Source of the DNA: Escherichia coli
GTDB taxonomy: Bacteria; Pseudomonadota; Gammaproteobacteria; Enterobacterales; Enterobacteriaceae
Assembly (NCBI RefSeq): GCF_003018255.1
Contig: NZ_CP027440.1
Direction: 5' to 3' (one strand)
Length of the DNA stretch: 64,000 nt
In this document: positions 1-64,000 of the stretch, in pieces
Layout: each line of letters opens with the position of its first letter
Numbering within the stretch: position 1 is the first letter of the stretch
Notes under the pieces: generated by a model
What the model saw: only the letters and a program-made list of their open reading frames with translations
Database searches by the model: none
What the model was told of the DNA's origin: nothing
Position numbers and translations under genes: made by a program

Positions 1-39
1 CCTGAACAACTGGCACCTGCTGCGTCACCGGAGAACCCG

Positions 40-312
40 ATGGCGCAACATATAAAATCCCACAATTCTGAAGTCGATCCGGCCATTAAGCGGGGGCGGC
101 GTTCGCACGTATTTAAAACTGACTGGTACCAGCATCCCCCATGCACTGAAGAACAGGCCGAATGGCTGATCCAGTGTTACCGCAGGCGCGGATATGAGTT
201 TGAGAAAGCCCTCAGCCTCGATTATCGTCACTGGATAATCTCCGTCAGGCTCCCTTATTCCGAACGCCCACCGCGTCCGTCCCGCACATTCCAGCAGCGC
301 ATCTGGAGGTAA
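40..312 (+). CDS. hypothetical phage protein (nin region)
   Basis: 90-aa ORF, ATG preceded by GGAGA; lies upstream of rusA/Q in a lambdoid late-regulatory region; no family recognised. Confidence 0.4.
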   Translation: MAQHIKSHNSEVDPAIKRGRRSHVFKTDWYQHPPCTEEQAEWLIQCYRRRGYEFEKALSLDYRHWIISVRLPYSERPPRPSRTFQQRIWR

Positions 313-313
313 C

Positions 314-1363
314 GTGCGGGTATTACTTCGACCTGTTCTGGTACCGGAACTCGGTCTGGTTATCGTTAAGCCAGGCCGTGAATCAATGTCAGCATTCCAT
401 AACGGCAGAATATTGGTGGAGGCGGAACCGAAAAACATGCGCGATCTGCCGTCCGGAGTCGTTCCTGCCGTTCGCCAGCCGCTGGCAGAGGATAAAACAT
501 TACTGCCATTTTTCAGCGATGAGCGGGTTATTCGTGCAGCAGGTGGTGCAGGTGCACTGTCTGACTGGTTATTACGTCACGTGAAATCCTGCCAGTGGCC
601 ACACGGCGATTATCATCACAGCGAAACAGCCATTCACCGTTATGGTACCGGCGCGATGGTGTTGTGCTGGCACTGTGACAACCAGCTGCGCGACCAGACA
701 TCAGAATCACTCGATCAACTTGCTCAGCAGAATCTGGTTGCCTGGATGATTGATGTCATCCGTCACGCAATAAGCGGTACGCAGGAGAGGGAGTTATCGC
801 TGGCCGAATTATCCTGGTGGGCGGCCTGCAATCAGGTGGTGGATGCACTACCTGAGGCAGTAGCGCGTCGTTCGCTGGGATTACCAGCGGAAAAAATCCG
901 CTCCGTATACCGTGAGAGTGACATCGTACCGGGAGAACAGACAGCCATCAGCATACTGAAGCAGCGCACAAAAAATATTGCGCTGCCACTTCACGTCCAC
1001 CAGCAACAAAATCCACCACAGAAAAAAACGGTTGTCAGTATCGCCGTTGATCCGGAGTCTCCTGAATCGTTCATGAGGCGGCCTAAACGTCGCCGTTGGG
1101 TTAATGAGAAATACACGCGCTGGGTAAAGACACAGCCGTGTGCGTGTTGTGGTAAGCCAGCTGACGATCCGCATCACCTGATTGGTCATGGTCAGGGGGG
1201 AGTGGGAACAAAGGCCCACGATATTTTCACGCTACCGTTGTGCCGGGAGCACCACAACGAACTTCATGCAGACCCGCTGAAGTTTGAGAAAAAGTACGGC
1301 TCTCAGATTGAGTTAATTTTTCGTTTTCTTGATCACGCCTTTGCGACTGGCGTGCTCGGGTAA
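314..1363 (+). CDS. DUF968-like phage protein with C-terminal Cys/His (HNH-like) cluster
   Basis: 349-aa ORF, GTG start abutting upstream stop; C-terminus CACCGKP..DPHHLIGHGQ..CREHHNELH resembles YdfU-type proteins that sit beside rusA/Q in lambdoid prophages. Confidence 0.55.
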   Translation: MRVLLRPVLVPELGLVIVKPGRESMSAFHNGRILVEAEPKNMRDLPSGVVPAVRQPLAEDKTLLPFFSDERVIRAAGGAGALSDWLLRHVKSCQWPHGDYHHSETAIHRYGTGAMVLCWHCDNQLRDQTSESLDQLAQQNLVAWMIDVIRHAISGTQERELSLAELSWWAACNQVVDALPEAVARRSLGLPAEKIRSVYRESDIVPGEQTAISILKQRTKNIALPLHVHQQQNPPQKKTVVSIAVDPESPESFMRRPKRRRWVNEKYTRWVKTQPCACCGKPADDPHHLIGHGQGGVGTKAHDIFTLPLCREHHNELHADPLKFEKKYGSQIELIFRFLDHAFATGVLG

Positions 1364-1375
1364 AAGAGGTGACTG

Positions 1376-1738
1376 ATGCTCATAGATTTGGTTTTACCTT
1401 ACCCGCCGACGGTGAACACTTACTGGCGACGCCGTGGCAGCACATATTTTGTATCAAAAGCCGGGGAGCGTTATCGCCGGGCAGTGGCGCTTATTGTTCG
1501 CCAGCAGCGACTGAAATTAAGCCTGTCCGGACGGCTGGCAATAAAAATTATTGCAGAGCCACCGGATAAGCGCCGCCGTGACCTGGACAATATTCTGAAA
1601 GCACCGCTGGATGCGCTGACGCACGCGGGGTTGTTAATGGACGATGAGCAGTTTGATGAAATCAATATTGTACGTGGCAAGCCAGTATCTGGTGGACGGC
1701 TGGAGATAAGAATTACAGAGGTGGGTGTGCATGAATAA
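1376..1738 (+). CDS. rusA: Holliday-junction resolvase RusA
   Basis: 120-aa product of typical RusA length, with acidic DLDN motif; located immediately upstream of Q. Confidence 0.85.
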   Translation: MLIDLVLPYPPTVNTYWRRRGSTYFVSKAGERYRRAVALIVRQQRLKLSLSGRLAIKIIAEPPDKRRRDLDNILKAPLDALTHAGLLMDDEQFDEINIVRGKPVSGGRLEIRITEVGVHE

Positions 1739-2396
1739 CCAGTATTTACAGTTTGTTCGTGAGCAACTCATGATTGCCACTGCGGATCTTAGTGGGTCGA
1801 CAAAAGGCCAGCTGGAAGTCTGGCAGGAAAATGCCCTGTTCGATACAGGGCGTTACAGACGCAAAAAAATTCGTTACCGCGATGAGGTAACCGGAAAAAT
1901 GATCACGCGGGATAATCCCCCGATCCCGGGCAAACAATCACTGGCGAAAGGCTCATCAATTGCCCTGGTCAGTCCGGTTGAGTTTTCGACATCATCATGG
2001 CGACGCGCCGTTCTGTCTCTTGAAGAACATCATAAAGCCTGGCTGCTGTGGTGTTACAGCGGTAGCATTTGCTGGGAGCGTCAGATCGCGATAACGCAGT
2101 GGGCGTGGACTGAATTTAATGCTCAATCCGGTACCAGAAAAATTGCAGGAAAAACTCTGGTGCGCCTGAAGACGTTGATCTGGTTGGCGGCGCAGGCGGT
2201 AAAAGCTGAGTTTTTTGGTGGGGAAGGCTACGAATACCAGGAACTGGCGTTACTGGTGGGAGTAACAACCAAAAACTGGTCCAAGACATTTACTGGTCAC
2301 TGGGTTGCAATGAAACACATTTTTCATCGGCTGGATAGTGAAGCTTTATTGTTGGTGGAGGGAACACGTTCAAAACAAAAGGCGGCATTTTCATAG
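1731..2396 (+). CDS. Q: late-gene antiterminator Q
   Basis: ATG at 1731 overlaps the rusA stop; ~221-aa protein in the canonical Q position, followed by a promoter plus short-transcript terminator (pR'/tR'-like). Confidence 0.7.
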   Translation: MNNQYLQFVREQLMIATADLSGSTKGQLEVWQENALFDTGRYRRKKIRYRDEVTGKMITRDNPPIPGKQSLAKGSSIALVSPVEFSTSSWRRAVLSLEEHHKAWLLWCYSGSICWERQIAITQWAWTEFNAQSGTRKIAGKTLVRLKTLIWLAAQAVKAEFFGGEGYEYQELALLVGVTTKNWSKTFTGHWVAMKHIFHRLDSEALLLVEGTRSKQKAAFS

Positions 2397-2403
2397 CAAA
2401 GTA

Positions 2404-2432
2404 TTGCAAAAGTAGATAAAAAGGCATATATT
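2404..2432 (+). promoter_or_regulatory. candidate late promoter pR' (TTGCAA-17 nt-TATATT)
   Basis: Sigma70-like -35/-10 with 17-nt spacer directly downstream of the Q stop. Confidence 0.5.
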
Positions 2433-2482
2433 TCGTGTAAATCTGATATTTTGCCGTTATTATACGTGATGGCAAAGCCACT

Positions 2483-2509
2483 AAAACCCGTGACCGAGCG
2501 GGTTTTTTA
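2483..2509 (+). terminator. intrinsic terminator (tR'-like)
   Basis: 8-bp stem AAAACCCG/CGGGTTTT with 8-nt loop, followed by T-run; ~50 nt downstream of the candidate pR'. Confidence 0.6.
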
Positions 2510-2649
2510 CCCCCCAAAAAATGGCATAGACATTAAACGTGATGACGATTGTGCCAATACTTTCTCCATCAATGACGCCCCTTGACTGCATGGAATCCAA
2601 TTTGTTATGTAATGTGTGTTGATATTTTTGAGTTGTTAATGGTGTTACT

Positions 2650-3363
2650 ATGGATGACAGTGCTCTGCTCAGAAACTCTTCACTTTTTGTTGCTTATATG
2701 GGCTGTCTCGGATGGGGGAGCGCTTATTTCTATGGATGGGGTACTTCATTTTACTATGGCTTTCCATGGTGGGTTGTCGGGGCTGGTGTCGATGATGTAG
2801 CACGAAGTTTGTTTTATGCTGTGACAGTTATTGTTATATTCCTTATTGGATGGGGAGTTGGTATTGTTTTCTTTTTGGGCATAAAACAAAAGCGCAATAT
2901 ACAAAATTTGAGTTTTATCCGGCTTTTTCTCGCGATATTGCTGCTTTTTATTCCACCTGTTCTGGAGTTTTCTGTAATTCATCAGCATGTTGAGCCAGAT
3001 GTACTGATTTTCTGCGTTCTTGCTGCCTTTGCAATCACGCTTTTTGTCAGGTCTGGAAGAAGACTTGTTTCAGTCAAATGTTTTTCGGAAATGTCTGTTA
3101 TTCGCCATCACCGAATTGAGTTCATGATGGCTGGGTTTATGATTTATTTCTGGGCATTCTCTCTTATTGCCGGTTGGTACAAACCACAGTTTAAGAGGGA
3201 ATATCAGGCGGTCCACTATGAGAATGTATGGTATTACATTATTGCGCGCTATGATGATCGTCTGGTGTTATCGAAATCATACAGGAGTGGGGGTAAGAAA
3301 TTCGTTATATTTAATAGCGGAAATATTAATGATTTTGAAATTAATACTGTCAGAGTACGTTAA
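2650..3363 (+). CDS. polytopic inner-membrane protein, function unknown (cargo gene)
   Basis: 237-aa ORF with several long hydrophobic Trp/Gly/Phe-rich segments; AT-rich; first gene after pR'/tR'. Confidence 0.5.
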   Translation: MDDSALLRNSSLFVAYMGCLGWGSAYFYGWGTSFYYGFPWWVVGAGVDDVARSLFYAVTVIVIFLIGWGVGIVFFLGIKQKRNIQNLSFIRLFLAILLLFIPPVLEFSVIHQHVEPDVLIFCVLAAFAITLFVRSGRRLVSVKCFSEMSVIRHHRIEFMMAGFMIYFWAFSLIAGWYKPQFKREYQAVHYENVWYYIIARYDDRLVLSKSYRSGGKKFVIFNSGNINDFEINTVRVR

Positions 3364-3536
3364 AATTTCCTGAGTAATAAAGATTTTACTGCCCGGCATT
3401 GAGCGGCTTTTTTATGCCAGAAAAATGGTGCAGTACATAAAATGTGCAGGTGGTTATTAATACCGGTCTTTCAGCTTGCTGGCTTTTTTGACAAGAGTTA
3501 TTGGTGTGTCACGTTAACCGGAAAAGGGAAAAAGAC

Positions 3537-3734
3537 ATGCTGAAACAGCAGGATATGACAGAAACCGCCAGAGCAGTTTTTAATGAATTAAGTGCCACCG
3601 AACCGGCGACAGTCGGGGAGATTGCACAGAATACGTACCTTTCACGCGAACGCTGCCAGCTAATACTGACCCAGCTTGTTATGGCGGGTCTGGCAGACTA
3701 TCAGTTCGGTTGTTACAGACGCCTTCAGTCCTGA
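3537..3734 (+). CDS. small putative DNA-binding protein
   Basis: 65 aa from internal ATG of ORF 3501..3734; stop codon embedded in a terminator hairpin; lies upstream of the methyltransferase gene. Confidence 0.4.
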   Translation: MLKQQDMTETARAVFNELSATEPATVGEIAQNTYLSRERCQLILTQLVMAGLADYQFGCYRRLQS

Positions 3735-3746
3735 AGGCTTTTTTAT
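3721..3746 (+). terminator. intrinsic terminator
   Basis: GCCTTCAG-tcc-TGAAGGC stem-loop followed by TTTTTTAT. Confidence 0.6.
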
Positions 3747-3884
3747 TTGTGGTAAATGGGCGGCTGGTGGGGGTTAGGGGCACTCACCAGCCATCTGCTC
3801 ATGCGTCCGGATCACAAGCAAACCTCAGGCCCACTGCTTTGCGCAAAAGCAGAATGAGCCTATCAGAGACAGGCTTAATGATCC

Positions 3885-4943
3885 ATGTTTAATACTGTAA
3901 AAATATCCAGTTGTGAGTTAATCAACGCTGACTGCCTGGAATTTATCCGGTCGTTACCCGAAAATTCTGTTGACCTGATAGTCACGGACCCGCCGTACTT
4001 TAAAGTGAAGCCTGAGGGCTGGGATAACCAGTGGAAGGGCGACGATGACTACCTGAAGTGGCTGGACCTGTGTCTGGCGCAGTTCTGGCGGGTGCTGAAA
4101 CCTGCCGGAAGTCTTTACCTGTTCTGTGGCCATCGCCTGGCATCTGACATTGAAATCATGATGCGTGAACGCTTCAGTGTGCTGAACCATATTATCTGGG
4201 CAAAGCCGTCCGGACGCTGGAACGGGTGCAACAAGGAAAGCCTGCGGGCGTATTTCCCCGCCACAGAGCGCATTCTGTTCGCGGAACATTATCAGGGGCC
4301 GTATCGCCCGAAAGATGCCGGGTATGAGGCGAAGGGCAGGGCACTGAAACAGCATGTGATGGCCCCGCTGATTTCTTACTTTCGTGATGCGCGTGCTGCC
4401 CTGGGGATAACGGCAAAACAGATAGTGGATGCCACAGGAAAGAAAAACATGGTGTCGCACTGGTTCAGTGCCAGTCAGTGGCAGCTACCGAACGAAAGCG
4501 ATTATCTGAAATTACAGGCGCTGTTTGCCCGGGTGGCAGAAGAGAAGCATCAGCGGGGGGAACTGGAGAAGCCCCACCACCAGCTGCTGGAGACGTATAC
4601 TTCACTGAACCGGCAGTATGCGGAACTGCAGAGTGAATATAAGCATCTGCGGCGGTATTTTGGCGTGACGGCGCAGGTGCCGTACACGGATGTGTGGACG
4701 CATAAACCGGTGCAGTACTATCCCGGGAAACATCCGTGCGAAAAACCGGCAGAAATGCTGCAGCAGATAATCAGCGCGAGCAGTCGTCCGGGTGACCTGG
4801 TTGCAGATTTTTTCATGGGGTCGGGTTCGACAGTCAAAGCCGCGATGGCGCTGGGGCGTCGTGCAACTGGCGTTGAGCTGGAGACTGAACGTTTTGAGCA
4901 GACGGTCAGGGAAGTTCAGGATTTAGTCAGTCAGAACGGATGA
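3885..4943 (+). CDS. DNA methyltransferase (N6-adenine/N4-cytosine class, DPPY motif)
   Basis: 352-aa ORF with catalytic DPPY motif (IVTDPPY) and C-terminal AdoMet-binding FxGSGS-like motif (FFMGSGST); no adjacent restriction gene seen. Confidence 0.85.
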   Translation: MFNTVKISSCELINADCLEFIRSLPENSVDLIVTDPPYFKVKPEGWDNQWKGDDDYLKWLDLCLAQFWRVLKPAGSLYLFCGHRLASDIEIMMRERFSVLNHIIWAKPSGRWNGCNKESLRAYFPATERILFAEHYQGPYRPKDAGYEAKGRALKQHVMAPLISYFRDARAALGITAKQIVDATGKKNMVSHWFSASQWQLPNESDYLKLQALFARVAEEKHQRGELEKPHHQLLETYTSLNRQYAELQSEYKHLRRYFGVTAQVPYTDVWTHKPVQYYPGKHPCEKPAEMLQQIISASSRPGDLVADFFMGSGSTVKAAMALGRRATGVELETERFEQTVREVQDLVSQNG

Positions 4944-4983
4944 TATTGCAGGATTAGTTACGTACCGTTATTATCCTGCGACC

Positions 4984-5059
4984 GGCCCTTTAGCTCAGTG
5001 GTGAGAGCGAGCGACTCATAATCGCCAGGTCGCTGGTTCAAATCCAGCAAGGGCCACCA
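4984..5059 (+). tRNA. tRNA with CAT anticodon, ileX-like (tRNA-Ile2, lysidine) rather than Met
   Basis: 76-nt cloverleaf folded by hand: acceptor GGCCCTT/AAGGGCC, anticodon loop CTCATAA, T-loop TTCAAAT, 3' CCA encoded; close to remembered ileX sequence. Confidence 0.8.
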
Positions 5060-5068
5060 TATCACATA

Positions 5069-5145
5069 CCGCCATTAGCTCATCGGGATAGAGCGCCAGC
5101 CTTCGAAGCTGGCTGCGCGGGGTTCGAGTCCTCGATGGCGGTCCA
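5069..5145 (+). tRNA. tRNA-Arg (anticodon TCG)
   Basis: 77-nt cloverleaf: acceptor CCGCCAT/ATGGCGG, anticodon loop CTTCGAA, T-loop TTCGAGT, CCA encoded; 9 nt after the first tRNA. Confidence 0.75.
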
Positions 5146-5423
5146 TTATCTGCATTATGCGTTGTTGGTTCTGATGAGTGAATCATTGTCTTTTGAGCAA
5201 CAGGCTATCATATAAGATAGCCTCAGACTTCCTTGTTTATTCTCGCCGGATGCTTCGTAGATATTTGCAGGCATCTGTATGCAGGGGTATTATTGCGGCA
5301 TATATCATCCGGAAAAATAAAAACTACATGCTGATCCGGAGATGATAGTTACAAGTCCTCCCGGATCCCGCATATTTACTATATTTTATAGATAATTGTT
5401 CTTGTTAATATGGAGATGGATAA

Positions 5424-5852
5424 ATGTATTGCCGTGCTGTACCTGTTCTTGTTTTGATATTAGCCAGTCTGACAACTGGCTGCACAAAAGATGTATCGAC
5501 AAATAATCATGATGCTTCTCTGTATCACTCAGATAAATTAATAACGTCGCAAAAATTGAGCTCATCGGAACGTACCCCTGATGCCAGTGAAGAAATCCGG
5601 CAGTATGCCATTCAGGTCAGGAAAGCCATAGAAGAACAGTTAAAGGATGCGAGTAAGTATTCAGGAAAAGAGTGTTCACTGAGAATGTATATGGCCCCGA
5701 ATGGTCTTCTGCTACGGGTTAAAAGAGAAAGCGGTGATCCCGATTTATGTCGTGAAGCGATGAATGCAGTAAAGAATGCTGATATACCATCACCACCGTC
5801 TTCAGGAGTATATAAAGCATTTAGAAATGGCGTGCTGGATTTTAAACTCTGA
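5424..5852 (+). CDS. lipoprotein with TolA C-terminal (domain III)-like domain
   Basis: Signal peptide ending in LTTGC lipobox-like motif; C-terminal ~85 aa (GKECSLRMYMAPNGLLLRVKRESGDPDLCREAM..IPSPPSSGVYKAFRNGVLDFKL) aligns with remembered E. coli TolA C-terminus; GGAG RBS. Confidence 0.75.
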   Translation: MYCRAVPVLVLILASLTTGCTKDVSTNNHDASLYHSDKLITSQKLSSSERTPDASEEIRQYAIQVRKAIEEQLKDASKYSGKECSLRMYMAPNGLLLRVKRESGDPDLCREAMNAVKNADIPSPPSSGVYKAFRNGVLDFKL

Positions 5853-5987
5853 CAGGGGGAGAAGATTTTCTCCTGTCCTGATGATTTTGGGGCGCTGGAA
5901 AGATATTGTGCTGTGAAGTGTTAAATCCCTCACAATTCAGTAAGTTGACAGTTGCCTGTCAGACTGAGCATTTGTTAAAAAAATTTC

Positions 5988-6165
5988 GCATGGTGAATCC
6001 CCCTGTGCGGAGGGGCGACTGGTGAACGGTATGATCTCTTTGATGATCGTAAGCGAGAATACGCGGGTTTGGTGTCACCGGGCTGAACTCACCGGGAGGC
6101 ACCCGGCACCATGCTCATGGTGATACAGAAATGCGGCTTCAGCCCCTCTCCGGAGGGGCTTTCTT
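5988..6165 (+). ncRNA. candidate structured sRNA, repeat family A copy 1
   Basis: Promoter-like TTGCCT-18-TAAAAA, then 5' CAUGGUG, hairpin CCCCU-GUGCGG-AGGGG, hairpin CCGGG-AGGCA-CCCGG, 3' CACCAUG pairing back to the 5' end, and terminator GCCCCTC-TCCG-GAGGGGC plus T-run. Confidence 0.45.
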
Positions 6166-6171
6166 ATGGAC

Positions 6172-6240
6172 AAAAAAAGCCCGCGCTGGGAGACGCGGGC
6201 GGCAAGGAATAAACAATAAAACGTGAAGTAATACTTCAAC
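6172..6240 (-). ncRNA. candidate antisense sRNA, family B copy 1
   Basis: Minus-strand TTGCGC-18-TATTAT promoter (plus 6247-6276), ~70-nt transcript with internal hairpin GAAGT-ATT-ACTTC, ending at terminator GCCCGCG..CGCGGGC plus T-run. Confidence 0.45.
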
Positions 6241-6312
6241 TGGCGAATAATACCCGACAGTAATCACTCTGCGCAATAGCGTGGCCTTTTTCGAATTGCG
6301 GGCTGTAGTCTC

Positions 6313-6484
6313 CCTTCTGCCGGGTGTCCTGGTTGCAGATTTCTTCATGGGGTAGGGTTCGGCAGTTAAAGCAGCGATGGTGCTGGGGCGTCGTGCAACT
6401 GGCGTTGAGCTGGATACCGGGCGTTTTGAACAGACTGCGCAGGAAATCAGGGATGTATTTAGCGGGAGCGGTTTGCAGAAGTAA
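6313..6484 (+). pseudogene. 3' fragment of a DNA methyltransferase gene (duplicate of the 4781-4943 region, in-frame TAG)
   Basis: ~170 nt nearly collinear with the 3' end of the intact methylase gene (DLVADFFMG..GRRATGVEL..), interrupted by a stop; lacks the 5' 90% of the gene. Confidence 0.7.
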
Positions 6485-6547
6485 TCTCCCAAAATGCCAT
6501 TTTTGGAATATACTGGTATTAAGTCTTTTTGCTCAGGTTAATTCAAA

Positions 6548-7273
6548 ATGGATGTTGCCTGCTCTGTGGTCCTGATTCGCTATCCGATAGATATTTTTCT
6601 TGAAAAAGAAAAAGTTTCACTCGATGCCGGAAGTGTTATGCTTGTTGCCAGAAATATAAGAGGGCTTTTCTGTGCTTATGCCGACAGAGTGAAAATGGCA
6701 GATATAAGTAACAGCGTCGTCAATCAGTATCTGGAAAGGGAGTGTGAACTGACGGAGTATACACCGACAAAAATGCCTCTTTATTTGATGTCTGATATTT
6801 ACAATACGGAACTGGCGGAGGCTTTAATAACCCAGCATAGTGAATCCAGTGATACTTTGAAGGATTTCTCTGTTATAACCGCATTTTCATGTATCTCCTT
6901 ATTTGCAACAGACAGACGTCTGCCATTATTTTTGTCCGGTGCTGTAAATAATATCAGCTGTAAAGTAAGGGCTATAATTCAGACCGACATATCGGCAGGC
7001 TGGATGCTTGGTGTGATTGCATTACAATTGCATATGAGCGAAAGCTTGTTGAAGCGAAAACTTAAGGATGAAGGTTATAGCTTTAGTCGGTTGTTGCTGG
7101 AGGAGCGAATGCGTGTTGCTGTTAATCTTGTATGTTTCCAGCGAGAGTGTGGACAAGCGATAGCGGAAAAATGTGGTTACTCAAGTAAGTCCTACTTCAT
7201 TTCTGTATTTCACCAGTATTATGGTGCACCACCTGAGAGCTATGCATATTTGCAGAAAGCAGACGTTATCTGA
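6548..7273 (+). CDS. AraC/XylS-family transcriptional regulator (cargo gene)
   Basis: 241-aa ORF with C-terminal dual helix-turn-helix typical of AraC family (..LKDEGYSFSRLLLEERMRVA..IAEKCGYSSKSYFISVFHQYYGAPPESY); start codon uncertain. Confidence 0.7.
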   Translation: MDVACSVVLIRYPIDIFLEKEKVSLDAGSVMLVARNIRGLFCAYADRVKMADISNSVVNQYLERECELTEYTPTKMPLYLMSDIYNTELAEALITQHSESSDTLKDFSVITAFSCISLFATDRRLPLFLSGAVNNISCKVRAIIQTDISAGWMLGVIALQLHMSESLLKRKLKDEGYSFSRLLLEERMRVAVNLVCFQRECGQAIAEKCGYSSKSYFISVFHQYYGAPPESYAYLQKADVI

Positions 7274-7362
7274 TGTTTTTTCATCAGGCATATATTGATT
7301 GACTGTATTAGATATAGTCTGAATGTGTTCAGCATAAAAAGTTATAATCATTTGGTGTTTGC

Positions 7363-7641
7363 GTGAATATTGATGAGAAAATCAGATGTAGCCAACTGTT
7401 ACAGCGTATTGAAGCCGTCAATGTGGAACGAACAAAGGTCTTCAGTCGTCTGACAGTTTTATTTTGTACCCCTGATCGACGTTCAGGTCAGGAGATGGTT
7501 CTTCTGGATGTAGATGCACTTCGGAACGTCTGTGAGGAGTTCACCGCGGCTAATTCGGAGTTACTGAGTCTTGTTCAGGAGTACAACAGAATTGCAGGTA
7601 GTAACGGTTTTGATGAAATCAAAATTATATCCCGTGGATAA
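7363..7641 (+). CDS. hypothetical protein
   Basis: 92-aa ORF with GTG start 15 nt downstream of a perfect TATAAT; no family recognised; weak RBS. Confidence 0.3.
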   Translation: MNIDEKIRCSQLLQRIEAVNVERTKVFSRLTVLFCTPDRRSGQEMVLLDVDALRNVCEEFTAANSELLSLVQEYNRIAGSNGFDEIKIISRG

Positions 7642-7899
7642 AACATATCCTGTATATTTATGTTGTTACATACAGGCGCTTTTAGTATCTGCCGCACGGC
7701 AGTTGTACTTCAGAATAAGATGCTTTTGTGACTGGTGGTGTTGTATCTGGGGTTAGCCAGTAGGCAGGTTCAGAGAGTCCGGTGGTAATTATGTGTATGC
7801 AGTGGTTGTTGCTGTACCGTGGGCAAGTTCTGGAACTGGCTTCGTCCATTGTAGATGATTGTTAGCTGGATATCAGTTACCTCATGGAAATGTTAAATG

Positions 7900-25150: not shown

Positions 25151-25593
25151 TCGAAACCCTGCTGGATTTTTCGGGGCTGGAGGACATCAGCCGCGATTTG
25201 CAGCTTCTGAGTGGTGCGGAAAACAACCGGGTGCTGCGTGAGGCAACCCGGGAGGGGGCGAATGTACTGAAGGAGGAAGTTGTGTCACGGGCACCGGTGC
25301 GCAGGGGAAAACTGCGCCGTAATGTGGTGGTCCTTTCCCGGCGTTCCCGCGACGGAGGGATGGAATCCGGCGTACATATCCGCGGTGTCAATCCGGACAC
25401 CGGCAACAGCGATAACACCATGAAGGCGGATAACCCCCGCAATGCGTTTTACTGGCGGTTTGTGGAAATGGGAACCGTGAATATGCCACCGCACCCGTTT
25501 GTGCGCCCGGCGTTTGATGTGCGCAGTGAACAGGCAGCGCAGGAGGCGATTGCGCGGATGAACCGGGCCATTGATGAGGTACTGAGACGATGA
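25147..25593 (+). CDS. tail component (HK97 gp10-like)
   Basis: 148 aa, translationally coupled (overlapping stop/start) with neighbours. Confidence 0.6.
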   Translation: MIETLLDFSGLEDISRDLQLLSGAENNRVLREATREGANVLKEEVVSRAPVRRGKLRRNVVVLSRRSRDGGMESGVHIRGVNPDTGNSDNTMKADNPRNAFYWRFVEMGTVNMPPHPFVRPAFDVRSEQAAQEAIARMNRAIDEVLRR

Positions 25594-25934
25594 CGGAGGC
25601 GGATTTGTATCCTCATCTGGCGCATCTTGCCGGCGGGCAGGTGTACCCGTATGTGGTCCCCCTGCTGGATGGCAGGCCGTCGGTGGCGCTTCCGTGGGTG
25701 GTTTTCAGCCTGATTTCATCGGTGTCTGCGGACGTGATGGGCGGGCAGGCGGAGTCCTCAGTGTCGGTGCAGATAGACGTTTATGCCGGGACTGTGACGC
25801 AGGCGCGTCAGATACGTCAGGACGCCCGTGAAGCCATAATGCTGCTGGCCCCGGGAGCCGTCAGTGAAATGCAGGACTATATTCCGGAAAACCGCTGTTA
25901 CCGTGCAACCCTGGAGTTTCAGGTCACGGTGTGA
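25590..25934 (+). CDS. tail completion protein (DUF3168-like)
   Basis: 114 aa, overlapping start; followed by terminator-like hairpin before major tail gene. Confidence 0.55.
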   Translation: MTEADLYPHLAHLAGGQVYPYVVPLLDGRPSVALPWVVFSLISSVSADVMGGQAESSVSVQIDVYAGTVTQARQIRQDAREAIMLLAPGAVSEMQDYIPENRCYRATLEFQVTV

Positions 25935-26000
25935 CTTTTTCTTTTTTCCCACAAAACCCATACCCCGCCGCGTGCGGGTTTTTTATTATCAGGAGGCAGA

Positions 26001-26717
26001 ATGTCTGCTTTGTATGAACGCTCACAGCTGACGCAGGTGATGATTTCATCTGCCCCGGCGACTGCTGAAATTATGGATAAGGCGGAATATCTGCGCCTGG
26101 ACTGCACCATCAAGGAAGTCCAGTTCACCGCCGGTCAGAAACAGGATATTGATGTGACCACGCTCTGCTCCACAGAGCAGGAGAACATCAACGGTCTGGG
26201 GGCGTCGTCCGAGATTTCCATGTCGGGTAATTTTTATCTGAATCAGGCCCAGAACGCCCTGCGTGATGCTTATGACAATGACGCGTTGTATGCGTTTAAG
26301 GTGCAGTTTCCGTCCGGTAAGGGCTTTAAATTCCTGGCGGAAGTGCGTCAGCACACCTGGTCATCCGGTACCAACGGCGTGGTGGCTGCAACGTTCTCAC
26401 TGCGTCTGAAAGGCAAACCGGTGTCCTTTGTGGTACCGCTGGCGTTTGTGAAAAATCTGGATAAGACACTTACCGTGAATACCGGTGCGCTGCTGACAAT
26501 GTCAGTCAGTGCCAACGGGGGAATGCCGCCGTATAAATACGCCTGGAAGAAGGATGGTCAGCCGGTTGACGGGCAGACGACAGACACCTTCAGTAAGCCC
26601 GGTGCGCAGTCCGCTGATGCGGGGAAATATACCTGCGTGGTGACCGATTCGGCAGAGAAAGCACAGAGTGTGACGTCTGTTGAATGCACCGTGACAGTGA
26701 GCGCAGCCGCCGGATAA
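26001..26717 (+). CDS. major tail protein with C-terminal Ig-like domain
   Basis: 238 aa; C-terminal ~80 aa Ig-like (..YKYAWKKDGQPVDGQTTDTFSKPGAQSADAGKYTCVVTD..). Confidence 0.75.
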   Translation: MSALYERSQLTQVMISSAPATAEIMDKAEYLRLDCTIKEVQFTAGQKQDIDVTTLCSTEQENINGLGASSEISMSGNFYLNQAQNALRDAYDNDALYAFKVQFPSGKGFKFLAEVRQHTWSSGTNGVVAATFSLRLKGKPVSFVVPLAFVKNLDKTLTVNTGALLTMSVSANGGMPPYKYAWKKDGQPVDGQTTDTFSKPGAQSADAGKYTCVVTDSAEKAQSVTSVECTVTVSAAAG

Positions 26718-26731
26718 GGGGATGGGGCATC

Positions 26732-27106
26732 ATGAAAAAGGATCTGAAAACGCTGGCGCTGGCCAGACTGTCAGGGTTTCGTCATAAAACGGTGAAGGTG
26801 CCGGAATGGGGTAATGTCAGCGTGGTGCTGCGGGAGCCTTCGGCAGAGGCCTGGTATCTGTGGCAGGACGTGCTCAATGGTGATGGAGAGGATGACGATA
26901 CCCTGTCGGTGGTGGCGAAAACCCGCCGTAACCTGGAAGCGGATGTGACGCTGTTCTGCGATGTCCTGTGTGATACGGACCTGCAGCGGGTGTTCACTCC
27001 GGACGACCGTGAGCAGGTGCTGGCCGTCTATGGTCCGGTACATGCCCGGTTGCTGCGTCAGGCACTGGAACTGATCGCTGATGCAGGGTCGGCCAGAAAA
27101 AAGTAG
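26732..27106 (+). CDS. tail assembly chaperone (G-like)
   Basis: 124 aa from ATG with AAGGGGA RBS; ends ..AGSARKK at a slippery A AAA AAG heptamer. Confidence 0.75.
   Translation: MKKDLKTLALARLSGFRHKTVKVPEWGNVSVVLREPSAEAWYLWQDVLNGDGEDDDTLSVVAKTRRNLEADVTLFCDVLCDTDLQRVFTPDDREQVLAVYGPVHARLLRQALELIADAGSARKK
27097..27103 (+). promoter_or_regulatory. programmed -1 ribosomal frameshift site (A AAA AAG)
   Basis: Slippery heptamer in the G reading frame, 1 codon before the G stop; the -1 frame is open through to 27411. Confidence 0.6.
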
Positions 27107-27411
27107 CCCGCCCGGAAATTCGCTTTCTGATGCGACTTGCGCTCCGTCTGGGGCGCACCTTATCCGAACTGCGCCACAGCCTGAGTGCGAGCGAGGCGAT
27201 GATGTGGATGGAGTTCGACAGGATATCCCCGCTGGGTGATGAGCGCGGGGATATCCGTAATGCACAGATCGTGAAAGCGGTTTTCGGGGCACAGGGGATG
27301 AATGTTGCACTGAAGGACGCCATGCTCTGCTGGGGCGAGGATGAGGATAAACCGGAGGTGGATCCGTTTGCGGCGCTGGAAGACGCGCTGAGCTTTGCAG
27401 CACAGTCATGA
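27103..27411 (+). CDS. frameshift extension of tail assembly chaperone (GT-like fusion product)
   Basis: Frame -1 relative to G, open from the slippery site; contains ORF 27130..27411; expressed only as a fusion. Confidence 0.6.
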   Translation, partial: VARPEIRFLMRLALRLGRTLSELRHSLSASEAMMWMEFDRISPLGDERGDIRNAQIVKAVFGAQGMNVALKDAMLCWGEDEDKPEVDPFAALEDALSFAAQS

Positions 27412-27459
27412 ATGATGAGAACCGCTGAGGCGGTTTTTTTTACGCCCGGAGAAAGGTGA

Positions 27460-30400
27460 ATGGCGACGTTACGTGAACTGATTATCAAAATTTCGGCAAA
27501 TTCACAGTCATTCCAGTCGGAGATCCAGCGGGCGTCCCGTATGGGCAGTGAATATTACCGGACCCTGCAGAATGGCGGACGTCAGGCTGCTGCGGCAGCC
27601 AGGGAGCAGCGCCGGGCTCTGGCTGAGCTGAACAGCCAGTTGACGGAAATCCGCGCTTCGGCTGTCGGAATGACCGGTGCGTTTGCCGGTGCCTTTGCCA
27701 CCGGACACCTGATTTCGCTGGCGGATGAATGGAGCTCCGTGAATGCCCGTCTGAAACAGGCGTCGCAGTCATCGGATGAATTTTCGTCATCACAGAAAGT
27801 GCTGATGGATATCAGCCAGCGGACAGGCACCGCATTTTCGGATAATGCGGCCCTGTTTGCTCGTTCTGCCGCCTCAATGCGTGAATATGGTTACAGTGCT
27901 GATGATGTGCTGAAGGTGACGGAGGCCATTTCGACAGGGCTGAAAATTTCCGGTGCCAGTGCGGCAGAGGCGGGTTCGGTGATCACCCAGTTCAGCCAGG
28001 CGCTGGCACAGGGGGTATTGCGCGGCGAGGAATTTAATTCGGTCAATGAAAGTGGGGACCGGATCATTCGCGCACTGGCTGCAGGCATGGGTGTGGCCCG
28101 TAAGGATCTGAAGGCGATGGCGGACGATGGTCAACTGACGGCGGATAAAGTCGTTCCCGCGTTAATCAGCCAGCTGGGGATATTGCGTGATGAATATGCA
28201 GCCATGCCGGAAACGGTGTCTGACGGGATCACGAAGGTGGAAAACGCCTTTATGGCCTGGGTGGGCGGCGCGAATGAGGCCAGCGGAGCGACGAAAACGC
28301 TCTCCGGCGCGCTGAACGGTGTGGCCGGAAATATTGATACCGTGGCAACAGCTGCGGGTGTGCTGGTTGCTGTCGGGGTGGCCCGGTACTTTGGTAATCT
28401 GGCTTCCGGAGCGATGTCTGCCACGGCAGGACTTGTGACCGCTGCACGTAATGAAGTGGCACTGGCTGAGGCCCAGTTAAGGGGAACGCAGATTGCTACG
28501 GCGCGGGCAAGGGCAGCCGTGTACCGGGCTCAGCAGGCTGTGGCGGCAGCCCGCGGGACTGAGATGCAGATTGCGGCAGAGGCCCGTCTGGCGGTCACAC
28601 AGGAACGCCTGAACAGAAATATTGCTGCCAGAACCGCCGCCCAGAATGCGCTGAACAGTACAACGGCAGTGGGTTCTCGTCTGATGAGCGGTGCGCTGGG
28701 ACTGGTTGGAGGCGTACCCGGACTGGTGATGCTGGGAGCTGCCGCATGGTACACGCTGTACCAGAGTCAGGAACAGGCCAGGGAGTCTGCGCGCCAGTAT
28801 GCACTGACGATTGATGAAATCGCGCATAAAACGCCATCAATGTCTCTGCCTGAAGCTTCAGATAATGAAGGGCGAACACGGGAGGCGCTGACAGAGCAGA
28901 ACCGGCTGATTGATGAGCAGGCCAGCCGGGTGAAATCCCTGCAGGAAAAAATCGCCGGGTATCAGTATGTGCTGGCTAATCCGGGCTGGACGACCGGTAA
29001 CGGCTTCATGATAAACCATCTGACATCGGTGAAAACTGTAACGGAAGAGCTTGCTCAGGCAACAGAGCAGTTTGCTGTTGAGCAGTCCCGCCTGGCACAG
29101 ATGCAGGAAAAAGCGCAGTCCATTCAGGATGTGCTTGCCGGACTGGAAGAGCGCCGTGTTGTGTTAATTCGTCAGCAGGCAGCAGAGCAGAATAAAGCGT
29201 ATCAGTCACTGCTGGTCATGAACGGTCAGCATACGGAATTCAACCGCCTGCTGGGGCTGGGTAATGAACTGCTGCAACAGCGTCAGGGACTGGCGAGTGT
29301 ACCGCTGCGACTGTCACAGGCCACTCTGGATGATAAACAGCAGAGCGCCCTGAATAACACAGAGCGTCAACTGGCCCTCTCCCGGCTGAAAGGGGAAGAA
29401 AAAGAGCGTGCCCGGCTGGGGTATGCGGCGGATGACCTTGGTCTGGTGGGGGATATGTATCAGGAGGCGAGGCAGCGTTACATCCGTAATTCGATGGAAG
29501 CCTGGCGCAATAATGAGGCGAATAAACCCAAATCCCGGGGCGAAAAATCTGAGACGGAAAAAGCGGAAGACAGTTTTTCCCGTCTGCTGAAGCAGCAGAA
29601 GGAACAACTGGCACTGGCCGGGAAGAATACAGAACTGGCAAAACTGAAATACCAGACCTCGCAGGGCGAGCTGAAAACCCTGACGGAGATTCAGAAGCAG
29701 GAGCTGCTGCGCAATGCTGCCCTGATTGACCAGAAGAAAATCCGGGAGCAGTTACGGGCCCGGGAGGAGACCCTGAAAAATGATAATGCAGACGCAAGGG
29801 CATCAAATGACGCAGAGCTGCTGGGGTACGGGCAGGGTGAGCGGATCCGTGAACGGATGAGGGAGCTGCAGCAGATTCGTGACAGCTACCGCCAGAAAGA
29901 TGCGGACCTTCAGTCTCAGTATCAGGCAGGGGATATCAGTGAGGATTTTTACAGGCAGGCGCTGGCGCAGAATGCGCAGTATCTGAGTGAACGACTGAAA
30001 GAGCAGGAAGCTTTTTATGCCAGGTCGGATGAACAACGTGCGGACTGGCAGAAAGGACTGCAGGAGGGGGGCAGCAACTGGGTGGACAGCGCATCAGATT
30101 ACGCTTCACAGGCAGCACAGCTTGCGACAGACGGTATCTCAGGGATGGTAAATAACATCACGGAGATGCTGAACGGAAATAAAGTGGAATGGCGCAGCTG
30201 GGCAGCATCAATCCTGCAGGAAATATCAAAAGTTCTTATGAATGCGGCCATTGTCAACGGCATTAAGATGGCGGCAAACAGTATGTCCGGTGCAGGAGGA
30301 TTTTTCGGCAGTATAGGCAACTGGCTGGGTGGCGCGGTGGCAAATGCAAAAGGCGGCGTTTATACCTCGGCAAACCTGAGTGCATACAGTAACAGTATTG

Positions 30401-30702
30401 TGGACACGCCCACGTACTTTGCCTTTGCAAAAGGGGCAGGGCTGATGGGGGAGGCCGGACCTGAAGCCATAATGCCCCTGACCCGGGCAGCGGATGGTTC
30501 ACTCGGCGTGCGTGCGGTGGGCCGCATGAACGGCAGTGCGGGTCTGGTGTATTCTCCGGTGTACCACATCGCCATTCAGAATGACGGCGCTAACGGGCAG
30601 ATAGGGCCGGAAGCGGCGGGCACCCTTGTGCAACTGATTGACCAGCGGGTACAGGCGGTGATGTTATCCATGCGTCGTGACGGAGGAATGCTGAGTGGAT
30701 GA
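27460..30702 (+). CDS. tail tape measure protein
   Basis: 1080 aa, long helical Ala/Gln-rich protein immediately after G/GT. Confidence 0.9.
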   Translation: MATLRELIIKISANSQSFQSEIQRASRMGSEYYRTLQNGGRQAAAAAREQRRALAELNSQLTEIRASAVGMTGAFAGAFATGHLISLADEWSSVNARLKQASQSSDEFSSSQKVLMDISQRTGTAFSDNAALFARSAASMREYGYSADDVLKVTEAISTGLKISGASAAEAGSVITQFSQALAQGVLRGEEFNSVNESGDRIIRALAAGMGVARKDLKAMADDGQLTADKVVPALISQLGILRDEYAAMPETVSDGITKVENAFMAWVGGANEASGATKTLSGALNGVAGNIDTVATAAGVLVAVGVARYFGNLASGAMSATAGLVTAARNEVALAEAQLRGTQIATARARAAVYRAQQAVAAARGTEMQIAAEARLAVTQERLNRNIAARTAAQNALNSTTAVGSRLMSGALGLVGGVPGLVMLGAAAWYTLYQSQEQARESARQYALTIDEIAHKTPSMSLPEASDNEGRTREALTEQNRLIDEQASRVKSLQEKIAGYQYVLANPGWTTGNGFMINHLTSVKTVTEELAQATEQFAVEQSRLAQMQEKAQSIQDVLAGLEERRVVLIRQQAAEQNKAYQSLLVMNGQHTEFNRLLGLGNELLQQRQGLASVPLRLSQATLDDKQQSALNNTERQLALSRLKGEEKERARLGYAADDLGLVGDMYQEARQRYIRNSMEAWRNNEANKPKSRGEKSETEKAEDSFSRLLKQQKEQLALAGKNTELAKLKYQTSQGELKTLTEIQKQELLRNAALIDQKKIREQLRAREETLKNDNADARASNDAELLGYGQGERIRERMRELQQIRDSYRQKDADLQSQYQAGDISEDFYRQALAQNAQYLSERLKEQEAFYARSDEQRADWQKGLQEGGSNWVDSASDYASQAAQLATDGISGMVNNITEMLNGNKVEWRSWAASILQEISKVLMNAAIVNGIKMAANSMSGAGGFFGSIGNWLGGAVANAKGGVYTSANLSAYSNSIVDTPTYFAFAKGAGLMGEAGPEAIMPLTRAADGSLGVRAVGRMNGSAGLVYSPVYHIAIQNDGANGQIGPEAAGTLVQLIDQRVQAVMLSMRRDGGMLSG

Positions 30703-31036
30703 GATTAAGACCCTTCACTGGTGTCCCCGGGAAGGGATGCAGGTGACGGAGAAACCGTCGGTGATGACGGTGAAGTTTGGCGACGGTTATCAGCAGCGTC
30801 GTCCGGCAGGACTGAATGCGCAACTGAAGACCTTTCAGGTGGTTTTTCGGGTGACAACGGATGCTGAGCGGGAGGCACTGTCCGCGTTTCTGTCATGGCA
30901 TGGTGGTTACCGGGCTTTTTTGTGGAAGCCCCCGAAACATAACCGGACGGTCAGGGTGGTGTGCCGGGAGTGGAGTATTACGGATAACGCCCGGTACAGT
31001 GATTTCAGTTGCACGATAGAGCAGGTAGTTAGATGA
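30695..31036 (+). CDS. M: minor tail protein M
   Basis: 113 aa; ..VKFGDGYQQRRPAGLNAQLKTFQVVF..FLSWHGGYRAFLWKPP.. closely matches remembered lambda gpM. Confidence 0.85.
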   Translation: MDEIKTLHWCPREGMQVTEKPSVMTVKFGDGYQQRRPAGLNAQLKTFQVVFRVTTDAEREALSAFLSWHGGYRAFLWKPPKHNRTVRVVCREWSITDNARYSDFSCTIEQVVR

Positions 31037-31234
31037 GAATTATCCTATAAATCATTCTTTAGTGTTTAGTTGTTAATTATTTTTAATCTGTCTTGTCAGA
31101 AAGTGCGAAATCGATCTTGCATTTACATTTTGTTACGTAATATAAATTGAACTAAGAATTTGTATTAAAATATTTTAATTTTTGTTCATGACATCTGAAT
31201 GCATGAATAGTTCAGTTTAAATAAGGATTAAATC

Positions 31235-32398
31235 ATGAAAAAAATGACAGTGGCACTTTCTGCTGTAGCAGTTGCAGTGATGTTTGCTGCGGGGGCGCAG
31301 GCAGCAGAAGTTTATAATAAAGATGGTAATAAACTGGATCTTTACGGGCGTGCAACCGCTCTGCATTACTTCTCGGATGATAAAGGTAATGACGGAGATC
31401 AGACTTATGCTCGTCTCGGCTTTAAAGGCGAAACGCAGATTAATGATCAACTGACCGGATTTGGTCAGTGGGAATACCAGTTCTCTGGTAACAAAACGGA
31501 ATCTGAAGGTTCCGCGGGAAATAAAACCCGTCTGGCATTTGCAGGTCTGAGATTTGCTGATGTTGGTAGCATTGATTACGGACGTAACTACGGTATTGCT
31601 TACGATGTCGGATCATATACTGACGTACTGCCAGAGTTTGGTGGTGATGGCTGGACTCAGACCGATAACTTTATGACTGCCCGAACTTCCGGAGTTCTGA
31701 CTTACCGTAATACAGATTTCTTTGGGCTGGTTGATGGTCTGAATTTTGCGGCGCAGTATCAGGGCAAAAATGAGCGCGATGACCTCCAGAAGGCCAATGG
31801 TGATGGGTATGGTTTCTCAGCCAGCTATGAGTTTGATGGTTTTGGTTTTGTGGCTGCGTATACCAAGTCAGATCGTACCAATAAGCAGGTTCAGGGACTG
31901 AATGGTAGCAAAACTATTGAAATCAAAGATCCTTTAACTGGGGATGTGACTGAAAAAGAAGTGGTCGTTGATTCCGGCAGCGTTGCAAAAGGTAAACATG
32001 CTGAATTCTGGGGAACTGGTCTTAAATATGATGCCAATAACCTGTATCTGGCAGCAGTGTATTCAGAAACCCAGAATATGACGACCTTTGGTGATCAAGG
32101 TGTTGCGGATAAAGCTCAGAATATCGAAGCCGTTGTTCAGTATCAGTTTGATTTTGGTCTGCGTCCGTCTCTGGCCTACCTTCAGTCCCGAGGACAGGAT
32201 GTTATGGTTGGTGGTGTGAACCATGGCGATCAGGATCTGGTTAAATATATTGATGTCGGTGCGACTTATTACTTTAACAAGAATATGTCCACCCATGTTG
32301 ATTATAAAATTAACCTGATTGAGGAAAGTGAATTTACCCGGAAAGCCGGTGTTGCGACAGATAATATCGTTGCTGTGGGTATGACTTATCAGTTCTGA
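31235..32398 (+). CDS. OmpC/NmpC/Lc-family general porin (cargo gene inside tail operon)
   Basis: 387 aa, signal peptide ..[20 protein letters not shown].., C-terminal ..GMTYQF; very AT-rich upstream leader; own terminator. Confidence 0.9.
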
Positions 32399-32572
32399 TT
32401 ATTGCTGATAAGTATAATAAATACGGGCCGTCAGCCCTTACTGGCGGCCTGTATCAATGAAAACACAGTTTTCATTGGTCACTGCGATCAGCAATTGCCA
32501 TCTGGCATGTGTTGATTTAACTTTCTGTTATTACCTTTATTGGTTTTATTTTAAATTGGACTTTTATTGTTC

Positions 32573-32596
32573 GGGGCGCGGTTGCGCCCCTTTTTT
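32573..32596 (+). terminator. intrinsic terminator downstream of porin gene
   Basis: GGGGCGC-GGTT-GCGCCCC followed by TTTTTT. Confidence 0.65.
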
Positions 32597-32608
32597 ATGG
32601 GCGGATAT

Positions 32609-33307
32609 ATGCAGGATATTCACGAAGAAAGCCTGAACGAGTCGGTTAAGTCAGAGCAGTCACCGCGGGTGGTGCTCTGGGAAATCGACCTGACGGTGCA
32701 GGGCGGTGAGCGGTATTTTTTCTGCAATGAGCTGAATGAAAAAGGGGAGCCGGTGACCTGGCAGGGGCGTGAATATCAGGCGTACCCGATTGAGGGGAGT
32801 GGCTTTGAGATGAACGGAAAGGGCAGCAGTGCCCGCCCGTCGCTGACAGTGTCCAATCTTTTCGGCCTTGTCACCGGGATGGCGGAGGATTTGCAGAGCC
32901 TGGTGGGGGCCACGGTGGTCCGTCGCCGGGTGTATGCGCGTTTTCTGGATGCGGTGAACTTTGTGGCAGGCAATCCTGAGGCAGACCCGGAGCAGGAGCT
33001 GACGGACCGCTGGGTGGTGGAGCAGATGTCAGCGCTGACGGCCATGACGGCCTCGTTTGTGCTGGCGACACCGACGGAGACGGACGGTGCGCTGTTTCCC
33101 GGTCGCATCATGCTGGCGAACACCTGTATGTGGGATTACCGGGGCGATGAATGCGGGTATAACGGTCCGGCAGTGGCGGATGAGTTCGACAACCCCACCA
33201 CGGATATCCGGAAGGACAGATGCAGTAAATGCATGCGCGGGTGTGAGATGCGCGGCATGGTGGCTAATTTCGGCGGTTTCCTTTCCATTAATAAACTTTC
33301 GCAGTAA
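32609..33307 (+). CDS. L: minor tail protein L
   Basis: 232 aa from MQDIHEESLNE..; near-collinear with remembered lambda gpL (..VVLWEIDLT..GERYFFCNE..NEKGEPVTWQGR..GGFLSINKLSQ). Confidence 0.9.
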   Translation: MQDIHEESLNESVKSEQSPRVVLWEIDLTVQGGERYFFCNELNEKGEPVTWQGREYQAYPIEGSGFEMNGKGSSARPSLTVSNLFGLVTGMAEDLQSLVGATVVRRRVYARFLDAVNFVAGNPEADPEQELTDRWVVEQMSALTAMTASFVLATPTETDGALFPGRIMLANTCMWDYRGDECGYNGPAVADEFDNPTTDIRKDRCSKCMRGCEMRGMVANFGGFLSINKLSQ

Positions 33308-33317
33308 ATCCCGTTTT

Positions 33318-34061
33318 ATGACACAGACTGAATCAGCGATTCTGGCGCATGCCCGGCGGTGTGCGCCAGCGGAGTCGTGCGGCTTCGTGATAAGCACCCC
33401 GGAGGGGGAGCGGTACCAGCCCTGCGTGAATATCTCCGCAGAGCCGGAGGCGTATTTTCGTATTGCACCGGAAGACTGGCTGCAGGCACAGATGCAGGGG
33501 GAGATTGTGGCGCTGGTCCACAGTCATCCCGGTGGTCTGCCCTGGCTGAGCGAGGCGGACCGGCGGCTGCAGATAAAGAGTGCCCTGCCCTGGTGGCTGG
33601 TCTGTCGGGGTGAAATTCACCGGTTCCGCTGTGTGCCGCACCTGACCGGACGGCGCTTTGAACACGGTGTGACGGACTGTTACACCCTGTTCCGGGATGC
33701 ATACCATCTGGCGGGGATAACGCTGCCGGATTTTCATCGCGAGGATGACTGGTGGCGCAACGGCCAGAACCTGTACCTGGACAATATGGAGGCCACTGGC
33801 TTTTGCCGGGTGTCCCTGTCCTCTGCACAGGCAGGCGATATCCTGCTGTGCTGCTTTGGCGCATCGGTGCCGAATCATGCCGCCATTTACTGTGGCAACG
33901 GTGAGCTGCTTCACCATATACCTGAACAACTGAGTAAACGGGAGAGGTATTCTGAAAAATGGCAACGACGAACGCATTCTGTCTGGCGTCACCGCCACTG
34001 GTCCGCATCTGCCTTCACGGGGATTTACAACGATTTGGTCGCCGCATCAGTCTGTATGTGA
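33318..34061 (+). CDS. K: tail assembly protein K (NlpC/P60 + JAB/MPN)
   Basis: MTQTESAILAHARRCAPAESCGF.. near-identical to remembered lambda gpK; upstream part of ORF 33057 is not coding. Confidence 0.9.
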   Translation: MTQTESAILAHARRCAPAESCGFVISTPEGERYQPCVNISAEPEAYFRIAPEDWLQAQMQGEIVALVHSHPGGLPWLSEADRRLQIKSALPWWLVCRGEIHRFRCVPHLTGRRFEHGVTDCYTLFRDAYHLAGITLPDFHREDDWWRNGQNLYLDNMEATGFCRVSLSSAQAGDILLCCFGASVPNHAAIYCGNGELLHHIPEQLSKRERYSEKWQRRTHSVWRHRHWSASAFTGIYNDLVAASVCM

Positions 34062-34603
34062 ACACGGCAGCGGAGGCCATCCGTGCCCTGTCGCAGCAGG
34101 TGCCGGGATTCCGCTGTCAGATGAACGAAGGCTGGTACCAGATACGTATTGCCGGTGAGGATACCGCGCCGGACCAGATATCGCCCCGACTGCATGAGCC
34201 ACTGAACCCGGGGGATGTCATTCATCTGGTTCCCCGGGCAGAAGGTGCCAAAAGTGGCGGAGTGTTTCAGGCCGTGCTTGGCGTTGCGCTGGTTGCGGCA
34301 GCTATCTGGATGCCGGGTATCGGTATTGCAGCCAGCAACATCATGTTTTCCATGGGCTCTGCAATGGCACTGGGTGGTGTGGCCCAGATGCTGGCCCCGA
34401 AGGCAAAGACGCCGGAGTACAAAAGCACGGATAACGGCAGACAGAACACGTATTTTTCGTCACTGGACAACATGATTGCTCAGGGGAATCCGGTGCCGGT
34501 GCCTTACGGTGAAATGCTGGTTGGTTCACGACGGATATCCCAGGACATCAGCACCCGTGATGAGGGCGGTGACGGGAAAGTGGTGGTTATCGGGCGGGGA
34601 TGA
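33959..34603 (+). CDS. I: tail assembly protein I
   Basis: 214 aa; ..RICLHGDLQRFGRRI..AKSGGVFQ..GGVAQMLAPKA..NTYFSSLDNM..GEMLVGSR.. matches remembered lambda gpI; overlaps K 3' end. Confidence 0.9.
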   Translation: MATTNAFCLASPPLVRICLHGDLQRFGRRISLYVNTAAEAIRALSQQVPGFRCQMNEGWYQIRIAGEDTAPDQISPRLHEPLNPGDVIHLVPRAEGAKSGGVFQAVLGVALVAAAIWMPGIGIAASNIMFSMGSAMALGGVAQMLAPKAKTPEYKSTDNGRQNTYFSSLDNMIAQGNPVPVPYGEMLVGSRRISQDISTRDEGGDGKVVVIGRG

Positions 34604-35450
34604 AAAAAAATCCCGCAGTGTTCGGCGCCTGCGGGAAGAGATACGAAGATTAACTTTAAGGAATTTTTCATTATTCTGGCAGATGAACTGTAACGCAGCG
34701 TGATTATGAGCACTACAGTCAGTGTGCGGAAATGTGAATAAACTCAGAATTTTTATTCACCGGAAGAGGATTGCCGGATATCGGTGGCAGAGGACAGAAG
34801 GCATCATGCCGGGTTCAGGGGATAAAAAAATCCCGCAGAACTCCGTGCTGCGGGAAGAGAACGATGTTGACTAACCTGTTGGCGTTTTATTTTTATTGAC
34901 CCGCAGAAACTGTAACCTGCCGGAATGCACTCTGCCACGGAGAATGACGGAAAATGTGAAGAAAATCAGAGTTTTTATTTATCCCGTGCATTCGTCTCTG
35001 GCGACAGAGTGGCGTCAGTAATGTCCGTGATACTGAGGGGGGAATTAAAAAATCTCCCGTAATACACCTGGATATTGACGGGAGAAACGAATAGTCACCT
35101 TAAGGAGTAGTTTTGATTATTGCCTGTAATCAGCGGGCGAATTGTAACGTATGGTGATTATGAGTGCCACAGGTAATTTGCAGAAATGTGAATAAATTCA
35201 GAATTTTTATTCACAGGAAGGGGCTGCGGGATATTGGTGGCAGAGGACAGAAAATATCAGGCCGGGTTTAAGGGATAAAAAAATCCCGCAGAGTTAGCGG
35301 AGCTGCGGGAAATAAACGATGAAGATTAACGTTATGGAGTTATTTTTCAGGCATCAAAAAAGTAACGCAGCGTCATTATTGCGGCTACAGGCAATTTGCA
35401 GAAATGTGAAGAATTTCAGAAATTTTATTCCGTCATGACACAGGCACCCT
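34604..35450. repeat. array of four ~210-230-bp repeat units between tail genes I and J
   Basis: Each unit: A-run plus hairpin (TCCCGCAG..CTGCGGGA or TCTCCCGT..ACGGGAGA), which is a minus-strand intrinsic terminator; GATTATGAG box (minus-strand CATAAT); palindrome GTGAATAAA-N7-TTTATTCAC; units 1 and 3 best conserved. Confidence 0.8.
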
Positions 35451-35513
35451 CCGGGGTGCCTGTTGTTTTTGGGCATAAACAGATTCAGACATCAGACAGG
35501 AGAGGGGGACAGA

Positions 35514-38500
35514 GTGGGTAAAGGGGGCGGCAAGGGGCACACACCGCGTGAGGCGAAGGACAATCTCAAATCCACGCAGATGATGAGCGTGATTGATGCC
35601 ATCGGTGAGGGACCGGTGGAAGGCCCGGTGAAGGGACTGCAGAGTATTCTGGTGAACAAAACCCCGCTGACGGACACGGACGGTAATCCCGTGATACACG
35701 GTGTGACCGCCGTCTGGCGTGCCGGGGAGCAGGAGCAGACACCGCCGGAAGGCTTTGAGTCCTCCGGGGCGGAAACCGCACTGGGTGTGGAGGTGACGAA
35801 GGCAAAGCCGGTGACGCGCACCATCACGTCAGCGAACATTGACCGTCTGCGGGTCACCTTCGGGGTGCAGTCACTGGTGGAGACCAGCTCAAAGGGTGAC
35901 CGTAATCCCTCTTCTGTCCGGCTGCTGATTCAGCTTGAGCGTAACGGTAACTGGGGGACGGAGAAGGATGTCACCATTAACGGCAAGACCACCTCGCAGT
36001 ACCTGACGTCGGTGATTCTGAATAATCTCCCTGAGCGCCCCTTTAACATCCGGATGGTCAGGGTGACGGCGGACAGTACCACGGACCAGCTGCAGAACAG
36101 AACGCTGTGGTCGTCATACACCGAAATCATCGATGTGAAACAGTGCTACCCGAACACGGCCATTGTGGGGCTGCAGGTGGATGCGGAGCAGTTCGGTGGC
36201 CAGCAGATGGTGGTGAACTACCATATCCGCGGCCGCATCATTCAGGTGCCGTCAAACTATGACCCGGAAAAACGCACCTACAGCGGTATCTGGGACGGGA
36301 GTCTGAAACCGGCATACAGCAATAACCCGGCCTGGTGCCTGTGGGACATGCTGACCCACCCGCGCTACGGCATGGGAAAACGCCTGGGGGCGGCGGATGT
36401 GGACAAGTGGGCACTGTATGCCATCGGGCAGTACTGTGACCAGACGGTCCCGGATGGTTTCGGGGGCACAGAGCCGCGGATGACTTTCAATGCGTACCTG
36501 TCACAGCAGCGTAAGGTCTGGGATGTCCTGGGGGATTTCTGCTCGGCGATGCGCTGTATGCCGGTATGGAACGGCCAGACGCTGACGTTCGTTCAGGACC
36601 GTCCGTCGGATGTGGTGTGGCCGTACACCAACAGCGATGTGGTGGTGGATGATAACGGCGTGGGGTTCCGCTACAGCTTCAGTGCCCTGAAGGACCGGCA
36701 CACGGCGGTGGAGGTGAATTACACCGACCCGCAGAACGGCTGGCAGACTTCCACGGAACTGGTGGAAGACCCGGACGCCATCCTGCGCTACGGGCGCAAC
36801 CTGCTGAAGATGGACGCGTTCGGCTGTACCAGCCGCGGTCAGGCTCACCGTGCCGGACTGTGGGTGATAAAGACCGAACTGCTGGAAACGCAGACGGTGG
36901 ATTTCACGCTCGGGTCTCAGGGGCTGCGGCACACGCCCGGTGACATCATTGAAATCTGTGATAACGACTATGCCGGGACCCTGACCGGCGGACGCATCCT
37001 GTCCATTGATGCCGCCAGCCGCACACTGACGCTGGACCGTGAGGTGACACTGCCTGAGACAGGTACATCGACGGTGAACCTGATTAACGGCAGCGGTAAG
37101 CCGGTGCGCGTGGACATCACTGCACACCCCGCCCCTGACCGGATACAGGTCAGCGTCCTGCCTGATGGCGTGGCGACATACGGTGTGTGGGGACTCTCCC
37201 TGCCGTCACTGCGTCGTCGCCTGTTCCGCTGTGTTTCCATCCGGGAAAACACGGACGGCACCTTTGCCATCACGGCGGTGCAGCACGTACCGGAAAAAGA
37301 AGCCATTGTGGATAACGGGGCCCGCTTTGAGCCTATGTCCGGTTCACTGAACAGCGTCATCCCGCCGGCGGTGCAGCACCTCACGCTGGAGGTGAGCGCC
37401 TCAGACGGCCAGTATCTGGCGCTGGCGAAATGGGACACGCCGCGGGTGGTGAAGGGCGTGCGCTTCAGTCTGCGCCTGACCAGCGGAAACGGTGAAAACA
37501 GCCGCCTGGTGACCAGCGCCATCACGGCGGACACGGAGTACCGTTTCAGTGGCCTGCCGCTCGGGGAATACACCCTGACGGTCAGGGCGATAAACAGCTA
37601 CGGCCAGCAGGGCGAACCTGCCACCACCACATTCCGGATTAATGCACCGGCGGCACCGGCCAGCATTGAACTGACGCCGGGGTATTTTCAGATAACGGTG
37701 GTCCCGCATCCTGCGGTGTATGACCCGACGGTACAGTCTGAATTCTGGTTCTCAGAAAAACGCATCACGGACACGGCACAGGTGGAAACCTCTGCCCGTT
37801 ATCTGGGGACAGGCAGTCAGTGGAGTGTCTCCGGCCCGCACATTAAGCCCGGGAAGGATTTCTGGTTTTATGTGCGCAGCGTCAACCTGGTGGGGAAATC
37901 TGCGTTTGTGGAGGCCAGCGGGCAGGCCAGCAATGATGGTGAAGGGTATCTGGAAATTTTCCGTGGGCTGATAGATGAGGCGCAGCTGGGGAAGGCACTG
38001 AAAGAGCGTATTGATGCGTCAGCCCTGCGTACTGATGTCACGCAACTGGAAGAAGATATCCGCCAGCGACTGGAGACGGATGTTGCGGAAGTGACCCGAA
38101 AAATCGGGGAGGCGGAAAACAGCCTCACGCAGCTGGTTGCGAAAAAGAATGAGGACCAGACGCTGGCCATCGCGCAGGTGAGTCAGCAGGTGGACCGGGT
38201 GAGCAGTGAAATCACACAGACAGTCAGCCAGAGCACGGAGGAAAACGCCAGGCAGATAGCGCAGGTCCGCCAGTACGTGGATGACAAAGGGAGTGAAATC
38301 ACCTCGACCACGGATAAAAAGCTGGAAGACCAGAGCGCGACCATACAGCAGATACAGCAGGTCCAGTCAGACACGAATGATGAGCTGGCTGCGCTGTACA
38401 TGCTGAAGGTGCAGAAAACGAAAAACGGCATTCCGTATGTTGCCGGTATTGGTGCGGGGATTGAGGATGCTGATGGCCAGACGCTGAGCAATATTCTGCT

Positions 38501-39200
38501 GCAGGCGGACCGTATCGCAATGATTACCCCGGAGAACGGCAACACCACGCCGCTGTTTGTGGCACAGGGGAATCAGCTGTTCATGAACGACGTGTTCCTG
38601 AAGCGACTGTTTGCGGTGAGTATCACGTCATCCGGCAATCCCCCGACGTTTTCCCTGACGCCGGACGGCAGGCTGACGGCCCGCAATGCGGATATCAGCG
38701 GACATATCAGTGCGAACTCGGGCACGCTCAATAATGTCGTGATAGCGGAGAACTGTACGATAAATGGCACGCTGAAAGCGGAGAACATTATTGGTGATCT
38801 GGTGAAATGTGCAGGGGTGGCTTTTCCGGTGGATGGTAGTTACCTTGCGAACGGTACACGGACGCTGACGGTGTATGACGATCACAGCTTTGACCGGCAG
38901 ATTATAATCCCGCCGATAATCTATGTCGGGTCAAAACAGGAATCCCGCACCAGTAATGACATCTGGACAGAGTGCTTCCTGCATGTTGATCAGAACGGAC
39001 GCCGGATTTATTCAGGCAGGTCAGTGGCAGAGCCGGGAATTTTCAGCGGGATCATCGATATGCCAGCTGGCGGTGGTCATATCACCCTGAGTTTTACCGT
39101 GAGCTCACGGCGTCAGAATAACAGTTGGGGCAGTTCACGAATCAGTAACCTTCAGGCGATAGTGGTGAAGAAAAACAGCGCGGGGATCAGCATCCGCTGA
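35514..39200 (+). CDS. J: central tail fibre / host-specificity protein J
   Basis: GTG start ([20 protein letters not shown]..) after GGAGAGGGGGA RBS; collinear with remembered lambda J for most of its length, with an extra coiled-coil-like insertion (~38.0-38.4 kb). Confidence 0.9.
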
Positions 39201-39398
39201 ACATCGCGCCCCGGGATTGCCGGAAGGAGACAAAAACCGTACAGTATGCGCGGGTGCCTTTGGCTGATGGCCGGAGGGAACACCTGAAGGCCGGATGTGA
39301 AAAGGCCCCGGACAAAACATTCATGTTTAACCCGAGGCCTGACCATTCATCCTAAGCAAGTGAAAGGTTAGCGCCTCTCCGTAAAAGGAGCAAGCGTT

Positions 39399-39539
39399 AT
39401 GTCGCAAAAACCGTTAAAAACCACCGTGATTTGTATCACGGTAGTGCTCATTATCTGGATCACCCACACTTCACTGTGCGAGTTCCGGTTCCGGATAGCG
39501 GGCGCGGAGATTGCGGCGTTCTTACAGTGTAAGCGGTAA
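39399..39539 (+). CDS. Hok/Gef-family type I toxin (46 aa)
   Basis: MSQKPLKTTVICITVVLIIWITHTSLCEFRFRIAGAEIAAFLQCKR: N-terminal TM helix and conserved SLCE..R...EIAAF motif; AAAGGAG RBS; below ORF-track size cutoff. Confidence 0.7.
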   Translation: MSQKPLKTTVICITVVLIIWITHTSLCEFRFRIAGAEIAAFLQCKR

Positions 39540-39636
39540 GAAACCGTGGCGGGGGAGTGTACCTTCCCCGCCGACCGGTTGCTGAGGGTGATCAGCCGGA
39601 TGGCACCTTTTTAACATCAATAAATCACAAATTTTA

Positions 39637-39670
39637 CCGCAGGCCGGGAAACCGGTCCTGCGGTTTTTTT
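39637..39670 (+). terminator. intrinsic terminator after hok-like locus
   Basis: CCGCAGGCCGG-GAAA-CCGGTCCTGCGG followed by TTTTTTT. Confidence 0.55.
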
Positions 39671-39683
39671 ATGGAGGAAATCC

Positions 39684-40952
39684 ATGGCAGTCAGAATATC
39701 GGGTGTGCTGAAGGACGGGGCCGGTAAGCCGGTACCGGGATGCACGATAGAGCTGAAAGCGCGACGCACAACGGAGACGGTGATTGTCACCACGGTGGCG
39801 TATGGTCAGCCGGGGGAAACCGGCAGTTACAGTATGGATGTTGAGCCGGGTCTGTACCGGGTGACGCTGAACACGGAAGGGTACGCGCCGTCATATGTGG
39901 GTGACATTCTGGTGAAGGCGGACTCTGCACCGGGAACGCTGAATAAATTTCTGATGGACCTGGAGGACGCACAGTATTACCCGAAAGCCCTTGCAGAGCT
40001 GGAAGCGGTGGCCGCGGAAATCCTGAAACGTGCGGAAGCGTCAGCGGCGAGTGCAGAGGAAGCGAAGAAACGGGCAGAGAATGCGCGGGGACCGAAGGGG
40101 GATAAGGGAGACACCGGGCCACAGGGTATTCCCGGGCCAAAAGGCGATACCGGCGAGCGTGGGCCAAAGGGTGAGCGTGGTGAGGCAGGCCCACAGGGGG
40201 TACAGGGGCCACGGGGTGAAACCGGACCCGTGGGACCGCAAGGAGAGGCGGGTATTCAGGGGCCTGCTGGTCCTGCGGGCCCGCGAGGTGAAACCGGAGC
40301 CAGAGGCGAAAAAGGAGAGCCGGGAGATCCCGGAGGACCTCCGGGACCAAAAGGTGACACTGGCCCCAGAGGGGAGCCGGGGCCTCAGGGCCCGGCAGGT
40401 CCGAGGGGACCTGCCGGAGAGAGAGGGCCGCAAGGATTGCAGGGTGTGGCAGGGGAGAGAGGCGATACAGGTCCGGCTGGCCCACAGGGTATACCTGGAC
40501 CTCCGGGGCCAACAGGTAGCGTCGGTCCTAAGGGGGAAAAAGGCGAGCCTGGTGATCGAGGTCCACAGGGTGCTACCGGCCCCAGAGGACCACAAGGGGA
40601 AAAAGGGGATAAAGGTGACCCCGGCCCGGCAGGCCCTGCCGGTGAGCGGGGGCCGAAAGGTGATACCGGGCCGACGGGCCCCGCAGGGAAGGATGGCGCA
40701 GATTCACAGGCGAACAGAGTGCGTATCAGCGAGAAAACAGAAGTCACCTCCAGCACAGTCGTTTTCCCCTCTTTTTATGGCGGTGCGCAGGGGGAAAATG
40801 CAGCCCCTGAGGGCGCTGTGATTCTGAATATCAGGACGGCTCCGGTATCACTGACGAACGGCAATTTAGGGGCAGCCTGTGTCACCGCTGTCACTTACGG
40901 CTTCCTTCAGGTTCATGATGGCAGCCAGTGGGTTACGGTGGAACATGAATAA
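39684..40952 (+). CDS. side tail fibre protein with collagen-like Gly-X-Y region
   Basis: N-terminus [26 protein letters not shown].. like lambda Stf; ~200 residues of uninterrupted G-X-Y triplets (nt ~40080-40700); short C-terminal domain. Confidence 0.8.
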
Positions 40953-41020
40953 CATGATTTTTCCGGGTGCGGAAAGCTTAAACGGGTACCCCGTCCTGAA
41001 TATTCGTATGAGGAGAAGAA

Positions 41021-41692
41021 ATGAATCTTAAAAATCTGCAACGTTATACTCCTGAGAAGTCGGATGTTCCGGGGGCAATGTACCTGAAGGCAGAGGATGG
41101 CCGTGACTGGTATGAAAGCCAGTCGTCATTTAAGGCGGATACGCTGAAGCTGGTTTATGACAGCGAAGGCATAATCACGAGTATCAGTAAGGATGTGTCG
41201 ATGCTGTGGCCAGTGGGACAGAGTGTGGTGGAGGTTGAGGATACAGAAGAAAACCGCAAAGCTGATATCTCCGGGCGCTGGAAGTTTGACGGGGAAAAAG
41301 TCGTTGATACTCTGACCGCGGAGAAAGCGCGCGGGATGAAGGGCGATGAAATAAACGCGTGGCGTAATGCGATGGAGGCGGCGAACTACACGTTTGAGCA
41401 CAATGGCCGGAAATGGGACTACGGAAAGTCAACGCAGACGCGTCTTGAGCCATCGGTGGCGGCAGCGAAAGCGGGGAAACTGCCGGAGGCGTTTTTCTGG
41501 ACGGATGCGGAAAACAATGATGTACAGGTGACAGCAGAAGAGCTTATTGCGCTGAGTGAAGCGGCAGAGCAGGCGATGTTCAGCAAAGGGATGGAAATCC
41601 ACATTCGCCAGCGCACCATGAAGAAGGACCTGGAATCGCTGAGCAGTGCGGATGAGATCCTGGTATACAGGGTTGGCTGGGCACAGGAATAA
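41021..41692 (+). CDS. tail fibre assembly protein
   Basis: 223 aa; N-terminus MNLKNLQRYTPEK..DGRDWYES..ADTLKLVYDSEGIITSI.. resembles Tfa-family chaperones. Confidence 0.7.
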   Translation: MNLKNLQRYTPEKSDVPGAMYLKAEDGRDWYESQSSFKADTLKLVYDSEGIITSISKDVSMLWPVGQSVVEVEDTEENRKADISGRWKFDGEKVVDTLTAEKARGMKGDEINAWRNAMEAANYTFEHNGRKWDYGKSTQTRLEPSVAAAKAGKLPEAFFWTDAENNDVQVTAEELIALSEAAEQAMFSKGMEIHIRQRTMKKDLESLSSADEILVYRVGWAQE

Positions 41693-42099
41693 CAGACAAA
41701 AAGATGGGGGACCATCACCTCCCCCATGAACTGCGTTGATTATGTCATTATTGTGAAGATATACACTATGCCGGGTAAATAGTGCCACGGAAAAGTTAAT
41801 TCCGGAAGTGACGGAACTCTCATTTTTCGTGCATCCTGTTGATATGGATGATTTTTCAGATTTTCGGAAGTCCGTATTTTTTCCCAGACATTTTGAAGCG
41901 TTTGCTTAATGAACGTATGTGCAGGCTCTTTATCTACGGCTCTTAAAATTGAGAGTCTATCATTGCTGGAGCCTGTGACAATTACGTCCAGGAAGAACTG
42001 CATAACCTGGATGATTTACGCTCAATCAGAGAGAGGGCGATTAGCGGCAATCACGCTTGATAAAATTAACCCCAGTGATCATCCGGGGTTTTGCAATCA

Positions 42100-42660
42100 T
42101 TAAAACCGCATCAACCGTTCTACCAGTTGTTCTTTACGGGCAACGATCCAGCCGTGTTGCTCCAGATAAAATTTAAACCGCTCCAGAGTGCATACCATCG
42201 CATCGGCGGGGACTTTTTCTGTGAACTCTACCTGACCGTGTTTATCAAAGTGGATCAGTAATGCGCATCCATCATTTGGGGTGGGGGAGTTTTGTGTTGC
42301 TGGTGGTTGTTTATGGCTGAAATAACAGTCTTCCAGTTTTTCGAACACTTCCCACGCCTGATCGGTTTCGAGCATTTTTGCATGGCGGGCAGCGCCACGT
42401 TCTGTCCAGAGGATAAGGGAGCGGGCATTTTTACCAACTAACCCGATTGTTTCGGGTCTGTTCTTAAACTCGCGTAATTCGTTTTTTTCAATTTTAAAGT
42501 AATGCTTTCCTACCACGAATCGCGTCGTGTTGTTCAGAAAGTTATCAGAAATGTTTTTGATTTTTGTTCCGTATAACTGCGCCAGAAGTTCAGTTGTAAT
42601 AACGGGGATCTGGTTGTGGGTGATTGCAGGAAGAGTGTCGACAGAAATTTGAGTGGTCAT
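42100..42660 (-). CDS. ORF6N/KilA-N-like DNA-binding protein (putative antirepressor-like regulator)
   Basis: 186 aa from ATG at 42660 with GGAG RBS; N-terminal ..ITHNQIPVITTELLAQLYGTKIKNISDNFLNNTTRFVVGKHYFKIEKNELREF..; last prophage gene before attR, antisense to late genes. Confidence 0.5.
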   Translation of the reverse strand: MTTQISVDTLPAITHNQIPVITTELLAQLYGTKIKNISDNFLNNTTRFVVGKHYFKIEKNELREFKNRPETIGLVGKNARSLILWTERGAARHAKMLETDQAWEVFEKLEDCYFSHKQPPATQNSPTPNDGCALLIHFDKHGQVEFTEKVPADAMVCTLERFKFYLEQHGWIVARKEQLVERLMRF

Positions 42661-43130
42661 AACGATAACTCCGTACATTTGAAAATTATCGCCACCTTCA
42701 GGTTCCAATCATCATGGTGGCGAACTGTGCGGGGTTGGAACTACCGGGTACGGAAACCGGCGAGCCTTTCGGCTCCCCCACACAGCCCGCCATAAATCGC
42801 GAATGTGACTGTGCAAACGATATGAAAAAAGACGCGGGCGCGTCTCATATCGCTCCGTAAACATCCGGGGTTCCAATCCCGACGCCAGATTTTGCTGACG
42901 CGTTGGAAATATAGCCCCGGAGGATAAAAACTGTCAACGGGTAAAAAAATTTCCGTTATCAGGAATGTATAAAATTAAAGCAATCGAGCAAAAAAACTCT
43001 CTGCAAAACTAAAAAAGATCTCAATAAAATCAGGCAGTTAAAAACACGGAAAAACGGTATAAAAAAGCATCTCAAAATCCTGTTTTTTCTTTCAGATACA
43101 ATATGTTATTGCATTTTTTAAAACCTGCCA

Positions 43131-43247
43131 GTCTGGTACATGGATATTGATACCACTGCCAATTATAAACTGGGCGGTGCACAGCAACACGATAGCGTAC
43201 GCCTCGATCCGTGGGTGTTTATGTTCTCAGCAGGATATCGTTTTTAA
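43131..43247 (+). other. ompW: ompW 3'-end fragment (..VWYMDIDTTANYKLGGAQQHDSVRLDPWVFMFSAGYRF*), probable attR / integration-site remnant
   Basis: In-frame translation matches remembered OmpW C-terminus only from ~43131 onward; upstream DNA is phage-like; next gene is yciE as in the E. coli ompW neighbourhood. Confidence 0.55.
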
Positions 43248-43305
43248 TTCCGCACAAAAATGACCCCGTAATTACGGGGTCAATAAGGACATGGTATAAA
43301 GGGTA

Positions 43306-43812
43306 TTATTTCTTCGCTTCTACGCCATCAGTTTCAGAGCGAATTAAGAATTTCTCAGTTGTTTGCGGAATATGCTGAATTAGCCAGTCGGCCATGTGCT
43401 TTTCATCATTTAAAATCGCTTCGATAATCGGAATTGAGGCTGTATCACCGGCATTTTTTGCTGCTGCTAAGAGTGAGGTATAACAGGCGATTTCAAATTG
43501 CTCGAAGACATATCCGCTAATAGAGCCTTTGACTATTTCATCAGAAGGGAATATACCACCGATTGACTGCCCAAGTGCAGCCATTTTACTCATGGAATCT
43601 TTAATGACTGAACGTGAAATGTCATTACGATCAAGAATAGTTTCCAGTTGAACAATCTGGTTTTTGGTTTCACTAAGATGTTGTTCAATACGAGCGCGTA
43701 GTTCAGGATAATTATCTATACGACTGGCCATGGATTCAAGCATTGATTCGGCTTGCTTTTCCATTGCGTGGGCGTCACGTAACCAGTCATGATAATGTTC
43801 AATACGATTCAT
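43306..43812 (-). CDS. yciE: ferritin-like stress protein YciE
   Basis: 168 aa matching remembered YciE; conserved ompW-yciEFG-trp neighbourhood. Confidence 0.8.
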   Translation of the reverse strand: MNRIEHYHDWLRDAHAMEKQAESMLESMASRIDNYPELRARIEQHLSETKNQIVQLETILDRNDISRSVIKDSMSKMAALGQSIGGIFPSDEIVKGSISGYVFEQFEIACYTSLLAAAKNAGDTASIPIIEAILNDEKHMADWLIQHIPQTTEKFLIRSETDGVEAKK

Positions 43813-43857
43813 GAAAATGTCCTCTTTATAAAATGACTAAAAGTTAAAGTTCATATT

Positions 43858-44358
43858 TCAGGCTTTATTTTCGGCTTTCTTATTTACGTTATTAAGGGCC
43901 AGATCAGTCAATTTGATGTCGGTGGCCTTTTCTTCTTCCAGGGGCTCTTTCAGAAGCTTCGCTGCTTTACGATAACCTAATTGTTCAGCCAGCGTCGCTA
44001 ATGTCCCGTAACTGGCAATCTCATAATGCTCGACTTTCTGTGCTGCGGCAATCAGTGCGGCATCACGCACTTCGTTTTTCTCGGTACTTTCGATGACCTC
44101 ATTAGCTTCTTCAATAAGACCTTCCATTGCCACACATTTCATGCGCTTAATTTTCAGATTCGATTCTGATTCCACAACTTGATCAATACGTTCAATCTGT
44201 CCATATGTTTCCTCGAGGTGCGCATGAAAAGCCTGACTTAATTTTTCGTTTGATGTTGCTCTTGCGAGTTTTGCCAGTGCCCGGGTTAATTGTTTTTCTG
44301 CGCTGTAGGTATCTGAAAGCAGGTGAATAAATACATCTTCAATGGTCTTCATATTCAT
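43858..44358 (-). CDS. yciF: ferritin-like stress protein YciF
   Basis: 166 aa from MNMKTIEDVFIHLL..; synteny with yciE/yciG. Confidence 0.8.
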   Translation of the reverse strand: MNMKTIEDVFIHLLSDTYSAEKQLTRALAKLARATSNEKLSQAFHAHLEETYGQIERIDQVVESESNLKIKRMKCVAMEGLIEEANEVIESTEKNEVRDAALIAAAQKVEHYEIASYGTLATLAEQLGYRKAAKLLKEPLEEEKATDIKLTDLALNNVNKKAENKA

Positions 44359-44443
44359 ATTTTTCTCCAGTGAAATCACTGCGAGCCATACGGCCCGCAG
44401 ATGCAATTATCTTTATCAGCTGATATTAATAATTAACGGTGAA

Positions 44444-44623
44444 TCAGGATTTGCCTGATTTATTACCACCGCTTTGTTGACCGCCTTTTTTACCCGCTTC
44501 AGATGCGCGTTGCGGATCATTTTTAAAATTACCGCCGCTATGCTGACCGCCTTTACGGCCAGCGTCGGATGCCTTTTCACGGTCTTCGGCGAAATTTCCT
44601 GAACCACCACGATGTTCGGCCAT
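44444..44623 (-). CDS. yciG: small Gly-rich stress protein YciG
   Basis: 59 aa from MAEHRGGSGNFAEDREKASDAGRKGG.. with repeated basic Gly-rich motifs. Confidence 0.7.
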   Translation of the reverse strand: MAEHRGGSGNFAEDREKASDAGRKGGQHSGGNFKNDPQRASEAGKKGGQQSGGNKSGKS

Positions 44624-45003
44624 GTTATTTCTCCCGTTGCGTTGCATTGTTTCATTAATATGAGTGTTGTGTGTCGACACTCATTAAAATTAGTCGCTAA
44701 TGAAAATTAGTCAAATTAAGCGCAACGAGAAAAAAGAGGGAAAATATATTATGAGGAACATTCTGGATATATTAACAATTGCCTGAGGAATAAGTGACTT
44801 AGAGAAAATTATTGATTTTACTGGTGTTATGTTGCGGGATTAATTTGTTTGATTATATTACTGTTGGGCGGAAAAAAGACGTAAGTTGACGTTCGACAGG
44901 GGCAAGCGAAACGGTAAAAAGATAAATAATAAATGAATTTAGGATTTTTCCAGCTTCGTTAAAGAAAGTTAAAATGCCGCCAGCGGAACTGGCGGCTGTG
45001 GGA

Positions 45004-45810
45004 TTAACTGCGCGTCGCCGCTTTCATCGGTTGTACAAAAGCTTTCAGTGCCGCCAGCATTTTCTCTGGCTCATTAATATGTTGCTCGATGATTTTAACA
45101 ATGGCTGAACCTGAAATCGCGCCTGCAGCTCCTGCATCAATCGCTGCTTTGACCTGATCCGGGGCGGAAATACCAAATCCCTGCAATGGAGGTGCAGCGT
45201 TGTACTCTTTCAGCTTCGCAACCAGATGATCGAGGGGTAACGCGGCGCGGTTTTCTGCGCCGGTCACGCCCGCACGTGACAATAAATAGGTGTATCCACG
45301 ACCGTAGGAGGCTATCTGGCGCAGCAAATCATCGTCGGCATTCGGCGGGCAAATAAAGATAGGTGCGACATTATGACGCAACGCGGCCTGGCGGAAGGGA
45401 GCGGACTCTTCCACTGGCACATCGGCAACCAGCACCGAATCGACGCCGACTTTCTCGCACTGGGCATAAAACTCATCAATGCCTTTGTTAAACACCAGGT
45501 TGGCATACATCAAAAGGCCGATGGGAATGGTCGGGTGCTTCTGGCGAATCAGTGCCAGCATCTCAAAGCACTGTGCCGGGGTCACACCTGCCGCAAAGGC
45601 ACGCAGTGTGGCGTTTTGAATCGTCGGGCCATCCGCCAGTGGGTCGGAGAAGGGGATACCTAACTCCAGCGCGTCAGCACCGGCTTCAATTAGCGTGTCG
45701 ATAATTTTCAGCGACTGCTCAATGCCCGGATCACCGAGCGTGACGAAAGGAACGAATGCGCCTTCTTTGCGCTCCTTCAACTGGGCAAACAGAGATTCGT
45801 AGCGTTCCAT
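45004..45810 (-). CDS. trpA: tryptophan synthase alpha chain
   Basis: 268 aa, [28 protein letters not shown]..; last gene of trp operon. Confidence 0.95.
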
Positions 45811-47003
45811 CAGATTTCCCCTCGTGCTTTCAAAATATCGTGAACGGTGAAGATGTCTTTATCGCCGCGACCGGAAAGGTTAACCACCAGTAGCTGCTCT
45901 TTTTCCGGGTTTTCGCGCATCATTTTCAGCGCATGGGCCAGGGCGTGGGAGGACTCCAGCGCCGGGATAATCCCTTCGTGCAGGCAGAGCGTTTTGAAGG
46001 CTTCCAGTGCTTCATCATCGGTAATTGACACGTAATCAGCGCGTCCAGTGCTGTTAAGATACGCGTGTTGTGGGCCGACAGACGGGAAATCCAGTCCGGC
46101 GGAGATGGAGTAAGATTCTTCAATCTGTCCGTCTTCGGTTTGCATCATCGGCGCTTTCATACCGAAATAGATGCCCACGCGACCGTGTTTTAACGGTGCG
46201 CCGTGCTCGCCAGTTTCGATACCGTGACCGCCTGGTTCGACACCAATCAGGCCGACGTTGGTTTCATTGATGAAATCAGCAAACATGCCGATGGCATTCG
46301 AACCGCCGCCAACACAGGCGATAACCGCATCCGGCAGGCGACCTTCTCTTTCCAGAATCTGCGCTTTCGTTTCTTCGCCAATCATTCGCTGAAACTCACG
46401 CACAATGGTCGGGTAAGGATGCGGGCCAGCCGCGGTGCCCAGCATATAGTGCGCGGTTTCATAACTGCCGGACCAGTCGCGTAGCGCCTCATTACAGGCA
46501 TCTTTCAGCGTCGCGGAACCGCTATGCACCGGGATCACTTCCGCACCCATTAAGCGCATACGAAAAACGTTAGGCGACTGGCGCTCGACGTCTTTGGCAC
46601 CCATATAAATGCGACATTTCAGGCCGAGCAGGGCGCTGGCAAGGGCCGACGCCACGCCATGCTGACCGGCTCCGGTTTCGGCGATGATTTCCGTTTTTCC
46701 CATCCGCTTCGCCAGCAACGCCTGGCCGAGCACCTGGTTGGTTTTATGCGCGCCGCCGTGCAGCAAATCTTCGCGCTTCAGATACAGCGTGGTGTTCGTG
46801 CCAGCCGTAATGTTCTGGCATTTGGTCAGTGCGGTTGGACGCCCGGCATAGTTTTTCAGCAGGTCGTTGAACTGGGCCTGAAATTCAGGATCTTTTTGCG
46901 CGCTGACAAAAGCTTCTTCCAGCTGGCGCAGAGCAGGCATCAGGATTTGTGGCACGTACATGCCGCCAAACTCACCAAAATACGGGTTAAGTAATGTTGT
47001 CAT
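45810..47003 (-). CDS. trpB: tryptophan synthase beta chain
   Basis: 397 aa, [21 protein letters not shown].., PLP-binding motifs; 1-nt overlap with trpA start. Confidence 0.95.
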
Positions 47004-47014
47004 TGTTCCTTTCC

Positions 47015-48376
47015 TTAATATGCGCGCAGCGTCTGGAAAACCGAGGCCAAAAGACGTGCGTCTTTGATGCCCGGTTGCGACTCTACAGCAGAATTAAAAT
47101 CAAGTCCGGCGCAGCCGGTTTGTGCCGCTTCCACGCAGTTATCTGCGCCTAAGCCCCCCGCCAGCAGAACGTTGCCAAGCGATTGACCGTTTAACAGTGA
47201 CCAGTCGAAACGTTGCCCGCTTCCACCCTGGCCGTTGTCGAAAACATATTTATCAACGTGCTGAAGCTCGCGGGCGGGCAGGGTTTCACCGACGCTTAAT
47301 GCTTTCCAGATGGCAACGTTTTCAGGCAGCGCACCACGCAGCGTATCGATATACAGCTGATCTTCATTACCATGCAGTTGCACTGCTGCCAGCGATAACA
47401 CCTTAGCTTTGTCCACCACATCGGCAATATCGTGATTGCGGAACACGCCAACATACTGCAACGGTGCCGCAGCCATCACTTCCTGCGCCTGTTCAACGTT
47501 GACGCAACGCGGTGATGTCGCAACAAAAATCAACCCACCGTAAATCGCGCCCGCGTCATAAGCTGCTTTAGCATCTTGCCCACGCGTCAGGCCACATACT
47601 TTATTCTCACCCAGCAACACCCGGCGCACGGCGGCGTTCAAATCGTCATGGGCCATCAACGCCGAACCAATCAGAAAACCGTTAGCGAAGTGGCTTAACT
47701 CGCGCACCTGAGCGTAAGTATTGATGCCGGATTCGCTGATTACCGTCACGTTGTGCCCCAGTTTCGGCGCAAGCTCGCGGGTACGGTTGAGATCAATCGA
47801 CAAATCACGCAGATCGCGGTTGTTGATGCCAACGACCTTTGCCCCCAATGCAATGGCACGCTCCAGTTCCTCTTCATTACTGACTTCGGTCAGCACACCC
47901 ATCTCCAGACTGTGGGCGACGGCAGCAAGCTGGCGATATTGTTCGTCATCCAGTACTGAAAGCATTAATAAGCAGGCATCGGCCTGGTAATAGCGCGCCA
48001 GATAGATCTGGTAAGGATCGATAATGAAGTCTTTACATAAAATCGGCTGCGGGGCGATTTGGCTGACGATGGGGAGGAAATCAAAGCTCCCCTGAAAATA
48101 TTTCTCATCAGTCAGCACCGAAATTGCCGAAGCGTAATGTTTATAAATGGCGGCAATGCGTGCCGGATCGAAATCATCACGGATCACGCCTTTTGACGGC
48201 GACGCTTTTTTACACTCCAGAATAAACGCCGTGCGTGCGCCCTGAAGTGCATCATAAAAATGTCGCGTGCTCGGCTGAACCTCATTCTGAAAACTGGCCA
48301 GCGGTTGCTGCTGTTTGCGGGTTTCTACCCAAATCGCCTTGTCTGCGACGATTTTCGCTAAAACGGTTTGCATCAT
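47015..48376 (-). CDS. trpC: bifunctional indole-3-glycerol-phosphate synthase / PRA isomerase
   Basis: 453 aa, [18 protein letters not shown].. Confidence 0.95.
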
Positions 48377-49972
48377 TTACCCTCGTGCCGCCAGTGCGGT
48401 GACTCTGTCGTAAGCGGAACCACTGCGCAGTACCTCAAGAACGGTTTGCGCATTGGCTTGCAGATCTTCATGGCCATGCAGGCGCATTAACATGGCGACA
48501 TTCGCCGCGACGGCTGCTTCGTGAGCGGCGTCGCCTTTACCTTGTAACAAGCGTGTTAAAATGTCACGGTTTTCTTCCGGTGTTCCGCCTGCCAGTTGCT
48601 CCTGGTGGTAGGGTGTCAGGCCAAAATCTTCAGCGGTCAATTGATAGCTCTTAATTTCACCGTCATGCAGTTCGGCAACGATTGTCGGCGCGTGTAATGA
48701 AACTTCATCCATCCCGCCACTGTGCACTACCGCAGCGCGTTGATACCCCAGCACGCGCAAGGTTTCGGCAATCGGTAGCACCAGTTCCGGACTATAAACA
48801 CCAATTAACGCCAGCGGCGGATGCGCCGGGTTAATCAATGGCCCCAGCACATTGAACAGGGTGCGGGTTTTCAGTTGCTGGCGAACCGGCATCGCGTGGC
48901 GGAATCCGGTGTGATATTTCGGCGCAAAGAGGAAACAGACGCCTAACTCATCCAGCGCCTGGCGCGATTTATCGGCGTTCATATCAAGATTAATACCGAA
49001 TGCCGCCAGCAGATCCGACGAACCGGATTTACTGGAGACGCTACGGTTGCCGTGTTTCGCCACTTTCAGCCCACAGGCCGCGGCGACAAACGCACTGGCG
49101 GTAGAAATATTGATACTGTTACTGCCGTCACCACCGGTACCGACGATATCGGCAAACAGATAATCAGGGCGCGGGAACGGCGCAGCATTTTCCAGAAGGG
49201 CAGTTGCTGCCCCGGCGATTTCGTTCGGGTGCTCGCCACGAATTTTCATGCTTACCAGAGCCGCCGCGAGCTGTTCTGGCTTCAGCTCGCCACGCACCAC
49301 CGCTGAAAACAGCTGGTGGCTTTCTTGCTGGCTAAGCGTCTGCGCCTGATACAGTTTTTCCAGAATCGGTTGCAGCGTGTTAGTCGGTTCCAGTTTCTGC
49401 TGCGCCCAGGCCAATGTTTGTTCCAGCAGGCGAGCGCCCTGGGTAGTAAGAATGGATTCCGGATGGAACTGGAATCCACAAACGCGATCTGCATCGTGAC
49501 GCACCGCCATCACCATGCCATTAAAATGGGCGTTGATGGTTAAACCGGCCGGAATGTTACTGCCAACCAGCGAGTGATAACGCGCCACTGGCAGCGGGTT
49601 TGTTAATCCGGCAAACATCGCCTGACCGTCATGTTCAATGCTGGAGGCTTTACCGTGAAGAATTTCGCCCGCCTGACCGACATAGCCCCCGTAAGCTTCG
49701 ACAATTGCCTGATGTCCGAGGCAAATGCCAATAATTGGCAGCTTGCCACGCAAGCGGGTGAGGAGTTCCGGCATACAACCGGCTTCGCTCGGCACACCGG
49801 GGCCAGGAGAAAGCATCAGCACCGGATTGCTCATCGTCGCCAGGCGTTCAATTAAGGTCTGCGCCGGAACATGGTTGCGGTAAATCACCACGTTATGACC
49901 ATTGCTGCGCAACTGATCTGCCAGGTTGTACGTAAAAGAGTCGATATTATCGAGCAGCAGAATGTCAGCCAT
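48377..49972 (-). CDS. trpD: anthranilate synthase component II / anthranilate phosphoribosyltransferase
   Basis: 531 aa, glutamine amidotransferase N-domain plus PRT domain; overlaps trpE stop. Confidence 0.95.
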
Positions 49973-51534
49973 CAGAACGTCTCCTGTGCATGATGCGCGG
50001 TGGCAATAGCGCGCAGTACAGCGCGGGCTTTATTACGGGTTTCGTCGGCTTCCGACTGCGGAACAGAATCAAGGACTACGCCAGCACCGGCTTGCACGGT
50101 GGCGATACCGTTTTCCACCAGCGCCGAGCGGATCACAATGCAGGTGTCGAGATCGCCATGCGCGGTAAAATAACCTACCGCGCCGCCGTAGCTGCCGCGT
50201 CGACGACCTTCTGCTTCGGCAATTAACTGCATAGCGCGCACTTTCGGCGCACCGCTTAATGTCCCCATATTCATACAGGCGCGGTAAGCGTGCAGGGCGT
50301 CGAGATCGTGGCGCAGCTCACCGACCACGCGGGAGACGAGGTGCATCACATAAGAATAACGGTCAACTTTGGTGAGATCGGCGACGTAGCGACTACCGGG
50401 AGTGCAAATACGCGCCAGGTCATTACGGGCGAGATCCACTAGCATCAGATGTTCAGAAAGCTCTTTATGATCGGTACGCATTTCCAGTTCGATGCGGCTG
50501 TCGAGGTCTCTGTCCAGTGAACCATCGGCACGACGACCGCGTGGACGTGTTCCGGCAATCGGGTAGATCTCAATCTGGCGGCTGGTGGCGTCATACTTGA
50601 GCGAACTTTCCGGCGACGCGCCAAACAGGGTGAAATCATTATCCTGCATAAAAAACATGTACGGGCTGGGATTACTCTTTTTCAGCACGTAATAGGCCGC
50701 CAGCGGTGACGGGCAGGGCAGAGAGAAACGGCGAGATGGCACCACCTGGAAAATTTCTCCGGCGCGAATCGCTTTTTGCAGCGAACGCACTACGCCACCG
50801 AACTCTTCATCACTCTGGTTACATTCACAACGCATATGCGGCACGGAAACCACCGGCAGCGGCGGCGCGGCTTCGGTCAGTTGCTGACGTAGTTCGTTCA
50901 GGCGAGCAGTGAGACGTTGTTTTTCTTCTTCATTCGGAGCAAACAGGCTGGCCTGAATACGGGTGCTTTTTTTCTGATGGTCAATCACCATCAGCGTTTC
51001 AGCGAGATAAAAACAGAAATCAGGACAGTTATTTTCCGCTGCCAGTTGTGGTAAATCTTCAAATCCCGCCACAAGGTCATAAGAGAACAGACCGCCGAAG
51101 AACATTGCTTCTCGTTCTTCATTCGGTACATTCAACAGACTCTGCAATAAGCGGAAAGCGTCAAAAACCGAAAGGGAGCATAAGCGAGCGTCTTCATCCA
51201 GCAGTGGACTGACAGGGGGGAAGCGCAGCACACGGCAGTTTGGTGATTGTTCATTTTCCACACCCGCAGGCAGGGCGTTATCCAGTAGTGCCAGCAGGGC
51301 TTCGCCATTGCCGGAAAGTGCCTGGATTGTGACAGTGTCACCTAAAGCTGTAATGCGCAGCGCACTGTCTACCAGCAGCAGGCTTTTTAAATCATCTTTG
51401 CTGTCGATATCTGCGGATTCCAGTAGCAGCGTTGCTGGACGATCCTCACACAACTGGTGAAAAAGCGCGGTGGGATTGTCGCGATAAGCGCCTTCGCAGG
51501 TTAGCAGTTCGAGAGTCGGTTTTTGTGTTTGCAT
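49972..51534 (-). CDS. trpE: anthranilate synthase component I
   Basis: 520 aa, [28 protein letters not shown].. Confidence 0.95.
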
Positions 51535-51555
51535 TGTTATTCTCTAATTTTGTTC

Positions 51556-51582
51556 AAAAAAAAGCCCGCTCATTAGGCGGGC
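51556..51582 (-). terminator. trp attenuator terminator
   Basis: Minus-strand AGCCCGCCTAATGAGCGGGCT hairpin followed by T8, between trpL and trpE. Confidence 0.85.
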
Positions 51583-51625
51583 TGGGTATCTGATTGCTTT
51601 ACGCATGGTGAATACACTGCCCGTT

Positions 51626-51670
51626 TCAGGAAGTGCGCCACCAACCTTTCAGTACGAAAATTGCTTTCAT
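51626..51670 (-). CDS. trpL: trp operon leader peptide ([14 protein letters not shown])
   Basis: 14-codon ORF with tandem Trp codons read directly from the minus strand. Confidence 0.85.
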
Positions 51671-51696
51671 TGTCGATACCCTTTTTACGTGAACTT

Positions 51697-51732
51697 GCGT
51701 ACTAGTTAACTAGTTCGATGATTAATTGTCAA
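51697..51732 (-). promoter_or_regulatory. trp promoter and TrpR operator
   Basis: Minus-strand TTGACAATTAATCATCGAACTAGTTAACTAGTACGCAAG: -35 TTGACA, -10 TTAACT and the palindromic operator. Confidence 0.85.
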
Positions 51733-51807
51733 CAGCTCATTTCAGAATATTTGCCAGAACCGTTATGATGTCGGCGCAAAAAACATTATCCAGAACGGGA
51801 GTGCGCC

Positions 51808-52689
51808 TTGAGCGACACGAATTACGCAGTGATTTACGACCTGCACAGCCATACCACAGCTTCCGATGGCTGCCTGACGCCAGAAGCATTGGTGCACCGT
51901 GCAGTCGAGATGCGCGTCGGCACCCTGGCGATCACCGACCATGACACCACAGCTGCAATCGCGCCAGCAAGAGAGGAAATTTCACGTTCGGGACTGGCGC
52001 TGAATCTTATACCCGGCGTGGAAATTTCCACGGTCTGGGAAAATCATGAAATTCATATTGTCGGGCTGAATATTGATATTACTCATCCGCTAATGTGTGA
52101 GTTCCTCGCGCAGCAGACAGAACGGCGCAATCAGCGGGCGCAGGTGATTGCCGAAAGACTTGAAAAAGCGCAAATACCTGGGGCGCTGGAAGGCGCACAA
52201 CGACTGGCGCAGGGCGGCGCAGTGACGCGCGGTCATTTTGCGCGTTTCCTTGTTGAGTGCGGCAAAGCCAGTTCAATGGCGGATGTCTTTAAAAAGTATC
52301 TGGCGCGCGGGAAAACCGGATACGTTCCGCCACAGTGGTGTACAATAGAACAAGCTATTGATGTCATTCATCATTCTGGCGGTAAGGCGGTGCTAGCTCA
52401 TCCTGGGCGGTACAATCTTAGTGCTAAATGGCTGAAAAGATTGGTTGCGCATTTTGCCGAACACCACGGCGACGCGATGGAAGTCGCGCAGTGCCAGCAA
52501 TCGCCCAATGAACGCACCCAGCTGGCGACACTTGCGCGTCAGCATCATTTATGGGCATCACAAGGATCTGATTTTCATCAGCCATGCCCGTGGATCGAAC
52601 TGGGTCGTAAACTCTGGCTGCCCGCAGGCGTTGAAGGCGTCTGGCAGCTATGGGAACAGCCGCAGAACACCACAGAGAGGGAATTATGA
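51808..52689 (+). CDS. yciV: PHP-family phosphoesterase YciV (TrpH)
   Basis: 293 aa, TTG start after GGAG; MSDTNYAVIYDLHSHTTASDG.. PHP-domain His motifs. Confidence 0.8.
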   Translation: MSDTNYAVIYDLHSHTTASDGCLTPEALVHRAVEMRVGTLAITDHDTTAAIAPAREEISRSGLALNLIPGVEISTVWENHEIHIVGLNIDITHPLMCEFLAQQTERRNQRAQVIAERLEKAQIPGALEGAQRLAQGGAVTRGHFARFLVECGKASSMADVFKKYLARGKTGYVPPQWCTIEQAIDVIHHSGGKAVLAHPGRYNLSAKWLKRLVAHFAEHHGDAMEVAQCQQSPNERTQLATLARQHHLWASQGSDFHQPCPWIELGRKLWLPAGVEGVWQLWEQPQNTTEREL

Positions 52690-53306
52690 GCCAGTTTTTT
52701 TATATTCATCCTGATAATCCGCAGCAACGTCTGATCAACCAAGCGGTGGAGATCGTGCGTAAAGGCGGGGTGATTGTTTATCCAACCGATTCCGGCTATG
52801 CGCTCGGCTGTAAAATTGAAGATAAAAACGCCATGGAGCGTATTTGTCGAATTCGCCAGCTGCCGGACGGTCACAACTTTACCCTGATGTGTCGCGATCT
52901 TTCTGAGCTCTCGACCTATTCATTCGTGGATAACGTTGCGTTTCGTTTGATGAAAAACAACACGCCGGGCAACTACACCTTCATCCTGAAAGGGACGAAG
53001 GAGGTGCCACGCCGTCTGTTGCAGGAAAAACGCAAAACCATCGGTATGCGTGTGCCTTCTAACCCGATTGCGCAGGCGTTGCTTGAAGCACTGGGCGAAC
53101 CGATGCTTTCCACTTCGCTAATGCTGCCAGGCAGCGAATTTACCGAATCCGATCCGGAAGAAATTAAAGACCGTCTGGAAAAACAGGTGGACTTGATTAT
53201 TCACGGCGGCTATCTCGGGCAGAAACCAACAACGGTTATTGATCTTACTGATGATACGCCGGTCGTGGTGCGTGAAGGCGTAGGTGATGTGAAGCCTTTC
53301 TTATAA
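52686..53306 (+). CDS. yciO: YrdC/Sua5-family protein YciO
   Basis: 206 aa from MSQFFYIHPDNPQQR..; ATGA overlap with yciV. Confidence 0.8.
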   Translation: MSQFFYIHPDNPQQRLINQAVEIVRKGGVIVYPTDSGYALGCKIEDKNAMERICRIRQLPDGHNFTLMCRDLSELSTYSFVDNVAFRLMKNNTPGNYTFILKGTKEVPRRLLQEKRKTIGMRVPSNPIAQALLEALGEPMLSTSLMLPGSEFTESDPEEIKDRLEKQVDLIIHGGYLGQKPTTVIDLTDDTPVVVREGVGDVKPFL

Positions 53307-53333
53307 CAAATTGCGTTCCACGGATGGAAGACT

Positions 53334-55229
53334 ATGGCAGGGATATATCGCTGCATTTTGCTGTTGATAGTTGGGCTTTTTTTCTCTTCGTTGAGTTATC
53401 CGAAAAACACGGAGATCCCTTTTTATGAAGAAGGGATCTCGCTCTTTGATGTTGAAGCCACTCTGCAACTGGATGGGGTGCTCGACATCAAAGAAAATAT
53501 TCATTTTCAGGCGCGAAATCAGCAGATTAAGCATGGATTTTATCGTGATTTACCACGACTCTGGATGCAGCCTGATGGGGACGCTGCACTGCTGAACTAT
53601 CATATTGTTGGCGTCACCCGTGATGGTGTTCCTGAACCCTGGCATCTTGACTGGCATATCGGTTTAATGAGTATCGTCGTGGGCGATAAACAACGTTTCT
53701 TGCCTCAAGGTGACTATCATTATCAAATTCATTATCAGGTTAAAAATGCTTTCCTGCGTGAGGGAGATTCTGATCTGTTAATCTGGAACGTGACCGGTAA
53801 CAAGTGGCCGTTTGAAATCTATAAGACCCGATTTTCTCTCCAGTTGCCTGATATTGCGGGTAATCCATTTAGCGAAATTGATCTCTTTACTGGAGAAGAG
53901 GGCGACACATATCGAAATGGCCGCATCCTTGAGGACGGAAGAATTGAATCCCGCGATCCGTTTTATCGTGAAGACTTCACGGTCCTCTATCGCTGGCCTC
54001 ACGCTTTACTTGGTAATGCCCCGGCACCACAAACGACGAATATTTTCAGCCATCTTCTTTTACCCTCCACGTCATCGTTGTTAATTTGGTTTCCGTGTCT
54101 ATTCCTGGTTTGTGGATGGTTATATCTCTGGAAGCGCAGGCCGCAATTTACGCCGGTAGATGTGATTGAAACCGATGTCATTCCGCCAGATTACACGCCC
54201 GGCATGTTACGTCTCGATGCGAAGCTGGTTTACGACGATAAAGGTTTTTGTGCCGATATCGTAAATCTGATTGTGAAAGGAAAAGTTCATCTGGAAGATC
54301 AGTATGACAAGAACCAGCAAATCCTGATTCGTGTTAATGAAGGCGCGACCAGAAATAATGCGGTATTACTGCCCGCAGAGCAGTTATTACTGGAAGCGTT
54401 ATTTCGTAAAGGCGATAAGGTCGTTCTTACGGGGAGACGCAACAGAGTCTTACGCAGTGCATTTTTACGGATGCAGAAATTTTATCTGCCGCGTAAAAAG
54501 TCTTCGTTTTACCGACCTGATACGTTTTTGCAATGGGGCGGAATGGCAATATTGGCGGTCATTCTCTACGGTAACCTGAGTCCCGTAGGCTGGGCAGGAA
54601 TGAGTCTGGTGGGCGATATGTTTATTATGATCTGCTGGCTTCTTCCTTTTTTATTTTGTTCCCTTGAGCTTTTGTTTGCCCGCGATGATGACAAGCCTTG
54701 CGTTAATCGTGTAATCATCACTTTGTTTTTACCACTGATTTGTTCAGGTGTGGCCTTCTATTCTCTCTATATCAATGTCGGAGATGTATTCTTTTACTGG
54801 TATATGCCAGCGGGTTATTTTAGCGCTGTTTTCCTGACCGGTTATCTCACTGGCATAGGGTATATTTTTCTGCCAAAGTTTACCCAAACTGGGCAGCAAC
54901 GTTATGCCCACGGTGAAGCTATCGTTAACTATCTTGCGCGTAAAGAGGCGGCAACACACAGTGGGCGGCGGCGGAAAGGGGAAACACGGAAACTGGATTA
55001 CGCGTTGTTAGGTTGGGCGGTCTCGGCAAACCTTGGCAGAGAATGGGCAGCACGTATCACCCCATCACTCACAGCGGCTGTTAGCGACCCGGAAATTGCC
55101 CGTAGTGGCGTTTTATTCTCATTGCAGACGCACCTGAGTTGCGGGGCCTATACCAGTTTGTTGGGGCGGAGCTATTCCGGTGGTGGTGCTGGTGGCGGTG
55201 CAGGTGGCGGAGGCGGCGGTGGCTGGTAA
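53334..55229 (+). CDS. yciQ: membrane protein YciQ
   Basis: 631 aa, N-terminal signal/TM and several C-terminal TM segments, Gly-rich tail; synteny. Confidence 0.65.
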   Translation: MAGIYRCILLLIVGLFFSSLSYPKNTEIPFYEEGISLFDVEATLQLDGVLDIKENIHFQARNQQIKHGFYRDLPRLWMQPDGDAALLNYHIVGVTRDGVPEPWHLDWHIGLMSIVVGDKQRFLPQGDYHYQIHYQVKNAFLREGDSDLLIWNVTGNKWPFEIYKTRFSLQLPDIAGNPFSEIDLFTGEEGDTYRNGRILEDGRIESRDPFYREDFTVLYRWPHALLGNAPAPQTTNIFSHLLLPSTSSLLIWFPCLFLVCGWLYLWKRRPQFTPVDVIETDVIPPDYTPGMLRLDAKLVYDDKGFCADIVNLIVKGKVHLEDQYDKNQQILIRVNEGATRNNAVLLPAEQLLLEALFRKGDKVVLTGRRNRVLRSAFLRMQKFYLPRKKSSFYRPDTFLQWGGMAILAVILYGNLSPVGWAGMSLVGDMFIMICWLLPFLFCSLELLFARDDDKPCVNRVIITLFLPLICSGVAFYSLYINVGDVFFYWYMPAGYFSAVFLTGYLTGIGYIFLPKFTQTGQQRYAHGEAIVNYLARKEAATHSGRRRKGETRKLDYALLGWAVSANLGREWAARITPSLTAAVSDPEIARSGVLFSLQTHLSCGAYTSLLGRSYSGGGAGGGAGGGGGGGW

Positions 55230-55439
55230 TCAAGCTGATGTTAATCGAAACAAGCTTTAACCATAAAGATAGTGTAGTATGTTGCGCCTCAAAGCCAGGC
55301 CGATAAACGTCGAGTCGTTTACTTAAGGCCTGAAGAGTTCAAACAGACTTTACTATCAGTGAGTCAGATGTAGGTTCTGACTCACTGTTGCACAAAAGCA
55401 TATCAGACGCCTGGGAAGGCGACACCAAAAGGAAGCTCT

Positions 55440-56315
55440 ATGAGCGAAAAGCTACAGAAAGTGCTGGCGCGTGCCGGCCACGGTTCTCGCCGTGAAATCG
55501 AATCTATTATTGAAGCCGGTCGTGTGAGTGTTGATGGCAAAATTGCTAAACTCGGCGATCGTGTTGAAATTACCCCTGGATTGAAAATCCGTATCGATGG
55601 TCACCTGATTTCGGTACGTGAGTCCGCTGAACAAATTTGTCGCGTTCTGGCCTATTACAAACCGGAAGGTGAGTTGTGTACCCGTAACGATCCGGAAGGG
55701 CGTCCAACGGTGTTTGACCGTCTGCCAAAGCTGCGTGGCGCACGCTGGATTGCCGTAGGTCGTCTGGACGTTAACACCTGTGGTCTGCTGCTGTTCACCA
55801 CCGACGGTGAACTGGCAAACCGTTTAATGCATCCAAGCCGTGAAGTTGAACGTGAATATGCCGTGCGTGTATTTGGTCAGGTTGACGACGCGAAACTGCG
55901 TGATTTGAGTCGTGGCGTGCAGCTGGAAGATGGTCCGGCAGCCTTTAAAACCATCAAGTTCAGCGGCGGCGAAGGGATCAACCAGTGGTACAACGTAACT
56001 CTGACCGAAGGCCGTAACCGTGAAGTTCGTCGTCTTTGGGAAGCGGTTGGTGTGCAGGTAAGCCGCCTGATCCGTGTTCGTTACGGTGATATCCCACTGC
56101 CGAAAGGTCTGCCACGCGGTGGCTGGACGGAGCTGGATCTCGCCCAGACTAACTATCTGCGCGAACTGGTGGAGCTACCGCCAGAAACCAGCTCTAAAGT
56201 CGCTGTAGAAAAAGACCGTCGTCGTATGAAGGCGAATCAGATTCGTCGAGCGGTTAAGCGTCACAGTCAGGTGAGCGGCGGTCGTCGTTCTGGCGGACGT
56301 AATAATAACGGTTAA
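55440..56315 (+). CDS. rluB: 23S rRNA pseudouridine synthase RluB
   Basis: 291 aa, S4 domain plus pseudouridine synthase core, basic Arg/Gly-rich C-terminus. Confidence 0.85.
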
Positions 56316-56484
56316 TTTAAGATAAGTATAAAATAAAGGCCCTGCGGGGCCTTTTCTTCATTTGAAGCATGATAAATAGTCGCAGTATTTTAATTTAATT
56401 TCATACTTGCTTATGAATAATACCCGGAAATAGCCACATTACTATTTAATTATCTGAGATAAACTCAACGTCAAGAGGTGGGTT

Positions 56485-57486
56485 ATGATTAGATATAGTG
56501 GAATATTTCTATCGCTGTTAATGCTTTCAGGTTGTGCAACCGAAGCATTGAAAAACGAACAAGCTGAAACTGTTATTACTGCGGGTAACAAAGCAGTAGC
56601 GGCGAATGCAAGTTTCTTTAAACAATACTATGCTTCTCGTGAAAACTTCCTTGTTAATTTCTACGCGACTAATCCGGATTGTGCCCTGCGACCTGATTAT
56701 ACCATTGATATAGGCGGTGATGGGAATGGCGGAAAATTATGCCAGCGTTCAGGGCCAAATACAAAACAAGTACAATTAGTCCCTTTCGAGAAAGAAAAAT
56801 TACTGGCTTCAATGGAAGTCATTAATAGCATGAGCGCTTATGTGGAACTTCTGACAAAGGATATGGCAACTACGGAAAGTCAGCAAGTGGCATTACTTAA
56901 ACAGGCTCTGGATCACGCAAACAACGCACAAACACTACTTGGTGTTTCACATAGCAAAGATTTAGCTCAATCTGCAGCAGCGGTTAAAGATTTGGTAAAT
57001 TATTTCAATGAGTTATATATAATTAAAGTCAATTCTGGAAAAATAGGCAAAACGGTAGATGAAAACTGGGTAAGACTTATAAAAAACATGACTGTTTTGC
57101 GTAATGATATTTATACAAAAGGCGATAAGATTGAAAATTATACCTTTGCGAATGTACATAATAATATGATTTATTATAATGCGGTATCTAAAAACTCTAA
57201 GAATACAGAGTTTAACACTCTGAAAAACAGGAAGGAGTTTCTAAGTTCAGTAATCAATGTGAATGAAACCAGACTACAGGCATCGGCACCTGCCATGCCT
57301 GCGATTGAGGCTTTGAATGCCTTTATAGATAAGGGTGATTATCTGAAAAGCTTATACGTTAATAAAACACGCACGGCAGCTGAACAAAAAAGATTAAATG
57401 AAATATTACGCGCACAGGTCATTAGTGGGTTAAAGGCGTCTGAGGGGCTGGCAAAATTACTTATTGCCAGCGGAATAATGTTATAG
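56485..57486 (+). CDS. lipoprotein of unknown function (AT-rich islet)
   Basis: 333 aa, MIRYSGIFLSLLMLSGC lipobox, GAGGTGG RBS; Asn/Lys-rich, very AT-rich compared with flanking rluB/btuR. Confidence 0.6.
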   Translation: MIRYSGIFLSLLMLSGCATEALKNEQAETVITAGNKAVAANASFFKQYYASRENFLVNFYATNPDCALRPDYTIDIGGDGNGGKLCQRSGPNTKQVQLVPFEKEKLLASMEVINSMSAYVELLTKDMATTESQQVALLKQALDHANNAQTLLGVSHSKDLAQSAAAVKDLVNYFNELYIIKVNSGKIGKTVDENWVRLIKNMTVLRNDIYTKGDKIENYTFANVHNNMIYYNAVSKNSKNTEFNTLKNRKEFLSSVINVNETRLQASAPAMPAIEALNAFIDKGDYLKSLYVNKTRTAAEQKRLNEILRAQVISGLKASEGLAKLLIASGIML

Positions 57487-57496
57487 GAGGCTTTTT

Positions 57497-57805
57497 ATGA
57501 ACGATGTGCAAAACCGTAGAATACTGGCATTACTTGATATGCTGTATAATACTTTGGGTAATAAAACCACATGTAATGTTTGTCATAAATATTTTATCCT
57601 TATCCTCACGGTGATGAACAATCTGACGATTAACTACGGTACTGAAACTTCGCCAGAGTTAAGCGGAATCAGTTATGAAGATGCCAATGCGTTAATTACT
57701 GAACTGATATTATTTATTGAAGATGTTGACGCTGAGAATCATGAAGCATATCAGGGACATTTGAATGAGATTACACGTATTCTGAATTTCGCTATTGCCG
57801 CTTGA
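57497..57805 (+). CDS. small acidic cytoplasmic protein (islet partner gene)
   Basis: 102 aa, starts 10 nt after the lipoprotein stop with GGAGG RBS (operon-like); no family recognised. Confidence 0.5.
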   Translation: MNDVQNRRILALLDMLYNTLGNKTTCNVCHKYFILILTVMNNLTINYGTETSPELSGISYEDANALITELILFIEDVDAENHEAYQGHLNEITRILNFAIAA

Positions 57806-57819
57806 ATATAATCATGATT

Positions 57820-57855
57820 AAAGCACCTCAAGAGGCTTCTTTTGAGGTGCTTTCA
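57820..57855. terminator. bidirectional intrinsic terminator between islet and btuR
   Basis: AAGCACCTCAA-GAGGCTTC-TTTTGAGGTGCTT perfect 11-bp stem with A/T runs on both sides. Confidence 0.6.
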
Positions 57856-57856
57856 C

Positions 57857-58447
57857 TTAGTAGTCAATCCCTATCTGCGCTTTTACACCGGCATCAAACG
57901 CATGTTTCACGGGGCGTAATTCACTCACCGTATCCGCCAGTTCAAGAATATCCCGATGACAGCCTCGACCCGTGATAATCACCGTCTGTTGATGTGGACG
58001 TTCATTTAACGCCTGCACCACTTCTTCCAGTGGCAAATAGTCATACGCCACCATATACGTCAGTTCATCGAGCAAAACCATATCCAGTGAAGGATCGGCC
58101 AGCATTCGTTTGGCATGTTGCCAGACTTCACGGCAGGCCGCGGTATCAGATTCGCGATTTTGTGTATCCCAGGTAAAGCCCGTTGCCATCACCTGAAACT
58201 CAACGCCATGTGGCTCCAGTAGATTGCGCTCGCCATTAGGCCAGGTGCCTTTAATAAACTGCACGATACCCACTTTTTTGCCATGGCCTACTGCACGAGT
58301 TGCCGTACCAAATGCCGCGGTGGTTTTGCCTTTTCCATTGCCGGTAAAGACGATGATAATACCGCGCTCATCCTGGGCCTGGGCCACACGAGCATCGACT
58401 TTTTCTTTCACTCGCTGCTGACGCTGTTGGTAGCGTTCATCACTCAT
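57857..58447 (-). CDS. btuR: cob(I)alamin adenosyltransferase
   Basis: 196 aa with P-loop GNGKGKTTAA; overlaps yciK stop. Confidence 0.9.
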   Translation of the reverse strand: MSDERYQQRQQRVKEKVDARVAQAQDERGIIIVFTGNGKGKTTAAFGTATRAVGHGKKVGIVQFIKGTWPNGERNLLEPHGVEFQVMATGFTWDTQNRESDTAACREVWQHAKRMLADPSLDMVLLDELTYMVAYDYLPLEEVVQALNERPHQQTVIITGRGCHRDILELADTVSELRPVKHAFDAGVKAQIGIDY

Positions 58448-59202
58448 TGGGAAATTCCTGGTTTACGGCCCGGTTGGGCGTCAAAGGTCATGCCGGTTTT
58501 ACGGCGGCTGTCATCGCCCATCAGCCAGAGGTAGAGCGGCATGATATCAGCGGGTGTTTTAAGTTTCTGTGGATCTTCGGTCGGGAAGGCGCTGGCACGC
58601 ATTGCGGTGCGCGTACCGCCTGGGTTAATGCAGTTGACGCGCAGGCGCTGCTGATATTCATCGGCCAGTACCTGCATCATCCCTTCGGTGGCAAATTTCG
58701 ACGCTGCATATGCGCCCCAGTTGGCTCGTCCCTGACGTCCAACGCTTGATGAAGTAAAGACCAGTGAACCGGCGTCCGATTTGAGTAATAAAGGAAGCAG
58801 TGCCTGGGTGAGCATAAAGGTGGCATTAACGTTGACCTGCATGACGTCCTGCCAGACCTGCGGATTTTGTTCGCTCATAGGGCAAACATCGCCGAGCAAT
58901 CCGGCATTATGCAAAACACCATCCAGACGCGGATAATTAACGGCAATGCGCTGTGCCAGTTGTTGGCAATCTTCGGACGTGCAGGTCAGCAAATCGAGAA
59001 TAAACCACTGTGGCTGACGTCCAGTTTCTTCGTTTATGTGGCTGGCTACCTGACGTAATTTTTCTTCATTACGGCCCAACAGAATCACTGTCGCACCATA
59101 GCGTGCATACGTCATCGCGGCTTCACGGCCAATACCATCGCTGGCTCCCGTCACCAGGATAATGCGATCATTGAGTAAATCTTGTTTTGGCTGGTAATGC
59201 AT
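58444..59202 (-). CDS. yciK: short-chain dehydrogenase/reductase YciK
   Basis: 252 aa, TGASDGIG NAD(P)-binding motif and YxxxK active site. Confidence 0.8.
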   Translation of the reverse strand: MHYQPKQDLLNDRIILVTGASDGIGREAAMTYARYGATVILLGRNEEKLRQVASHINEETGRQPQWFILDLLTCTSEDCQQLAQRIAVNYPRLDGVLHNAGLLGDVCPMSEQNPQVWQDVMQVNVNATFMLTQALLPLLLKSDAGSLVFTSSSVGRQGRANWGAYAASKFATEGMMQVLADEYQQRLRVNCINPGGTRTAMRASAFPTEDPQKLKTPADIMPLYLWLMGDDSRRKTGMTFDAQPGRKPGISQ

Positions 59203-59421
59203 GGCTACTCCTCAACGACGTTGTCTGTCGCGCTGCCAGTGTACTTTATGACTTTGGGGCTTTATGCCTGAAACAGAAGGGCATTTCAATCAGCCTGGGG
59301 CGATAACACCGCAAAATGGATACTTTGTCATACTTTCGCTGCAATAACATCTCTGCGAGACGGCTTAACATGCCTGTTGTAAACTGTGAGCCAAAGCGTT
59401 GTTTAACCAAGGTGGGGACTC

Positions 59422-60471
59422 GTGGAATTGTTGTCTGAATATGGTTTGTTTTTGGCGAAAATCGTTACCGTTGTGCTAGCGATTGCGGCGATTGCCGCCA
59501 TTATTGTCAATGTTGCTCAACGTAATAAACGCCAGCGTGGCGAGTTACGGGTCAACAATCTCAGCGAACAGTATAAGGAGATGAAAGAAGAACTGGCCGC
59601 GGCGCTGATGGACACTCATCAGCAAAAACAGTGGCATAAAGCGCAGAAGAAAAAGCACAAGCAAGAAGCGAAAGCAGCAAAAGCGAAAGCCAAACTGGGC
59701 GAGGTGGCAACTGACAGTAAACCCCGCGTCTGGGTGCTGGATTTTAAAGGCAGCATGGACGCCCATGAAGTGAACTCGCTACGTGAAGAGATAACGGCGG
59801 TACTCGCAGCATTCAAACCGCAGGATCAGGTTGTGCTACGTCTGGAAAGCCCTGGTGGCATGGTGCATGGTTACGGGTTGGCGGCTTCGCAGTTGCAGCG
59901 TCTGCGTGATAAAAACATTCCTTTAACTGTTACGGTAGACAAAGTCGCTGCCAGCGGCGGTTACATGATGGCCTGTGTGGCGGACAAAATTGTTTCCGCA
60001 CCGTTTGCTATTGTGGGTTCCATTGGCGTGGTGGCGCAAATGCCCAACTTTAACCGCTTCCTGAAAAGCAAAGATATTGATATCGAACTGCACACCGCTG
60101 GGCAGTATAAGCGCACGCTGACCTTGCTGGGTGAAAACACCGAAGAAGGGCGGGAGAAATTCCGCGAAGAGCTGAACGAAACGCATCAGTTATTTAAAGA
60201 TTTTGTGAAGCGTATGCGTCCGTCTCTGAATATTGATCAGGTGGCAACGGGTGAACACTGGTACGGACAACAGGCGGTAGAGAAAGGCTTGGTTGATGAA
60301 ATCAACACCAGTGATGAAGTTATTCTTAGCCTGATGGAAGGCCGTGAAGTGGTCAATGTACGCTATATGCAGCGTAAACGACTCATTGACCGATTCACCG
60401 GCAGCGCGGCAGAGAGCGCCGATCGATTGTTGTTACGCTGGTGGCAGCGGGGGCAAAAGCCATTGATGTAA
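59422..60471 (+). CDS. sohB: inner-membrane peptidase SohB (S49 family)
   Basis: 349 aa, GTG start, MELLSEYGLFLAKIVTVVLAIAAIAAI.. TM then ClpP/S49-like domain. Confidence 0.85.
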   Translation: MELLSEYGLFLAKIVTVVLAIAAIAAIIVNVAQRNKRQRGELRVNNLSEQYKEMKEELAAALMDTHQQKQWHKAQKKKHKQEAKAAKAKAKLGEVATDSKPRVWVLDFKGSMDAHEVNSLREEITAVLAAFKPQDQVVLRLESPGGMVHGYGLAASQLQRLRDKNIPLTVTVDKVAASGGYMMACVADKIVSAPFAIVGSIGVVAQMPNFNRFLKSKDIDIELHTAGQYKRTLTLLGENTEEGREKFREELNETHQLFKDFVKRMRPSLNIDQVATGEHWYGQQAVEKGLVDEINTSDEVILSLMEGREVVNVRYMQRKRLIDRFTGSAAESADRLLLRWWQRGQKPLM

Positions 60472-60506
60472 AAGACAAACGCGAGGGTAAGACCTCGCGT
60501 TTTGCT

Positions 60507-60758
60507 TTAATCAACCAGGTGATATTTTTCTGAAAGCACATGGGCCAGGTGTTTGAACATATTAAACACCGCGGTGCTTTTGGCTGTTGGCAATCCTTGT
60601 TCATCTAAAAAGTAGTCGCCGGTAAATACCAGCACGCCATTACGCTGCGTGACGCCGGTGGCTTCAATCCCTGCGAGCGTATCCTCATGCTCACGAATGA
60701 TTTTGTTGGCCTCTTTCAACAGCGTCTCGCGGTCGATGGGTTGTGTCTCTTTGTTCAT
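60507..60758 (-). CDS. yciN: YciN
   Basis: 83 aa, conserved position between sohB and topA. Confidence 0.7.
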
Positions 60759-61137
60759 TATTTACTCCTTAAACAAGGACATTAGTCTACGCCAGGCATG
60801 GCTTGCAGACAAATATACCACGCTGGTGGCAAGAGCGCCTTACTGGCAACTTTGGATTTTGCATGCTAATAAAGTTGCGTATCGGATTTTATCAGGTACA
60901 GTGTGACGCTTTCGTCAATCTGGCAATAGATTTGCTTGACATTCGACCAAAATTCCGTCGTGCTATAGCGCCTGTAGGCCAAGACCTGTTAACTCAGTCA
61001 CCTGAATTTTCGTGAACAGAGTCACGACAAGGGGTTGATATCCGCAGAGAGCGAGTCCATATCGGTAACTCGTTGCCAGTGGAAGGTTTATCAACGTGCG
61101 ACGCATTCCTGGAAGAATCAAATTAGGTAAGGTGAAT

Positions 61138-63735
61138 ATGGGTAAAGCTCTTGTCATCGTTGAGTCCCCGGCAAAAGCCAAAACGATCAACAAGTATCTG
61201 GGTAGTGACTACGTGGTGAAATCCAGCGTCGGTCACATCCGCGATTTGCCGACCAGTGGCTCAGCTGCCAAAAAGAGTGCCGACTCTACCTCCACCAAGA
61301 CGGCTAAAAAGCCTAAAAAGGATGAACGTGGCGCTCTCGTCAACCGTATGGGGGTTGACCCGTGGCACAATTGGGAGGCGCACTATGAAGTGTTGCCTGG
61401 TAAAGAGAAGGTCGTCTCTGAACTGAAACAACTGGCTGAAAAAGCCGACCACATCTATCTCGCAACCGACCTTGACCGCGAAGGGGAAGCCATTGCATGG
61501 CACCTGCGGGAAGTGATTGGTGGTGATGATGCGCGCTATAGCCGAGTGGTGTTTAACGAAATTACTAAAAACGCGATCCGCCAGGCATTTAACAAACCGG
61601 GTGAGCTGAATATTGATCGTGTTAATGCCCAGCAGGCGCGTCGCTTTATGGACCGCGTGGTGGGGTATATGGTTTCGCCGCTTCTATGGAAAAAGATCGC
61701 TCGTGGTCTGTCTGCCGGTCGTGTGCAGTCGGTGGCGGTCCGCCTGGTGGTCGAGCGTGAGCGTGAAATTAAAGCGTTCGTACCGGAAGAGTTCTGGGAA
61801 GTCGATGCCAGCACGACCACGCCATCTGGTGAAGCGTTGGCGTTGCAGGTGACTCATCAGAACGACAAACCGTTCCGTCCGGTCAACAAAGAACAAACTC
61901 AGGCTGCGGTAAGTCTGCTGGAAAAAGCGCGCTACAGCGTGCTGGAACGTGAAGACAAACCGACAACCAGTAAACCTGGCGCTCCTTTTATTACCTCTAC
62001 GCTGCAACAAGCTGCCAGCACCCGTCTTGGTTTTGGCGTGAAAAAAACCATGATGATGGCGCAGCGTTTGTATGAAGCAGGCTATATCACTTACATGCGT
62101 ACCGACTCCACCAACCTGAGTCAGGACGCGGTAAATATGGTTCGCGGTTATATCAGCGATAATTTTGGTAAGAAATATCTGCCGGAAAGTCCGAATCAGT
62201 ACGCCAGCAAAGAAAACTCACAGGAAGCGCACGAAGCGATTCGTCCTTCTGACGTCAATGTGATGGCGGAATCGTTGAAGGATATGGAAGCAGATGCGCA
62301 GAAACTGTACCAGTTAATCTGGCGTCAGTTCGTAGCCTGCCAGATGACCCCAGCGAAATATGACTCCACGACGCTGACCGTTGGTGCGGGCGATTTCCGC
62401 CTGAAAGCACGCGGTCGTATTTTGCGCTTTGATGGCTGGACGAAAGTGATGCCTGCACTGCGTAAAGGCGATGAAGATCGTATCTTACCGGCAGTCGATA
62501 AAGGCGATGCTCTGACGCTCGTTGAACTGACACCAGCTCAGCACTTTACTAAGCCGCCAGCCCGTTTCAGTGAAGCATCGCTGGTTAAAGAACTGGAAAA
62601 ACGTGGTATCGGTCGTCCGTCTACCTATGCGTCGATCATTTCGACCATTCAGGATCGTGGCTATGTGCGAGTAGAAAATCGTCGTTTCTATGCGGAAAAA
62701 ATGGGCGAAATCGTCACCGATCGCCTTGAAGAAAATTTCCGTGAGTTAATGAACTACGACTTCACCGCGCAGATGGAAAACAGCCTCGACCAGGTGGCAA
62801 ATCACGAAGCAGAGTGGAAAACTGTACTGGATCACTTCTTCTCGGATTTCACCCAGCAGTTAGATAAAGCTGAAAAAGATCCGGAAGAGGGTGGTATGCG
62901 CCCGAACCAGATGGTTCTGACCAGCATTGACTGCCCGACTTGTGGTCGCAAAATGGGGATTCGCACAGCGAGCACCGGGGTATTCCTTGGCTGTTCTGGC
63001 TATGCGCTGCCGCCGAAAGAGCGTTGCAAAACCACCATTAACCTGGTGCCGGAAAACGAAGTGCTGAACGTGCTGGAAGGCGAAGACGCTGAAACCAATG
63101 CGCTGCGCGCAAAACGTCGTTGCCCGAAATGCGGCACGGCGATGGACAGCTATCTCATCGATCCGAAACGTAAGTTGCATGTCTGTGGTAATAACCCAAC
63201 CTGCGACGGTTACGAGATCGAAGAGGGCGAATTCCGCATTAAAGGTTATGACGGCCCGATCGTTGAGTGTGAAAAATGTGGCTCTGAAATGCACCTGAAA
63301 ATGGGGCGTTTCGGTAAATACATGGCCTGCACTAACGAAGAGTGTAAAAACACACGTAAGATTTTACGTAACGGCGAAGTGGCACCACCGAAGGAAGATC
63401 CGGTGCCATTACCGGAGCTGCCGTGCGAAAAATCAGATGCCTATTTCGTGCTGCGTGACGGTGCTGCCGGTGTGTTCCTGGCGGCCAATACCTTCCCGAA
63501 ATCGCGTGAAACACGTGCGCCATTGGTGGAAGAACTTTATCGCTTCCGCGACCGTCTGCCGGAAAAACTGCGTTATCTGGCCGATGCGCCACAGCAGGAT
63601 CCGGAAGGTAATAAGACCATGGTTCGCTTTAGCCGTAAAACCAAACAGCAATATGTCTCTTCGGAAAAAGACGGAAAGGCGACTGGCTGGTCAGCATTTT
63701 ATGTTGATGGCAAATGGGTTGAAGGGAAAAAATAA
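61138..63735 (+). CDS. topA: DNA topoisomerase I
   Basis: 865 aa from [22 protein letters not shown]..; Toprim and catalytic core, C-terminal zinc-ribbon repeats (CPTCG, CPKCG, CEKCG). Confidence 0.95.
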
Positions 63736-63944
63736 CCTTTAATTCTGTCAGGTTTTTATAAACAAAGGGTCGCGAAAGCGGCCCTTTTTTATTGCATATT
63801 ATTTTTTCTTCACACCTATACACTAAGGCTATAAATGATATAGTGGTTATAGTTAGCACCTTTTTTATTATTAAATCGTATTAGTCACCCGCCAGGTGTG
63901 ACGAAAAAACGATGTTCTGATGGCGTCTAAGTGGATGGTTTAAC

Positions 63945-64000
63945 ATGAAATTACAACAACTTCGCTATATTGTTGAGGTGGTCAATCATAACCTGAATGT
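63945..64000 (+). CDS. cysB: LysR-family regulator CysB (5' end only; continues beyond window)
   Basis: MKLQQLRYIVEVVNHNLN.. start of CysB immediately downstream of topA. Confidence 0.8.
   Translation, partial: MKLQQLRYIVEVVNHNLN

Follow-up and report, generated by a model that had tools for sequence, protein, structure and literature searches.

A probable RNA-gated antirepressor module at the right-hand end of a lambda-like prophage in Escherichia coli ompW

The 64-kb stretch of Escherichia coli DNA analysed here, called the window below, contains the right-hand part of a prophage in which head, tail and lysis-size ORFs are long and intact. Closest to the junction among its intact genes is an ORF6N-domain gene of 186 codons on the minus strand (42100-42660; ATG 42660-42658, stop 42102-42100), transcribed opposite to the tail genes. 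An earlier note on this sequence had singled it out as the last prophage gene, of ORF6N type, and a Pfam match (PF10543, E=1.6e-20) bears this out. The same note described the following 400 bp or so as having no convincing ORF. The ORF list indeed yields no credible protein gene between 42661 and 43128, but this interval is not empty: on its minus strand lie a promoter and two Rfam-significant RNA genes, isrK and C4, and then comes the candidate P arm of a phage attachment site. The only features in RefSeq records of the junction are a partial ompW and an "ORF6N domain-containing protein"; neither RNA is annotated there, nor is the promoter.

Beyond this interval, the plus strand from 43131 to 43247 translates as VWYMDIDTTANYKLGGAQQHDSVRLDPWVFMFSAGYRF followed by a stop (coding part 43131-43244, stop codon 43245-43247), which is identical to the C-terminus of K-12 OmpW, as the earlier reading of an in-frame ompW end had it. 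In a three-way alignment with K-12 ompW, the similarity sets in at 43129 (CAGTCTGGTAC...), where about 43131 had been proposed, and then runs in frame to the stop codon, whereas the 200 bases to the left of 43129 give no alignment to ompW. The segment of similarity (43129-43249, plus strand) is identical to K-12 attB at 117 of 121 positions (97%) and to the attL copies at 92 of 121 (76%). It does not continue an intact upstream ompW, the contrary case raised in the earlier note; in the RefSeq annotation of a genome 99.5% identical at the junction, it is a partial ompW pseudogene.

The same junction is present in 65 of 5,426 complete E. coli genomes. JNE120442 is 99.5% identical to the window at the junction, and the prophage part of the window is colinear at its two ends with strain 05-3629; in both strains, a full-length hybrid ompW, immediately followed by a lambda-type integrase gene and xis, lies about 55 kb upstream of the junction. 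Because these near-identical or colinear genomes carry this arrangement, positions 43129-43249 are read as the attR copy of an imperfect repeat, the 121-bp att known from "PPompW" prophages, that is, as the displaced native 3' end of ompW, an assignment supported by the alignments, the K-12 identity and the RefSeq pseudogene. An attR in the ompW 3' end, as suggested before, is thereby upheld, the matching attL and integrase having been located in these two relatives. The attL, int and repressor are known from relatives, all three lying outside the 64-kb window (attL upstream of it). The junction is an ordinary one, at the right-hand end of a lambda-like prophage of known kind that sits in E. 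coli ompW. This end of the window shows no sign of one prophage inserted into another.

The tyrosine integrase of the prophage would recombine at a short core inside the ompW 3' end. The phage would bring its own diverged copy of the final ~95 bases of ompW, and as a result attL would rebuild a full-length hybrid ompW, while the native 3' end would remain at attR (43129-43249) as a dead remnant. The left edge of the att repeat must contain the crossover. Single-nucleotide differences at 43133 and 43148 vary among strains and between attL and attR copies, and the exact point can therefore only be bounded, to about 43129-43156 (CAGTCTGGTACATGGATATTGATACCAC).

To the left of the core, an A/T-rich stretch of about 190 bp (42938-43128) would function as the P arm of attP. 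A candidate Int arm-type site, CTCTGCAAAAC, is present in it once (42999-43009), and the P' arm adjoining int in JNE120442 has three tandem copies of this motif (CTCTGCAAAAC/CTCTGCAAAA). The integrase of related PPompW prophages has a lambda-type Arm-DNA-binding domain, and the P arm is about 93% conserved in a diverged RM14516-type prophage.

The promoter is of sigma-70 type (TTGACA-18 nt-TATATT, 42908-42937, minus strand) and matches the consensus at 11 of 12 positions; it is positioned for transcription to begin at the isrK 5' end. A TTGAC motif and a TATA-type -10 hexamer are found at the same place in most of 13 cassettes. Neither a LexA box nor a recognisable operator was found at the promoter (42937-42908), and LexA control of it was rejected since it has no box; the only CTG-N10-CAG near the module lies in the P arm (43080-43095) and is at chance level.

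The first RNA is an isrK-type leader (42825-42901, minus strand; Rfam RF01394, 72.7 bits, gathering score 50), which overlaps a match to the c4-a1b1 model RF03163 at 44.6 bits, under its gathering score of 46.7. It includes an a1 site UUGGAAC (42876-42870) and a b1 site UACGGAG (42859-42853), and the terminator scan places an intrinsic terminator at its end (stem 42846-42829, then a U run, minus strand). It is thus predicted to be a discrete RNA of about 77 nt, Hfq-binding according to the Rfam description. The second is a C4-type antisense RNA (42713-42797, minus strand; RF01695, 78.9 bits, gathering score 45, full model 1-87), in which a tRNA-like stem and a ...CACCA 3' end are visible, together with a b' hairpin loop UUUCCGUAC (42756-42748) and an a' bulge GUUCCAAC (42741-42734). 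In P1 and P7, C4 is known to be processed from a precursor by RNase P, according to the work of Hartmann et al. 1995 as cited in PMC2190699. The order of isrK, C4 about 25 nt later and an antirepressor-type gene recurs in 12 of 12 other loci examined.

Within the leader, the ORF list also contains an upstream ORF of 31 codons (42698-42793, minus strand), whose start AUG lies in the C4 5' end, at the position of the AUG of Gifsy-1 orf45 (about nt 107-109 from the isrK start), of which it is a shorter counterpart. Its stop (42700-42698) is 38 nt before the ORF6N ATG and 5 nt before a predicted hairpin sequestering the Shine-Dalgarno sequence of that gene, and a looser translational coupling from this ORF to the ORF6N gene is possible.

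The 186-aa ORF6N protein matches PHROG 2379 'anti-repressor' over its full length (E=3.6e-94). It is 70% identical over its full length to AnrP (STM2616) of Gifsy-1, of which it appears to be the orthologue: the first ~115 aa, corresponding to the ORF6N domain, are near-identical, and the C-terminal third has diverged. By homology it is a putative inactivator of a phage repressor. The repressors of related PPompW prophages are short proteins (135-139 aa) whose sole domain is an HTH, an S24 domain being absent, and this class of repressors is known to be under antirepressor control. Just downstream of the ORF6N stop codon, a hairpin (AACCCCGGATGATCACTGGGGTT, 42068-42090), terminator-like on the minus strand, is likely the terminator of the isrK-C4-ORF6N operon. 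An 87-aa minus-strand ORF further on (41740-42003) was considered as an additional operon gene and rejected: it has no Pfam or PHROG match and is an internal fragment of a dinI-like gene. Neither isrJ nor another known RNA was matched downstream of the ORF6N gene (E<=1, 41650-43300).

The loop and bulge that C4 exposes have complementary sites in isrK (two) and in the leader of the ORF6N gene (again two). On the minus strand, the a2 target UUGGAAC (42702-42708) is complementary to the a' bulge, and the b2 target GUACGGAG (42669-42676) to the hairpin loop; b2 contains the Shine-Dalgarno GGAG (42672-42669), 8 nt before the ATG. The b2:b' contact comprises 7 nt of Watson-Crick pairing and one G-U, in a register shared by the full set of 13 cassettes. 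Uninterrupted Watson-Crick complementarity between the b' loop and its own leader extends over 6-10 nt (mean 7.5), compared with 4.4 +/- 0.9 for non-cognate leaders; in every case the matching stretch either overlaps the start region of the gene that follows or lies immediately 5' of it. For a1:a' and for a':a2 (the latter counted column-wise on alignment A4), 99% of cells are paired over 14 cassettes, none of 500 shuffles reaches the score, and compensatory double changes are seen in 5 of 7 pairs; slid controls are 19-50% paired. Whole-molecule RNAduplex runs of C4 against the flanks did not discriminate cognate from non-cognate partners, opening of the long C4 stem and G+C-rich arms being dominant, and they were therefore replaced by loop-only complement counts and column-wise covariation. 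RNAcofold of processed C4 with the leader or IsrK gives a net energy of about 0, because the loop-loop kissing contacts are pseudoknots, which lie outside its model.

Given an AnrP-like protein and covarying C4/isrK pairings, the module is thus, as judged from its sequence, a switch of a known kind, the P1 immI / Gifsy-1 isrK-anrP type. Taken as a whole, the feature probably represents a published type of lambda-like prophage, "PPompW", about 55 kb in length and seen here at its right end, together with an immI-type RNA-gated antirepressor module.

These data also bear on when the ORF6N protein is made. Since the gene is antisense to the late operon, the earlier note held it to be plausibly expressed in the lysogen, which would amount to a constitutive, moron-like regulator. 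The strong promoter (11/12 consensus), the failure to find a LexA box or recognisable operator there, and the orientation opposite to the tail genes all fit such a reading, and the isrK-C4-ORF6N operon is indeed probably transcribed in the lysogen. Translation is where the claim does not hold up: the Shine-Dalgarno sequence is itself the covarying C4 target and, by prediction, base-paired within a local hairpin, and in its basal state the orthologous anrP of Gifsy-1 is transcribed but not translated (280 vs 4 Miller units; PMC4825925). A constant supply of antirepressor would furthermore destabilise lysogeny. Constitutive synthesis is thus very improbable; the ORF6N gene is probably an antirepressor kept off in the lysogen, its product probably not being made there, rather than a lysogen-expressed regulator.

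The working of this RNA-gated antirepressor switch can be sketched from sequence, homology and covariation at the locus, with outcomes that we infer or that are described in the P1 and Gifsy-1 literature. The order would be a strong sigma-70 promoter, isrK with a1, b1 and its own terminator, the tRNA-like C4, a leader with a2 and b2, the ORF6N antirepressor gene and a terminator. In the lysogen, the promoter would be active and most transcripts would end at the isrK terminator. C4 would arise from read-through transcripts, out of which it is cut by RNase P in P1. Pairing of C4 a' with a2 and of b' with b2 would then prevent synthesis of the antirepressor, because b2 is the Shine-Dalgarno sequence of its gene. 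The short IsrK shares the a and b sites, and therefore could soak up C4 or refold the long transcript. Wherever IsrK prevails, the antirepressor would be translated and would inactivate the short, non-cleavable DicA/Gifsy-type repressor of its own or of a co-resident prophage, leading to RecA-independent induction. An incoming homo-immune phage would have its copy of the cassette silenced too, by C4 acting in trans.

In an RM14516-type prophage the ORF6N gene is frameshifted, and the protein is therefore dispensable in some lineages. Both RNAs are retained there, isrK and C4 scoring above their gathering thresholds, which could mean that they are the selected part, acting mainly in trans on antirepressor cassettes of other prophages or on host mRNAs via Hfq, the ORF6N gene being incidental. 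The Rfam description of isrK as an Hfq-binding RNA agrees with this, as does a second cassette carried in the early region of the JNE120442 prophage. The a/b codes of that second cassette (UUGAGAC and AUCAACCA) are however different, and the two cassettes would therefore be orthogonal rather than cross-reacting. In the window, moreover, the ORF6N gene is intact and full length, and the adjoining a2 and b2 are perfectly matched to the local C4, so that a role of the RNAs mainly in trans looks unlikely. Broken ORF6N genes in relatives, and the truncated dinI-like fragment directly beside the module (41880-41990), could alternatively be taken as signs of a recombination scar in a decaying prophage, with a dead module as inert cargo. 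This deserves hardly any credence, since none of the elements is broken or out of register, from promoter and terminator through the two RNAs and the four target sites to the ORF, and the rest of this prophage in the window has head, tail and lysis-size ORFs that are long and intact.

Gene order and strands place the antirepressor cassette across attP from int, on the int strand. In the circular phage, whether excised or infecting, leftward xis-int transcripts might thus cross attP and enter isrK-C4-antirepressor in the sense direction, a step that we infer purely from this arrangement. In the integrated prophage, the cassette would be severed from int and left with its own promoter only; it would thereby take the place of lambda sib. 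That function explains why the cassette shares its strand with int and lies flush with the P arm, its output or the fate of the int mRNA depending on the integration state, seems nevertheless quite unlikely.

PPompW prophages are frequent in Shiga-toxin-producing E. coli, and Stx phages use them as landing pads (PMC8112680). The PPompW repressors do not have a RecA-cleavable domain, so that an RNA-gated antirepressor at the prophage end could plausibly allow SOS-independent induction and cross-talk between prophages. In addition, the covariation table provides a ready set of orthogonal a/b "codes" for work on immunity specificity. The value of these observations lies mainly in annotation and interpretation, and the present understanding of the mechanism is unchanged.

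The closest known system is the Gifsy-1 isrK-orf45-anrP locus (Hershko-Shalev et al. 2016, PMC4825925), in which AnrP expression induces Gifsy-1 and the a1:a' contact was proven by the compensatory mutants G28A/C162U and G31A/C159U. The window module shares with it the order promoter, isrK, terminator, C4-like RNA (STnc1160 in Gifsy-1) and ORF6N antirepressor, the protein being 70% identical, as well as both the a and b complementarities. Its a and b codes are different, the C-terminal third of its protein has diverged, and it has no isrJ after the antirepressor gene. Regulation in Gifsy-1 was explained by cis refolding and by translational coupling via the 45-codon orf45, which shares an ATGA overlap with the anrP start (PMC4825925). 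In contrast, the upstream ORF of the window is short and ends well before the ATG, and this orf45-type coupling part of the mechanism may thus not apply. The Gifsy-1 locus is next to antQ, in the early/late control region and on the forward strand, whereas that of the window lies on the reverse strand, with no further module between it and attR.

The immI region of P1 and P7 (c4-icd-ant) similarly has a C4 RNA with a1/b1 upstream and a2/b2 downstream, and a specificity set by the a and b sequences; in P1, too, b2 covers the ribosome-binding site of the gene that comes next (icd), with nearly the same spacings. The window has no icd, the antirepressor standing in its place directly after b2. 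Its antirepressor is an ORF6N protein with Pfam domains different from those of P1 Ant1 (ANT/KilAC domain), to which it has no similarity. The absence of icd and the different antirepressor family led to rejection of the module as P1 immI proper. The window also has no C1 operator, and its leader contains an intrinsic terminator expected to yield a discrete IsrK.

The PPompW prophages of STEC and EPEC (Nakamura et al. 2021, PMC8112680) are likewise lambda-like, inserted in the ompW 3' end between imperfect 121-bp attL/attR repeats, with the integrase adjoining ompW, and no difference in kind from this description is seen; the right-end RNA cassette is not discussed in the available portion of that source. 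As in lambda attP, A/T-rich arms would surround a short core, with a single copy of the motif in the P arm, three copies in the P' arm, and an Int with an arm-binding domain. Judging from gene order, both phages would have a structured RNA element just across attP from int, on the int strand. Here, unlike in lambda, the core lies inside a gene for which the phage supplies a replacement 3' end, and the element across attP would be an antirepressor switch, where that of lambda is an RNase III site (sib).

In a three-way alignment of the window with K-12 ompW (taken as the attB reference) and the opposite prophage end of a related genome, the match to ompW sets in at 43129 (CAGTCTGGTAC...); no sequence left of this position aligns with K-12 ompW. 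The 1.7-kb junction is found at a coverage of at least 80% in 65 of 5,426 complete E. coli genomes. In the best match, JNE120442 (99.5% identical), the ompW segment is labelled by RefSeq as a partial pseudogene, and about 54 kb upstream a full-length ompW is directly followed by integrase, excisionase, exo, dicB and a cI/cro-type switch. A second genome, 05-3629, has matches to the initial 3 kb of the window and to the junction, spaced at the correct distance, and shares the left end of JNE120442, which leads to a prophage size of about 55 kb. Both relatives thus provide the attL and the integrase, and the attR that the earlier note had placed in the ompW 3' end is upheld by the alignment onset together with this full-length ompW/int arrangement. 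On sequence grounds, 43129–43249 is the attR of a prophage of the PPompW type. This reading is already published in kind: lambda-like prophages of STEC have been described under the name PPompW, with an att of 121 bp (PMC8112680). Beyond the ompW end lie yciE, yciF, yciG and then trpA-E with the trp leader, the usual E. coli surroundings of ompW.

The repeat common to attL and attR spans 121 bp (43129–43249). The window copy is identical to K-12 attB at 117 of 121 positions and to the attL copy at only 92, which indicates that the phage brings its own diverged ompW 3' end. The middle of the repeat is phage-type in attL and host-type in attR; the crossover must thus lie at the left edge, at about 43129–43156, strain SNPs preventing a finer placement. 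OmpW of the lysogen still has 212 residues, with seven substitutions at positions 185–194, where the phage-supplied 3' end turns NYKLGGAQQH into KYKSGVTTVK (hybrid genes at 15906–16544 of the JNE120442 locus and 12939–13577 of the 05-3629 locus). In the usual topology of an eight-strand barrel, these residues should form the last surface loop. Integration may therefore not be neutral, and may alter a surface receptor epitope of OmpW.

The P arm consists of the 190 bp between an RNA module and the core. The integrase of related PPompW prophages has a lambda-type arm-binding domain, and the motif CTCTGCAAAA(C/T), found once in the P arm of the window (42999–43009) and in three tandem copies in the P' arm beside int, provides candidate arm-type sites. 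At 43080–43095, 35 bp from the core, CTGTTTTTTCTTTCAG (CTG-N10-CAG) fits the outer triplets of a LexA box, yet at chance level, with about 0.3 such sites expected in the scanned region.

The stretch 42100–43250 contains what the earlier note describes: an ORF6N-type gene of 186 codons on the minus strand (ATG at 42660, stop at 42100; ORF6N domain, E=1.6e-20), and the in-frame last 38 residues of OmpW with the stop codon, read from the sequence at 43131–43247 (+). The ORF list of the window holds no credible protein gene in between, and the interval of about 400 bp is indeed devoid of a convincing ORF. It is not featureless, since an Rfam scan with curated thresholds scores two RNA genes on its minus strand, which had been missed: isrK (42901–42825; 72.7 bits, threshold 50) and the C4 antisense RNA (42797–42713; 78.9 bits, threshold 45). 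The c4-a1b1 model overlapping isrK falls slightly under its threshold (44.6 versus 46.7 bits). A near-consensus promoter (TTGACA-18 nt-TATATT, 42937–42908, minus strand) is positioned for a start at the isrK 5' end, and the isrK 3' end is an intrinsic terminator. The minus-strand order is thus promoter, isrK, C4, a 50-nt leader, the ORF6N gene and a terminator (42090–42068).

Further left, where the ORF6N operon borders on the tail-fibre assembly gene, an 87-aa ORF (41740–42003, minus strand; core 41880–41990) does not stand as a gene: it is 53% identical over 36 aa to BP-4795 DinI, both gene ends are absent, and phage 1720a-02 has an intact 249-bp dinI-like gene at the same place. It is an internal dinI-like fragment, a recombination scar. 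In a tail-fibre ORF at 39684–40952 (+), collagen-like Gly-X-Y repeats extend over a long region. The STnc100 sRNA family (RF02076; 119–172 bits) is present in five tandem copies at 5959–8910 (+), downstream of Q and of tRNA-Met and tRNA-Arg (4984–5145). This is the slot that stx occupies in Stx phages; the ORF list of the window shows no ORFs of stx size there.

The a and b elements, labelled after the annotated P1 record, all lie on the minus strand. C4 presents b' in its hairpin loop (UUUCCGUAC, 42756–42748) and a' in its bulge (GUUCCAAC, 42741–42734); isrK contains a1 (UUGGAAC, 42876–42870) and b1 (UACGGAG, 42859–42853), and the leader contains a2 (UUGGAAC, 42708–42702) and b2 (GUACGGAG, 42676–42669). 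The Shine-Dalgarno GGAG lies within b2, 8 nt 5' of the ORF6N ATG. In the minimum-energy structure predicted for the 262-nt transcript, the isrK hairpins and the C4 fold are preserved, and this Shine-Dalgarno is paired within a local hairpin (z = -3.75).

Covariation was analysed in 14 cassettes, aligned without manual editing. For both a1:a' and a':a2, 99% of the cells are paired and 5 of 7 pairs have changed on both sides (score reached by 0/500 shuffles each), versus 19–50% and 22–39% paired, respectively, in slid controls. Because the b elements differ in length, the contiguous Watson-Crick complement was counted for each loop against each leader. The b' loop finds 6–10 nt (mean 7.5) in its cognate leader, always at the same site next to the downstream gene start, versus 4.4 ± 0.9 nt in non-cognate leaders. 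At least eight different a and nine different b codes are in use. The a1:a' contact has been proven in Gifsy-1 with compensatory mutants (PMC4825925).

The module is a known and widespread cassette. Similar DNA occurs in 295 of 50,697 phage records, including Gifsy-1, VT2-Sakai, many Stx phages, SfV, phiV10, a Klebsiella phage and APSE, and all 12 further loci fetched have isrK, C4 about 25 nt on and then an antirepressor-type gene. The cargo is ORF6N alone in Gifsy-1 and the window, ORF6N plus P22_AR_C in VT2-Sakai, Bro-N in APSE and ANT/KilAC in P1. Over its whole length, the window protein matches the PHROG "anti-repressor" family (E=3.6e-94); it is 70% identical to AnrP, the Gifsy-1 antirepressor, with a near-identical ORF6N domain and a diverged C-terminal third, and shares no similarity with P1 Ant1. 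PP818812.1, labelled as Actinobacillus pleuropneumoniae phage vB_Apl-pPE4, contains the cassette at 94.3% identity, far nearer than any E. coli phage record, and its host label thus looks odd. JNE120442 has two cassettes, at the right end and in the early region (26516–27306 of its locus; codes UUGAGAC and AUCAACCA), and as their codes differ, one phage holds two orthogonal switches. In 05-3629, colinear with the window, no ORF6N gene is annotated in the early region. RM14516-type prophages keep both RNAs but have a frameshift in the ORF6N gene.

In P1, RNase P cuts C4 out of a read-through transcript (Hartmann et al. 1995, as cited in PMC2190699), and C4 pairs with a2 and b2, which blocks translation. 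In Gifsy-1, the operon is transcribed with anrP untranslated, until short IsrK in trans switches translation on (PMC4825925); AnrP then increases antQ expression and induces the prophage. The expression of the ORF6N protein in the lysogen that had been considered plausible was thus overestimated, the Shine-Dalgarno lying here in a predicted hairpin. The repressors of related PPompW prophages (135–139 aa, HTH domain only) belong to the DicA/Gifsy class, which is uncleavable after RecA activation and relieved by antirepressors. From the P1 and Gifsy-1 behaviour, the hairpin and these HTH-only repressors, we infer that the module would gate RecA-independent induction and double as a specificity-coded immunity element; at this locus, all that goes past sequence, homology and covariation has this status.

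The site spacings parallel those of P1, in which b2 overlies the ribosome-binding site of icd; in contrast to P1, there is no icd and the antirepressor takes its place. In Gifsy-1, orf45 starts from an AUG in the C4 5' end and overlaps the anrP ATG, whereas the same frame has 31 codons here and stops 38 nt upstream of the ORF6N ATG. Since this stop lies 5 nt ahead of the predicted hairpin hiding the Shine-Dalgarno, a ribosome that terminates there might still unfold this structure. An Rfam scan of 41650–43300 (E<=1) found no isrJ after the ORF6N gene. Here the cassette occupies the far right end of the prophage and is encoded on the reverse strand, whereas it is in the early region in Gifsy-1 and Stx phages. 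The locus adds a further example of kinds already known.

What the first reader, a model, noticed from the sequence alone, without database searches (positions are those of the whole stretch)
56340..57855. AT-rich two-gene islet between rluB and btuR
In the E. coli layout as I recall it, rluB is followed closely by btuR. Here ~1.5 kb of strongly AT-rich DNA (about 35% GC by eye) is inserted. It carries an operon-like pair: a 333-aa lipoprotein (LSGC lipobox, Asn/Lys-rich, helical) and, 10 nt downstream with its own GGAGG RBS, a 102-aa acidic cytoplasmic protein. Neither matches a family I recognise. An exported lipoprotein with a tightly coupled small partner resembles effector/immunity or toxin/chaperone pairs. 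The islet has no flanking mobility genes, so it is likely an old horizontally acquired locus.
Basis: partly seen in the sequence, partly recalled or inferred. Interest (0 to 1): 0.55.

Follow-up and report, generated by a model that had tools for sequence, protein, structure and literature searches.

The report
Polymorphic lipoprotein gene pair in Escherichia
Between two housekeeping genes, about a quarter of E. coli strains (including pandemic ST131) carry an old, AT-rich two-gene operon for an uncharacterised envelope lipoprotein and a small acidic partner, kept as three very different versions, with distant relatives on a prophage and beside phage-defence genes, so it may protect the cell envelope, though its function is untested.

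Summary
ORF A (56485-57486, 333 aa, LSGC lipobox) and ORF B (57497-57805, 102 aa, pI 4.5) form a 36-38% GC operon between rluB and btuR; K-12 has 39 bp there. Among 5,426 complete E. coli genomes, 4,183 have the empty junction and 1,237 the cassette: three allele classes in 424, 776 (ST131 type) and 34 genomes. Classes share the upstream region and the first 72 codons, then fall sharply to 40-75% nucleotide identity. The pair occupies the same slot in E. whittamii, E. albertii and Citrobacter, about as diverged as the flanking genes, so it is an old polymorphism, not a recent insertion. Neither protein matches Pfam, NCBIfam, PADLOC, PHROGs or PDB sequences. ORF A belongs to a sparse lipoprotein family with three invariant cysteines; the moderate model is a helical bundle resembling DUF3829/imelysin-like lipoproteins, with no toxin or enzyme fold. 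Distant lipoprotein-plus-partner pairs lie at a P2-like prophage's orf30 moron site, beside a complete Hachiman system, and in toxin-antitoxin/IS-rich islands, but also in ordinary chromosomal settings. My best guess (about 0.3) is an envelope exclusion module against phage or bacteriocin. The toxin/immunity reading is not supported. The function is untested.

The parts
56335..56354 (+). rluB terminator hairpin (AAAGGCCCTGCGGGGCCTTT), the left edge of the cassette
   Evidence: Found by the terminator scan. The stem is invariant in 8 sequences out to the Citrobacter-like genomes.
56355..56484 (+). Conserved upstream control region of ORF A. It contains the TAGTCGCAG block (56377-56385), the palindrome TTCATA-N6-TATGAA (56400-56417), the ATTAC block (56438-56442), a -10-like AATTAT (56448-56453) and a Shine-Dalgarno sequence GAGGTGGG (56475-56482).
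   Evidence: The whole 169-bp intergenic region (56316-56484) is 96.4% identical to E. albertii, against 87-90% for the flanking coding sequence (binomial P=1e-4), and 98.2% identical to E. whittamii. The listed blocks are invariant in 8 sequences. The palindrome is unique in the window, with 0.01 expected by chance. The scan found no consensus sigma-70 promoter here, so the promoter assignment is inference.
56485..57486 (+). ORF A: a 333-aa lipoprotein precursor of an uncharacterised family. Signal peptide and lipobox occupy codons 1-17 (Cys17 codon 56533-56535). Cys66 and Cys86 are invariant.
   Evidence: ORF and translation. Lipobox Cys17, Cys66, Cys86 and Tyr119 are invariant in 40 homologs. 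dN/dS is 0.12-0.17. AF2 model: pLDDT 69, pTM 0.65, helical bundle.
56485..56700 (+). Conserved N-terminal module of ORF A (codons 1-72: signal peptide, lipid anchor and first long helix). Its protein sequence is identical in three compared genomes, one from each E. coli allele class.
   Evidence: Protein alignment. Nucleotide identity is 90-100% up to about 56700 and then drops sharply. Within class I there are 8-10 synonymous and 0 non-synonymous changes.
56701..56784 (+). Most variable segment of ORF A (codons 73-100): a predicted beta-hairpin spanning invariant Cys86 and lying just downstream of invariant Cys66. It carries indels between alleles.
   Evidence: 38-47% nucleotide identity between the window (class I) and classes II and III; 57-60% between II and III. 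Indels are visible in the alignments. Strands 73-77 and 93-97 appear in the model.
56785..57400 (+). Divergent helical body of ORF A (codons 101 to about 305), 50-78% nucleotide identity between allele classes
   Evidence: Sliding-window identity and protein alignments.
57486..57490 (+). GGAGG ribosome-binding site of ORF B, overlapping the last base of the ORF A stop codon (translational coupling)
   Evidence: Read directly from the sequence. A GAGG or AGGAG motif in the same position, with 6-12 nt spacing, occurs in L002, L003, L005, L008 and L009.
57497..57805 (+). ORF B: a 102-aa acidic partner (pI 4.5) with no signal peptide or TM segment
   Evidence: ORF and properties. dN/dS is 0.15. 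A partner follows the ORF A homolog in every enterobacterial locus and in the Buttiauxella prophage, where it is 29% identical (E 5e-7).
57820..57853 (.). Strong hairpin between the convergent ORF B and btuR, probably a bidirectional terminator and the right edge of the cassette
   Evidence: Fold with dG -22.3 kcal/mol and z -5.97; 0 of 200 shuffles fold as well. K-12 has a different hairpin in its 39-bp junction.

Best explanation
What is shown:
- This is a self-contained operon with its own conserved control region, two translationally coupled genes and a terminator.
- ORF A is exported by the lipoprotein pathway. It has a lipobox Cys, and Ala at position +2, which by the established '+2 rule' predicts Lol-dependent sorting to the outer membrane.
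- Two further invariant cysteines lie close together in the sequence (C66, C86). A disulfide between them is inferred.
- The predicted fold is an all-helical bundle.
- ORF B is a small acidic protein with no export signal.
- The locus is an old polymorphism at a fixed site in Escherichia and Citrobacter. It is either empty or holds one of three or more deeply diverged allele classes, with sharp recombination boundaries.

What is inferred:
- It is an envelope-level protective or exclusion module of the kind that prophages carry as morons.
- The invariant N-terminal anchor helix docks ORF A to a conserved envelope component.
- The fast-diverging hairpin and helical body face an external, rapidly evolving antagonist. 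The most likely antagonist is an infecting phage (receptor masking or blocking DNA injection), or else a bacteriocin.
- ORF B acts on the cytoplasmic side as a chaperone, regulator or signalling partner of ORF A.
- Frequency-dependent selection by the antagonist maintains the allele classes and the null state.
- Expression probably needs a host activator that binds the conserved palindrome.
For: Anatomy:
- ORFs, coupling, terminators and conserved upstream region.
- Both genes are under purifying selection but evolve about ten times faster than rluB.

Population pattern:
- 4,183 empty sites against 424 + 776 + 34 in three classes.
- 65-69% protein identity between classes, while the flanking proteins are 97-100% identical.
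- A sharp breakpoint at codon 72. Raised divergence extends about 450 bp into btuR.
- Class I in E. whittamii and a class II-like allele in E. albertii are about as diverged as the flanks. This implies polymorphism older than the species.

Context of distant homologs:
- Full-length ORF A homologs exist at 16-25% identity (HMM E-values about 1e-28 to 1e-4). They keep the three cysteines and, in all but one of the loci examined, a tightly following partner of about 96-107 aa. Partners 96-107 aa long were computed to be acidic (pI 4.5-5.0) in the four loci tested.
- In Buttiauxella the pair sits between gpS and gpV of a P2-like prophage, at GC 0.34-0.40 against 0.55-0.61 for the phage. That is the orf30 moron region, one of three recognised P2 moron sites (PMC6823313, PMC3091744). 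According to those papers, Z/fun at a second site is a phage-exclusion (immunity) gene.
- In Klebsiella variicola the pair lies in an integrase island directly beside a complete Hachiman system.
- Other copies lie with colicin DNase/immunity, IS3 and TacAT, with VapBC, Fic and IS200, or next to a transposase.

Partner:
- In L012 the partner is a longer protein with TM-grade hydrophobic segments. That is compatible with the partner acting at the inner membrane.
Against: - There is no functional evidence of any kind.
- There is no match to 5,027 PADLOC defence models.
- There is no homolog in 50,697 deposited phage genomes or in IMG/VR, and no viral protein with this fold.
- Only one prophage-borne copy was found.
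- The window copy and the Chlorobiaceae-type and Pantoea copies lie in ordinary chromosomal contexts.
- A signal-less partner has no obvious role in an exported exclusion protein. Known exclusion lipoproteins (Llp, Cor; from memory) are single small proteins.
- Overall dN/dS is below 1, so positive selection is not demonstrated.
- Homology between ORF B and the most distant partners could not be shown.
- The structure model is only moderate (pLDDT 69).
Confidence: 0.3

Rival explanations
1. An accessory envelope lipoprotein with a physiological role and no part in conflict, for example ligand or metal binding or envelope homeostasis. It would be a distant structural relative of the DUF3829/YiiG or imelysin-like double four-helix-bundle lipoproteins. 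The allele diversity would reflect relaxed constraint plus old recombination.
For: - The best full-length structural neighbours are enterobacterial lipoproteins annotated DUF3829 (TM 0.74, E 2e-10) or imelysin-like.
- The Chlorobiaceae-type and Pantoea homologs sit among housekeeping genes.
- dN/dS is 0.12-0.17, which indicates purifying selection.
- The control region is strongly conserved, which suggests integration into host regulation.
Against: - There is no sequence relationship to DUF3829. None of 40 members hits PF12889, and hhalign against YiiG gives 5% probability. YiiG itself hits PF12889 at 4e-103.
- No imelysin motif is conserved.
- 77% of E. coli do without the cassette.
- Relaxed constraint does not explain discrete allele classes with sharp breakpoints and an invariant N-terminal module.
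- It also does not explain the repeated placement next to mobile or defence genes.
Confidence: 0.25
2. A surface-exposed, antigenically variable lipoprotein acting on the animal host, for example in serum resistance or adhesion, in the manner of the prophage- or plasmid-borne lipoproteins Bor/Iss and TraT (from memory). Immune pressure would maintain the allele classes.
For: - Outer-membrane sorting is predicted (Ala at +2).
- There is a hypervariable beta-hairpin next to the cysteine pair.
- There are discrete allele classes in a gut or extra-intestinal commensal-pathogen, including ST131.
- One homolog is a prophage moron.
Against: - Homologs occur in free-living or environmental bacteria (Methylomonas, a Chlorobiaceae MAG, Pantoea, Rahnella).
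- There is no similarity to Bor/Iss/TraT-type families in Pfam, NCBIfam or PHROGs.
- Surface exposure is unknown.
- The cassette is found in strains from many hosts and from water, with no obvious link to a pathotype.
- The signal-less partner is unexplained.
Confidence: 0.15
3. One reading: a toxin/immunity or effector/chaperone pair, with ORF A as an exported polymorphic toxin or effector and ORF B as its cytoplasmic immunity protein or chaperone.
For: - Basic ORF A (pI 8.9) is paired with a small acidic ORF B (pI 4.5) by translational coupling.
- A conserved N-terminus followed by a variable remainder resembles polymorphic toxins on the surface.
- Some homologs lie in islands rich in toxin-antitoxin and colicin genes.
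- Lipoprotein polymorphic toxins with cytoplasmic immunity proteins exist in myxobacteria (SitA/SitI; from memory).
Against: - No toxin or enzyme domain was found by Pfam, NCBIfam or PDB sequence search.
- The fold is a generic helical bundle with no toxin-like neighbour.
- The variable regions are homologous and collinear, not swapped domains.
- Class III pairs a 69%-identical ORF A with a 96%-identical ORF B, so the 'immunity' protein does not co-vary with the variable part.
- 77% of strains lack ORF B, yet there is no sign of a delivery system at the locus.
- The E. albertii type strain keeps ORF B with a frameshifted ORF A. That is compatible with this reading, but it is a single case.
Confidence: 0.1

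Closest known systems
DUF3829 (PF12889) lipoproteins, e.g. E. coli YiiG
   Same: Both are enterobacterial lipoproteins of about 330-350 aa and are all-helical. The best full-length structural match of the ORF A model is a protein annotated DUF3829 (TM 0.74, E 2e-10). Neither has a known function.
   Different: No sequence relationship is detectable. None of 40 family members hits PF12889, and hhalign against YiiG aligns only the signal peptide. The invariant Cys66/Cys86 pair of ORF A and its coupled small partner were not examined in YiiG.
Morons of P2-like prophages at the orf30 (S-V) site, and the Z/fun, tin and old exclusion genes at the other two P2 moron sites
   Same: A distant homologous pair (23% and 29% identity) is an AT-rich insert exactly between gpS and gpV of a Buttiauxella P2-like prophage. 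The cassette is a short, AT-rich, self-contained unit between two conserved anchor genes, like the phage hotspots described in PMC9122126.
   Different: The window copy is not in a prophage. It sits between core genes at a site conserved across genera. No homolog exists in deposited phage genomes. The functions of orf30-site morons are themselves unknown (PMC6823313).
Phage-encoded exclusion lipoproteins (T5 Llp, phi80/N15 Cor, streptococcal Ltp; from memory)
   Same: These are lipid-anchored envelope proteins carried by mobile elements that block infection at the envelope. This is the mechanism proposed here.
   Different: There is no sequence or fold similarity. Those are single genes and mostly much smaller. 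The pair here has a signal-less partner, and no exclusion activity has been tested.
Fixed-locus, AT-rich, hypervariable surface-structure loci of E. coli (O-antigen cluster, fliC; established knowledge)
   Same: All are low-GC DNA between conserved core genes, with discrete and deeply diverged allele classes exchanged by recombination in the flanks. The polymorphism is shared across Escherichia species.
   Different: This locus has only two genes and no biosynthetic function. It has a common null state (77%), and surface exposure is unproven.
Polymorphic toxin / immunity modules (CDI, Rhs, SitA/SitI)
   Same: A conserved N-terminal part is followed by a sharp switch to a variable part, with a small acidic protein encoded immediately downstream.
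   Different: There is no toxin domain, the variable parts are homologous, and the partner does not co-vary with the variable part.

Membership tests
Bacterial lipoprotein (Lgt/LspA substrate) | An N-terminal signal peptide ending in a lipobox [LVI][ASTVI][GAS]C | tested here: met
   The N-terminus is MIRYSGIFLSLLMLSGC, with lipobox L-S-G-C. The Cys is invariant in 40 homologs.
Bacterial lipoprotein (Lgt/LspA substrate) | Actual lipidation, and outer-membrane localisation (no Asp at +2) | not testable with these tools
   Position +2 is Ala, which predicts Lol sorting to the outer membrane by the established +2 rule.
DUF3829 / YiiG (PF12889) | A significant match to the PF12889 profile | tested here: not met
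   ORF A gave no hit, and none of 40 family members hit at E<=0.1. The control, K-12 YiiG, hits at 3.7e-103.
DUF3829 / YiiG (PF12889) | Profile-level homology to YiiG | tested here: not met
   hhalign of the family alignment A4 against YiiG gives 5% probability and aligns only the signal peptide. YiiG was used as a single sequence, so sensitivity was limited.
DUF3829 / YiiG (PF12889) | Shared fold | tested here: inconclusive
   Foldseek gives TM 0.74 and E 2e-10 to a Yokenella protein annotated DUF3829, with weaker hits to other DUF3829 and imelysin-like entries. The model has only pLDDT 69, and helical bundles match promiscuously.
Imelysin-like (Peptidase_M75) | A Pfam match and a conserved metal-binding HxxE motif | tested here: not met
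   There is no Pfam hit. Outside the Cys residues and Tyr119, no residue is conserved in 40 homologs.
Polymorphic toxin / immunity pair | A recognisable toxin domain or fold in the variable C-terminal part | tested here: not met
Polymorphic toxin / immunity pair | Alleles carry non-homologous toxin domains after a demarcation point | tested here: not met
   The variable parts are collinear and homologous, at 65-69% protein identity.
Polymorphic toxin / immunity pair | The immunity protein co-varies with the toxin domain | tested here: not met
   Class III against class I: ORF A is 68.8% identical while ORF B is 96.1% identical.
Polymorphic toxin / immunity pair | Toxicity of ORF A neutralised by ORF B | not testable with these tools
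   This needs expression experiments.
Known anti-phage defence systems (PADLOC-DB v2) | A match to a defence-protein model | tested here: not met
   There were no hits for ORF A or ORF B at E<=1.
Known anti-phage defence systems (PADLOC-DB v2) | Location in defence islands or mobile-element hotspots | tested here: inconclusive
   Met for some distant homologs: the P2 orf30 site, a position beside Hachiman and an integrase, and toxin-antitoxin/IS islands. Not met for the window locus, L024 or L026.
Known anti-phage defence systems (PADLOC-DB v2) | Protection against phage infection | not testable with these tools
   This needs plaque assays.
Prophage moron | An insert between conserved phage genes, with deviant composition and its own expression signals | tested here: not met
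   The window copy lies between chromosomal core genes, with no phage genes nearby. The criterion is met only by the Buttiauxella homolog.

The most novel reading that the evidence does not exclude
The pair defines a new family of envelope-anchored, two-component exclusion systems against phage or bacteriocin: a lipoprotein plus a signal-less acidic partner. In Escherichia it has been domesticated at a fixed chromosomal site. There it is kept as a polymorphism older than the species (null plus three or more allele classes) by frequency-dependent selection, under the control of a conserved host regulator.
Probability: 0.2. Interest if true: 0.7.

Novelty: new variant of a known kind. Interest (0 to 1): 0.45.

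Why it matters
- The cassette is in about 23% of complete E. coli genomes, and its commonest form is the one carried by the ST131 genomes sampled. Both genes are annotated only as 'hypothetical protein', and no paper was found that mentions them.
- It shows discrete, ancient allele classes with sharp recombination boundaries and a common null state, shared across Escherichia species. In E. coli this pattern is otherwise associated with structures under strong external selection, such as O-antigen, flagellin and phage receptors.
- Distant copies travel on a prophage and beside a defence system.
- If it does act as an envelope exclusion module, it would add a new protein family to phage or bacteriocin resistance. 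It would also help explain strain-to-strain differences in phage susceptibility, which matters for phage therapy of ST131.
- If it does not, it is still a clean, small, experimentally tractable example of long-term balanced polymorphism in a two-gene operon.

Tried and rejected
1. Haem c or zinc site in ORF B. The CxxCH motif (C26, C29, H30) is conserved only in the Escherichia/Citrobacter clade. The Buttiauxella partner has CxxxxC and no His, and other partners keep a single Cys. ORF B also has no export signal. Rejected.
2. Tat signal in ORF B (the N-terminal 'NRRILALL'). The hydrophobicity is too low, there is an Asp in the segment, and it is not conserved. Rejected.
3. DUF3829/YiiG membership. 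Rejected at sequence level.
4. A 'fourth, very divergent allele' on a 33-kb E. coli 'plasmid' (H45, 32.5% identity). It is an error-ridden chromosomal fragment of the class II allele, in which rluB and btuR are also frameshifted. The other two plasmid hits are not evidence of plasmid carriage either: H43 is a 4.9-Mb chromosome-sized record, and H44 (a 252-kb record) was not examined.
5. Phage carriage of the enterobacterial clade. There are no hits in GenBank phages (tblastn with ORF A and with P0051) or in IMG/VR.
6. Deeper homolog collection with the word-indexed search using the 40-sequence profile. It returned only the close clade because of the candidate cap.
7. The search for related loci with the 40-sequence alignment.
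8. Homology between ORF B and the distant partner groups. It was not demonstrable by hhalign with shallow alignments.
9. The first structure model from 13 sequences was unusable (pLDDT 46).
10. RNA elements in the islet. Only chance-level Rfam hits were found.
11. Literature searches by protein accession, DUF3829/YiiG and rluB/btuR found nothing on this locus.
12. A conserved third gene upstream in the Methylomonas and Chlorobiaceae-type loci. The upstream genes are not homologous.
Full report
**1. Observation**

- The described features are all present. ORF A (56485-57486, + strand, 333 aa) starts MIRYSGIFLSLLMLSGC, a signal peptide with an L-S-G-C lipobox.
- ORF B (57497-57805, + strand, 102 aa) follows 10 nt after the ORF A stop. 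A GGAGG at 57486-57490 overlaps the last base of that stop codon.
- GC is 0.375 for ORF A and 0.359 for ORF B, against 0.50-0.54 for rluB, btuR, yciK and sohB. 300-nt windows fall to 0.29.
- rluB (55440-56315) ends in a hairpin terminator at 56335-56354.
- A second strong hairpin at 57820-57853 (dG -22.3 kcal/mol, z -6.0) lies between ORF B and the convergent btuR.
- Mature ORF A is basic (pI 8.9). ORF B is acidic (pI 4.5) and has no signal peptide or membrane-spanning segment.
- K-12 MG1655 has only 39 bp between rluB and btuR, containing an unrelated hairpin.

**2. Distribution in E. coli**

Counts are from 5,426 complete genomes.

| State of the rluB-btuR junction | Genomes | Source |
|---|---|---|
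| Contiguous K-12-type (empty) junction | 4,183 | |
| Any part of the cassette | 1,237 | |
| Class I, the window type (>=80% of the cassette covered) | 424 | |
| Class II (ST131 type, 340 + 102 aa) | 776 | |
| Class III (340 + 102 aa) | 34 | |

- The remaining roughly 800 cassette-positive genomes, including ST131, share only the first ~385 nt with the window. That stretch is the 169-bp upstream region plus 72 codons.
- Those genomes carry classes II and III.
- The three classes account for 1,234 of the 1,237 cassette-positive genomes.
- ORF A is 65-69% identical between classes. ORF B is 75% (I vs II) or 96% (I vs III) identical. The flanking proteins are 97-100% identical.
- Nucleotide identity is 90-100% up to about position 56700 (codon 72) and then falls abruptly to 38-78%.
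- Against class III it returns to about 98% near 57400. Against class II it stays low through ORF B. Divergence remains somewhat raised (88-93% identity) for about 450 bp into btuR.
- The most variable stretch (codons 73-100, with indels) is the predicted beta-hairpin. It spans invariant Cys86 and lies just downstream of invariant Cys66.
- Within class I, dN/dS is 0.12-0.17 for ORF A and 0.15 for ORF B, against 0.01-0.02 for rluB. Codons 1-72 show 8-10 synonymous and no non-synonymous changes.
- Both are therefore real genes under purifying selection, but they evolve fast.

**3. Age and origin**

- The same pair lies in the same rluB-btuR slot in Citrobacter sp. ANG330 and in another enterobacterial contig. 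ORF A is 52-55% and ORF B 62-67% identical there, against 87-98% for the flanking proteins.
- Among 100,044 species-representative genomes, only E. whittamii (97% protein identity, class I) and E. albertii (62%, class II-like, frameshifted in the type strain) carry it.
- The cassette is about as diverged between species as its flanks:

| Comparison | Cassette identity | Flank identity |
|---|---|---|
| E. whittamii vs window (class I) | 94-98% | 91-95% |
| E. albertii vs ST131 (class II) | 81-88% | 86-89% |

- Classes I and II differ far more from each other than either does from its cross-species counterpart. Both classes therefore seem to predate the species splits. Alternatively, they were introgressed long ago.
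- This is not the picture of a recent insertion. It is a long-lived polymorphism at a fixed locus, with frequent absence.
- The cassette is AT-rich relative to every host, so an ultimately foreign origin remains plausible.

**4. A conserved control region**

- The 169 bp upstream of ORF A is more conserved between species than the coding DNA around it. Identity to E. albertii is 96.4%, against 87-90% for the flanking coding sequence (P = 1e-4). Identity to E. whittamii is 98.2% (P = 0.009).
- The following blocks are invariant even in the Citrobacter-like genomes:
  - the rluB terminator;
  - TAGTCGCAG (56377-56385);
  - a palindrome TTCATA-N6-TATGAA (56400-56417), which is unique in the window with 0.01 expected by chance;
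  - ATTAC (56438-56442);
  - a -10-like AATTAT (56448-56453);
  - the Shine-Dalgarno sequence.
- No consensus -35/-10 pair was found by the scan. An activator-dependent promoter is an inference.

**5. The proteins**

- Neither protein matches Pfam, NCBIfam, PADLOC or PHROGs significantly, or the sequences of solved structures.
- A word-indexed search of 5.8 billion proteins found only Escherichia and Citrobacter relatives.
- An exhaustive profile search of 1.84 billion representatives found 56 hits. About 35 of these are full-length lipoproteins of 324-357 aa at 16-25% identity.
- In a 40-sequence alignment, the lipobox Cys17, Cys66, Cys86 and Tyr119 are invariant. None of the 40 matches any Pfam family convincingly.
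- Their hosts include Buttiauxella, Raoultella, Klebsiella, Rahnella, Pantoea, Methylomonas and a Chlorobiaceae MAG. All are annotated 'hypothetical'.
- With this alignment AlphaFold2 gives a moderate model (pLDDT 69, pTM 0.65). It has long helices and one beta-hairpin at residues 73-97.
- Foldseek against AFDB finds full-length matches to enterobacterial lipoproteins annotated DUF3829 or imelysin-like (TM about 0.7, E 1e-10 to 1e-8). Nothing matches among viral proteins.
- The DUF3829 link fails at sequence level. hhalign against K-12 YiiG aligns only the signal peptide, while YiiG itself matches PF12889 at 4e-103.
- There is no toxin or enzyme fold.

**6. The pair is the conserved unit**

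- In nearly every locus examined, the lipoprotein gene is followed within 6-45 nt (6-26 nt where the junction was read directly) by a signal-less ORF of 96-107 aa.
- The partners in the four loci where pI was computed are acidic (pI 4.5-5.0).
- Sequence homology of the partners is demonstrable within groups:
  - ORF B against the Buttiauxella partner: 29% identity, E 5e-7;
  - the Methylomonas against the Chlorobiaceae-type partner: 40% identity, E 4e-20;
  - a third group, whose members share an alignable pattern.
- Homology is not demonstrable between groups. Across the whole family the conservation is therefore one of position, size and charge.
- In one GC-rich locus the partner is a 269-aa protein with TM-grade hydrophobic segments. 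This hints that the partner works at the inner membrane.

**7. Context of distant homologs**

- In Buttiauxella agrestis the pair (GC 0.34-0.40) lies between gpS and gpV of a P2-like prophage with GC 0.55-0.61.
- That site is the orf30 region, one of three recognised moron sites of P2-like phages (PMC6823313, PMC3091744). According to those papers, Z/fun at a second site is a phage-exclusion (immunity) gene. From memory, the third site holds the exclusion genes tin and old.
- In Klebsiella variicola the pair is in an integrase-bearing island directly beside a complete Hachiman system.
- In another contig it lies with a colicin DNase/immunity pair, an IS3 element and a TacAT toxin-antitoxin.
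- In Methylomonas it lies with VapBC, Fic and IS200. One copy is next to a transposase.
- The Pantoea and Chlorobiaceae-type copies, and the window copy itself, lie among ordinary chromosomal genes.
- The association with conflict-related and mobile DNA is therefore suggestive but not consistent.

**8. Interpretation**

- Firmly established:
  - the locus is an old, self-contained, polymorphic two-gene operon;
  - it encodes an exported, lipid-anchored, helical lipoprotein with three invariant cysteines, from an uncharacterised family, plus a signal-less acidic partner;
  - the operon has a strongly conserved control region.
- The following pattern is what one expects of an envelope protein facing a fast-evolving external antagonist:
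  - an invariant anchor module with a fast-diverging body;
  - discrete ancient alleles with a common null state;
  - AT-richness;
  - carriage of relatives on a prophage and beside a defence system.
- I therefore favour an exclusion or protection role against phage or bacteriocin, at a confidence of about 0.3.
- The rivals are a physiological envelope lipoprotein with no role in conflict (0.25), a host-directed antigenically variable surface lipoprotein (0.15) and a toxin/immunity pair (0.1).
- The toxin/immunity idea is weakened by three findings:
  - there is no toxin fold;
  - the variable parts are homologous;
  - class III pairs a diverged ORF A with an almost unchanged ORF B.
- Nothing here tests function. 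The decisive experiments are simple and are listed under next steps.

**9. Novelty**

- The genes are already present in RefSeq as 'hypothetical protein'. No paper in the searchable library mentions them or the junction.
- The family is not in Pfam, NCBIfam, PHROGs or PADLOC.
- I rate the finding as a new variant of a known kind: an accessory AT-rich envelope cassette or moron-like module. It is of moderate interest.

Noticed in passing
window 56316-56484: The intergenic region upstream of ORF A is more conserved between Escherichia species (96-98%) than the neighbouring coding genes (87-95%). It contains a unique palindrome, TTCATA-N6-TATGAA (56400-56417), and a TAGTCGCAG block that are invariant or near-invariant out to the Citrobacter-like genomes. 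This looks like a binding site for an unidentified regulator.
   Followed up: partly
window 53334-55229 (yciQ): The upstream neighbour yciQ (DUF2207, 631 aa, Gly-rich C-terminal tail) has lower GC (0.43-0.46) than its surroundings. It is absent from Citrobacter sp. ANG330 and E. albertii, where yciO is followed directly by rluB. It is present in E. coli and E. whittamii. This looks like a second lineage-specific insertion in the same neighbourhood.
   Followed up: partly
L021 2898-3919 (E. albertii NBRC 107761): In the E. albertii type strain ORF A is split into 244-aa and 96-aa ORFs (a frameshift), while ORF B (3929-4237) is intact.
   Followed up: no
E. coli genome hits H30 and H46: A few E. 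coli genomes have an IS1 element inserted in the cassette, so the cassette is occasionally inactivated.
   Followed up: no
window 57870-58290 (3' half of btuR): btuR shows raised divergence between strains with different cassette classes (88-93% identity, against 97-100% in rluB). The divergent block extends about 450 bp beyond the cassette on the right but stops sharply at codon 72 of ORF A on the left.
   Followed up: partly
L012 2171-2980: In one GC-rich homologous locus the gene after the lipoprotein encodes a 269-aa protein, not a ~100-aa partner. It has a soluble N-terminal part and TM-grade hydrophobic segments in its C-terminal third. It may be a membrane-anchored form of the partner.
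   Followed up: partly
L009 8800-9650: The Buttiauxella P2-like prophage has a second low-GC stretch (0.43-0.44) holding a Peptidase_C92 gene on the opposite strand, between the baseplate gene I and the tail-fibre gene. It may be another moron.
   Followed up: no
PLSDB records CP054249.1 and NZ_CP134663.1 (also CP054253.1, not examined): CP054249.1 is a chromosomal fragment labelled as a plasmid and is full of frameshifts. NZ_CP134663.1 is a 4.9-Mb, chromosome-sized record in the plasmid collection. CP054253.1 (252 kb) was not examined.
   Followed up: yes
L014 3108-5960 and L026 6864-7910: In Methylomonas the pair is preceded by a phospholipase-C-type phosphoesterase gene and a 413-aa unknown gene. 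In the Chlorobiaceae-type contigs it is preceded by a TIG/Ig-domain protein. The upstream genes are not homologous to each other.
   Followed up: partly
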